From Lama glama (taxonomy: Eukaryota): a stretch of 64,000 nt of DNA. Shown in pieces: positions 1-64,000 of the stretch. The stretch lies in contig CM052816.1 of the NCBI GenBank assembly GCA_028534125.1, positions 40,550,001-40,614,000 on the forward strand, read 5' to 3'. The notes below the pieces were generated by a model. That model was not told the origin of the DNA. It did no database searches and saw nothing but the letters and a program-made list of their open reading frames with translations. A program made the position numbers and the translations under genes. The number at the start of each line of letters is the position of its first letter. Positions within the stretch are counted from its first letter, which is position 1.

Positions 1-929
1 CATTTACTTCATTTTAAAGTAAATACACAAAGTTTATATTTCAGGGAAATAATAAACTTGATAGTTCCTATTTTAATGAGATCCTAATAATTATGTCTTA
101 AAGATTGTTTCTTTTCCTGCTTTTCAGGAAGTGTAATGAATGTTATCATTGCAGTGGGAAATATACCACATATCCTTTTTTGCTGTGAAAGTTTTCCAAA
201 TTTTAGATGAAAAGTTCTTCCATCTAAAGAAAACTCCCAGTTACCATTTTCAGACAATTTGCAGGCATCGTGGTTCAGAAGAAAGGGCTTGGTCTCTGGA
301 ATCAGGGAAAGATACGTTGGGGTGCTTGCTCTACCATTGTGTGACCTTTGTCTTCCGTTGTCTTGATCTCTCTGAATCTCATTATCTCCATTACTCGTTA
401 AAAGGACACCAGCCACTTTCTCTGGAGTTAAAGTGGGTAACAGATATGCAGTGCCTGGTCCCAGGGAATGTAGGCACTCCCTCCTGCTGACCTAATCAGT
501 AAGCACTGACTGTGCCTCTCGTGTAAGGCCATGCCTTCTGTCATATGTACTTGGTTTTGGTAAGCTAGAAGTGCTCTGGATATGGCTTTCTGGAATGCTT
601 TCTTTACAATACAATGTAGTAGTATTCTCTGAACTTGCATTTTTGTTTTAATTTTTTCTTAATTTCTTCTTTATTAAGAGCAATGGGTATTGAACAAAGA
701 AAGACCAAAGTAGCAGCATTACAACTAACTAAGTGAACCTAACATTGAAAATGTAGACCTGGAGATGAGTAGGGGTGAGACACACAAGTCTCAGACTTCT
801 AAGAGGATGGATCTGGAATCCTTTCGTGTTGAGATTTTTACTGGAAATCATAATCTTTCACTACTTAGAGCCACAACCTGTGAGGATTATTTAATAATGA
901 AAATATTTCAGCCATCTTATTACCCCTAC

Positions 930-1115
930 TACAAATAATAGCAAATCATGTTGAGTGATCACGCTATGTTAAGGCATTATCCCATTTAATCATTACAACA
1001 TTATAAGTCACTTTATCACTTTAAAGATGCAGAAACAGGGTCTTAGTGAGTTTAAAAAAGTAAGTGTCCGAATTTTAGCCCAGGATTGCCTGACATCATA
1101 GGAACCAAGCTCTTA
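930..1115 (-). mobile_element. MIR SINE fragment
   Basis: Degenerate MIR core in antisense (cactttaaagatgcagaaacagggtcttagtgagttt...). Boundaries approximate. Confidence 0.55.
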
Positions 1116-1826
1116 GTCGTTATATCATATTGACTTTCTTCTTATTATTATTTCTGGATCATATATGGAGAAAGAATATTTCTCTTTCAGGAAAGCTATC
1201 ACATTTATCAGAAGAAAACAGTTTTTGCTTAGTTTTATTTATTCTTCTTGAAATGGCTTTAAAAAGAAATATATGTGGTGGTCCACATTTTCATATTCCA
1301 AGAAAAAGAATAAGTTTGTTGTTAAGAAGGAAAGGCATAACACAGGCAATCTGTTTAACCTTATTCCATCTCATTAAAAACAATTCTACTAAAGATATGG
1401 AGATATAACTAGGTTTGGCATCAAACGAAATTAATTATCTCATGTTTCTAGTCAGTTCTCCTAGATAGATTTCTAAATAACACCTGCTACTGAAGCAGCT
1501 CTCCATGGGCGTAACATCACAGCTACACTGCTTTGTAACTCTCCGTATTGCTGAAATCTCTGTCACCTTATGAAGTTTAAAAGAAAGCAATCTATGTTAT
1601 TTTCTTTTTTTAAAATGATTGATTGTATCAGGATAATTGTTAGAATTTAGCTGATAGATCGCCCTTCAGAATTATATAATACACATTTTTTCCCGTTCTC
1701 TTAGGATTTAACTAGAATGTGTGACCTTGTGCTCCTGGGTTTCTATAGAACCAGGATGAAAGGGATATTGTGTTGTTGCTGAGTCCTGACACAGTGGTGA
1801 GACAGAGGCTTCTTTGCCTGTGCTAA

Positions 1827-2451
1827 TGATGCAGGAAAACGGACGTGGGGGGTGTGGAGGGCCATGTCCAAGATCTCGGTTGAGCCCCTGGGATGTGCCC
1901 TGCCAAGTGCGGGTCCTTGGCTTCGCACAGGAAAGAATTCAAGAGCGAGCTACAGTTGAGTGAAAGTAGATTTATTCAGAGAGATACATTGAAAGGCAAG
2001 AGAAAGGCCATGAGGTGTAGGGGTTGGGTGCTGAGATTAAAAGTAGGTATACACTCCATTCTGTCTATGTGGGCCTTCTTGGAAGAGGGAGAGAGGGGGC
2101 AGCTTCGAGGCGCCCTGTTGCTAGTTTTTATGGGCTTGGTGGCTTCATATGCTAATAAGTGGAAGGACCAGTTTAAGTAGCCTGGGGAAGGGTCTGGGAT
2201 TCCCAGGAAGTTGGCCATTTCCCACTCTTTGATCTTTTGTGGCTAGCCTTGGGACTGCCATGGTGTCTGTTATTCACCATGTTAATATATTACAATGAGT
2301 ATATTATGAAACTCAAGATCTACTAGAAGTTAAATCTCTCATCATCCTGAGCCTCAAGGCCTACTAGGGGTTGAATCTTTCAGCATTTTGATGTTAATTG
2401 CTGTAGCATTCCTTGAAGAGCTGTGCCCCTGTCCCCTTACATCCTGTCTCA
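1827..2451 (-). mobile_element. ERV1-class solo LTR (~625 bp)
   Basis: TG...CA termini, 4-bp TSD CTAA (1823-1826 / 2452-2455), minus-strand AATAAA near 1971, locally higher GC/CpG. Confidence 0.85.
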
Positions 2452-2681
2452 CTAACTCTGGATTCCCTTTAGTGGGGCGTTTTTTGGAGAAGTTCTAGGC
2501 CAGTGACCTCTTTCCCTCTTGCTGCCTGTGAGTCAGTCCTGAGAGAGAAGTTAATCTTCCACTGTTCCACCTGAAAAGAAGTAAACTGTAGTGTGAGAAG
2601 GCAGATACATGTGATTCAGCCTGGTCCTATTGTTAGCTGTATTCTTCAAGTTCCTCATCTGCAAGGTGATGATAACAGCGT

Positions 2682-3094
2682 TGTTGATCTGCAGTTTCCT
2701 GGAGAGCTTCCTGCGTGCAGTCTGAAACTGGCCCCTGTTCACAGAGGGCAGGGGGAGAGATCTAATAAAAAGACGTAGACCACTCCAGATTGTTAGCTGG
2801 TGGGTTGAACAAGCGAGAGAATTTACTGAAAGACAAGCATATTTCCTGCACCCACCTGTCAGAATCTCAAAAGTTTATATAGAGGCCTTAACTGGTATTA
2901 GTCATGTACATAGTGCAGATAGTCTCATCACCACATTGTTATCTCAAGGCTGTGTCCCTGGGGCAGCTTCTGGGAACCAGGGAGGCAAGCGGAACACACG
3001 TTCCAAGGACACAGGAGGGTGTGCATTGTGTCCAGTTGCTCTGTCCAGCTTGTGAGCTAAACCAGTGATCATGTCTTTTTGATGACCTCCTACA
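2682..3094 (-). mobile_element. ERV solo LTR inserted into a MIR-like remnant
   Basis: TG...CA ends, near-TSD GCGT/ACGT, minus-strand TATATAAA box near 2875-2882. Flanks (ttcctcatctgcaagg... / ...caggaatgttgtggag) read as one interrupted MIR. Confidence 0.7.
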
Positions 3095-3149
3095 ACGTTA
3101 CAGGAATGTTGTGGAGTTAGGTAGATTAGAAAGGCAGCAATATTTGTAG

Positions 3150-3348
3150 ACTAGACAGTACATGCCAAGTATTGCGCTTTTATGTGGATTATCTCATTCT
3201 CATCACTTCTGCCCTTAGCAAGTATTATAGTGACCCACATTCATAAACGAAGAAGCTGGAGATCAGAACTATTAAGCCTTTGTTCATGGTCACGTGCTGG
3301 GGAGTAGCAGAGGTAAGATTTAAACCCAGGTCTTTGAGACTCTAAAGG
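3150..3348 (-). mobile_element. MIR SINE
   Basis: Matches recalled MIR antisense consensus (attatctcattctcatcac...gaagaagctggagatcaga...gatttaaacccaggtct). Confidence 0.7.
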
Positions 3349-4084
3349 TAATGTGGGTCATCACTGTGCAGGGTAGTGATTAGCATGAGGGAGGGCTTAA
3401 TGTGTCTCCATTACTGTTTAACACTTAGAACAAAGTCTGCATTCCAACAATATCCTTGTTGACAGTGGAGAGCCTGAAGTCTCTTTCAGGGCTGGAGCCA
3501 ATTATAGAGACCATCGGGTCCTTGTCTGAGAGGTTTAGCTCAGGGACAAAAGTTTTAAAGTATAATTTTAGGTCACTGGCTTTCTAGATCTCCATATAAT
3601 GTGTTTATAGTAATCAATTTAAATTTTAATTTAATTTGCTTTTTAAGCTTTAATATAACAATCAGATCTTCTTTGGAAGACTGTGTGTTATTTAAAAACA
3701 AACCAGTATTTATACTATTAAGTGGCTGACGCCCAGAACAATTAAGCCCTTTATCCTTGTACATATCCATTACTGTAAGAGTCCAGGCTTCCCTTTTATC
3801 CCCCATTTTTGTGTGACCCTGAGGAACATGTTTTCTGACTCAACTCCTACAATCTCTAACTTCTCTAATGCTCCCCCATGACTACTAAAAGTCATGAACT
3901 TCCTGAGTTGGATCTTCCATAAAAAGAGAGACTGCAGCCACTTTATATCAAGTGTTTTTTGTTATTGTGTTGTTTCCCCATATCTCTCAAACCTCTGGAT
4001 TGACAGTGGCATAAAAGACCTTTTAGTTCCTCATTGATGCCTCAAAGTCATTCTGTCTCTTCTTTCTCAAAAAACAGAAGCAAA

Positions 4085-4440
4085 CCCACAAACACACTAG
4101 AAACTATAGAAGAAAATCTGATGGAATTAACATTATAGAGTTTTTTAAATATGTGGAAAAAGCATTTTCAACAATGAATAAAAAAATGAAAACTTGGGAA
4201 ATACATTTGCAATATATGTAAAAAAATTATATAAGCTTATACAAAAGCCTTTGATAAATATGTGCACATTATAAATAATAAGCCATAAATAATAAGGTGA
4301 AAAATTCATATGAAAAAAGAATTCAAGATGATCAGTATACACATGAAAATTATTTATCCTCACTAACAAAGTAAATTTAATCACTTCTTTCCATCATATT
4401 GATAATGATTAAGAATATAGAAAATCAGTTTATATAAGAG
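4085..4440 (+). mobile_element. Old L1 (L1M-type) fragment
   Basis: A-rich degenerate L1 ORF2-end/3' sequence (aacttgggaaatacatttgcaat...). Confidence 0.5.
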
Positions 4441-4499
4441 AGTCAGGCTAGGAAAATGCCCAGGCATGACAAAATTTGACATTTTCGAAGCATGAGAGC

Positions 4500-4890
4500 A
4501 GGTCAGTATTTCTGAAATACACTAACAAATGAAAGAGACAACTCATAGAGGCTGTTGTAGGCTATGGGACTTAGTGTAGATTTATTTGGAAGTGAACTGG
4601 GAGTATCTTTGGAGTTGTAAACAGGCAAGTGACTGCTTTGTTTAAATGTTTGAAAGGTCACTGTGGCTGTGCTGAGGGGATCATATGATGGCAGTAGGGG
4701 CACAGTGACTCGGTGGAGTCCGCATTGCTCTATGTGGAAGATCGTGATGCTCTGGGCCAGTGCGGTGGCTGCAAGAAAAGAGGAGAATTGAGAACCACTT
4801 GGGAAGCCAGATTTTCAAAACTTGCTGTTGTTGGTGATGTAAAGAATGAAGGATAAAGAAAGAACAAGCAGTTTGTCCAAGTGAATATTT
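4500..4890 (-). mobile_element. L2 LINE fragment
   Basis: Typical L2 antisense text (tttgaaaggtcactgtggctgtgctgagg...). Confidence 0.55.
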
Positions 4891-5104
4891 CATTAATTAT
4901 GGAGCTGGGTTTTGAGCCTGGCCCTGTCTACTCCAATGTCCCACGTGGTTTCACAGGGGTAGATATATCGGGTTGTGAAAGAAACTTCAGTGTCCTTCAC
5001 TTACTCAGGTCCTTTCATATGCACTGAGGTGGCTTTAGAATGTGTTCTTATGGAACAGGCTTCTGTAAATCTATTTTAACCATGGTTCAGTCCACTGTCT
5101 TTCT

Positions 5105-5280
5105 GCCAAGTGATCAAAATGGCTTTAAAGTTCCCCTAGCTGGACTAAACATTAGACAGAGTCCCTCCTGAGGCACCTACCTCCCTTTTCCTAGAGAACT
5201 TGCTTTAGAAAACTCATTAACTGTAAATTCTTCCTCTGCCCCTTTGAGAACTAAATCAGTCATTTTGGGAACCCAGCTAA
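5105..5280 (+). mobile_element. ERV1 LTR fragment (MER34/MER39-like)
   Basis: aaagttcccctagctggactaaacattagacag...ctgtaaattcttcctctgcccctttgaga resembles the MER34/39 group from recall. Confidence 0.5.
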
Positions 5281-5316
5281 AGAAGAGTTAAGCTCAGGAT
5301 ACAAATTAGTTTAGGG

Positions 5317-5374
<58 letters not shown>

Positions 5375-5397
5375 CAGAGAGAGACAGAGAGAGAGGG
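5317..5397. repeat. Compound microsatellite (GT)n(GA)n
   Basis: Directly visible. Confidence 0.97.
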
Positions 5398-5584
5398 ACT
5401 GCAGGCACTTGTCTGTATACTCCAGTTATTACTAACAAGATTACACAAACTGACAAGGGGAGCACTGGGATTAAGTCTCAGTCTGTTATTAATGCTAATG
5501 ATTTTAGCGATATACAGTGTCATCTCAGGTTTAGCCTCAGGTTTAGTGACCCATCAACAGACCTTTTCTTTTAAAAGCATTCTG

Positions 5585-5725
5585 AGGGGAGGGTGTAGCT
5601 CAAGTGGCAGAGCGCATGCTTAGCATTTGCAACGCTCTGGGTTAATCCCCAGCACCTCCTCTAAAAAAAAAATAAGTAAGTAAACCTAATTACCTCCTCC
5701 TCTCCCCCAAAAAACTTAAAAAACA
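5585..5725 (+). mobile_element. tRNA-derived SINE, camelid Vic-1 type
   Basis: GGGGAGGGTGTAGCTCAAGTGGCAGAGCGCATGCTTAGC head (A box), degenerate B box, A-rich tail, TSD ttaaaag(c/g)attctg (5571-5584 / 5726-5739). Confidence 0.9.
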
Positions 5726-8724
5726 TTAAAAGGATTCTGGTTGACCCCCTGTCACTTCTAGAGTTGGCACCATGACCCAGCTGTTTATCTGGCTCTGTGT
5801 GTTTTCCAGTCCCTTTGCCCACTTCTGTCTCACCCATACGTTTTACTCTGCCTCACTCTGTGTCTCTGACTGTACCTTCATCCATGTTCCTGCTTCAGCC
5901 TAAAATGAATTACCCTTATTAATTTCGATCTGTGTGCTATAAAATATTGAAAGTGATAATGATAAAACAAACCAAAAAAAAAAGATATTAATAAGGTTTA
6001 ATCAACAAACAGTGGTCACTTCTGGTCACCTCAAAAAATATTTGGCCAGACATTGCACAGGAAAATAAACAAAAAATTCCTGAGACCTTAAAGTTCACAC
6101 ATGAAAGAAGCTCAAAAGAGGTCTTGCCAAATTTGGAGACAACCCTAGAATTTATGTAACATTTCCAATAACAAGTTTAAAGTTGAAAGAAACTTTTTCT
6201 AAATAATAACAAATAATATAAGCTTTTATCAACCATGGTAGATGAGGACTGAATTATATTTATTATTTCTACATTGACAGTGATATTACAAAATTGTTTT
6301 CATTTGACATGGTGATCAGAAATAATACAAAATGTAAAAAAGTATAATAGAGGTGGTGAGACAGTTATTTGATAAAAATAATATATTTCTCTGGATTTTG
6401 TGGTCCTGCAGTATTTATAATTTTCTGAAATTTGCTATTCGTTGTGATTTATGTGGTCACTTTTGGACTTAATTTAACCATTGTAATTACTTTAGCTTTT
6501 TCTTACAGAGGACACATCAAATTTTCTAAGCTTCAAAACCTGATACCCCTGTAAAGCATCTGTCTTAGTCTGTCAAGCATCATTTTATGAATATGTTTTC
6601 TTAGAGAAATGAGCTTTATAAAAAAGAAATGGAGAAGGTTTCTGAGATTTCAGTAGGGCATGATGTTAGCATTTTAATGTTTACAGAGCTGGTTAGAGAG
6701 CAAACATAGTTTTAAGATCAGTGAAAGTGGGTCTGAGGAATGACAGATGGCAGCAGTATTGCAGGAGGATGTTAAGTACCTGAGGGCTGTACGACGGGTC
6801 CAGCTGAGGTTCGTGGTAGGATGAGGCCTGGAAGGTTGGACTCCAAACCTAGGTCGAAAGAGTAAGAGTCTGTGACAGAGACAACACAGGAAGATGAGGG
6901 GGCAAAAAGCAACACATTTATTATTTGAGTCCCTTCAGTGGTTTAATATTGGCAGTGGATATTAAAATATTGTGTAGAATGATCCCTTTGTGACTTCTTA
7001 AAAAATGACCACTTTCTTTTCATTCTGATAAAGAAAGCAGTTTGGTATGATCAAAATGGTGAAAGCAGTGTGTATTAGGGAAAGCTTGCTAACAGCAGGA
7101 TCATTCTCACAAACTATGTCTGTCTTTAAAATGTAGTCATTTCCCAGCTTAGCTGTTTCCCTATGGCCCATTTTATTTCCATTCTGGGACAGTGCAAGGT
7201 ATAATAACAAGGGGCTCAAAGTTAATATCAGTCTGGACAGGAATCAACCATCAGTCTGTTTGGTCGTGAGGAAAACCAACACAACATTATAGTAGAATAA
7301 TAATGATCACAGCGAGAGGGGGAAGATGGGAGAAAATGAAATGATTCTGAGAAAACTCATTATAATCATATTTAAAGAAGATTAAATTTCCACAAGTTAG
7401 ATTGTTTATAGAACAGAATTTATTGTTTTCACTGTCCCTGATATCATGGTGGCAGATAGTTATTCTCAATTTTTAATATATATAAAATTTAAAAGCAAGT
7501 ACACTTCATCCCGTACTTTGTTTCATGTACAAAACATCTTCATGTCTATTAAGCATTTGGATATTTGTGCTTTAATAATTTAGTTTTTTATATTAATTGG
7601 ATAAACTTTAGCTTTTAAGAAATAGCACTAAGAAACTCAAAGGACATTTTAATGTATGGACATATATTGATTTATTTTCCTTATTAGCACATGTCCTTAC
7701 AACTGATTTTTCTTAGTCAAGGAAAGTCTTGTTTGATTTGAAGATCATATATTATGTTCAAACTCATATCTGATTTTGAGCTGAGGCTTAGTTTTTTTTT
7801 GAGCCTCTTAGCAAATCTTGTATTGCATACTGAATGTAATGCTTGTAGTATTATCTAGTCATGTAAAATAACTACTACTAGTAGAATATAAATGAATATG
7901 TTTTTGGATAAGCTTAGAGTTGTTCTTCATGTAATGTGAGCATGGGAACATTACAGGGTTACTTAATACCAGTCTTCACATTTTCTGTGTTTTGGGTTGA
8001 TTTTGGTTGTTCCTTTTTTTTAAATTATTTTAAATTTTTTAATGGCAGCTAAAGATATATATACAGATTGCTACTAAAACAATGCCTAGAGCGTTGTTGG
8101 TGAGTTTACATACATCTATACCTATGTAACTAAAACATTTTGGCTGTCATACATATTACTAACACTAGACATCAGAAATGAAAAAAATGATATGAAAAAG
8201 AAATTCATATTTATTTACAGGTATGATTCATGCATTGATAACAAAGAAGCAGCAGTATGATTCATTCACAGTAGCCTAAACTGTACACCAGTGAATGAAT
8301 CATTATAACGTTTTATGGCATATGATATTACAGTCATATTCATAATACAGTACTGAAAACATTACTACATTTTAAAAAACCGCTTACCTGTGACAGTAGG
8401 CTGATATACAGTTTCTCCAATTACTAGACAGAAAGTCATACTGTATGTTAATGTAATCTTTTGAAAGCAAAGTTATAGAACAGTAAGAAAACTGATATAT
8501 TACTAATTTTATATTAAATATCACTCAACTTATGCCTATATAAGGGGAGGCTATTCACTTCAATACAAATCTTGCATATGATATTCTAGCTGATGAATAC
8601 TTTGGTGATGATGATGATGATGATGACACAAAAAGAACTCACACAATTCTTGGATAGTTACTAGATTTTCACAGGAGGACATACAGATACCCAACAGATA
8701 AGTGTATTAACTGTATGGCATGAT

Positions 8725-11062
8725 GATGATCTACTATTCATTATCATAAAGGTCGTCTTCATTGTCTTCACATTGAGTAGGCTGAGGAGGAGGAGGAAAA
8801 GAAGGGGTTGGTCTTCTTGTCCCAGGGGTGGCGGAGGTGGAGAAGGTGGGAGGGGAAGCAGGAGAGGCAGGCCAACTTGGAGTAACTTTAGGAAAATACA
8901 TCATAATTTCCATCTGACTTTTTTTGCTTTTTAATTTCTCTAAAATTGTTTCTATACGGTACCAATCCTCCTTCCACCATTTGCTTTAGTTGCAGGGCTC
9001 ATATCTTAGAAGGGTCCGTGTCATAAAAGAAGTCAAAAGCAGTCTGGAATAACTGGGACCTTTCTGCCAGACTGTCTAATGTCAGTTTGTTTTCTGGCGC
9101 TGCTTCTTCTATGTTCTTCCTCATTGTCTGGCACTGGTTTGGAAGCACTCATCTCCATTCTGGTAATTCTTCTGGTGTGGTGGCTATTAGCTCTTGAATT
9201 TCTCCAAGATCTTTATCTTGAAACCCCTCACTCCCGTCCTTTTTTGCAGGAGTATCTGCAAAATATCTCCTTTGCTCCACAGTCTCTTCCATGATTTCCT
9301 TTACTGGCTCTGTCATAAATCCTGTGAGTTCATGCACAGTATCTGGACATGTTCTTCTCCAGCAGGAATTCACTGTTCAGGCTCCATGGTTTTCACAGCT
9401 TTTACTGTAACAACAGTAGCATCTCCAGTGGTGTAGTCCTTCTAGACTTTCATTATGTTCTCTCCTCTTGCATACTGTTGGCAATCCTTTCCATAGAGTA
9501 CTATGAGTAATGAGCCTTAAACGTCCTTATGAATCCCTAATCTAGAAGCTGAATTAGAGACATGTTAGCGGGCAAGTAAACCACTTTAATGCCTTTGTTG
9601 TTAAACTCACGGGGTTCTGGGGGGCTAGGGGCATTGTTCAATATCAAAAGAACTGTAAAAGGCAGTCCCTTACTGGCAAAGTACTTCCTGACTTCAGGGA
9701 CAAAGCATCAATGGAACCAGTCTAGGAAAGATGTTCTTGTTGTCCAGGCCTCCTTGTTGCACAACTAAAAGACTGGCAGCTGATTTTTATCTTTTCCCTT
9801 CAAGGCTTGGAGGCTAGCAGCTTTCCAGATAAGGGCAGTCCTGATCATAAACCTGACTGTATGTACACAAAAGTATAGAGTTATTCTATCCCTTCCAGAC
9901 TTAAATTGTGGTGTTTGCTTCTCTTCCTTACTAATAAATGTCCTTTGTGGCTTTTCCCCCCCAGAATAGGGCGTTTTCATCTGCATTAAAAACCTATTCA
10001 GGCAAATATCTTCTGTCCTCGATTATTTTCTTAATGGCATCTGGGTATCGTCTGCTGTTTCTCCTATTATCTTGACATTTTTTAAGTCAAACTACTTTCT
10101 AAAATGATCAAACCATCATTTGTTGGCATTAAATTCTCCAGCTTTAGCTCCACCTTCCTTATGCTTTAAATTGTCATATAATGACTTTCCTTTTTCTCAA
10201 ATCATATTAGAGTCAATAGGTATGCCTTTCTGCACCCATATAAAAGCTGCATTTTCAGTATGTGTTAAAAAGGTATTCTGCATAAAGTGCTAGGTTTTCC
10301 CATCTGCTGTCATAGCTGCAGCTAAGGCTTCATGAGTTTCATTTTCTTTTTTTACAGTGGTCTTTTTGCTGGCTTCATTTATTTTAAAATGGTGGGCAAC
10401 TACTGTTGCAGACCTCAATCTATGGTGCACATCAAGCAACACACCTTTTTCTTATAATGCCATTACTTTTCTGTGCATCTTGTGAACACTTCCAGTATCA
10501 CTAGTGGCACTTCGTATGGGTCCTATGATGTTACTCAAGGTATTGTGCTAAACATGATGAAAAATACGTGAGAACCACAATACGTCAGAGATGGTTAGTG
10601 TCACATGGCATTTTAGGCAGATACTCTCAACATGGGAGCTCACTGCAATAGTAACAGGAGATGGCCATGAAATTGTTGCATTAGTACAGTATGTGCTGCA
10701 GTTAATTTTATGCTGTTATGATTTAATACTGCATCTTTACATTTGTTTACATTTCTCTCAACTGCAAATGGTATGGACTATAAGTGTTAGTGTGAATGAG
10801 TTTTGATAAATTTAAACTTTTTATAATAGATTTACATACGTTTTATGGTAGTAAATGATAAAATAGACTAGTCTTCTTTACATGTATTTTATGTATTAAT
10901 GACTTACGTTCTTCTTAATTTTTTGCCATTTCTAGGCTATGCTGATTGAGGTTTCTCAAATTGTTGCAAATCTCCAAAATTTTTTCCAGTATATTTATTG
11001 AAAAAAATCTGCATATAAATGGACCCACACAGTTGAAACCCACTTTGTTCAGGGGGCAATTG
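8725..11062 (-). mobile_element. Tigger2-family (pogo/Tc1-mariner) DNA transposon with decayed transposase
   Basis: Right end reverse-complements to a Tigger2-like TIR (caattgccccctgaacaaagtgggtttcaactgtgtgggtcca) followed by TA at 11063-11064. Minus frames give FNADENALFWG and RTFISKEEKQTPQFKSGRDRITL. Many stops and frameshifts. The left end is unresolved and may extend towards ~8050. Confidence 0.9.
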
Positions 11063-11754
11063 TACAAGAAAGATGGCATATGGCAATCAGAAGCCAGTCT
11101 TAGCAGTTAAATTGATAGAAACAGGTGTAAACTGTGATGACTGAAAGAGGAAATGCCCTCTCTAAAGAGTGTAACCTTTATTAACCTCCTGGCACATGGA
11201 GATTTGGGAGTTGACCTTCCGTTCCATCAAGAAAAACAATATTTGAAATTTTAAAATGAGATTTTTTAAATTGTAAATGGTCAGTTGAAAAAATGACCAC
11301 CCAGCTGATCAAACAAGAGGACCCAGTGAATGTCTAGGTCATAGATCATTGATTGGTAACTTCCAAAACTGGTCTTTAAGGAATATATAATAAAAGAGTT
11401 CTAAGTCATGATTGTGGCTGTTAGAATTTGCTAGTACTGTGCAGCTGTGATCATTTTTGCCTATGCTTTAAGAATAGCAAATAAAACTTCCTCTGCTATT
11501 TTAATATTTAATCAGTGCAACCAAAAGTAATAAGAAAAGAAAAACATTGCCTTACCTTGTCTGAAGTTTTGCTACCTGTCTTTGTTATGCCAGGCTAATG
11601 TGATTCCTATGCTTTTGATTATTAAAATACTTTTATCATCACAATTTTATTATCCTGCTCAGTTGATGAAAGCAAGATATATGAAAGAATAACAATTTGT
11701 TAATTATCAAAGGTAATTCTGGACAGTACATTCAGTATTAATTGTTCTTGTTTA

Positions 11755-12121
11755 TTTATTTTTTATTTTTATATATGTATATATTTTTATTGAAGTATAA
11801 TCGGTTTATAATGTGTCAATTTCTGATGTACTGCACAGTACTTCAGTCATACATGAATATACATATATTTGTTTTCATATTCTTTTCACCATAAGTTAAT
11901 ATAAGATATTGAATATAGTTGCCTGTGCTATATAGTATATACTTGTTGTTTATCAGATTTTGAGAGAATCCTCCTGTATTTCGAAGTGAGAGACACTCTG
12001 TGAGAGTACATTAGGTGTTCTGTGCGATTCAGTGGGCTTGTAGTTGTAATTCTTAGTGTATTTGTGGTAGAGGGCGAGCTGTGAGTCTCTCTACTCCACC
12101 GTCTTGTCTCAAACCCCTTTT
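11755..12121 (-). mobile_element. Short L1-derived retrocopy: L1 5' end fused to L1 3' end
   Basis: 13-bp TSD ttgttcttgttta (11742-11754 / 12122-12134). 11955-12118 resembles an artiodactyl L1 5'UTR start, and 11755-11954 is an L1 3' terminus with an A-rich tail. Confidence 0.75.
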
Positions 12122-13692
12122 TTGTTCTTGTTTAAAGTAAAGCTCAACAATTTTTTTTTCTGAGCTATGATGCATAAATCAAGGCTTAAACTAATAGGTG
12201 CACTTATTAAATGAATAGGTGCACTAATTAGATTCCAGTAATTTTGGTGTCATTTCTCTCTTTTCCTGACTCTACTCCAATAGTTCACTTAAATGTCAAA
12301 ATTGTGTGTCACAACTCAGAAGTAAATATTGAAAGTCCCATCTATACAGAAGATGGTCATGACAGTATGGTTGTAAATGGCTCCCTATTAAACACTGCCT
12401 GCTGTCCCTTGTGCCCTCATTCACAACCATTTTGGCAGGTAATTTCATACAAAAAATTACTCATCGCATCTTCTTCGACTCTAGAGGGCAAACATTTTTC
12501 TTGCTACCAAGAAAAAATACAAACTGCAATGTGATTTTCAGCAAAGGGGTGACATTTATTAAAGAGCAAATTTGTAGCTCTTCAAGCAATTAATATTCAA
12601 ACTGGCTGTTGAAATAAAAGGTTAAATATTAATTCAGTTTTCTTATTTTGAATTGTTAAAGGAAAAACTGCTTTTTACAGTGGTGGCATTTCATTTGTTT
12701 TGGTTTCAAATCAATTATTCTAATAAATCAGCTTTTATTTGTGTGAATATTGACTTGCGCTTTGTTTTTTAAGAAGAAAGAAAAGGCACTTAAGTGAAAA
12801 AACAAAAAACAAAAAATTCACAACCCCTAGAAAAGGAGAGAAAATAAATGAACATAATATAAAACCAAATCCCAGTACAAAAGCCAGTCATGCTATGGTT
12901 GAAAAATACTTTGTAAATGAAAACATACTATTTATAACAACTGTAAAAGAGAGTAACATTTGTAGAAACTTTATTTTTCATGCCTTAATACTTTTGGGGG
13001 AGGAAAATTTATGGATTTTTCTCAGAAGGTGCCAGCTGTACAGTTGTTGTGTAAACTGTTGGTAATTAACAGGCTGTCAACAACACCTCTGAAACTTCAT
13101 GCCTCTAGTTCCCGTGAGTACCACCCAATATAATCCTCCTATTTCAAAGCCTCAAATTTATACTGTAAAAAAAAGCCATGCTTACCTGCCTACATGGTAG
13201 CCTCTCTGCTCATCAGCACTTCTAAAATTACTTTTGGAATCTAGTTTACAAATGCTTCTTGGTTTTGACTGCAAAAACTTAGCCAAAGCAATAACATCCT
13301 TTTAAATATTAGTGTTTATGTATACTGTGGTGTTGTGCTTATGAAAAGCATGACTATATTTACCACCACAAGAACCAAAGAGGCATCCTTCTCAGAATTC
13401 TATACTGTTTGCTTTCTTTGCATGTTGGTTCTTCCCAACTCTTCCCAGGGTACAGCTGTCGGCTAGAGAATAGCTGCAACCCTAGGGTATCTCCAGGGAC
13501 TGAGTACAGTCATCTACCAGTATCTGTCGCATGAGAATTCTGACAGGTCGTTTTGCCCTGCCTCGCTTCTCAATCATGCAGAGCTTACAGTGCAGACTTG
13601 TGACAGCATCTCTGGATGAGGCCCAACTCTGCTTGGTTTCAAATCCATTCTAATGAATCAGGTTTTGTTCACGTGAATATTGATTTGGGCTT

Positions 13693-13753
13693 GGAAGGAA
13701 GGAAGGAAGGAAGGACGGGAGGGAGGGAGGGAGGGAGGAAGGAAAGAAAGAAA
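13693..13753. repeat. (GGAA)n/(GGGA)n purine tract
   Basis: Directly visible. Confidence 0.95.
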
Positions 13754-15554
13754 TGGAATTAACCCCTAGGTCATTTTTGACCTCTTTGAAGTCTCGGCCC
13801 TTACATTAATCCTTTGTTGGATATTTTGTTTGGTACTGATTTTTGGTTTTTATTTATTTAGTTTCCATACTCCAGGCCTCTGATTTCCTATCCACTTTGG
13901 ATTGATATATATGTCCCTAGATGGTCTATCTGAATACTTACAGGAGTTACTTCCCAAGGTATTGCATGTCAGAAATACCATCCAACTATTAACTCAAAGC
14001 AATATATCATGAGAGTATGTCAGGTTTGTCTCTTGTGTTCTAAATAGGCTTCTAAGAAATTGCACATGGCCGTGAGCCTTTTCAACCCCCTTTGGGGATG
14101 GAGATCTGATACTTTCCTAGGAAATAATAACAAAAATCAAAGTATAAATTGATTTTTCAGTTTAAAAACTATCATTCTATCTTAAAAAAACTAAAGCAGA
14201 AAAATAATTGAAGTTTTATCAAATCTTAAGTGAGGAATGAAATTGAAAGCCCAGAAAAATTTTGTTCTATCAAGTTAGAGCTTATCCTTTAGGAATTCAA
14301 GATATAAATGTAGAGAACAAGAAACGGTGGAGCCAAGCTATAAATGTAACCCTCATCTTGTTGCATTACTGATCTTTGTTACAAATATAAATTTTTCCAG
14401 GTTGAAGCATCTGGGTAGATTCACAAGACAAGGATGTGTAGGTAAAATAATAAAGATCAATTAACATGCTACTCTAAGTTCATCAGCAGCTCTGTTCCAC
14501 TTTTATTATACTTTGTGAATATGAACTACAATGGGAAGTGGGCAACCTATAATATGATGAGGCTGTCTTTTTCGAAACAAATAATCAAGCAATGGGGTTT
14601 AACTCAAAATGTCAACATGATGACATAATTACACCCCCAGGACATTTTCAAGGCTTGTCATGCACTAAAACTCTTTTAAAACCTAGGAGGGTGATTAATA
14701 TATTTTACGTGATAACCTTATCCCCACAATGGCCTCATTTCAAAGACAAGGAATGTAATTATTAGAAATCAATATTATACCCAGAGATAAGGATGATAAT
14801 GAGGCAGTTGAAAGGGCTGCAAAGGCTGCACAAGAATTTAAGAAGAACTTTAGTAAGTAATATTGTTAAATATGGACTTAATTGATTTGGTGGCAGAGGA
14901 TACTCCTCATAAAATTGAACTGTGACTCACATCCCTAAAAGAGTGACAACCCTGCAGAAATTGTTTAATAGCCTGGAATTCCACTCTTAAGAAACATTAA
15001 CTCTCACTTCTCATCATAATGTCATATTACTGTACACAGTTGCCTTAGGTTTTAGGATCTCCTTGCTGAGAATATTGTCAGTCTCCTCCAGTTCCCTTAT
15101 TAGAAATCTTTCCATCTAATCTGAGACATTTCTCATGTCTCTAGGCTGTAGAGCACTCTTTGAGGGGGGTTAGGACACCATATACACAAACAGGTGTTTC
15201 TGAAAGAAAAGTGCCTGAAGTTATGTAAGCAAATTTCCTACTTGTTGGTGCAGATTTATCTTTTACTATTACTAAAGAATATAAATCACAAAGAAATGAA
15301 ATATAATGGGTTAGTTCTCTTGGTATATTTAGTATATCCACAAGCATGTCTCCACTTCTATTGCTCTAGATAACTTTAAACATTAAATAGTAATTGTTAT
15401 TGAAGAATTAAAGTGGCCTCAAATGAATTGTATCCACGGATTTGGGGAACCTAGAATCAAAGAAGTCATACAGTTGTCTTGTTAGAGAAAGGGTAGGTTA
15501 TTAATTAACAAAGTGTAATTTCCAAGGCTGCTTCAATGTATACATTTAGAATGC

Positions 15555-16712
15555 ATTTATCTTGTGTAATTAAACAGTTCTATCCTTTGAAAAACTCCCC
15601 ATTTCCTCTTCCCCTCAGTCTCTGGCAACTATCAGTCTACTCTCTGCTTCTATGCATTTGACTATTTTAAAGACATCATATAAAGGGGATCATGAAGTAT
15701 TTTTCATGTGACTGGCTTATTTCAAATAGCATAATGTCCCCCATGTCATCCCTGTCGTGGCATTTGGCAGAATTTCCTTCTTTAAGGCTGAATAATATTC
15801 CATAGTACATATATACTATATTTTCTCTTTTTTCTTCTAGTTTTATTGCCATTTAATTGACATATAGCACTGTATAAATTTAAGGTGTTCAACCTAATTA
15901 TTTGCTTACATGCATCATGAAATGATTATTACAGTAAGTTTAGTAAACATGCATCATATCATATAGTTAAAAAAAATTAAAGAAATAGAAAATAATTTTT
16001 CCTTATGATGAGAACTCTTAGAATTTACTCTCTTAACAACTTTCATACGTAACATATAGCAGTGTTAATTATACTTTTCATGTTGTACATTACATCTCTA
16101 GTACTTATTTATCTTATAACTGGAAGTTTGTACCTTCTGACTGCTTTCATCCAATTCCTCCTCCACCCACAACTCGCCTCTGGTGACCACAAATATGACC
16201 TCTTTTTCCATGAGTTTGTTTGTTTGTTTTTGAAGTATAATTGACCTACAACACTATGTTAGTTCCTGTTAACACAACATAATGATTCAATATTTCTATA
16301 CATTTCAAAATAATCACTATGATGTCTAGTTAAATATGTCACTGTATGAAGATACTACATAGTTATTGACTATATTCCCCACACTGTGTATTTCATATCC
16401 ATGACTCATTTATTTCACCAATAGGAGTTTATATCTATTTATCTTCTCTCACTTACTTTTTCCTTTCCCCACTTCCCTCCCTTCTGGCAGCCACCTGTTT
16501 GTTCTCTTTATCTATAACTCTGTTTGTGCTTTACTATATTTGTTCATTTGTGTTTTTTTAGATTCCATATATACATGAAATCATACAATGTTTGTCTTTC
16601 TCTGTCTGACTTATTTCACTTAGCATAATCCCCTCTAGATCATCCATATTGTTGCAGATGGCAAGATTCCATTCTTTTCTATGGCTGAGTAATATTCCAT
16701 TATATCTATCTA

Positions 16713-16744
<32 letters not shown>

Positions 16745-16850
16745 CCTATATATATATGCCACATCTTCTTTATCCATTCATCTATTGATGGGCACTTAGA
16801 TTGTTTTCATATTTTGACTATTATAAATAATGCTGCAATAAACATAGTAG
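15555..16850 (-). mobile_element. Nested L1MA-type 3'UTR fragments
   Basis: Repeated L1 3'UTR antisense motifs (gacttatttcacttagcataat, ggctgagtaatattccatt); contains (CTAT)n at ~16705-16750. Confidence 0.85.
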
Positions 16851-16859
16851 TGCTGCTAT

Positions 16860-17130
16860 ATCTTATTACTTATAGTTAACAATACTGTATTGCACACTTA
16901 AAATTTTGTTACAAGGGTAGGTCTGTAATCAGCTGTTCTTACCATAAACCAAATAAAAAACCAAACAAAAACAAAGGCAACAGGAAAGTTTTGGAGATGA
17001 TGGATATATTTATTAACTTGATTATGGCGATAGTTTTATGGGTGTATGTATATGTTTAAACCCATTAAATTGTATACATGTGCATTTTTTGTATTAATTT
17101 ACATCTCAATAAGGCTAATAAAAATAAATA
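16860..17130 (+). mobile_element. L1M 3' end
   Basis: tatagttaacaatactgtattgcacacttaaaattttg...catctcaataaggct followed by an A-rich tail. Confidence 0.75.
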
Positions 17131-17309
17131 CTTATAACACCTCATGTGACTAATATTTGCCTAATGGTCTGCTCTAAAAATATATTGTAATTTTTAAATG
17201 ACTCATCCCTTACTCATTTTTTGTAATCTTAGGATTACTAGGCTTTAGAAGTGACAGATAGATAAGAAAAGGAAAAAAGAAAGCCATTTAGGAGAGATGT
17301 GAATTATGA

Positions 17310-19040
17310 TCAAATTTAGTCATAAACACATGATTTATAACTGAAAAGATTGATAAATTGGACTTCATGCGAATTAAGAACTTCTGTTGTGAAAAATACA
17401 CTTTTAAGAGAATGAGAAGATAAGCAAGACACTGGAAGAAAATCTTTGCAAAAGACATATCTGATAAAGAACTGTTATCCAAAATATGCAAAGAACTCTT
17501 GAAAGTGAACAATAAGAAAATGAACCACCCACTTAGTAAATGGGCCAAAGATCTGAACAGACATCTCACCAAAGAAGATGTATAGATGGTGTATAAGCAA
17601 ATGAGAGCATACTCAATATTATATGTGATTAGACAATTTATATTAAAACAATGAAATAGCTCTACACACCTGTTAGAATGGCAAACTCTCAAACACTGAC
17701 AAATACCAAATATTGGTGAGGCTGTAGAGCAACAGAAATTCTCATTCTTTGTTGGTGGGAATGATACAGTCACTTTAGAAGACCATTTTGGAAAATTCAT
17801 ACAAAACTAAACATATCCCTACTTATAAGACCAGCAGTCATGCTCCTGGGTATTTAACCAAAAAATGAATTTTTTACCCAGTTCAAAATGTATGCCACTC
17901 AGAAATCTGCATTCAGGTATTTATTTCAGCTTTATTCATAATTGCCAAATTTTGAAAGCAACCAAAGTATCCTTCAGTAGATAAATGAACAAACAAAATG
18001 GTATATCTAGACCATGCACTGTTATTCAGCACCAAAAGGAAATGAGCTATCATGAAAATCCAGTGGAGGAACCATAAATACATATTACTGTTATTTAGGG
18101 GAAAAAAATAGTGTGAAGGCAAGAAAAGGCATGGAAGACACTTAAATGCGTATTTCTAAATGAATTAAGCCAGTCTGAAAAGTCTACATACTGTATAATT
18201 CCAACTATGTGACATTCTGGAAAAGGCAAAACTAGAGAGTTAGTTAGAAGAACAGGGATTGTGGTAAGGGAGTGATGAATAGTCAGATCAGGGAGGATTT
18301 TTAGGGCAGTGAAAATACTCTGTATGTTACCATAATGAAGGTACTATACATTCATCCAAACCTATAGAATGTGAAACACCAAGAGTGAACTGTAATGTAA
18401 ACCATGGACTTCCGGTGATTATGTTTTGTCAGCGTAGGTTCATCAGCAGTAACAAGTGTGCCCCTCTGGTGGGAGGTGATGATAATGGGAGGAGGCTACT
18501 CCTGTGTGGGGGCAGGGGATAAGTGAGAAATCTTTTGCCTTCTGTCAACCTTACAAATAAAATAGCCAGTTATTTTATCAGTGAAATAACTATTTGAGAA
18601 TAGCAGAAGAATTGTAGTTTGGGACAGACAAACTGTGGCAAAGCATAGGCTAGTTCAGAGAACAAAGGAGAGGAACATTCTATTATATAGGAAACAGGGA
18701 TTTGGGGAGGGCTTTTTTTTGAGTGAAAGTCCATTGGATGAGAGTGAGAATTCAGAGTGGTGGTGGTTTTGTGTTGGCTGAATTATTGTAGCTTCTCTTT
18801 GGCTGAACTAGGAGAAAATCTTTCTCCTGTTGGGATTTGTAAAGTAAGCTTCTTCCTGTTGGGGAAAGCAAGGTACACTTTCTCCTGCTGGGCTAAACAT
18901 GCTGTGTGGTGAGTGGTGGTGCCTTCAGGGCTTTCTGACTCCATTTGAAATGAGATTTCCTTTATTTTCAGACTTTCCCTCAAGTTTGCTGTGAATCTAA
19001 GACTGCTGTAAGAAAAAAGTTGTCTTAATTAAAAAAAAAA
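17310..19040 (+). mobile_element. L1MC-type 3' portion (ORF2 end + 3'UTR), interrupted by an LTR
   Basis: gatctgaacagacatctcaccaaagaagat, gacattctggaaaaggcaaaact, ...gctgtgaatctaagactgct + A tail. Confidence 0.85.
18543..18972. mobile_element. ERV solo LTR (~430 bp) inserted in L1MC
   Basis: Starts TGTCAACC and interrupts an otherwise contiguous L1 3'UTR; near-TSD cttc/cttt; absent from the paralogous L1 at 62450-63490. Confidence 0.7.
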
Positions 19041-19044
19041 TTCT

Positions 19045-19308
19045 GCTTCCATAGAGCTTACATGAGATAGTTAAAAAAAAAGGTGAATTAAAACAACAAA
19101 TAGATAATTTTAGACACTGAGAAATGTTATGAAGATTGTGCTAGTTTAGGTAAACGAAAAACATCTGTGATATGATGACAGTTGAGTTAAGACGTGAAAT
19201 CCAAGGAAAATCCAGCCATGCTACTATTTAGAGAGCATTGCTGCAGGCAGAGAAATCAGGAATTGCTAAGGTCCTAGTGGGAATGAGCAGAAATAATGAT
19301 TAATGTGA
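19045..19308 (-). mobile_element. L2-like fragment (paralogous to 63490-63750)
   Basis: L2-like antisense text; shares exact 22-mer and 17-mer with the distal copy. Confidence 0.55.
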
Positions 19309-20169
19309 AAAAGCAAAATAAATCTAGTTTTTAAGTATAGTATTTATCTAAAATATGAAATTTCTGCAGCTTTGATAACAGTTTCTAAATAGTTATGTAA
19401 TATAACTTTAAGAGTAAACTATTGTGGAGGCAATTCAATTTATTGGTTCACTTCATTTGGTGATATTGGCAAGCTTAGTTATTGTAATTGCTAAGGGAAT
19501 ATTAAGAGATAAATATTATCTGACTCACTGGAGATAAACTAAGTTATATGACAAATTGGTGCAAAAAGAAAAACATAACTTTCATTGTACTTATATTTTA
19601 ACTTTTGTTACTTTTATCTTTTGTCTATTTTAACTCATTGAATTCTCTCAAAAATTGGCATAGATGAAATGTGATTTAATCAAGTTTTATAAGCTCAGGT
19701 ATTGTATTATTGAACTGAGTTATATTTCAACATTTTCTGAAGTGGATTTTTGGGTTCACTGCTTTCTTAAATGAACTTCAGGGCTTTCTTGAATCTCGGG
19801 CAAGAGAACATTGCTTATCTCCTGAATCTCAAGCAGGATAACTTAAGAAATAGGTAGATGACAGCAGGTATTTACTACCTGAGTAGTTAAATAGATATTT
19901 GCAGACCAGTTTTCCTTTCACTGTGCTTCACCAACAGCAATTTATAAGGGGTAGCCATTGATTAATTCAAACTGCATCTGTCACTTTGAGCAAAATATTA
20001 TTTCATCAGCTTCTAACACTGACATCTGAAATGTGCAACTGTCTCTTAAACAAGCTAAAGTAGATTTTGTGGATATTTTAAGGTATTTTAAATAAGAAAG
20101 AACTTCCTTTAAGTCAGAATCTTCTTTTAAAGAAATTCTGATTTTTAACATTTTCAATGTTAATTTTAA

Positions 20170-20395
20170 CCACTGTATATAAAAATAGATAAAAAAAAAT
20201 TTCTTCTGTAGAGCGCAGGGAACTATATTCAATATCTTGTAATACCTTTAATGAAAAAGAATACAAGATGAATATATGTATGTATATATATATTTTATAT
20301 ATATATATGCATGACTAGGACATTATGCTGTACACCAGAAACTGATACATTGTAACAGACTGTATTTCAATGAAAATTTTAAAAAAATAAATAAA
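20170..20395 (+). mobile_element. Artiodactyl-type L1 3' terminus
   Basis: agcgcagggaactatattcaatatcttgtaat...atgctgtacaccagaaactgatac + A tail. Confidence 0.85.
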
Positions 20396-22231
20396 TGCTA
20401 TTTTAAGAATTAAAGACAGTAACAAATTACATAAATATGTAATCTGATTATGCTCATTTTTAATGTATTGGCCACATATATATATAAGTCATATGCATTT
20501 ATATATGTGTATGTTTGCATTGTACACATTCTTTGAATATGTATTAAATGTTAGTTGATATTTTTATTCATATTTATATATTTTAAAATCTGATATGTTG
20601 GAAAGGCTGCCTTTCCAACATGGATTAATGAACATGTGTTAATTATTCTGCTAGAGTTTACTTGGCAATATAATGACTAGTTGAATTAAGTATTGAATTC
20701 TGAATGGATGCAAACATAATAGATTCCTAGAATAAAAAGTAGAGTTTTTTTATTTTTAATTAGTTTTTATATCTGGAAAACAAATTCTGGAATGTATAGA
20801 ATAGAACTAGAAGTAATCAAAGAAATCATGATGTTTTATCTATACTCATTATAGGCCATGTAGGTTTGATAATCTGCTATTATTTTAATCTTATTATAAT
20901 TACTGAACATTTCTTAGTATTTGTAATAGCCAACTAATATGATAGTAGAGATGAACACATGGGAACTTAAACATATCATTTAAATATATGAAAATGATAA
21001 TAGTAATGTCTCATAGTTGTATAGTGACTCTGGTTTTATTTAGTCAACTATTTTAATTAATGTGTCTTTTGCTTCTAGTACTCAATGGTTGAGAAATTAT
21101 ATTTTGCTTCAGCAATTCATGTACAAGAATAGTATGTGAAACAGGAAAATACATGAATACAAATGTTCATAAAAGACATTTTATTGTAATGATTTATTAA
21201 AATAAATTAATATAGTATAAATCATTTTATTGAAAGACATAATGAATAGTTTGATGAATAAACTGCAGGGAACTAATTAACTGGTCATAATTTCTGATTT
21301 TTATTCAGATTAAATCTCAATACTATGTATTCAAGTTGTGAAAGTTTTTGATCTTTTGTATAAAAGATATATGACTGGACATTACTTGTCTCTGTTCATT
21401 GACTTTTTAATGGTTCCAGTTTAGATTTGCATTCTACCATTTATCACCCCAGTACTCACTGGCCAGCAGTCACAAATAGTGTGCTGGACTTAGAGCCACC
21501 AGCTATGGCTACAGTGTCCATGGCAGCTAACTAGATCATTTGGGGATTAGCTCATCAATAATAATTTACTACATTCAACCTTGTTAAATATAAAGCCCAA
21601 GAGACGTGTTAATAAGCACCTACCTCTAAATTTTATGACGCAGTGAGTTGTAGTAATGATTAATCTTGACAATTTGGCCTTGATAATCCAGTAATATTAT
21701 AGAGTACTAGATAATTACATTTAGTAAAATAACAACTATTTTTATAAGGAATAGGTGAATATGTATTATATATCTTATTAGATATTTAGGTCTTCTTATG
21801 ATGGCCTTTCATTCAATTAAATTAATAATTTCAGTAGCCACATTCTGAGTAGCTAATCAAATTGTGTGCAATTCTTTCAAAATAACACAGAGCAAATTTT
21901 ATCTTACAATGAATGGCTACTGAACTTTAACATGAAAATTACTACTATAAGAAGAGTAAATGTGACAGAAATGAACATAAAAGATTTTGTCGCTCAAAAG
22001 CATTTATCCCAGTGTTACATTTTAAATCACATATATGATAGAATATTTTATCAGTTAGTGGACATTGAAATTTGTCTTTGAATCCAACCTGAATGGGTCA
22101 CTGAAATCTGTTCCTGTCCAAAACATCCAGGAGCAGATTTGGTCTGAGGCTACAAAAGGAAAAAAAAAAAAAAACCTTATTCTGTTGCTCGGCATACATG
22201 ACATGTTTTAAAAAAAAATTCTTAGGGGAAT

Positions 22232-23725
22232 ATGTCAGAAATAGTATATTCACACACAAAAAAGTCAGTGCTACATTTTAATTTTTTAATTACCATTTCT
22301 ATTACTTTAACAGAGATAGAGTAAAAGGTACAGGTGTTATAAAGAGAGGACACTCTGAAATACCTGAGGTATAACTAGTCAAAAGTTAGATGACATTTCA
22401 ATCATTCAGGATAGGACAGGAAAACATCAGCACAACAGTGGTGTTGAAGGGAAAGTAAGGAAAACCTTGAATGGGTTAAAAATGGCAGAAGAAGAACCAA
22501 ATGAACCATCATCACAGGTACTTAGAAGAATACTCTGTGATATTCATGATGAGGAGATCCTGTTAATGCTACCAGAAAGAAGCTCATTAAAGAGTCATGT
22601 AAAATGAATTATAAACCTATATTGACCTCCAAACCCAGCATCATTGCATGGAATTGAAATTCCAGAGGTGTATAAAGTGACCAGATGTGGAGAATTATTT
22701 CTTATACACAATTCCAGTGCTCAGGATGACTGAAGAATTCTTACTTACACAATTTATGAGAATATTTGACTTTAAGTGCCAATTCCACACTATTCAGTGA
22801 TGGCACCTTCAAGATGGCACCAACACCATTCACTCAGTTATTTATTGTGCATGGTGTGTTGGGTTTTATTATGCCATTGATTTATGTACTAATAATGAAA
22901 AAGAATAAACTGACTATACTTCCATCAAAAATATATATATAAAATTTAAAGAAAGAAGATACTTACTGATATATATATATATATACACACACACACATAT
23001 ATACATATATACACAGATATATATATATACAAACTCACATTTGCATAGGAAAGAAATCTCAACATGAACCCTTCATTGTGCATGATGGACTTCAAGGTTG
23101 CAAATATGAATGCGATTCAACTACTCCTACCAAATGCATAAATAAAAGGATGCTTGCTTTACTTTTCACAATCAGTGGGCTGAAAAATCTTCTTTGGTTC
23201 TAACGTTGAAGTATATGACAATGGAATGTAACACCCATAAGTGTTTATATGTATTGTTTGGACTTCCGTTTGTGGCTTTGAAAGATGTAACTGAAGCTTT
23301 TGAGTACATTGTGGAGATGAAGAAGAAAATTTAGATGACCTAATGGATTATGTTTTGAGAATGTACGTCCATGAAAGGCAAGGCAGAGACAGAAGACCAG
23401 AAGCTCCAAGATTTGCACCAGAAACTTGGAATGTTTATCCTGAATGGTAATCACAGGATGAACAGTGCAGTGGAAGGCTGGCATGGCAAATTTTAAAAGC
23501 TGATGGTAGTGCATCATCATTCAGTTTGGAGAAGTGTTAATTTGTTCACTGCTTTGCTATTTGTCTTTTATCAGGCTCTTGGTGGTCATATTCACATACA
23601 GCCACCAACCTCACAGTGATGCTGACAAAATCAGGTTCATATAACCAAAATTTTTGACAGATATAAAGAATATAAAGCTAATAATCAGGTCTGTATACTT
23701 GAGAGCAATTACTCATTGACTTTAG
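22232..23725 (+). pseudogene. Decayed FLYWCH-like + MULE DDE transposase
   Basis: Manual translation: YRCY...GKHQH (22329-22433); PPNPASLHGIEIPEVYKVTRCGELFL; FSDGTFKMAPTPFTQLFIVHG (D at 22799); CMMDFKVANMNA (D at 23088); IKGCLLYFSQSV; LFGLPFV; PRFAPETWNVY; HRMNSAVEGWH (E at 23473); ends YLRAITH*L*. Multiple stops, frameshifts and a microsatellite insertion. Start codon is tentative. Confidence 0.9.
22930..23030. repeat. (TA)n/(CA)n low-complexity expansion inside the MULE transposase
   Basis: Directly visible; lies between the two catalytic Asp motifs. Confidence 0.9.
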
Positions 23726-24269
23726 TGTAACCCTGAAAAACTTCATGATGAGGAAGAATAAAAATATTCAGTGGGAAATCCAAAATTCATCATAAATTAT
23801 AATCAAAATAGCATAAATGAAATTTTAACAGAGTTAAATGTTTGTGTTATTTAATGAACCGTAGAGCAAATGTCTCAGTGAGCATTTTGGACAGGACCTA
23901 ATTTCAAGGGCTTTTTGGTAAAGTTAGTTTTAAGAAACTTTTGTTGTGGACCAAATGTCTTAATGGAAGTTATGGACAGGACCAGATGTCTCAATGAATG
24001 TCTTGGACAACACCAAATGTCCTACAATGATTTTATCACATCGTTAGGCATAATATATTTCTTCTTTGTATTTTAAAATAAAATAGAAATATATTCAATT
24101 TTTATTTCAATGATACTAATATATTTCTAGAAACTATTTCACAAAATCACTAAAGATCAGACAAACTTAAGAAAAAAACAAAATTCAAGAAGTGAAATTA
24201 TTCATACTAATGAATATGTCATTTATACCTACTTGGTAGGCAATAATAATTTTTAAAAAGAGGCGTGTT

Positions 24270-24738
24270 GTGTTACTTTTCTAGGGCTGCCATAACAAAT
24301 GACCACAAATTGGATGGTTTAAAACAATAGAAATTTATTCTCTGACAGTTCTGGAGGCTGAGTCTGAAATCAAGCTGTCATCAGGGTCAGTGCTCCCTCT
24401 GAATGTTGTAGGAAAGGATCTTTTCTTGTCTGTTCCTAGCTTCTGGCTGTTGCAGACAGCCCTTGCACTCAGATTGTAGTAGCATCACTCATTGTCATCT
24501 TCTGTTTTCACCTAGCTGACTACCCTGTGCATCTGTCTCTTTCTGACATCGGTCATTGGATTTAGAGTTTATCTTAATCCACAATGACCTCACCTTGATT
24601 ATATCTGCAAAAACCATCTCCAAATAACATCACGTCTATAGGTACTGACTATGGGTTACAGTCAGGTCAAGATATGTTGAAGTCAGTTTACGACTTCAAC
24701 ATATCTATTTGCAGGAACACAATTCAACCCACAATACA
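24270..24738 (-). mobile_element. MaLR MLT1-type solo LTR
   Basis: ctagggctgccataacaaatgaccacaaa...aaatttattctctgacagttctggaggc...caattcaacccacaataca. Confidence 0.9.
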
Positions 24739-25585
24739 TACCATGAGCTTAACTTTCACATTAATGCATAACATAAATAATGTTTAACATACACTAATAT
24801 GTAACATATATGAGACTAAATAATTGAATTTTTGGAAATATTGGCATCCATTTTAAGGTAGTACAATATTCGAAATTCCACTGGTAGACTAGCATTACAC
24901 TTTTTGGAAAGCAAATTCAGATTAGGTAACACTTGTGTTTCAGCAAAAGAAAACAAAATGTGACCTGAAAAAGCTACCACTATGTCTCACCATATTTATC
25001 TATTTATTTGCTAATTATGATTGCTACTTCAGTAGTGTTAAGAGTTATTACTTGTCTTATTTGAAAAACTAATGGATATTGAATATTTGATTTTTTGAGA
25101 GTTCTACGTTTACAGGATTTGTGTGTGTAAATGAATCACTGCTCTCCAAATTCCTGGTTGAATCTACCAAGTTAACAGTGCTTCAACTTCTCATGGTTCT
25201 TTGAAAAAAAAAAAAAAGAATGTCTCAGTTCCTATCTAAAAGTTTTCCCTGAGTATCACAACCTCTAGTATCAAAGTGTTAGAAGATAATCTGCTACCAA
25301 TTCTTTCTCAGGGTTTATCTTTGTTTTCAGGATTGGGGTGTGCTAGCACTGTACTGCTGAGACTATCCTAGTGATACAGATGCTGTCAACAGAAAGAATA
25401 GTTTTTAACACTTTTGAAAGAAAACCTTTTAATATACACATTTTCCCCCTTTAATGATATTTTTATAATTTTCTATTTCTGAAGTGGGAAACTATCTTAA
25501 GAATACATATCAGTACTATGTTACAGAAAGAAATGATTGCAGGAGAATACATTTTACATATAATTATCAAATATTCTGTGATATT

Positions 25586-25619
<34 letters not shown>

Positions 25620-25631
25620 GTAATAATAATA
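25586..25631. repeat. (TAA)n microsatellite
   Basis: Directly visible. Confidence 0.97.
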
Positions 25632-25849
25632 CTCTGTATGTGTCTCACTTTATCCACAAAGCTAAAACTTTATACAATAAACACTAAACAAGTAATTTGA
25701 AAATATAGCATTTAAACAGAACTTAAATGAATTTATTCATTCTTAGGAAATATTTCATGTGGTTATAAACACTAGGAATATGTTAATAATATAGATTTAT
25801 TTTATTAGTTCTATTATATATATATTGGTTATATCATTTACTGAGGCAA

Positions 25850-27965
25850 TATTAATGTAAAAAAATTAACAAGTTGGATGAATAACATAAATATAAATTA
25901 AGTGACAATTTATATTCCCCAGTAAACACCACTCAAATGAGAGTATTTTTATTGTACCAGAATGTTTCTCTGGGCTACTTTCCAGGCAATTCCACTTCAA
26001 CTGTATTTTCCAAGAAGTAACTTCTTTGTGATTTCTATCATTATAGATTAGTTTTGTCTGTTTCTGAATTTTGTATACATGGGCTTATAAAGTATGCAGT
26101 CTTCGTATTTGACTTTTATTTGTTTAATATGATGTTTTTGAGAGTCTAATATAATGTTCTTTGAGATAACTGTTGTGTCAGCAGTTCATTTTTTCTTGAT
26201 TAGTATTCTGTGATTATGATATAATTTTTAATCCCTTCTCTTATTAATTAACATTTCTTTTGTTTCTAGTTTTTTTTTTATTATGAATAATGGTGCTATT
26301 AGCCTTCCTATGTATGTATTTTTATAATCATACATTCTTATTTCTGCTAAGTAAATATATCCAGACACAGAATTGATGGATTATAGGCAAGAAGCATGTG
26401 TAAGTTCATAAGAGACTACTGAACAGGTCCCTAGGTGGATATGTCATTTCACCCTTCCATCAGAATGTAAGCGAGTTCTAGTTGCTGCATATCTCCACCA
26501 AATTTTAATGTTACTGTTGAATTTTAAGAGTTTTTATATATTTTGAATAATTATCCTTCATCAAATAGGTCTTTTGCACATATTATCTTCCAGTCTTTGG
26601 CTTGTCCTCTCATTGTCTTGACAGCATCTTTCACAAGGCAGAGGTTTTGAATTTTAATGAAGTTTAACATCAGTTATTTATTTTATGAATCATGCCTTCA
26701 TTGTTTGTTGTTTCTAGAAAGTCTTTGCCAAATTCAAGACTATCCACGTATTCTCCTATGTTATCTTCTAGGAATTTTGTAGTTTTGAGTTTCACCTTTA
26801 CATCTGTATGCATTTATGTATGATCCATTCATATGTAGATTCGTTTTTTCATTTTCAAATTATTACATAATCATTCGTTAAAAAGAGTGTCTTTTCTCCA
26901 TTTTGTTTCTTTGCAACTTTGTAAAAGAGCAGTTGATTGTATTTGTGTGGGTCTATTTCTGGGTCCTCTCTTCTCTTCCATTGATTTATTTGTATATCCT
27001 TTCACCAGTACCACACTGTCTTAATTACTGTAGCTTTACAATAAGTCTTGAAGTTGGATAGTATCAGTTCTCTAACCTTATTCTCCTTCAATATTGTGTT
27101 GGTTATTTTGATTCCTTTGCCTCTCCATATAAATTTTAGGATCAGTTTTTCAAAATGCACAAAGTTTGGAATATGATAGCATTGAATGTGTAGATAAAAT
27201 TGAGAAGAACTGACGTCTTGATAATATTGAATCTTTCTGAAGATGAACATGGAATATTGCCCCATTTGTTTAGTTCATGTTTGATTTCTTTCATCAGAGT
27301 TTCGTAGTTTTCCTCATATAGATCTTGTACATATCCTGTTAGATTTATACCTGAGTATTTTATTTTGGGGAGTGCTAATGCAAATGTTGTTTTTGTAAAA
27401 AAAAAAAAATTTCAAATTCTAATTATTCTTCGCTGGTGTATAGGAAAGCAATTGACTTTTATATATTAACCTGCAACATTTCCGTAATCACTTATTAGTT
27501 TCAGGACTTTTTTGTCCACCTTTTGGATTTTCTATATGGAAACTATTTTCTGTATCATCTGTGAACAAGGGCAGTTTTGTTTCTTCCTTCCCAACCTGTG
27601 TTTTTTTCAAATTTCCTTTTCTTTCCTATTTATTTATTTATTTATTTTATCTAGGACTTCCAGTATGATACTGAAAAGGAGTGGTGTGTGGGGGCATCCT
27701 TGCCTTGTACTTGACTTTAGTGAGAAAGCTTCTAGTTTCTTATTACTAAGTATGATCTTACTTGTAGTGTTTTTGTAGATGTTTAAAATAAACTTGAGAG
27801 GGGCAGGGTATAGCTCAGTGGTAGAGTGCATGCTTAGCCTGCACAAGGTCCTGGATTCAATCCCCAGTATCTCCATTAGATAAACAAAACTAATCCCCTC
27901 TCCATAAACAAACAAACAAACAAACAAATAAAATTTGATGAAGCTCCCCTCTATTTTTAGTTTGA
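25850..27965 (-). mobile_element. Old L1M fragments (3'UTR and ORF2 C-terminal half)
   Basis: Minus ORF remnants such as LILKFIWRGK...FKTYCKATVIKTVWYW and [16 protein letters not shown] are L1 ORF2 motifs. Confidence 0.88.
27800..27925 (+). mobile_element. tRNA-derived SINE, camelid Vic-1 type, inserted in L1
   Basis: GGGGCAGGGTATAGCTCAGTGGTAGAGTGCATGCTTAGC...GGATTCAATCCCCAG, (AAAC)n tail, approximate TSD aaataaa(c/at)ttga. Confidence 0.9.
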
Positions 27966-28879
27966 GACCAACTGATTATTAATTTATAGAAAAATCTAAC
28001 TTAAATCACAATCTAATTCAAAGTCACTTAGTGGCATTTAGAGGATTAACTTGTTAAAAATATTAAAACTTTGTTAGGAAAATTAATATTCAAAAAGGAG
28101 TCTGATTTAGAATGCTTCCTATTAGAACAAGGCATTTACTATAAAACAGTATTTGTTAATACAGGTTATTGAAGTGACCGATAGGGAACCAAATGAAGTT
28201 TGGTAAAAATCCAAGATTAAATGTAAAATCAATAGGTATGTAATTTTACTCATGTATTATAGTGGTCTTCTTCATTTCATACTTATTAACAGAGTCAAAT
28301 ATAAAACTAATCTCTGTATTTTATAGGTATATTTGAATAGATAATTATCTTATTTAACAAAGAGGCTTGGAGAATGATAGAATAATTGCTGTTCCACATG
28401 AGTGCAAAAATTAACCTGATTTTATTTTAACCTGATGATGTTAAATACATTCCCAGATTCTTTGGAAAATATTAAATTAGTAAGTGATTTCTTACCAAGT
28501 ATAGTGATGTTTGAACTCTCTACCAGCCTTGAGGAATGTACCTTACTCAAAAAAAAGAAAAAAAAAGACTTCTGAATCCTATTGTGAAGATAAAGGAATT
28601 TCTAACATAGAGATTGCAGTTACTCTCTGTTCTGCTCCAATATGTGCTTCTACCAACCGGCTGTATGTGACTGTTAAATGGGAACTGATGTTAGTGCGAC
28701 AGCAAAGTTGTGTTGGTTCATGAACACTTTGACTAAGGCGTAGTGGAGAATTTAATTATTTCCTTTGACAGTAAAGGAAAAAACTTCCAACTCTACACAC
28801 AGACCTGAACCCTCTTCAGTAGAATGGGACAATTAAAACAGAAAATTCTGAGCTCTGTTATCATTAAATTAAAAATTTG

Positions 28880-30170
28880 TGCCTGATATACCCATTTCCA
28901 GCTAAGATGTGAGATTGTGCTCATCATACAAGAAAATACGGGATAAATAGGCAAAATAATACTTTACTTTAAAGCTATCTAAGTGTACTGGATGCAACAA
29001 TATCTAAAAGACCCAATTCCAAAGAGAAGTTAGCCTTGCCTAAATGAGAAATGACTGAAGGCTGCAAGTTAAGGGAGGGTGAAGGAGGAGATATGCCATA
29101 GGAGAGACTTCTCTGGGATGAGAAGGACGAGTAAACTTTTAATGAAAGCTTGGGCTGGCATGGCTTTTGGAATCTGGAAGAGCCCCAACGTAAAAATAAA
29201 TCTGTGGACCAGACAGTTAACAACCCATTACAATTTGCTAAGTAAGCATCTGTGGGAATAGGTTGGAAAACTTAGGGATATCACAATGTTATCAGAAGCT
29301 TAGGTTCAGGGGCCCAGCTGGAATTCATTTCAGAGTTAAATTGAAATTAAATAAAGTTTCAATCCAGTCCCAGCTCAGCTCGACATATCATTAGCTTCAT
29401 CTTAACTCCCTGCAAGAGGAAAGGACAAGCCTTTACTGGGAAAAACAAACCAGAATAAAGGCATGCATATCAAACAGTTCACTATTTATTGCACCTTTAT
29501 TTAAAAAGTTGGACATGTAAAAAATTAAACTGTCTGTAAAGATGCAAGAAAATGTGACCCTGTAATAACTTTAAAATAATAATAAATAGAGGAATTCTCA
29601 GCTTCAGCTTAGGATATATAAAGCTGGAAGGAATGCTGCTCTTATTGTTTTACTATATAAAAGCTAGATGTTCTATATGTTCCTTGAACATATCAGAGAG
29701 CTGAGATCACAGGCAACAAACTCATCTCAAATCCAAGGAGAGGCAGATGCTTCCATGGAGAGATGCAGCATGAACACTTTCCTCCCTGGGGCAGGCATTG
29801 GGAAAATTACTGATTGATAAGAATTAAGTGGTCTAGTAACACATTGCTTATGGCAATTGTCGGGTAATGTATGGGTATAGAATATGAAGGAGCAACAGAC
29901 ATGAGCAAGGGGTGTTTGCATTTGTAGGCTCTTCTCCACAGACGTTTCTGGGTCCTCAAGAGAAAGACTAGGGTCATGGGAGAGCTTGGAAAAGCTTTCC
30001 CTTAGGAGAGGGGTGTGTGACACAGTCACTGTTGGAGAGGCACAGTGCCCCACTGGATACTGTCTCCCCAGCAGCACTGCATCCAGTGCTCTTAGATGGC
30101 TTTTTATTTTCGAGGATATGGCACAGGTGAAGACTAGTTGCACTTGGAGGTGTCTTGTTTCCACATATTG
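28880..30170 (+). mobile_element. Probable old L1M 5'-region fragments
   Basis: Degenerate similarity to recalled old L1 5'UTR text (aaagctggaaggaatgctgct...agagagctgagatcacaggcaac). Weak. Confidence 0.4.
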
Positions 30171-30179
30171 CTCTCCTTG

Positions 30180-31665
30180 GTGTCTTGATTATTCCTTAGT
30201 CTATGTCTCTCCATAAAATTTTAGAATATGTTTTTAAAGTTTTAGTCATGTTTGCATACACAAACTCACACCAATACTTGCTAGGTTTTTTTTTTTTTTC
30301 ATTGAATCTATGGATCAATTTGGGTAGAAATGACAATGTTAAGTACTGGAACTTCTAATCATGAATGTTTCTCTTTATTTATTTGGCATTTTTTATTATA
30401 TGAAGTTTTAATGAAGTTTTATACTTTTCCAGAAGGTTGTTCCATATCCTTTTGTTAGATTTGTTTCTTTTTTAGTTTTCAATTTTGAAGCTTTTGTAAA
30501 TGACATTTTAACATTTATATTAGCATCAAAATGTGAAATATAGATAAATCTGACAAAATATTTCTAAGAATCAAACACTAAATCTATAAACACTTCTGGG
30601 AGAAATTAATGAATAAAATAACATCTAAAAATGATGATATATACTGTGTTCATGGGCCAGAAAACTTAACATTGTTAAGATGTTTGGTCTGCTAAGAATT
30701 TCCCATAGATGCATGCAATCTCAATAAAAAAGTGCAGCAGGCTTTTAAAGTAGAAATTTAGAAACTGATTATAATAATATTTATTTATATATATTTATAT
30801 GGCAATGCAAAAGATTACCTACAATAGCCAATACAATATTGAAAAGAAGAACAAAAGTGAAGGAGTAACACTATCTGATATCAACAATGGTATGTAACTA
30901 AAACTATAATAATAAAGAGTGAGTTGGAGAAAAGGTATGAAAATGGATGAATGAAACTAAGTCCAGAAACCCACACATAGGGGACCACTGATTTTTGACC
31001 AAGGTGTAAAGACAATTCAGTGGAAAACAGGGTTAGTCTTTTCAAAAAATGTTGCCTGGACATTTGTATATCTTTATATAAAATAAACAAAAAATAACAC
31101 CTTAGATCCATATTTTGCACTAGACACAAAAGTTAACTCAAAATCTATTGTAGACCAAAGGTAAAAATGTAAATTATGAAACTTCTAAAAGAAAACATAG
31201 GAGACAATCTTCATAAACTTAAGTTAGGGATAGTTTTCTTTTTTTTTTTTGTAATATGGGACACCAAAAGCACTAACCATAAGTGGAAGAAAATCACAGA
31301 TTTGACTTTATCAAAATTCTCAACTATTAATCTTTGGTCAAAACTGTTAAGACAATAAGAGAAGCCACAGACTGATGAAAACTATTTCCAAATTATATAT
31401 CTATTGAAGGAATTTTATCCAGAATTTATGAGTAATTCTCAAAACTCATTAATTAAACAAACAGTTTGATTGAAAAATAGGCAAAGGATTTGAACAGTCA
31501 CTTCACCGAAGAAGATGTATGGATAGTAAATAAACACGTGCAGAGATGTTCAACATCATTAGTCATTATGGAAATATAAATTAATTTCACAATAAGAAAC
31601 TGCTACATATATATTAGAGCAGGTAAAATTAAAAAGACTGACCATGACAAGGGTGTGGAGAACCT
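30180..31665. mobile_element. Old L1 ORF2 fragments, minus (~30180-30520) then plus (~30520-31665)
   Basis: attgaatctatggatcaatttggg (antisense), then aaacttctaaaagaaaacataggagacaatcttca and gatttgaacagtcacttcaccgaagaagat (sense). Confidence 0.8.
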
Positions 31666-32934
31666 CATGTCTTGTAACAATCATATGATGGTAAAAATAA
31701 TTTCAACTATTCCTTTTCAAATCTTATTGTAGCGCAATTTTCATTTAAAACTTTTCTACTAATTTTTAAACAGTGATTTTAACTTGACAGTACTATAGAC
31801 TAATTATAGGCATTTTTTTCCATTTAAATGGTGCTTGGCACCATTTACTGATGGTCACTTTTCATCACAAACTAGGTCAGCAAATTTGGAACAACTGTTT
31901 TGAATGGAATACTGAATAGATAGCTGTGCAGTGCACCTATTTTATGGTCCCTCCCCACCTATTTCATGGAAAGTGTTTTCAAGATTATACTCCATCTAAA
32001 TGTTTTGAGAATATAAAACTAGTAAGACTGATGAAAATGTATAGTAAATTGAGTATGCTGCCTCAATTTCTCAGAAGCATCATTTCACTTATGAATCATT
32101 GAGTAAATGATGCAGGTGGTACAAATTCACTACATTTATCACTGGAGATAAGCTTGTTTCGTAAACACAAAAACTGTGCTTTCCCAACAATGGAGAAGAA
32201 GGATGTATTATTAGGATAAAATTTATTATTTATGATAATGGTTTAAAATAATTATTTCAAATATTCACTGCCTTGATTTTAAATAATTTTTCTGACTTTT
32301 TGTCATATCTGATTTTATTATCATTTATTTTGACTTTCTAATGTGACTTATGGTATACATTTGATAGGATTAATGTAAATATCTAAATATCTAGTTGGCC
32401 ACTTTTTCATTTTCCTGGATGTTTATTGTTAGAAATATTTTAATAGAGTTTTGAAGAAATATTAATTATTTCCTGGTTTTTAGTATTGGTTTAATTGAAG
32501 TAAGATGTATGTTAAGAATTGTATATTATATATTAAATAATTATTATTTATATAAATATAATAAATACAAAATAATTGTGTATATTCAACATACATTGTA
32601 TATAAAGTTAAAGTATACCATATTAGATATAATAATAAGTACAAAATAATTATATATGTACTAAATATGTTTTATGTATCATATATAAATTTATATTTTA
32701 ACTTCAATTAAACTAATCTATATCTAATACAAGTCAAAACTAATATTTTTAACTTCAAATATACATACTATGTATATTTTATATATGTATACACACATAT
32801 ACCCACACACATCTTTCACTTCAGTCATTTGGGAACACTGGGTGTATTACAGCTGCATCGCCCTGAAGATGAATATTGGCACCAGTTTCACATTATGGAA
32901 TTAACACTCTTACATCATGGTTCCGTATATAGAA

Positions 32935-34220
32935 GTCATTCCTTTGCTTAATACATTTTTCAGTACTTACTCTCTGCTAGATACTATATAGCAATGAATA
33001 AAAGACAAAGTCCTATCCCTAATGAAGTTTACATTTTAAGAGTACATAGACAACAAACATATATAACATCAGCTAGTGGTAAGTGCTGTGAAATAAAATA
33101 AAACAGATAATGAGCACAGAATGAGATATATGTTTCATTACTTGGATAAGATAGGTCAGGGTAGGACCTATGATGTGACAGTTAAGCAGATAAATGAATT
33201 CAGTGTGAATTGGTGCCATGCCAGTTTTCTGGGAGAAGAGTAGGAGAAAGCACAACCTCTGAACTCTGAAGTATTTGCTTGGTGTATTCAAAGAATCCTA
33301 AGGAATGCAGTCTTGACTCAAATGATAAGAGCAAGAGAAATAGAGATGAGAAGACACAGAGTTTTGGGGGTGCATCTTCCTATGTTGTAGCTGTTGTAAC
33401 GTCATCATGTATTATTCTACATGTTGTAGAAAACTAGTGGAAGAGTTCACTAAAGAAGTGATTTGGTGAGACTGATGTATTCAAAAGGCCATTCAGATTC
33501 TATGGAAAAGGAGACTATATCTGGGAAAGGGTGGCAGCAGGAGATAAGTTGGGTGTAACTGTCCAGGCAACAAAGGATATTAATTGCAACCCGTAGTCAA
33601 AAGCAAGGGGATATACTGATGCTTTTGGTAAGAGACAAAGAGATGATCCAAGTTTGCCATAAAGTTTTTTTGGGGGAACATCTGATAAAGGGGAGGTGTC
33701 ATGTGGAGAAGAGCAGAGGCATAGGTAGAAATACATGTTTTAGCCCTGGCCTGGTGGTCTTGGATATGTAGTAGTCATCTAAGTGATGATGTCAGGCAGA
33801 TACTTGGATACATGATTCAGGATTTCTAGAAAAGCAATCAGAACTGTAAATATTATTTGGAAGTTATCAAAGTATGGATTAAAGTAATGAATGAAGTTAC
33901 CTAGGGAAAGATGTAAAGAGAGAAGATACTCAGAACAGAGGAGAAGCGCCCAGCAGCATTTAGATATGGGAAAGAAGAGGATGTAGTCAATGACACTGAA
34001 AAGAAGCTGAAATATGGTGGGAAACAGTACAGTGAGGTGACCTGGAGTTCAAGTGCAAAAAATGTTTAAAGAACTAGGCAGTAGCCAGCTGCAATAATTA
34101 CCACTGAAAACTTGAATATAATGAAGATTGCCACTTGGCCCGTGGAATTGGGCACGATGAATAAGTCAGTGATCCTGTCAAGAGCTATTCACAAGATTTG
34201 GGGGATAAAAGTTTGAAGTA
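32935..34220 (-). mobile_element. L2 LINE 3' portion
   Basis: Starts with an L2 3'-end antisense pattern (cattcctttgcttaatacatttttcagtacttac...) and continues with purine-rich L2 text. Confidence 0.75.
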
Positions 34221-35377
34221 TTTTAAAATTAAGAATAGAATTTAGAAGTTATGTTTCTTCCTACACCGCAAGGGACCATTCTATGCTCTCCAAAAAAATA
34301 TACTGGCTTGTACGCACTCATGGATGTTTTCTTCATGGAAGCATCTAATCTGATGTCGTTCACTACTATATTTCTTTTTCTTGGAATCTTACCAGTTATA
34401 TACATGTGCATGAAGTTATGAAGATTATTGACATAAGTTCCTTAACTGTCTTTTATTAACTGAGAAATTAGAATATGGATTAAGTTGATAAGTTTGAATT
34501 AAGTAGAAATTTGATCAACTTCATTTTAAATCCAATTTTCCACTATATAGGAAATTATATAATTCCCTTGCCCATTTCTTGATTATCTTCTAAGAACCAA
34601 GAGTGATTTATTTTTCTTCTCAGTTGGACTTTGAAGTTAGTGATAAGAATGTAAGTAATATTTGTGACTTCTTATGCCACTCTACCAATGGGGATGTCAA
34701 TAAGTTTGAATTTATAGCTCTGGTTTAATGACAAATTTGTTATTTTTGAGATGAGATCTCAAAAGAATGGGTTGGTTTCTATAACCTCTAATGTAGAAAA
34801 GAAGTGATTAACAAGACTTCAGTCGGTGCTCTTATAAAGTTTCAATTTCACAATCACATGTGAAATGCATTATATTACACTGTTTGGACTTTTGTGATTG
34901 CTGTGAAACTGTACAGAAAAATACATGCATGCCTAAAAATAAAAGTTCCTTTGACTTCTACATATTATTCTCAAGAGCATCTGCATTGATTCTGCTCCCC
35001 TCTCATTTTGCTTTTCTTCTGCATTGAACACTTCTGTTGTCTAGAGATTTTCCTGACATCATAGATATATGTGGCAGATTTTGGATTGTTTTGTGTGAAG
35101 AATTTAGGGTTTCTGCCATCAATGTTTTTCAGATAGATTTAAAAAAATCAAGTTGGGAGGTAAAAACTTATCCATTGTGTTATTAAAAATATTTTTACCA
35201 TCAATATTTGTTGTATATTTTTATACCCAGCTGGAATTTTCTTTTCTCCTGTAACCAACAAGTTTAACAAGCATGAATCAAGAAAAAATTGTTACTATTT
35301 CCCATTGACCATTTAAAATTCATTTAGTAGGGTAAGTTTTTGTTATGACACTGCATGAAAATTATGGAATCATGACT

Positions 35378-35612
35378 AAAATTTTTTATTAAGATGTAAT
35401 TGACAATATAACATTGTTTTAGTTCCACATGTACAATGTAATGATTTGATATTTGTATGTATTATGAAATGATCACAAGAAGTCTAATTAACATCCATTA
35501 TCATGCATAGCTACAATTTTTTTTCTTGTCACAAGAAATTTTAAGATCTGCTTTCTTAACAACTTTGAAACACACAGTATAATATTATTAACTATAGTCA
35601 CCATGCTGTACA
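35378..35612 (-). mobile_element. L1MA-type 3' terminus
   Basis: ttttttattaagatgtaattgacaatataac...actatagtcaccatgctgtaca; TSD aatcatgact on both sides. Confidence 0.8.
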
Positions 35613-38611
35613 AAATCATGACTTTATGGTTATTCTTAAGTAATGAAAGCAGGTTGCTATTAAGTAATTTAAATTTCTAGTTTCATCAATTAATCACAAC
35701 TCTAATCTTGGTTTAGGGTTAAATCTTTTCCATCCTCCCCGATGGGTCATACTCACATAAGGCACGTTTTCTGCTCAGGTGGGATATGATGAAGGTTGTG
35801 GACAGTTCTCTCTTCCTCTGGCTTGTTTATCATGAATCTTGACCCCTGTATGGTTGAGATATGGATGGAAAATAAAGGGAAGTGAAGACTTCTTTGTCTT
35901 TATAATCATTTAAGATTGCCTCAAATACTTGGTCTAGGCAAAGGTTTAAACTTGATTCTCAGGTAGGACATTCTATGGGTTTGTAGACTACTTACTGTTC
36001 CCTTCCACCTGCAACTTCCATGTCACAGACAATAAAAATATTGTTACACTAGCTGCTGCTCTTTCCTCAGCTCCTTAGTGGTTTCCATTTTCTTCCTTGT
36101 CATCTGAAGGTCTTGGAGGACTGAATATAAAATCTTTCTTAAGCGATTCATCTCAGTCTTTGAGAAATACAATTTGCCATGCTATTGATGATGCTATTTC
36201 CCAAAACATTCCCTCTTTCTCCCTCCCTCCTTGTGTCTCCTTCTCCCCACCTGCTTACGTGTTACCACACGCCAGTAGTGGTGGAATCCAGTCTTCCGTT
36301 CTTCTGGCATTATATATCAGACACAAGCCCACAGGGTCCCATTACATGTGGGAAACAAGTACCACTGTTTCTGAGGTGTTTCACTGTTGCCCTTGTCCTT
36401 AGGTTTAAGGTAAAGGGCGCCACACACTCCTTTCTGCTTCTTGTGAATGTTGAAACTTGCAACTGTTCCTAAAAATACATTTCCCATTAATTCTCTCCCA
36501 CAAAAATCTCTTTTTAATGCTTTGTATATGCCTAAAGTTAATGAGAGAATTCAGAAGCCACCTACGTATCCTTTATAAATCTACATATTGGTTCGCCTCC
36601 CTTCTCACTTTGATACTTTATATATAACTCATCTCAGGCACCAATCAAAACTTGCAGTTTAACGTCTTGTAACACTGTCGAGATGGTTATGTTTATGGTG
36701 TGCTTAACCAATCATTTGAAGTCAGAGAAAATCACTGTGTTGTGCTTCATTACAATTGATGCCACCACCCTTCTTATGAATCTTCTATTTATTACATTTT
36801 AAAGTAAGTGGTCTTATCTTTAATTTTATTTTATAAATTTCAATAATTTAACCATTGTGGTGTAAATATGGACATTTAAGGTCAGTAAACAACTAGGAAT
36901 TTCTCATATTAGGCATGTAAGTGAAGAACGTAAACTTAGGATCATCCAAGAAATGATTATAATTTTACTTCATTAATTCCAATATGATTTGTTTAATATA
37001 TGTGACACATTATGTATTTAAATGCTGGTGTTTCTGGTACTAAGCAGGAGGGCGTGACTCTTCCCTAGGAAGTGTTTTCCCCTGATGCAATAGATGCGAG
37101 ACCATTTTGTATGATTTAATGTGTTGCAGCGGGAAAAGATAGTTCCAGTGAAGCTCCTAGCATTTTGTGAACATTACTTAACAGTATAAAAATCTGCATA
37201 GAGTCTCTACAGTGAAAGGAAAAAAGGTCCAGGGAGAGTATTAAGTATTTTTCCATCTTTATGTGGATTTTACTCATTCTTGAAAAATTGTCATTTCTAT
37301 GAGGCTGTGAATTTGATCATAAACTCATCTTACTTGAGATAAGAACAAGTCTGGGCATTACCCTTGGATAGAATTAATTAGCCTGCTTGTCATTGTTACT
37401 GGTTTGATTTTTTTCCTACTTTTAGACAAAATGGTTTCTGTTTTTCTAAAATATATTTTATGGGTGAATGTAACTCTAGGCAACTAAAAATTCCCTACTT
37501 TACAGAAAGCATTATTTTCTCTATGGCATGAAAATAAACTGGGATCCCCCTCAGGTAGGAGCAGTAGATATGTAAAATAGAAGGATTTTTATTCTGCAGA
37601 ATAAAGAATGTATTAGTCTTGCTTACTGTAAAAATTTGACTAAAATATTGATATAGTTATGGTATTCTGACATCCTAGCCATTTTGTAAATGTCAAAAAT
37701 AAGCAATATGAGAAATCAATTTGTTTTTGTGGGTGGGGTTCTTTAAAACAGTTTCAAGTTTATTAAACAATGGCATGTGGCAGATATGGATATTTAGGAT
37801 TTGTGAAAATAAATTGGGGTAATTTTAAATGAATAAGAAAGTTACCTTCATTTTAGATGATGAAGAAAAATGAAGTAGTACCAGAATGAAATGGTGTTTA
37901 AAATGATGATTTTATTTTTAACAAGATTAGCAAATTATTGAATTACGAAACACATGTGGCAATAGTCACTAATCTTAAGTGCTATCAATCTGTGACCAAA
38001 TGAATAATTTAAAAGATGTTAATTCTATATTTTTGAAAGGAGCATTTAACTTACATATGCTTTAGCAAGGTGATGCACTTAAACTTTTAAGGAATTTAAA
38101 TATGAGAGTGCAGTTATTTGTAAATGGCTAGATTGGCTTCTTTCGAAGTCTTACAGAGTATGAATCATATTAATTAGTGATTTTGCTTTTGAAATATAAG
38201 ACCTACTTTTGCTAATTTTGACTTCATTCTAAAAGAAAAATTTTAGTGATGAGCTTTTCTTTCTGGTAACATCTTCAATTTGTTGATAACTGATTTTTCC
38301 CTCATATTAGGTGCCAAATACATTTTAGGTACTAGTTAATGAGATACTCCAATCTGACCAACTATATGAAATATTGAAAATATAAAAATGAATGGATAGT
38401 TTTCATCAGTGGGGGGAACTGCTTAATCACTGAGCTGTCAATCAAAGTCACTCTTGGGTCAGTGGCGATAGTGTTTGGTACTATGGATGCAAAGACAAGG
38501 GAATGCAAACACACCTTTGGGTACTTTTCATTTCTTAATTACCTTTTCTAATTTTATATAATTGTATAGTTCTTTCCTCTTATATCACATGTATCAGTTG
38601 ATGTTTGTAAG

Positions 38612-39112
38612 TACTGACTGAAGGAAAATTCGCAACCTAAAAGTTGCTAGTTAAATTTTATTCAGGGATCTATTGAAGGCAATAGCCCGCAGCACAGCTT
38701 CTCAAAATAGCTCTGAGGAACTGCTCCAAAGAGGTAAGGGATGAGCCAGGATATATACAAGGTGTTTTGTTTTTTTTTTTTGCTGGGAAAAAAAACCATG
38801 TAGTTGAACATAAAAAGATTACTTCCAATCACAAAGAATGGACGTCTTAAGTTAATGATTTTAGTTCTTTTCTATGTATGGAAAGATGCAAGGGTCTGGG
38901 TTCACTGAAATGACTCCTTACATACACATCACAGCTATCTAAAGCCAGTATCCAGAGCACAGAATGCTTCCTGTTTTTCTCCATCCTGAGATCCCCTCAG
39001 GGTGCGTCTTAGGTGGTCGGCTGCCGTGGCCGATGGCTTGATTTTTGTAGATTTGGGATGGCAGGTAACATTCTTTGTTTACTGGAATGGCAGACAATAT
39101 TCCCTATCTGCA
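38612..39112 (-). mobile_element. ERV1 solo LTR, MER41-like (artiodactyl MER41_BT type)
   Basis: 4-bp TSD TAAG (38608-38611 / 39113-39116); caacctaaaagttg...gctctgaggaactgctccaaagaggtaaggg matches the recalled family consensus. Confidence 0.8.
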
Positions 39113-40118
39113 TAAGAAATTTATAATAAATTAAATAGCAAATATTGCTACTTTATTATTCTAAAGGAAACATGTAATTCATGCCGAGAGATTTATGAAC
39201 AATATACTTCTTCTTTCAAAGAAATTAAAGACAATAGGTTGATATTCAGAGTTACCAATTTCAGCAGTTTTACTTGCAGCTGTAGTCAAGGAGATGAATC
39301 ACTTTACTGCACAAGATCACTTATTCCTCTTTCAAATTCGTGAGGAATTTCATAGGAAAGCTCTAAAATCCAACCTCGCATATAATGATCCTATACACAT
39401 TGTAGCACTTAATCTCAAGATTTTTTTAAGTTCTAGTAAATTGTCCTTCAGGCAGAAGATGAAGCCTGATTCTTCGTGCATATAGGCATCATAATTATCT
39501 CCCTTATATGCTCAGTTTTATAAATGCTTTCAGTTGTTCCCAATAGCTACATATCTCTAGATGCCAGTTAAATTGCTTAAGAGATTTGCATATAGGGACT
39601 CTTGGTAAAACTACGCTATAAAACTTACTTAGATTTATATTCAGGCTGGAATGAATTATTTCCTTTTCAACTCACAGGCAGCTTTAGGGCATAAGAATGT
39701 TGGGAGAAGAAAAAGGGGATAGCGTTTCTTATTTTCCTTACTTGTGACAGTCAAGACTTACTCTTTTTTGTTTTGTTTTTTCTAAAATGTTATGTAATAG
39801 CTGAATTCGATTTAATTCCTTATTTAACTTCCCATTGAGTTTTAACTTCCCTTAATATCCATAGAATAGAAAACAATCAGTATACCAAAGAGATAAATTG
39901 TCTAGAATCTTCACACATAGATTGCATCAAATTCATATCACAGTGCAATTCATACGAGTCTAATTTATAGGATGTTCTGGGGATAAATTTTGAAGGATTG
40001 CAGGCTCTGTCCTTCAGGATTAACCTTGATGAAACTAAGTAAATGAGAAAGTATACAAGAGGTAATTAACAAAAGCACAAAATATTAGAAACTTTTGGGA
40101 CACTGAAAGTTCTTGTGA

Positions 40119-40122
<4 letters not shown>

Positions 40123-40158
<36 letters not shown>
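40123..40158. repeat. (TG)n microsatellite
   Basis: Directly visible. Confidence 0.97.
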
Positions 40159-40159
<1 letters not shown>

Positions 40160-40714
40160 TGTAGGAAATAGTTATGGCTGCAGCCTGTGGTGAACCACAT
40201 CTGGGAACAAGAGTGAGAGTACTGAGTGAAATTAATTCTTGAAGATTGGTTCTGGCCATTTCCCTATGCCATCATTGTCACCTAATAATTTCTTGCCTCT
40301 TCACCACACAAATTGGAAACAGCAGTTCAAGTCTCCCATATAGAAACTATCAGGCAGGGTAAAACTATGTCGGAGTGAACAATTTTTAAAAGCATTTGAA
40401 CACTGATCAAACTGTCTTGAGTTCTTATTCCACAAATTTATTATCTCCCCTTTACCTTCAGGGACATTGGTTTACAACCTAAAGGGAACGGACTGTCTCC
40501 TTCCAATTCTTCCTATTTCTGAGAATTTACTAATGAACAGAGAAATTGTCTGTTGGAATCAAAGCAAGGGGAAATATTCCTCACTGGGCCTGTGGTGGTT
40601 GGGGACCCTCATTGTAAGGCTGATTGTCTCCTCTCTGCAACTCAATTGAAGCGGGTAAGACTGTGCTCAGCTCTATCCCTTCCTCAGTATGTTTTATATC
40701 TTAGAGTAGCTGAT

Positions 40715-40910
40715 CTTGTGCTGTGCAGGAACCAGTTTGTCCCAGTCCCTGATAGCCAATTATGAACCTCTCTTCCCAACTCTGTATTCAGTAGTGACAC
40801 TTTGGTAGTTGATATTGGCCATGGTGGGAGTATTTAAGAACAGAAATCCGAAGACACCTCAAATCATACTTTTTTTTTTTTTTAAGATTTCTGGCTTACC
40901 AGAATACTGC
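40715..40910. mobile_element. MER63-like hAT (Blackjack) non-autonomous element
   Basis: tctcttcccaactctgtattcagt...ttggtagttgatattggccatggtgggagtattta matches recalled MER63. Confidence 0.75.
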
Positions 40911-40919
40911 CTCTCACAA

Positions 40920-43900
40920 TGAACTCACAGGTAAAACTAATAATAGTCAATAGAAGTATACAAATGTAATTAAACAAAAACAACAGACTGAACTTGTACC
41001 AATAGACACAGAATTCATGGGACAATTTTATAATGAGCATAATACATAGATTTAAAGAAATAAGGAAGGTATAAGCAGTAAGTTGTATATAAAAAAGAGA
41101 AGCTTTCTAGACGCAAAGAACAGAGCCTAAAAAGAAATAAGATATGAGCCTCCTGGAGGAAGGAAGACAATGGATTAATATTTTAAAATATATAAAGAAA
41201 AAATAAAAACAGACAAACAATTTGAAACATTCTGAACCTGTAATTTTCTATCCAACCAAAATATTATTAAAATTACAGAGTAATATAAGAATATTCTCAG
41301 ACAAATAATGCCATAGGTTGTTTGTCTTACAGATATATTTTGAAGATACTCCTGGAGGAGATATTCAAATAAGAAGAGAAATAAATTCAAGAAGAGGGTA
41401 GCAGAAAGTAAGAACATAAAGTATATACTTTATGTGTACTTAGTAGTTTACCTTTAATATGCTTCATGGATGACAAAACTAGGTCTAACAAAGAACAACA
41501 AAAGAGAATGTCTCTTAAGAACTCACTGTTAACATTTCCATGAGAAAAAGGAGATACAATGAATGAAAGGTAGAGATCAATTCCTCATTATTTACAAGTG
41601 ATATAATCAACTCCCTGGGAAAAAACAGTAAAATTCATAGAAAAAGCTACTTGAAATAGTTATGTCATTCAGAAATATTGACAAATACATGATCAAATAA
41701 AAATAGTATTTTTATATGTTTGCAATAACCAACTAAAAATTGATCGAATGATATACAAATCTGCAATAGGAACAAAAGATCTAAAATACAGTAGAAATCT
41801 ACATATTAACAATACATAAAATTTTCATAGAGATCAGTTAAAAATGAATAAATAATACATATAATGATCTGGATAATTGGAAAGATATCTCATGTTCTTG
41901 AAAGGAATTCTAAGTAGGCTGAAAATCAGAAGGGGTAGAGAAGATTTAAATAATACTATCAATAACTTTAGTAATTGATTCTGATAGAACACCCAACAAT
42001 AGCAGAACATTCTTTTCAAATGCATGTGGAAATTTTACTGAGAAAAGCTATATTCTCTGAATGAAAAGAATCTTCAATAAATTAAAAATAAAGTCACATG
42101 AAATATGTTTACTGATCACAATAGAATTGCCTTAGACATTAATAACAGTAAAATTGTTGGAAAATTCCCCAATATTTGCATACTTAACAACACATTTCTA
42201 AATAATTCATGTGTCAAAGAAGAAAGCAAAAGGGAAATTAGAATACATATTAATTGGCATGAAAATGGAAACATAACTTATCAAAATGTGGAGGATGCTG
42301 CTGAGACAGTACTTAAGAGAAAATTTGTAGCACGAAATGCCTGTATTTCAAAACAGGAAAATACGGAATTATTGACCTCAATTTCCAAGAAAAAGAAGAG
42401 CAAAATGAAATGCAAAATAAGGAAAACAAGAAGGAACAAAATATGGAAATGAATGAAATAAGAATCAAAAAACAGTAGAGAAACCTAATGAAATAAAGTC
42501 AGTTATTTGAAGATGTCATTAAAATTGGTAAACCTCAATCTAAACATGTTGTCCCTCCAAAAATTATGGCAATATATTTTATAACACAGATGAAATGGAC
42601 CTATTCTTTGAAGGAAACAAACTACCAAAACTCACTCAAGAAGATACAGATAACTGAGTAGCCCTATATCTTACAAAAGAGTTGACGTTTTTGTTAAAAG
42701 CCTTCCCCTAAGAAAACTCAGTACCATACATCTTCACTTAAGCATTCATCAGTATTTAAGGAAAAGTAATAATGACATACCTACACACAAAGATATTAAA
42801 GAGAAGAATGCTAAAGCTTAGTATCTCTTATAAACAGAGATGCAAATATTATTTTAAAAATTTAATAAAATCCTGCAAAATATACAAAGGCAATACATCA
42901 TGATTTATTGGCCCCTAACCCAGCAATGCAAGGTTGGTTAACATTAAAAAATCAAGTAATATTATTCATCATATTTATAAACTAAAAAAGAATAATCATA
43001 TCAAATAAAATTGCAAAGGATTATTATGGGATTATATTAAATCATGTGTGTAAAACTTGAAAATTATAAAGCACTATAAATTTAAAGAATCTTTTATTTA
43101 ATAAAAAGTTAAAAAAACAGCTCTATAATAAATATTATTCCTATTACTAATGAAAGAATGTTGTAATCTATAGAGATGAAAAGCAGATTAGTGGTTGCAA
43201 GGGGCTCAAGTGGGAAAAGGAGTGAAGGAAAATGGGGACAAGGAATCCCTCTGGGTTGATAAAAATATGTTCTAAAACTGAGTGGACGACATCTGTACAA
43301 CTCTTAAATTCACTAAAAGATACTGAATTTTACACTTAAAATTGATGTATTTTATCATTTTTAAATTGTGCCTCAATAAAGCTGTTTTGCTTTTAGTTCC
43401 CAAGGGGCTGGGAGGAAGGAGTAGGTGAAAATTAAATGAAACAGTATTGGTCATAATTGCTTAAACTGGGTTATAGGGTGATGGAATTTAGTGAACACTT
43501 GTCTTTATTGTGCATATATTTGAGGATTTTCACAATAAAAAATAATTTTAAAAAATTACAAATGCAGAAAAAGCATTGGTAAAACCCAAAATCTATTCTT
43601 GGTTAAGTCTCAGTAAACTAGAAATTGAAGAGAACTTCCTCAAACTGATAAAGGGCATCAGAAAGCTTTCTCATGAGATCAGGGGCAATAGTACTGGCTC
43701 CTTCTATCTGCCATTGTGGTGGAGTTTCTAGCCATTTTAATAAGTGAAAAAAAAATAATAAGAGAAACCAACTAGGAAGGGGAATATTTGGAAAGGGACT
43801 TGAAGAAACTTTTACGTGTGATGGGTATTTTCACTGTCTTAACTGTGATAATAGTTTGACATGTTAAAATCTATCAATCAGGGTATACAGTTTAAATATA

Positions 43901-44730
43901 TTCTGTTTCTTTTATGTCAATTACATATTGATAAAACTGCTGAAATACATTTAGATATCAATTTATGCCCACTAGGCTGACAAAAAGTTAGAAATCTGGG
44001 TAATACAAACTTTTGTCTTGGAACTGGCCACATAGTAAGTCTCATGTGCTGCTTTTTCTGGAGCAAGAACTGGTAGTTCTTTATTAAATAAAATGCGTAT
44101 ACTCTTCATAACAGCAATTCTTCTGCAGAAGATATATCTCAAAACAGTTTTCATATAAAACAGGAGAGTGTGAGCAAGAATACTGATCGTGTGTTGTATC
44201 TTACGACAGAAAGTTGGATGTAGTGCAGGTGACCCTCGGTATGGCATTATGTGGGAAATTGTGGCTGATGCACACAGCTGAATGCCCCATGGAAGCTGGA
44301 AGTAGCAGACTTGAGTACATTAATATAGAATGGAGCAAAGCAAAGAGAAACCAAGGCAAAAGACAGAGTGAACTTAGAAAGACAATGTAAAATGAAACAA
44401 GCCAACCAAAATTGTTTGCCGATTATTACACAGGACCATTTGTCTTAGTAAAACTTCTGTTAAACTAAAAAAAGGACCTATTTTAGCATGATACATATCA
44501 ATAGAAGGATGCACATTGAACACATCAACATGGTTTCTTTATGGGGGTGGTTAGAGGTCAGGGGAGTGGCAAATGGAAAGAAAAGTCCATGAATAAGTAA
44601 ATAAAATTGAAAAAACAAAAATGATACAGATCTTAAATAAATAATAATTATAATATTCCATGAACTATATCATTAACTCAATCCTTTATATATATATGTG
44701 TGTTAAAAAAAAACAATAATTAAAACAAAA
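40920..44730 (+). mobile_element. Cluster of old L1 fragments (incl. ORF2 endonuclease remnant ~41900-42500 and several 3' ends)
   Basis: ORF 42105-42452 (DHNRIALDINN...LNNTFLNN...) is L1 ORF2-like; L1 3'UTR motifs at ~43010-43560. Confidence 0.8.
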
Positions 44731-47700
44731 TATTGCCCCTGCATGTTCAGGAACTGCTAGGGTATTACAGACTTGGTCAGAGCCATTATAAATCAACTGA
44801 TTGTGGATTAGCCTTTTTCCTCTGGTCCCATTTCACATCATTTTCTAGTTGTTTGGAAACCCCAGATTTGGCAGGACAGGTGAATTCACAGCTTGAAGCA
44901 GGAAGTAGAGTGTGAGTAAGTAGTCCATAAGGGAACTTGGTATAGTAGCTCAGTTGGCTGTCTGTTAGGGAAACGTGCCAGAATCAGACAGGGTCTTGTA
45001 CAATTACCATTAATGAGATTAACCATCCATGTTGGAATTTTTTAAATGTTCCTATACCCAGTCCAGTACACATATCTTTTACTGAAGATCCAGGTGCAAG
45101 AGAGGAAATCTTGGTATAAATAGATACTTCAAACAAGAATTGTCCCTAGGAAAGAAAATACAGATCAGGGAAGCTGGGGAATCCAAAACAAAAGGTCTTT
45201 CTGCAGTTTCCCTCCTGTTCCACCAGGACAGTGGGAAAGTTAGAAAGAGCCAGGTAAGACTTCTCAGTTGAGTTGTGCCAAGCTCACAGAAAGGCCTGAG
45301 GAAACAAAAAGGGACTCTGTCTTTTTTCCATCGGCTGGTTGAACTTGAGTTATATGAGAACTCTGACAGTTGGGTGTAGATTTTTCTGGTTACTAGGTTG
45401 CAGCTATCGTTGAATAGCCTCAGTTAAATCCCAAGGGACATAACTGAACTGTACACGAACAGTGATGATTGGCAGCATTGGGCACATCACAACTTCTGGA
45501 AGAGTGTTCCTCCTTTCACCTCCTCTCTCTACAGTGTCCTTCCTTGGTGGAGAGGATCAAGGACCAGCTTCTTTTAAAAAAGGCTCTCTCCTCTAGGAAT
45601 TTTGCAAAAAGTAAAATCTTGTATATTGTCAGTGATAAGATATCTACAAAAACAGAAGGTATGAATAGATGCCAAAGGCTTTAGAAGTAGGAGGAGGATG
45701 GTAGTGGGGGAGGATGACAGTGGAGTTAAGAAACAAAGTCTGTCTTGGCTGAGTTTCCTTGAAAATTTAGCTAAAATATAATGTGGGGTATGGGAAAATT
45801 ATTAAAGGGACATATAAGCCAGAGTGTTGGGCTTGTGTCACTCAAGTTTTTAAATGGTGAGTAAATACGTTAGGAAATGCATGCACTTAATCTCTTTCCT
45901 TGTTAGCAGCAGTATCTTGAAGACTTCAAGATGTATGAAAGTTTTGAGGGCTGATTTGTTTAAAATTATTATTGAGAGAGGTCAGAGAATACAGTGTACT
46001 TAGATGTGAGAAAGGCTTAGTAACACAAAATTCTTATTGGAAAAATGAAGCAAATTTCTTTATAAATATTCTCTTAAAACACATGAGGGGATGTTTCAGA
46101 TAAAGTAGGGTATTAGATAAGGATATCTGAGAAATTTAAGTACCTTAACTTGTGTCATTTCCAGGTTGCTTATTAAACTATAGCAAAATAGTCTTGGAAC
46201 AATTTAATTATATTACTGTATGTACTAGGTTGTTGTTAAGTCACTCATTTTTGTTTTCAGGCGTATTTGTTTTATAGGCACCTAATCTTGCTTGACTAAA
46301 ACTAACAGGTGTAAGTGGGGTTGAGATTAATGGAAATATCAAAATGACAGTCAAAGCAGCAGTGAACAGTGAACTTCTAGGAATTTTTATCCAGAATTCA
46401 AGTTAGGGGAATGATACTTTGATTCACTTTGATTTAAGGCTACAGACTCTGAGCTGAGATGGCAAACTGGACAAATTCCTCCTCCCTGCTTGGGCTCTTT
46501 TACTTGAATGTATGTGTGTTAATGAGTATAAGCACAAAATACTGGATTTCTAATACATTTTTAGCACATTTGCAGATTTAGGGGAGAAGTATGAGAAGGT
46601 TAAGAACTCTCTTTTCCCCAAGTGTCTTTGGTGCTGTGTTAGTATTCCTTCTACTTCCTTTCATTCCTTTCTTTTGGGGCATTGGGATTACATTGCCTCC
46701 TCTGCACCCTGACATACAAGTTATTTCTGTATTTTGAATAACGTTATGGTCTACAGTTGACAAAAATTGCTTTTATCTTTTTCACATGAGCTGACAAAGA
46801 TGGACTTTATATATCTATGTATGTATAAAACCAGTAATTCAGCAACAATAACTAAAAACATTTAATTGGTCAAATGCAAATAAAAGTTTTTTTTTAATTC
46901 TCCTTTATGCCAAAAAAGACAGTGATGCTTAATTAATAGTTCTGGTCATATATTTTTAGGGATTTATATTATTAATATTAAAACAAATTGAATTGCTAAC
47001 CTTAAAGTTTTAGCCTACCTCTTCAGTTAATAGATGAATGTTTCAAGTTCTTCATAGGACTGAGGTACAACAAATAATTATTATAAAGGGGCAACTTGAA
47101 GGTCTTAAATGTACTTATGCGAAAAAATGACTTTTTATTTTTATTTGGAATCATTTAAGCAGCTTTTGCCACTTTGCCCCAGGAATAGAACAGCAAATTC
47201 TTTCATTTCACAGATATCTATATAAACACATTAACTATTTTAGCTAGCTGGCTTTCTGTGCCATCATCTAAGAATATTAACATAATTTAGTTCAACTAGT
47301 TCACTACTTTTTCTTCCTCTGTTTCTATTTAATAGGTTTTTCATACTTTAAGTATCCATGAAATTTCTCTGTGGATTAAGATTATGATTACATCTGACCA
47401 CCTCTGTGTAATGATTCTGATAAGATTATCTCTTGTGTCTGCATATAGTAGTGGAGCCAATGTGTCATGAGCAATGTTTTGAAGTTTCAGTTTAAAGTAT
47501 ACTGTAATTACTTTGGAATTATTTATATTCCACCATAGCAATTAATAATTTTTAAAAGCATATAAAACTGTCAGTTGCTGTTATTTATATATATATACAT
47601 ATATAAATAACATATATATGTTTATATGTAGATGTATGTTCTTTACTCCTTTTCTTCTAAGGAAATTGGGCTTTTTATTGTTATTTTTTATTCACTACTC

Positions 47701-48039
47701 TATCCCGACATTTTAAATAATTCCTGGAATTCAGTAATATGTTGTATCAATGGATACTGAGTCAGTTTTTTAACCTACCGTGGCTATCTGCTAGCATCTT
47801 TCAGCAGTAGTTAGGGAAATAGAAAAATTAAATTTGATGGTCACAGAACAGAAGGTACTAGTTTGGTTTCCCCAGACTAAGGTTGCTGAAATATCTATGC
47901 TGAAGTGAGGAGGAGGTGGAGCAGAACAAATAAGCAGCAGAGGAGAGCTTTTCTATAAGGGGAATCAAAGACTCTGAAGGTATCTGTCTCTGTTTCAGAC
48001 TCGCCCATTTCCCTCTTCCAGAGAAAAGTTGGTATCATA

Positions 48040-48240
48040 GTTGACAAATGTGTTCACATGTGACTTCTGCCTAACCCATAGTGTCTAACCTTGGGCACAT
48101 TCCTTCACTTCTATAAACCTTACTTTCCTCAGTTGCAAAATAAGGATAATGATAGGTCCTACCCCCTAAATGCTACTGTGAGGATTAAGTAAGAGAGAAA
48201 AGCACTTAGCACAGAGGTTGTCTTGGGGAGAGTGCTCCAC
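48040..48240 (+). mobile_element. MIR SINE
   Basis: aaccttgggcacattccttcacttcta...ttcctcagttgcaaaataaggataat...gtgaggattaagt. Confidence 0.8.
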
Positions 48241-48579
48241 ACAGGACTAGAGATAGACTGACTTGGCAGCATAAAATATATAATAGGTCTGTAAATCATG
48301 CAAATCAGAAAACATGTGGGAGATTACAAAAGGGGCGCTAGCATTCCTAAAAGACAGGAAGAACTTGATGACGGAGTGGAGAGAGATCCAAGAAACAGTG
48401 AGCAGTTGTGCACCTCACGAGCGCCCGAGTGGAGCCTGGCCTATTCGTTTAGAGTTAAAGGAAAGTAACTGCAGCTCTCGAGAAAGGAGGCCATCACCAG
48501 GGCAGTGATTTTGGCCCAGAGTGAATTGAAATGAACTAAATGGGAACTAGAGTTACATATTTATGTTTTAAATTTATGC

Positions 48580-48825
48580 ACATGATGCTCTTAAGCATGC
48601 TAGACTTGGTTGTAAGCACTTTACAACTAAGAATCCATTTCATTTGCATATACCCCCACACGGTAGGATTATTTTAGTTCCCGTAAATCACAAATGACAA
48701 AACCAGGGTACAGGGGATTAGTGACTTGTCCAGGGCCACACAGCTAGTGATGGAGGAGCTAGGGTCTGAAATCTGGCCATTTGGCTGTAGGGTCCAGAGT
48801 CTCTGTCCCACTGCTGTACTGCATC
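48580..48825 (-). mobile_element. MIR SINE
   Basis: gtgacttgtccagggccacacagctagtgatggaggagctaggg. Confidence 0.8.
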
Positions 48826-50619
48826 TTTTGTTGAGCTCCAACTGCCACAACTGGATTTCTAGACCAGAAAAATTGCACTTGGTAATGAATTACGTTGTGT
48901 TGCCTCAAAATATGTTACACTTCTCATTGTGACTGAGTTGAAAGGTAGTGGACAGAGGTGACGGCAGGTTAAAGGCCAAGTGTCTCAGATGTGTGGAAAG
49001 TGTTTCAACACCACAGGACCAAAGGAATGTATTGTCAGGCCATAGACGAATATTATTCATTACATGAATAATTCTATATTGCATGTTTTAAAATAACTCC
49101 ACATGATATGTGTACTAAGTTAGCAAGCATTGTATCTTTTTAAAAAAATAACTAATACTTTCTATAGCATACTTTCACTAACGGTTACAGTTTATGAATA
49201 CTTTATTGCCTTTAATGAGCTGTGGACAGTATCACCTAAGTCATATATACCAAAACCAGAATGAAATGAATTAAAATTTATAAAGGAGGTCAGTTGCATA
49301 GCACCAGCATGAAACTGATGCCTACCATCAGTCATTTAAAACTGATCTGTTTTCTGTGCATTTATGCTTATATAAGAGAAATCAATGAGAAATCAGTTTT
49401 CAAAACCCCCAAATGCTTGCATGTCCTTGAGTTCCATGGTTAAGTAGAAGTATAAAATGCTGTCTTTAGTGGCCCATTCTGTTTTCCCTCTACCCAGATT
49501 CTTGGGAATGTCTGGAATAAAAGATTTCTGAAAACTCCCTGGTTGTTAAGATTGTGAAAGTAGAAGTTTGATAGTGTTTGCCATAAAATAAACTAAAAGT
49601 TAGTAAAGATACTGGCAAGCTGAAATTCTGTACCTAAATCTGAGTTTGGGAATGCCTCCCACCCCACTTAAGTTACTGTAACCCCTGGGTAGCTTCAGTT
49701 TGTCTCCTCTACTGCTTGCGTTTTGTACTCCTGTCCTTTCACATTCTCCAGGGACTTGATAATCTGAAACAACTTCAGATCAAGTGAAATAAGAGAAAAC
49801 TCGCTTCTCTGACCCACTCTAAGTTATATACTGGCTCTGTAAATTAGAGGAAAAATAAAACCTTAAACCAAAAACAAGTAACAACAGAGGCTTTCTTGCA
49901 TGAAATAATTTCCTTCTTAATACCAAGTCATTTCTTTCTCACTTCCCTATTTTGTTGACAAAGAATCACTTCCACTTTTGTGCTGGGCTTAATTAGTGAG
50001 TTACTTATTTCCCATTCATTTGCCTTTGAATTTTAGGCTAACGGGGATGAAAATATAACCTGGATTAAGGTGGTTTCCTAAATCAGATATTTTATTTAGG
50101 ACAAAGCCAGAGGGCATTACTTTATTAAATCCATGGCTTTGTCATGAATAAAAGACTCCAATTTTATTTTTTATCTATCTATATATTTTAAATATCATTA
50201 TAATTATAAAGACACTGCAGTGCTTTGTTTCCTTTCTTGAATTTTTTTGTCCATGAACCAGGGAAGACCGATGAAAATGTGTTCCTAATCCAAGAGAATG
50301 TCACTCCAACTTCTGTATATAATTCTCAGTTGTTCTGAATGAAATGCATTCACTTTTCACTTATGTTTGCAAAAGAGGTATTTATTAAGCATGCAGTTAG
50401 AATAAAGTCACAAAGATCATGAATTCAACCTTTTAAAATCACATGAAGTTTTACCTCATCTTCACTCTTTTCTCTGTGTAGCAAACACGATGCTTTTCTT
50501 GGAATTGTTAAGAACTGACCCTACCATTATCAGACTACATCCTAAGTGAAGATTTCCGTGTGACTCCTTTTCCAATCTGTAAAATATGAAAGTAGTTTTT
50601 TATTTTTTTTAAGCCTTTT

Positions 50620-51065
50620 TTTTTGGAGTAAAATTCTATTGGAGTAAAATCACATACAAAAAAATTCACAGTTCACAGATATTAAGCTCAATAGATTTTC
50701 TCAAAATGAATATACCCTGGAACCTCCAGCTTGATAAGAAATAGATTATTAATGTACCCAGATGTTCCTATCTGTGTCCTCCCAGTGGTCCTTCTTCCCT
50801 AAAGGACCCAATATCCTGACTTCTGTCACCATTGTCTAGATTTACCAGTTTTACATCATTTATCTGTATTGCTGTTATTAGTTAAACTTACTTTTGTGAG
50901 ATTCATCTTTGTCATGCATTGAGTGTGAAGAAGTCCACTCATTTATTTTCACTAATGTGTATAATTCCACTGCCCTTGTATAACAAGGTTTTTTGAAACA
51001 CTCTACTTGGCACTGTTGACTTTTTAATTTTAATCATTCTATTGGGTATGTTATACTGTCTCATG
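50620..51065 (-). mobile_element. Old L1ME-type 3' fragment
   Basis: tcctgacttctgtcaccattg...gtgagattcatc...ttttaatcattctattgggtatg. Confidence 0.6.
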
Positions 51066-52309
51066 TGACCACTGAGTTGTTTTGAAGAATAAATATAGCT
51101 TCACAAAAGTAAAGCCTAGTTACTATAACTTGAATATGATTCCAGCAGACTTCATCCATCAGATATGTATCATGCTCTTAAAATGAACCAGGCATAGTTG
51201 TAGGTAGGCTTTTGGTATTAGAATGTTGAATTGAACTAGCATTCTGGGAACTTAAATTATGAGAGAGAGAAGACAAACAATTCAGAACAACAAAATATCA
51301 AATAATGCTATGAATAAAACAAAGCAGTTTTATTGGTGAGTTAGAATCTATTTACTAATCATGAGGAGTGATATATTTTAGGAGAAATGTGAAACAATTT
51401 TGACAGTTTAAAGTTTAGATAGATATCACTACTAATACGCCCATTAATCGGACCAAGAAGAAAATTAGAGTATTCTTTCTGCTGAAACTGAAATCTCTGA
51501 ATTTTTCTTTTGACTTTTTTTTAGGACTTTTAGACTAAGAAAAAGCAAGATATGTCTGCTTTTTAAGATTGAATTGAATTTCAGACTTTAATGTTAAATG
51601 GTACTTAAGATGTGTACATGATTTTCTTAGCATTATAATTATTCACTTATATTAGTTTATTTCTCAGATCCAGAGATTTTATCTTCCAACATTTTGAGCC
51701 AATTTTCCTGAAGTGTGTTTACCTACAGTATAACTATTTTAAATAAGTATTCCCAATGATCAAGTAAGTGCCAATGGTTCAGCATTAAAGTTGGATATGT
51801 GTGTGTGTATGTCCTTATTGAATCAAATAGACAATAGTTTCCAAATCTTTATATTAATGTTTCATTCATAAGCATTATTTTCAAGTTTTAAACATCTCAG
51901 ATTATTTATGCCAATTTATCTGATGTTTCTATACCTTAATTTTGCATTCTAATATACAGTGAACAAATTCAAAATAGTATAAAAGATATTTAATAAAACA
52001 AATTGAAGCTCTGTTAAAGTGTCTTTCTCTGGCCCAATTTTGATCATATAAGAATATATGATAATTTAAAGGTACATTAGCATTATCTTCTTATCAAATA
52101 AACTTTTGAAAATATAGACATAGCAAAACATAAAGAAATATCCATCAGTTCCTCAACCAGTTACCATCACTCTTAAATACTGGTGTATTTACTTCAGTTA
52201 TTCTATGCTTCTTAAAATTTTGACTGATGAAACATTTATTTAAAAGAAGGTTTCTTTTCCTAAAGCACTCAAGCTGTGTAAGAACCTCCCAAGTTTGAAA
52301 AGTATTTCT

Positions 52310-53208
52310 TTTTTTTTTTAACATTTTTTTATTGAGTTATAATCATTTTACAATGCTGTGTCAAATTCCAGTGTAGCACACAATTTTTCGGTTATACGTG
52401 AACATATATATATTCATTGTCACATTTTTTTCTCTGTGAGCTACCATAAGATCTTGTATATATTTCCCTGTGCTATACAGTATAATCTGGCTTATCTATT
52501 CTACATTTTGAAATCCCAGTCTGTCCCTTTCCACTCCCCATCCCCCTTGGCAACCACAAGTTTGTAGTCTATGTCTATGAGTCTGTTTCTGTTTTGTATT
52601 TATGTTTTGTATTTTTTTTTTTAGATTCCACATATGAGTGATCTCATATGGTATTTTTGTTTCTCTTTCTGGCTTACTTCACTTAGAATCTTATTCTTCA
52701 GGAACATCCATGTTGCTGCAAATGGCATTATGTTGTAGGTTTTTATGGCTGAATAGTATTCCATTGTATAAATATACCACATCTTCTTTATCCAGTCATC
52801 TGTTGATGGACATTTAGGCTATTTCCATGTGTTGGCTATTGAAAATAGTGCTGCTATGAACATTGGGGTACAGGTGTCATTTTGAAGTAGGGTTCCTTCT
52901 GGATATATGTCCAGGTGTGGGATTCCTGGGTCGTATGGTAAGTCTATTCCTAGTCTTCTGAGGAATCTCCACACTGTTTTCCACAGTGGCTGCACCAAAC
53001 TACATTCCCACCAGCAGTGTAGGAGGGTTCCCTTTCATCCACAGCCTCTCCAGCATTTGTCATTTGTGGATTTTTGAATGATGGTCATTCTGACTGGTGT
53101 GAGGTGAGACCTCATTGTAGTTTTGATTTGCATTTCTCTGATAATTAGTGATATTGAGCATTTTTCATGTGCCTATTGATCATTTGTATTTCTTCCTTGG
53201 AGAATTGC
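52310..53208 (-). mobile_element. Relatively young 5'-truncated L1 (lineage-specific 3' end)
   Basis: T-rich tail at left; 15-bp TSD ttgaaaagta(t/c)ttct (52295-52309 / 53209-53223); well-preserved L1 3'UTR and ORF2 end. Confidence 0.92.
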
Positions 53209-53979
53209 TTGAAAAGTACTTCTTTTTTGAAACTGTAATTTTGAAAAGAATCCCAAAGTTATGAATTAATGAAATTTGAAACTATTCATCCAAATTGCTT
53301 TATATGTGGTTCTAATCTACCTCAAAACACATTTTTTCTTACTTTTATATACATACTACATAATACATGATTGGATTTTTTTCATTATGTAACTTAATAA
53401 CATCATCTAAAAACTGATAGTTAAAGTGGTTTATATATTTTCCTTTAATTAGGCTGTGTATTTATGGCATTTTTACTCTTTGAATCCTGAAAATTTTAGA
53501 TGGTTATATTTTAACTGATTTTTAATGTTTTAAATTTGCTCTGCAATTGGTAAAGTCATAGTACAATCTATTTTTTAATATGGGCAATTATAGCAGAAAT
53601 GAATTGAGCATCAATTATGTGCCTGACATTGATCTAAATGCTGCAAAAAATTAATTGAACAGAAAAATACAGCCCTCAGTTCAGTTGCATCAACTGTGGG
53701 TTTGTGTGTGTATTTGGGGGTGAAGAGGATGGATCTAAATGAGATCTGCCACAAATAAGTTTTAAAAACAAAATAAAAACAACAACAAAAAATAAAAGCA
53801 TGCATGTATGTGTCATAAAGACAATTTCAAATGTTTACAAAGGAAAAGGAGAAGAAATAGAAGAGGAGCTTGAAGGAGACTTTAAAAGAAATGGTGGAAC
53901 AGAGTACCAGAGAAGGGGGAGAAATACTGCAAGAAAATCATCAGTGTTTGAAAAAGAATGAAATACTTCACATTCACAA

Positions 53980-54320
53980 GTCCTGATGGGTAGATGAATC
54001 ATATGTTCCAGCATGATCTGTTCGAAAGCTAAAATGATTTTAGGCTATATTAACATAAACCTAAATTATGGTAGTTCCATTGCAACTGCACTCTCAGACT
54101 ACTGGGACGTTAGCATTCATTTCTGCATGCCACCTAGATTTTAACCTGGATAAAAATTAGTATGAATAGATAGTGTTAGACCCATACAGGGTTGGATCTG
54201 GATTAAATAAAGTATGAAGAACAGTTGAAAGAGATAAATATTTCATCTAAAAAATAGTTAAAGGGACACAAAATTCTCTGAAATCCAAAATGTCTACTCT
54301 TTCAATGAAGAAAAGCCTGT
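53980..54320 (+). mobile_element. L3/CR1 LINE fragment
   Basis: aaagctaaaatgattttaggctatattaa...tatgaagaacagttgaaagagata resembles the L3 RT C-terminal region. Confidence 0.6.
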
Positions 54321-54627
54321 TATAATTTGTATTGTTACGAATATAATAATTATTTTTCTGAAGGCAAAATTATATCCCTTTATAAAGAATATAATTATAT
54401 TCTTTTAAGAAAATTATATATTCTTTTATAAAGAATGTGTGACTTTGAGTGAATAAAAGGAATCCCACATACATACTCTCAGTGAGTCTGATGCAAGTAA
54501 TCACAGAAAATCATGCTGAATAACATTTATAGATCCCTCAATAATTTTTGGAAGATTATTTTTGAATGTTTAAATTTCCTGCAATGGAGAGGAACAATAA
54601 CTCTGGGAAGAATTAGTTAAAAGGTAC

Positions 54628-54700
54628 TAAAGAAGAAGAAGAGGAGGGAGGAGAAGGAGCAGGAGAGGAGGAGGAGGAAAGGGAGGAAGAGGAAGAAGAA
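54628..54700. repeat. GA-rich low complexity (GAA/GAG)
   Basis: Directly visible. Confidence 0.93.
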
Positions 54701-55014
54701 TAACAACATTTCTATTTTTTTAAAACAAGAGGATTATATTTTAATCTAAAAGTGATTGAAGAAATATGTTTGTCCTTTAGTAGGTTCAAATTGAAGGGCT
54801 AAACCAAAACATAAACTGCATTATCGTTAGTTCAGAAATGCCAAACCCAGTTAAGGTAACAAAAACCCTGGAACGATATTGATTTAGACCCTACAATTTA
54901 ATTTAAAGATAAGGAGAGTAGAAAAAAAGAGCTGAAAAATAGGATAAACCAGAGAAATTGTAATTTGGCCATTATTTGTCCTTACTGAATTTAGAACTAT
55001 AGAACATTAAAGTC

Positions 55015-55161
55015 TATATATGTATGTTTGTGTGTGTGTGTATACATACGATTGTGTGTGTATATGTGTGTGTATGTGTGTGTATATACATATGTTTGTG
55101 TGTGTGTATATGTGTATGTGTGTGTGTATATATATATGTGTGTGTGTATGTGTGTGTGTAT
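55015..55161. repeat. Imperfect (TG)n/(TA)n microsatellite
   Basis: Directly visible. Confidence 0.95.
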
Positions 55162-56041
55162 AAAATACCAAAACACACGATTTTTTTTTGGTTTAAATTG
55201 TATGTATGTATGGTGAATGTAAGCATGCAACCAACCCACATATGTAGGGCACACAGTATATGTCATTTTATACCCTTTTTGCTAAATTAGTTTACAGTTT
55301 AGGAGAGAAAATATTTTTGGTTTACAAAATTCCTTTTCTCTAATGTTAAAAGTAACTTTTAATAAAAGGATTATAAATAGTAATTTAAAATCATATCTGG
55401 TTATCTTCATCAACCCTCTTTGAGTCAATACTTGAAAGTTAAAAATCCTATATAGAAAACTGTCCACTCATAGAGCTCTTCAAAAGTACTGTTTGTCAGA
55501 TTAATGTAAAATTTACCAGACAAATCAAAGCCCTTGTATATCAATATTGTTTTGTTTCTCTAGTAACCATAATTATTTTCAACTGAGTAAAGAAAGGTGG
55601 TTTAAGGTACATTTAACATGTGCATTAGTCATTCAGGGCGTAAATAATTTATGAACACTCATGTGCCAATGCCTTTGATAGAGATGCACAGTAATTCACA
55701 ACCATCAGAAAACCAAATTCTAGTAAATGCAATAGATTAACAACGTAGAATTGTACAACCATACGACAGGATCTTTTGATATAGGTACAGAGAATTGTGG
55801 GAGCAAACAGGGCAGCACCTAACTCAGTCTGGGAAGTCAGAGGGGGTTTAATTCAAAAAAGGCATCTGAAAGAATGTGGCTTTAACTGAATCTGGGAAGA
55901 AAAATTTACAAGACAAAGAATGTTTCATGAAAAGAAAACAATGTGAAGCTACAAGAGTGAGGGGAAGCAAACATTTAGGGAAAAAGAAGCAGTTAGGAAG
56001 ACTAATGTCCAGAGGGCACAAGATTGAATAAAATGTGTTAA

Positions 56042-57687
56042 GTCTGGTAAATCAGATTGTTTCCTCAATTTCTTTTTCTGATATTTCACTGTTAGTGTGT
56101 AGGCATGCAACTGATTTCTGTATGTTAATTTTGTACCCTGCAACTTCACCAAATTCATTGATGAGCTGTAGAAGTTTTCTGGTAGTGTCTTTAGGATTTT
56201 CCATGTACAGTATCTTATCATCTGCAAACAGTGACAGTTTTACTTCTTCTTTTTCAATTTGGATTCATTTTATTTCTTTTTCTTCTCGGATTGGTGTCGC
56301 CATGACTTCCAAAACTATGTTGAATAAAAAGCAGCAAGAGTGGGCATCTTTGTCTTGTTCCTGATCTTAGGGGAAATGCTTTCGTTATTTCACCATTGAG
56401 AATGATGTTAGCTGTGGGTTTGTCATATGTGGCCTTTATTATGTTGAGATATGTTCCATCTATGCCCACTTTCTGGAGTATTTTTTTTTATCATAAATGA
56501 ATGTTGAATTTTATCAAAAGCTTTTTCTGCATCTATTGATATGATCGTATGGTTTTTATTCTTCAGTTTTTTAATGTGGTGTTTCACATTGATTGATTTG
56601 CAGATATTGAAAAATCCTTGCATCCAAGGGATAAATCCCTCTTAATCAAGATGTATGATTCTTCTAATGTATTGTTTGGGTCAATTTGCTAGTATTTTGT
56701 TGAGGGTTTTTGCATCAATATTCATAAGTGATATTGGCCTGTAATTTTCTTATTTTGTCGTATCTTTATCTGGTTTTGGTATCAGGGTGATGGTGACCTC
56801 ACAGAATGAGTTTGGAGTTGTTCCTTCCTCTGCAGTGTTTTGGAATAGTTTCAGAAGGATAAGTGTTAACTTTTTTCTAAATATTTGGTCCTGGACTTTT
56901 GTTTGTTGGGAGTTTTTAAAATTACTGATTCAGTTTCAGTGCTGATAATTGTTCTATTCAAATTTTCTATTTCTTCCTGGTTCAGTCTTGACAAATTGTA
57001 TCTTTCTAAGAAATTGTCCATATCTTCTAAGTTGTCCTTTCTATTAGTATATAGTTGCTCATAGTAGCCTCAATGATCCCTTGTATTTATGTGGTGTCGA
57101 CTGTAAGTTCTTTTTCATTTCTAATTTTATTATTTTGGGCTCTCTCTGTCTTTTTTCTTGATTAGTCTGGCTAAAGGTTTATTGATTTTGTTTATCTTTT
57201 TCAAAGAACCAGCCTTTAGTTTCATTAATCTTTTCTTCTTTTTAGTCTCTATTTCATTTTTTTTCTGTTCTCATCTTTCCTTCTACTAACTTTGGGTTTT
57301 GTTTGTTCTTCTTTCTCTAGTTAAGGTGTAAGTTTAGGTTGTTTATTTGAGATTTTTCTCATTTCCTGAGGTAAGCTTATATTGTACCCTCTTAGAACTG
57401 CTTTTGCTATGTCCCAGAGGTTTTGGATTATCGTGTTTTTATTTTCATCTGTTGCTAAGTATTTTTTTACTTCCTTTTTAATGTCTCAGTGACCCATTAT
57501 TTGTTTAGTAGCTTATTGTTTAGCCACCACATGTTTGTGGTTTTTGCAGGGTTTTTTTTTTTCCTTATAGTTGATTTCTAATCTCATAGTGTTGTGGTCA
57601 GAAAAGATACTTGATATGATTTCAGTTTTTCTTAAATTTACTGAGGCTTGCTTTGTGGGCCAGCATGCGATCTGTCCTGGAGAATGT
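56042..57687 (-). mobile_element. L1 ORF2 (EN end to RT), inverted segment of a twin-primed insertion
   Basis: Minus ORFs [12 protein letters not shown]...[14 protein letters not shown] and [11 protein letters not shown] are L1 RT motifs. Confidence 0.92.
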
Positions 57688-58758
57688 GATCAATTCCATT
57701 TACTGTCATATCAGAAAGAAGGAAATACCTAGAAATAAACCCACCTAAGGAAGCAAAGGTCTGTACTCCAAAAACTGTAAGACACTGAAGAAAGAAATTG
57801 AAGATGACACAAACAGATGGAAAGATATACTGTGTTCTTGGATTGGAAGATTCAATACTGCAACAATATTCATTGTTAAAATGGCCATACTACCCAAGGC
57901 AATGTACAGATTCAGTGCAATACCTGTCAAATTACCAATGACATTTTTCACAGAACTGGAACAAAAAAATGTTAGAATATGTATGGAAACACAAAAGACC
58001 CTGAATAACCAAAACAATGTTGAGAAAAAATGAATGGAGCTGGAAGAATCATGCACCCTGACTTTAGAGTGTACCACAAAACTACAGTAATAAAAACAGT
58101 GTGGCATTGGTACAAAAAACAGATACATAGATCAATGGAATAGGATAGAAATTCCAGAAATAAACCACACACTTATGGTCAGTTAATCTATGACAAAGGA
58201 GGCAAGACTATACAATGGAAAAAAGACAGTCTCTTCAGCAAGTGGTGCTGAGAAAACTGGACAGCTACATGTAAAAGAATGAAATTAGAACATTCTCTCA
58301 CATCATATACAAAAATAAACTCAAAATGGATTAAAGACCTAAATGTAAGACCAGATACTATCAAACTCCCAGAGGAAAACGTAGGCAGAACACTCTTTGA
58401 CATAAATAATAGCAATATTTTTTTGAATCAGCTCCTAAAATTATAGCAAAAATAAATCAATGTGACCTAATTAAACTTAAAAACTTTTCCACAGCTAAGG
58501 ATACCATCAACAAAATGAAAAGACAACCTATAGAATAAGAGAAAATATTTGCAAATGATGCAACTGACAAGAGACTAATTTCCAAAATATGCAAGCAGCT
58601 CATACAGTTTAATATAAAAAATAAGCAACTCAATCAAAAAATGGGCAGAAGACCTAAACAGACGTTTCTCCAAAGAAGACATACAGATAGCCAAAAAGCG
58701 CATGAAAAGATGCTCAATTTTGCTAATTATTAGAGAACTGCAAATCAAAACTACAATG
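57688..58758 (+). mobile_element. L1 ORF2 C-terminal segment, non-inverted part, lacking 3'UTR
   Basis: aaatacctagaaataaac..., gaaattgaagatgacacaaacagatggaaaga, gacctaaacagacgtttctccaaagaagac; stops at caaatcaaaactacaatg. Confidence 0.92.
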
Positions 58759-58964
58759 CATTAAAGCTCTTTCGAGTTGTGTTGGGGATATGTACTTGAA
58801 GAGGACAGGACTAGAAAAGCTGACCTTGTAGAAGGTTTCTCTTTGACCTAGTGTAGAAATGATAAGCTGTAATGAAGCAGACTCAATAGAGATGGTAAAA
58901 GTAGATGCAGTTTTGATATAATTAGGGGTGCAGCTAAAAATATTCAAGGGGTAATATATGAGAG

Positions 58965-59404
58965 TATAGTAAGTAGGTTTCTCTCAGAAGCAGACTTTGA
59001 GACAAGCTATTGTTCAGGATGTATATTAAAGATCATGATAGTATTGATACCTTTAGAAAAGGGGAAAGAACTAGCAATGGGCAGAGAGAAAAACTCAGCT
59101 GTGATATAGTCCAAACAGCCTCACTAGACCAGAAGGGGATCCTGAGGCTGACATTCTTGGTCAGAGATGTCTTGGTTTGGGCTACAATGAGTAAGTTTCT
59201 GTTCTTCTTGTACAGTGTCATTAGATGTGGGCCACACTCCCAACAGCATGACTTTGGCTGAGGCAGTTCACTGAAGCCAAGGCAACCTGTGATGAAGGGG
59301 CCAACAGCCAAAGACTGTTTGTTGACAGCCTTCCTTAGTACTTAGGAGATAAGACAATCTTTGCAGGGAGATTTGAGAGATGGAACTTCTCTGAGTCCAT
59401 CCCA
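58965..59404 (-). mobile_element. ERVL solo LTR (LTR16-like)
   Basis: cagaagcagactttgagac...gggcagagagaaaaactcagctgtgat...gtcattagatgtgggcca matches recalled LTR16. Confidence 0.7.
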
Positions 59405-61689
59405 GTGGACATAAGGGAGGAAGAGCACCCAAGATTGAGTCCAGAATTTACAGTTTGAGGAAGGGACTTTGGAGTGATTCAATGAAAGAGATTTACAGAG
59501 AGAATGACTGTGTTGGTAGGGAATTACATCTGTCTCAGAGGACTATTTCATATCTACTGAATTTGACTGAATATTTTTAGGTAAAACTATTACAATATTT
59601 GTAACACCATCATCACGGGCCACATCTCTGCATAGGTTACTTTAATTTTGTTAAATAAAGCTCAGTTGTCAGACAGTATAAATACGTGTATTTAGTAATA
59701 CATGGTCAAGGAAAGTGACTAAAACTGAAAAGCATCTCATTTACTGGAAAAACGAAGCTAAATACATGCTCTATCTTGGAAGGGGTCAATAACACCTTCC
59801 TCATTAAAAAAATAACAGATTAGTTAGTTTCCATAAACAGTTTCATTATAGGAAGTCTTCCAAATAGATGTTAATCTAAAAATACAAAATAATAAAAAAG
59901 TCCTGTATTAAAAAATTAAATAAAATGAAATTACTTCAAGTTTTTTTTTCCCCTTGAAAATAGCTGTAGTTCATTGCGAGGTTTTAATACTATGGCTACT
60001 TAAACTATTATCAGGAGCTCCATGAAAAAAGTGACCATTTTTTAGTGCTTTGCCATGACATTTCATGGGATTTGGCATGATACCTTATAATAACTTCATT
60101 TTCCTCACAAGAAAAAAAAATGAGGCTACTGCACAGTAAGAATTTGCAGTTAATCTTGCAAGAACTCAGTAGCTTGGCATTTATTGCCCATCGCTTCCTT
60201 TTGATTTAGCAGGTCTGCCCTTCAATATTTCTCTTCTCCAAATACTTGCCCAACTCTGTTTTTAAAACAGCTTATACTGGTGGCACGTTTTACAGCCTGT
60301 GACAGTTTGTGGCATATGTTATTGTGTCAGAAGGGTCCTACTCTAGTATATTTAGAGAAACTTATGGACATTTTTGGTAAAACTCAATTATTCTAAGGGT
60401 CTGTATCATCAAGAAGGAAAGACACGGTACCATCTAGTGTTATTTCGTGAGAGGAGTTTTTTCTTTAAATGTTGATATATATTTCACTTTCGGTTTGAAA
60501 GAAAACAATACCTGGAAATGGACTTGTTGAGATTTTTGGTTTTAATTTTGGAACTTGTTCGAAGTATGAATGCTAAAGTAGGAAGACATACATTATAAGA
60601 GTAAAATGCCCAATCATTTTTATCATAGGCTTGAATTTAAACTTTTATAATAGAGTTTAAGTCCACTATGTATTGAACTAAAACTTATTTTTGAGAGTTG
60701 CTGTTTTCTATCTGAATATCCATGTTTCTTTCATATTTCTAAATATCCACTGAAGTTTTGATGTTTTTACTAACAGCAGATGACTCATAACTGTTCATGA
60801 TTTTCCATTAAATTCTACTGAAATTGTACTAGTAATAGAAGTTGTTTTGATTTAAATGAAATAGTCCTAATACTTCAGAATTTCAAATAGGCCATGATTA
60901 AAAGATAGCAGTGGTCCCAAGGTCTTATCACCAAAAAGCAGTCTTTGAGCTATTGAGAGTCACCTGTAGATATATATCAAGAAAATTTTCTGTCTCATAA
61001 TTCAATTTATGTGTTCTAAAATAATGTGTTTCTTTATAAATATAAAACTTACACATAAAACTATAGTGGAAAGAGTACCCTTTACAGCTATGCAGTGGCT
61101 GTTCCTCAGTACAAAGTATATTAGGTTTGTTTGTTTTGTAATGGCAAATGTTAGTTATGGAATTACATACAGCAGGATTAATTTATATCTTGTTTTTTTT
61201 TAATTTGGTGATAGATAGCTTAGTAACGACTTATACTTAAAGTGTCCCAAAAAGAGTTTAAAATATGAATGGACCTTATTTAAGATGACTAGAACAGATG
61301 GGGAGTATTGCTTTGTTCTATAATTATGATTATGATTATTTATTCTGTCATTATGTCTGCATAATCTTCTTATTTCCATGTGATTTTTATGCTATTTGGT
61401 TTCATCAGTATGGAAACTGAAGAAAACAACACAGATAATAGTATGAAATGAAATGTAATTCATTTTGTTGTTCCATTTCTTAGGACCCATGGTATTCCTA
61501 GTTGATTGTGTGGAAATCCCTTAGCCCTAAACTAAAAAGTCTATGAATAGTAAGAGCTTCCGCCAGACAGCAGATACACAACCATGGTTTATGTGCTGTA
61601 TTTCCTCCTGTTGAACAATGAGGTCACTACCTGCCATTAACTGTAAGGTATAAGTGGCCAAATGTAACCTTACAGTATTATATATTGAG

Positions 61690-62065
61690 TGAGCTAAGCA
61701 TTAGAGATACATTATCTCATTTTTATAAAAAATATAAAGCAGTCATTATTGTGTCTTATATATGTGATGAGGAAGTTGAAACTTATGAAACTTAAGTGAA
61801 AGTCAGAATTGTTTTTCGAATTTTGTCCTGCTTTAATCCAATTAAAGGGCAGAGCATAAGATGTAAAATATTGCATTCAGGTGTATTGGCCCCATTCTCA
61901 CAAACTAGACAATTTGATAAAATCTCTTATTGTTGTTTCCTTATCTGTAAAATGTTTAGTATAAAATCTCCTCACCAGAGTTCCTATCACTTCAGAAGTA
62001 CAAAAACATTTGAGTTATGTCTTCCTACTATGTTCCATAGTTTCTCAAATACATGCAGTAATACT
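61690..62065. mobile_element. Two MIR fragments in opposite orientation
   Basis: gatgaggaagttgaaactta (antisense core) and gtttccttatctgtaaaatg (sense core). Confidence 0.55.
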
Positions 62066-62083
62066 TGGTTTAGATTGTGATCC

Positions 62084-62291
62084 AAGATAGTAGTAGGGGA
62101 ATAAGGTACAAACTATTATGTATAAAATAAATAAGCTATGAGGATGTATTGTACAACATGGGAAATATAGATAATATTTTATAATAACTATATATGGAAT
62201 ATAAACTTTAAAAATTATGAATCACTATATTGTACACCTGTAACTTGTATAATACTGTATATCAACTATACTTCAATAAAAGTTTAAAAAA
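62084..62291 (+). mobile_element. L1MA/artiodactyl L1 3' terminus
   Basis: TSD attgtgatcc (62074-62083 / 62292-62301); ...atcaactatacttcaataaa + A tail. Confidence 0.85.
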
Positions 62292-62444
62292 ATTGTGATC
62301 CTTTTAACAAACATAATTTAACAGTTTATGCATTTCAAACTATATGATGGGATAGGGCAAAAAATAAATCTTATGTCTAATCATCAAAAAAATCCTATTA
62401 AGTTAGCAGTCAAGTATTTAAAAAATGTGATTAAAAATGATAAA

Positions 62445-63490
62445 AAAAAAGACATATGTGATACAGGACTGTTATCTAAAATATAAAATGTGAACTCTTA
62501 AAACTCAATGAGAAAATAAACAACCCACTTAAAAATGTGCCAGACACCTCACCAATGAAGGTAGATAGCAAAAAAGCATATGAAAAAATGCTTCACATCA
62601 AACATCAGGGAGATATAAATGAAAGCAACAGTAAGATACTACTACACACCTATTAGTACGGCACAACTTCAGAACACTGACAACATGAAATGCTGGCAAC
62701 AATGTGGAGCAACAGAGCTCTTATTCATCACTGGTGGGAATGCAAAATGATTCGGCCACTTTGAAAGACAGTTTGGAGGTTTCTTACAAAAGTAAATGTA
62801 CTTTAAGTATACAACAGTTGCACCCCTTGGTATTTGCCCAAAAGAGTTGAAAACTTATGTTCACATAAAAACCTGCACATGAATATTTATAGCAGCTTTA
62901 TTCATAACTGTCAAAATTTGGAAGCAGCCAAGATGTCCTTCAGTAGATGAACAGATAAATAAACTATGACACATCCAAACAATGGAATATTATGCAACAC
63001 TAAAAAGAACTGAGCTATCAAGCTATGAAAACACATGAAGGAAACAAATTCATATTACTAAGTAAAGGGAGCCTATCTGAAAAGGCTCCAACAGCATGAC
63101 ATTCTGGAAAAGGCAAAATTATAGTGTCAGTTAAAAATCAGTGTTTGCCAGGGGTTGTGAGAAGAAGAGGCCAAATATACACAGCACAGAGGATTTTCAG
63201 GGCATTGAAATTACTATGTATATTACAATAATAATGCATATGTGTCACTATACATTTGTCCAAACCCATAGGATGTAAAATACCAAGAGTGACTCTAATG
63301 TAAACTGTGCATTTTGAGTGATTCTGATTTGTCAGTGTAGGTTCATCAATTGTAACAAATGTACCACTCTGGAGGAGGATGTTGATGGAGAAGCCTATGC
63401 ATGTGTGAGAGCAGGAGATGTATGTACCTTCCCCTCAATTTTTCTTTGAATCTAAAACTGATCTCAGAAAATGTCTTAACTAAAAAAAAT
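62445..63490 (+). mobile_element. L1MC-type 3' portion
   Basis: Same subfamily motifs as 17310-19040 (gacattctggaaaaggcaaaat, gtaggttcatcaattgtaacaa). Confidence 0.85.
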
Positions 63491-64000
63491 AGAGTTCACA
63501 TGAGTACATGGGATAGTTTTTTTTTAAGGTGAATAGATAAAACGAAGATAATTTTAGACACTGAGAAGTGGCATGAAGATTATAATAGGTTAAGTCAAGG
63601 AAAACATCTGTGAGGAGAGAACACCTGAGGTAAAACATGAAGACCAAAGAGAATCCAGCCATACGACTATTGAGGAAGTATCCCTGCAGGCTGGGAAATG
63701 AGGAATTGTAAAGATCCTAGGTGGAATGAGCAGAAATAAGGATTGATGTGCAAAGTGGGAATTCAGGGAGAATCAAGAACAGCATCATAGAGGAGAGAAT
63801 ACTTAAACAAGATCTTTAAGAAGTTCCCTTAAAGAAGGGGTGTGTCCTTCACTTTTGGAAGAACTGTTGCAAACTCATGTGGGTACCTGAAATATTCTGG
63901 GGCAGGAAGCAGACAACAACAGAGAAATATCATTATGTATAAGGGAACTAGAAGGAAAACCGGGCTGCAGAGTGAAATACTGCAAATTCTAGAAATAAGC

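Follow-up and report, generated by a model that had tools for sequence, protein, structure and literature searches.

We find that the window, by which we mean the whole stretch of 64,000 nucleotides of Lama glama DNA analysed here, contains a mammalian copy, now dead and shortened by an internal deletion, of an extinct family of Phantom-type Mutator-like elements (MULEs), and that the history of this family most likely includes a horizontal transfer involving the nematode genus Trichuris. We put the probability of this reading as a whole at roughly 85%. The link to whipworms is the new result.

The element occupies positions 22054-24029, exactly 1976 bp, and lies between two copies of ATTTTATCA. 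Such a perfect 9-mer, placed exactly at both borders, would arise by chance with a probability of about 4^-9. Paralogs elsewhere in the genome also fix the boundaries independently: the start, ATTAG..GACATTTGG, recurs in five other copies, and the end, ..CCAAATGTCCTGCAAGG, is likewise found in copies. Imperfect 9-bp duplications were seen at other copies, with seven of nine bases matching in L014, L018, and L015 and five of nine in L017; no flanking target duplication was found at L004. The inverted arms of the window copy (22103-22144 and 23949-23990) show 79% complementarity across 42 nt, and the termini align with those of the paralogs. Thus, a 1976-bp unit bounded by a perfect 9-bp repeat and carrying inverted ends, as described in the original prediction, is indeed present. 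Typical copies have about 55 nt common to the 5′ and 3′ ends, and the terminal repeats in the family range from about 55 to 120 bp. The window copy has extra motif units, the outer unit of its 5′ repeat being an additional terminal unit relative to typical copies. The features of the element are collected in Table 1.

Table 1. Features of the MULE copy in the window (positions are those of the whole stretch; strand "." means that no strand is assigned).
Feature	Position	Strand	Evidence and remarks
Left 9-bp target-site duplication, ATTTTATCA	22045..22053	.	Identical to 24030-24038; boundary set by paralog termini
5′ terminal inverted repeat, two ~45-bp units with GGACATTTGGTCCTGTCC-like motif	22054..22150	+	Aligned repeats and termini
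Junction and pre-ORF leader	22139..22231	+	Copy alignments; the window copy rejoins family sequence after the skipped ~820 bp; A15 run at 22160-22174
Decayed transposase frame (~480 codons in the family)	22232..23762	+	P0002 and P0004 collinear over 22329-23685
FLYWCH-type zinc-finger region	22232..22440	+	Window 22320-22556 aligns with the FLYWCH fragment of L015
Putative first catalytic Asp codon, SDGTFK	22799..22801	+	CDGTFK at the aligned site in T. suis P0002
AT/AC microsatellite block inside the frame, window-specific	22905..23012	.	TRF rows 22969-23031; ~10 nt at that site in other copies
Putative second catalytic Asp codon, MMDFK (MMDFE in the family)	23088..23090	+	Alignments
Degenerate C-x-x-H motif, GCLLYFSQ (H to Y)	23151..23162	+	GCLLHLSQ in L016
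Putative catalytic Glu codon, RMNSAVEGWH	23473..23475	+	Alignments
3′ terminal inverted repeat, three motif units (23861-23905, 23946-23990, 23977-24021)	23861..24029	+	Aligned repeats, TRF
Right 9-bp target-site duplication, ATTTTATCA	24030..24038	.	Sequence read directly

Most long paralogs are about 2.6 kb in size and have about 820 bp (820-860 bp) of 5′ non-coding sequence that is absent from the window copy. Among 19 aligned copies, this 5′ block is near-whole in nine (650 or more of the 801 consensus positions) and partial in four others. Judged by these alignments, the window copy is an internal-deletion derivative. The earlier description of the transposon as complete therefore holds for its boundaries and both ends but not for its full length, since about 820 bp of 5′ subterminal sequence is missing and a microsatellite interrupts the frame. 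An ERV-L origin of the 5′ block was considered and rejected, as the behaviour of the 921-bp block is not that of an abundant LTR. Read-through of the window frame requires all three frames and meets many stops, 20 of them in the longest matched piece. With these stops, several frameshifts, and the microsatellite, the copy is non-functional, as had been expected; it is without any sign of present function and is ordinary junk DNA. Rfam gave no match at the gathering score in the window. ARAGORN reported one tRNA-Leu-like match, distant from the element.

The motifs from which a MULE transposase had been proposed (PPNP, DGTFK..FTQLF.VH, MMDF, GCLLYFSQ, LPFV, PRFAPETWNVY, RMNSAVEGWH, and YLRAITH) were all found in the translations and are collinear with those of real MULE proteins. 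Hua-Van and Capy reportedly described in 2008 the catalytic residues D, D, and E, with C/D-x-x-H between the second D and E. From such knowledge of the superfamily, we take the D, D, E, and C-x-x-H residues to be catalytic here. The alignments give DGTFK, MMDFE, GCLFH, and NNAVEGWH as the DDE motifs of the family. The window copy departs from this core at two points: the H of C-x-x-H is replaced by Y, and K follows the second D-F. Its FLYWCH region has lost the stretch around the second Cys (..YRCYKERTL*NT*..) and retains HQH.

A Pfam search with 13 stop-free fragments of the window yielded no match at E<=1, and the identity of the element therefore rests on its homologs and paralogs. When FLYWCH + MULE proteins verified by Pfam were compared with the window by tblastn, collinear matches were obtained with E of 3.5e-38 (P0002) and 2.2e-33 (P0004). 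In a scan of 22 paralog fragments, the FLYWCH domain PF04500 was detected in three of the five N-terminal ones, with E of 6e-5 for L018 (23.6 bits, equal to the cut-off), 0.01 for L015, and 0.053 for L011. Together with the 9-bp duplications, these comparisons bear out the proposed FLYWCH + MULE identity, and the outcome of the homology search contradicts a non-MULE origin. They strongly support the view that this is a fossil Mutator-like element whose MULE DDE transposase bore a FLYWCH finger at its N terminus.

The original prediction considered the family rare, which proved wrong. This genome contains no fewer than 30 long copies, together with 40 or more short foldback MITEs, and the family is also present in other public assemblies. 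A DNA search with the element gave at least 68 matches (40 scored of 244 candidates), and a search with a MITE gave at least 90 (40 scored of 190 candidates). With the Trichuris suis protein P0159 as the query, at least 87 matches were obtained (83 scored of 132 candidates; best E 6.5e-77), and stops are found in every one longer than 52 residues. All 14 sampled loci that consist of terminal inverted repeats (TIRs) only are foldback elements of about 170-300 bp. Rfam searches with nine MITE loci returned sub-threshold hairpin look-alikes only (plant MIR2630 and MIR2670; mir-4504), far under the cut-offs, which we take as chance matches to long hairpins.

A rough majority-rule consensus of the family was built from 19 copies, and 11 stops remain in it. 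The K2P distance to this consensus has a median of 0.164 (range 0.126-0.244 for the 19 copies) and is 0.179 for the window copy. With an assumed substitution rate, the median gives a family age of roughly 60-110 Myr. In a search of sequencing runs, 20 runs under six organism labels contain the locus at a word share of at least 0.86; this shows only that the insertion in the window is common to close relatives. The genome holds an intact kappa-casein exon (PF00997, E 1.5e-63), and the host is therefore a mammal. The proteins P0176, P0003, P0163, and P0169 have 60-67% identity to sequences of this genome, a range that fits distant-mammal orthologs and paralogs alike.

We see an even chance that the family belongs to Ricksha, a MuDR element of eutherians that is already catalogued (RICKSHA, RICKSHA_0, Ricksha_a-c), either as its autonomous form with an ORF or as one of its subfamilies. 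Both are of the MuDR class, reside in eutherian hosts, and are old, and Ricksha is the sole MuDR family listed for the human genome in the available portion of PMC5753468. Both also have long terminal inverted repeats, of 79 bp in RICKSHA and RICKSHA_0 according to the accessible part of PMC1431705 and of about 55-120 bp here. The 5′ block of about 820-860 bp resembles the 855-bp internal part of RICKSHA_0 given in the same part of PMC1431705, which is a coincidence of size only. Fragments of the family lie on many public contigs that are not from Lama glama, a distribution that suggests a broad spectrum of hosts; P0163, for example, is found on 34 contigs and P0169 on 26, each with a best match of about 60% identity in this genome. 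On the other hand, RICKSHA is described there as a composite with the 3′ part of HERVL with MLT2B, and HERVL/MLT2B content was found in none of the 14 TIR-only loci, a small sample in which all are MITEs of about 200 bp without other internal sequence. The 5′ block matches family copies only (47 matches among 66 candidates, in a search that skips very common words). An element of about 1 kb with the TIR-855-TIR layout was not seen in the small sample, L026 being a 5′ fragment without a 3′ end. Furthermore, in the available sections of a 2019 survey (PMC6446971), the three placental MuDR entries of Repbase are not listed as autonomous and a MULE transposase is undetectable in the vertebrate entries, yet the transposase is obvious here. 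The published descriptions of RICKSHA and RICKSHA_0 thus agree with the family in class and TIR length and depart from it in internal content: Ricksha is described as non-autonomous, and RICKSHA as containing HERVL/MLT2B, which was unseen in the loci sampled here. If the family is Ricksha, the element is already in Repbase/Dfam, and the whipworm link alone is new.

Evidence for the whipworm connection of the family comes from its protein relatives. A search profile (A1), built from 18 real fragments with the N-terminal region left out, gave 3971 matches at E<=1e-3, 1088 at E<=1e-10, and 35 at E<=1e-30 among 1.84 billion proteins. Seventeen of the matches were scanned; the MULE domain PF10551 was detected in 16 of them and FLYWCH PF04500 in 11 (10 over the cut-off). 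The best named matches are all from Trichuris, and the cluster records of 20 proteins name only Trichuris and thrips. Named mammalian proteins of the family were absent from match sets of 63, 3, and 5, the largest of which contains two named proteins. We compared the family with the Trichuris proteins P0159, P0160, P0161, P0152/P0002, and P0004 (KFD47203.1 is P0152, KHJ40130.1 is P0002, and CDW58273.1 is P0004). They come from T. trichiura and from T. suis records with three locus-tag prefixes (M513, M514, D918). Whipworms are gut parasites of mammals. Against T. suis P0159, the consensus shows 66.4% identity in a single HSP that spans 491 aa; the values are 52% for P0160, 47% for P0004, and 33-45% for the 11 non-Trichuris proteins tried. 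Real fragments behave similarly: L005, open over 144 aa, is 62% identical to P0159 (E 4e-54), and L015, a fragment of the N-terminal region left out of the profile, is 50% identical to the same protein over 111 aa (E 1e-38).

Two trees place the mammalian family together with Trichuris. In a tree of 50 rows, the mammalian consensus and all five Trichuris proteins form a clade with an SH-aLRT of 100. In a tree of 32 rows, the consensus, five real copies, and the five Trichuris proteins form a clade with support of 100/100, and the other 21 rows (the thrips protein and 20 further relatives) fall outside it. P0162 and P0048 stand just outside the mammal + Trichuris clade. Since three lineages within the clade make a trichotomy in both trees, the trees give neither the direction of transfer nor nesting within Trichuris. 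In general, these data favour an ancient horizontal transfer between the Trichuris lineage and the mammalian germ line, in either direction. The suggestion of a possible ancient horizontal invasion has thus gained support, the nearest relatives being Trichuris proteins. In the literature searched, we found neither a tie between Trichuris and FLYWCH/MULE elements nor, among the titles listed, a report of MULE transfer between whipworms and mammals. The family may also stem from a closer donor outside the sample, or from a third party, as most of its relatives in the databases are Logan/ENA records.

It is very improbable that the likeness to Trichuris goes back to an old metazoan MULE lineage that was inherited vertically and kept in both nematodes and mammals. 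FLYWCH-type MULEs are widespread in animals, as the profile matches and the available portion of PMC3169594 indicate, and such a distribution fits vertical inheritance. However, P0159 is closer to the mammalian consensus (66% identity) than to its own paralog P0160 (52%) or to its thrips homolog (39%), the path length from the consensus to P0159 is 0.40 vs. about 0.87 from P0159 to P0160 within T. suis, the mammal + Trichuris clade with 100/100 support leaves out all 21 other rows, and vertebrate proteins are absent among the named matches (two of 63 are named in the largest set). It is scarcely credible that the Trichuris proteins are pig or human DNA contaminating worm assemblies: although the worms come from host gut and host-parasite contamination of assemblies is documented both ways, with Trichuris/Trichinella-like DNA in a shrew assembly as a precedent (PMC6542046, in its accessible part), the worm genes are open over 481-566 aa and keep their D, D, and E motifs vs. 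the stop-riddled mammalian copies examined, and with such frames on contigs that measure from 42 kb up to 2.79 Mb they are not decayed host DNA; they occur in records from two species, and their proteins differ by 31-51% among themselves and by 31-54% from the mammalian consensus.

The Phantom subclass of Mutator-like elements is said to go back to Marquez and Pritham in 2010. As described in the available sections of PMC3169594 and PMC6446971, it resembles the present family in joining a FLYWCH finger at the N terminus to a MULE DDE core within one transposase of about 480-500 aa and in having 9-bp target duplications, as well as long or foldback-like terminal repeats with sub-repeats and MITE derivatives. 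The difference is that the host here is a mammal, in which the family is long extinct. The Trichuris FLYWCH + MULE proteins, compared at the protein level, have the same architecture and length as the family, but the worm genes are open whereas the mammalian copies are decayed. Muta1 of Aedes aegypti, an animal MULE with a studied cut-and-paste mechanism, can serve as a model for the movement of the family, although it is a distant relative and active (PMC5499845, in the part available).

By analogy with other members of its superfamily, the living family would have transposed by a cut-and-paste route. The repeated GGACATTTGGTCC-type motifs of the long terminal inverted repeats may have served as binding sites for a transposase of about 480-490 aa, which presumably recognised them with the FLYWCH zinc finger at its N terminus. 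The RNase-H-like DDE core of this enzyme (DGTFK, MMDFE, C-x-x-H, NNAVEGWH) would then have cut and rejoined DNA with the formation of 9-bp target duplications. The enzyme probably also moved deletion derivatives and foldback MITEs of about 200 bp that retain the ends alone. The window copy inserted at ATTTTATCA and afterwards underwent neutral decay through stops, frameshifts, and the microsatellite insertion. The family most probably entered or left the mammalian germ line by horizontal transfer with the Trichuris lineage, roughly 60-110 Myr ago. A more specific scenario is put forward tentatively and is somewhat doubtful: a Phantom-type MULE crossed between the Trichuris lineage and the early placental germ line about 60-110 Myr ago, amplified, and died, and the family is either uncatalogued or catalogued with its coding nature or origin unrecognised.

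The 2019 Mutator survey asks, in its accessible part, whether MULEs are truly absent from vertebrates (PMC6446971). For one mammal the question is answered here: with the help of paralogs, the transposase can be recognised beyond doubt. Among the 211 database records of confirmed transfers given in the available text of 10.1101/2021.09.26.461848, one concerns the Mutator superfamily. The whipworm link is a candidate host-parasite transfer in a superfamily with few confirmed transfers. If the more specific scenario is true, the family would provide the first clearly demonstrated mammalian MULE transposase, and its transfer would be the first of a Mutator element between a parasitic helminth and the mammal that harbours it.

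The sequence of the window bears out the unit described in the original prediction: a 9-bp duplication on either side, inverted ends, and a decayed reading frame in whose translations every listed motif can be read (Table). The inverted-repeat ends consist of repeats of a GGACATTTGGTCCTGTCC-type motif. The termini of paralogs place the element boundaries exactly at 22054 and 24029, and three other copies have target duplications agreeing at 7/9 bases. Set against the family, the window frame has to be pieced together from three frames and runs through many stops, of which the longest matched piece contains 20; the histidine of the C-x-x-H motif is replaced by tyrosine and one zinc-finger cysteine is gone. 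The window copy is without function. Elsewhere in the window, a tRNA-Leu-like call in mammalian intergenic DNA probably represents a SINE head or a pseudogene rather than a gene.

Table. Positions of features in the window and of family-related sequences in the host genome (G000; C, contig; L, fetched locus)
Feature	Position	Strand	Remarks
Target duplication, 9-mer ATTTTATCA	22045-22053 and 24030-24038		both sides of the 1976-bp unit
Inverted arms	22103-22144 and 23949-23990		79% complementary, 42 nt
Broken transposase reading frame	ATG at 22232 to about 23762	+	between the inverted ends
AT/AC microsatellite block breaking the frame	about 22905-23012		without counterpart in other copies
Three motif units at the 3' end	23861-24029		TRF period 31 at 23948-24030
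tRNA-Leu-like call	5589-5661		ARAGORN
5' block in a full-length copy	L014:2254-3195	-	same block in L015, L017, L018, L022, L025
Deletion derivative	L004 (G000:C404480), 3002-1496	-	5' end and ~500 bp of 5' block fused to C-terminal half of frame and 3' end
Later insertion in a paralog	L018:800-1036		236-bp block
Later insertion in a paralog	L007:1120-1336		tRNA-like SINE, A-rich tail
Foldback MITE, example	G000:C4:58700349-58700567 = L036:3450-3668		13 further loci within L033-L046
Distant matches outside the family	G000:C1:6651-6974; C102397:143644-143997 and 709047-709400; C26:29639909-29640226		27-34% identity to a T. suis MULE protein, E 2.7e-7 to 7.2e-6

None of the window's own 13 fragments, which are short and broken, matched Pfam. 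Among 22 stop-free paralog fragments scanned, FLYWCH (PF04500) was found in three of the five N-terminal ones, with E-values of 6e-5 (at the curated cut-off), 0.01 and 0.053. A profile of 18 real, unaltered paralog fragments from the C-terminal half (A1), with stops written as X, was searched against 1.84 billion representative proteins and matched 3971 of them at E ≤ 1e-3, 1088 at ≤ 1e-10 and 35 at ≤ 1e-30. Many are 450-500 aa long, with the match confined to their C-terminal halves. A MULE domain is present in 16 of the 17 matched proteins scanned and FLYWCH in 11 (10 above cut-off); the one scanned protein without a MULE domain is of the C2H2 zinc-finger type. Homologs aligned back to the window are collinear across 22329-23685 (E 3.5e-38 and 2.2e-33), a span that includes the FLYWCH and first-Asp regions, both outside the profile. 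The family retains the motifs DGTFK, MMDFE, GCLFH and NNAVEGWH. The predicted FLYWCH and MULE transposase is confirmed by the homologs' domains, the collinear alignment and FLYWCH in paralogs. Since this transposase is accompanied by target duplications of 9 bp, by long ends containing sub-repeats and by foldback MITEs, the element is a MULE of the Phantom kind as outlined in PMC3169594.

The host genome (2.35 Gb) carries an intact kappa-casein exon (PF00997, E 1.5e-63) and is therefore mammalian. The element query gives at least 68 matches in it (40 of 244 candidates scored) at 67-90% identity, the long ones at 69-79%; with the MITEs in addition, the family is not rare, contrary to what the original prediction suggested. 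Its full form, judged from the longer copies, is ~2.6 kb (2622 bp in L014), and in full-length copies a non-coding block of about 820-860 bp separates the 5' terminal repeat from the frame start. Among 19 aligned copies, the block is represented by at least 650 of its 801 consensus positions in nine, by a part in four and by almost nothing in six, the window copy included. The junction in the window falls where the terminal-repeat unit and the sequence immediately before the frame share a short stretch of TTGGTC type, which would be consistent with an internal deletion. Because full-length copies carry the block, the window copy does not and its junction fits such a deletion, the window copy is a deletion derivative rather than the full element: the claim that it is complete holds for the two ends and all of the coding region and fails for the 5' block. 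Open stretches of the block have no Pfam match, and its matches in the host genome are family copies only, plus many terminal-repeat-only places. It may be a promoter region, a second gene or a captured fragment. L004 is another deletion derivative; a target duplication with matching sequence was not found at its ends, so it may be rearranged.

All 14 terminal-repeat-only places that were fetched are foldback MITEs of 170-300 bp built from the two ends. A MITE query gives at least 90 matches in the host genome (40 of 190 candidates scored) at 66-91% identity. As these identities are somewhat tighter than those of the long copies, the MITEs may have amplified later. The repeats inserted into the L018 and L007 copies indicate that the MULE copies are older than those repeat families.

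Distances were taken to a rough majority-rule consensus of 19 copies, made for dating and comparison. The K2P values have a median of 0.164 (range 0.126-0.244; window copy 0.179), which, at a mammalian substitution rate of about 2.2e-9 per site per year, would put the family very roughly at 60-110 Myr. No intact copy was found, and, among the matches listed, all those to the T. suis protein P0159 that exceed 52 residues are interrupted by stops. The window locus is shared by sequencing runs of six organism labels (word share at least 0.86) and is thus fixed among close relatives. Short open family fragments in other public assemblies share 53-86% identity with the consensus and 44-65% with P0159, and identical fossil fragments recur across public contigs (P0163 on 34, P0169 on 26). 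Since the best host-genome matches of the public fragments reach only 60-67% identity (about 60% for these two), at least one further host, sequenced more frequently than this one, also carries the family. Separately, the distant weak matches outside the family could represent remnants of a different MULE-like lineage, or else a gene that has been domesticated.

Human MuDR entries comprise RICKSHA, RICKSHA_0 and Ricksha_a (PMC5753468). Judged from published descriptions, the odds are even that the family has its ends in common with Ricksha. Class, host, long ends, old age and probable wide spread are common to both, and the 5' block is similar in size to the interior of RICKSHA_0, which has the ends of RICKSHA around a different interior, drawn as an 855-bp graph edge (PMC1431705). 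RICKSHA itself is described there as a composite of 79-bp terminal repeats and HERVL/MLT2B sequence, whereas neither an ERV-L-bearing composite nor a 1-kb form was seen among the family copies. Also against identity with Ricksha is the published view, in a 2019 survey, that a transposase is not detectable; the placental MuDR entries are not listed there as autonomous, and vertebrate MULEs are said to need re-evaluation (PMC6446971).

The top named proteins in the searches are all from Trichuris: T. suis P0159 (516 aa, E 1.6e-83), P0160 (496 aa, on a 2.79-Mb contig), P0161 and P0002/P0152, and T. trichiura P0004, annotated 'FLYWCH and MULE domain containing protein'. The consensus is 66.4% identical to P0159 over 491 aa in one HSP, 63% to P0161 and P0152, 52% to P0160, 47% to P0004 and 33-45% to the 11 non-Trichuris proteins tried. 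This similarity is no artefact of the consensus, since real fragments also match P0159: an open 144-aa fragment from L005 at 62% (E 4e-54) and an N-terminal one from L015 at 50% (E 1e-38). P0159 itself shares only 52% identity with its own T. suis paralog P0160 and 39% with a homolog from thrips. In a quick 50-row tree, the consensus groups with 5/5 Trichuris proteins in a clade (SH-aLRT 100). A careful tree of 32 rows places the five Trichuris proteins in one 100/100 clade with the consensus and five real copies, one of them the window copy; within this clade, the mammalian rows and two Trichuris groups form a trichotomy. In the literature searched, no link of Trichuris with FLYWCH/MULE elements or Ricksha was found.

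It is unlikely that the Trichuris proteins are host DNA contaminating worm assemblies, since the worm genes are open frames on large contigs, are found both in T. trichiura and, under three locus-tag prefixes (M513, M514, D918), in T. suis records, and differ from the mammalian consensus by at least one third. The nematode element resembles the mammalian fossil more than it resembles arthropod relatives, and as much as it resembles its own paralogs, which horizontal transfer predicts and vertical descent does not. A source closer than Trichuris may exist. With the nearest named relatives in one clade with the mammalian copies, the earlier guess of a horizontal invasion becomes a hypothesis that has support and names a partner lineage, in which, judging from sequence comparison, the family would have passed between the Trichuris lineage and a mammal.
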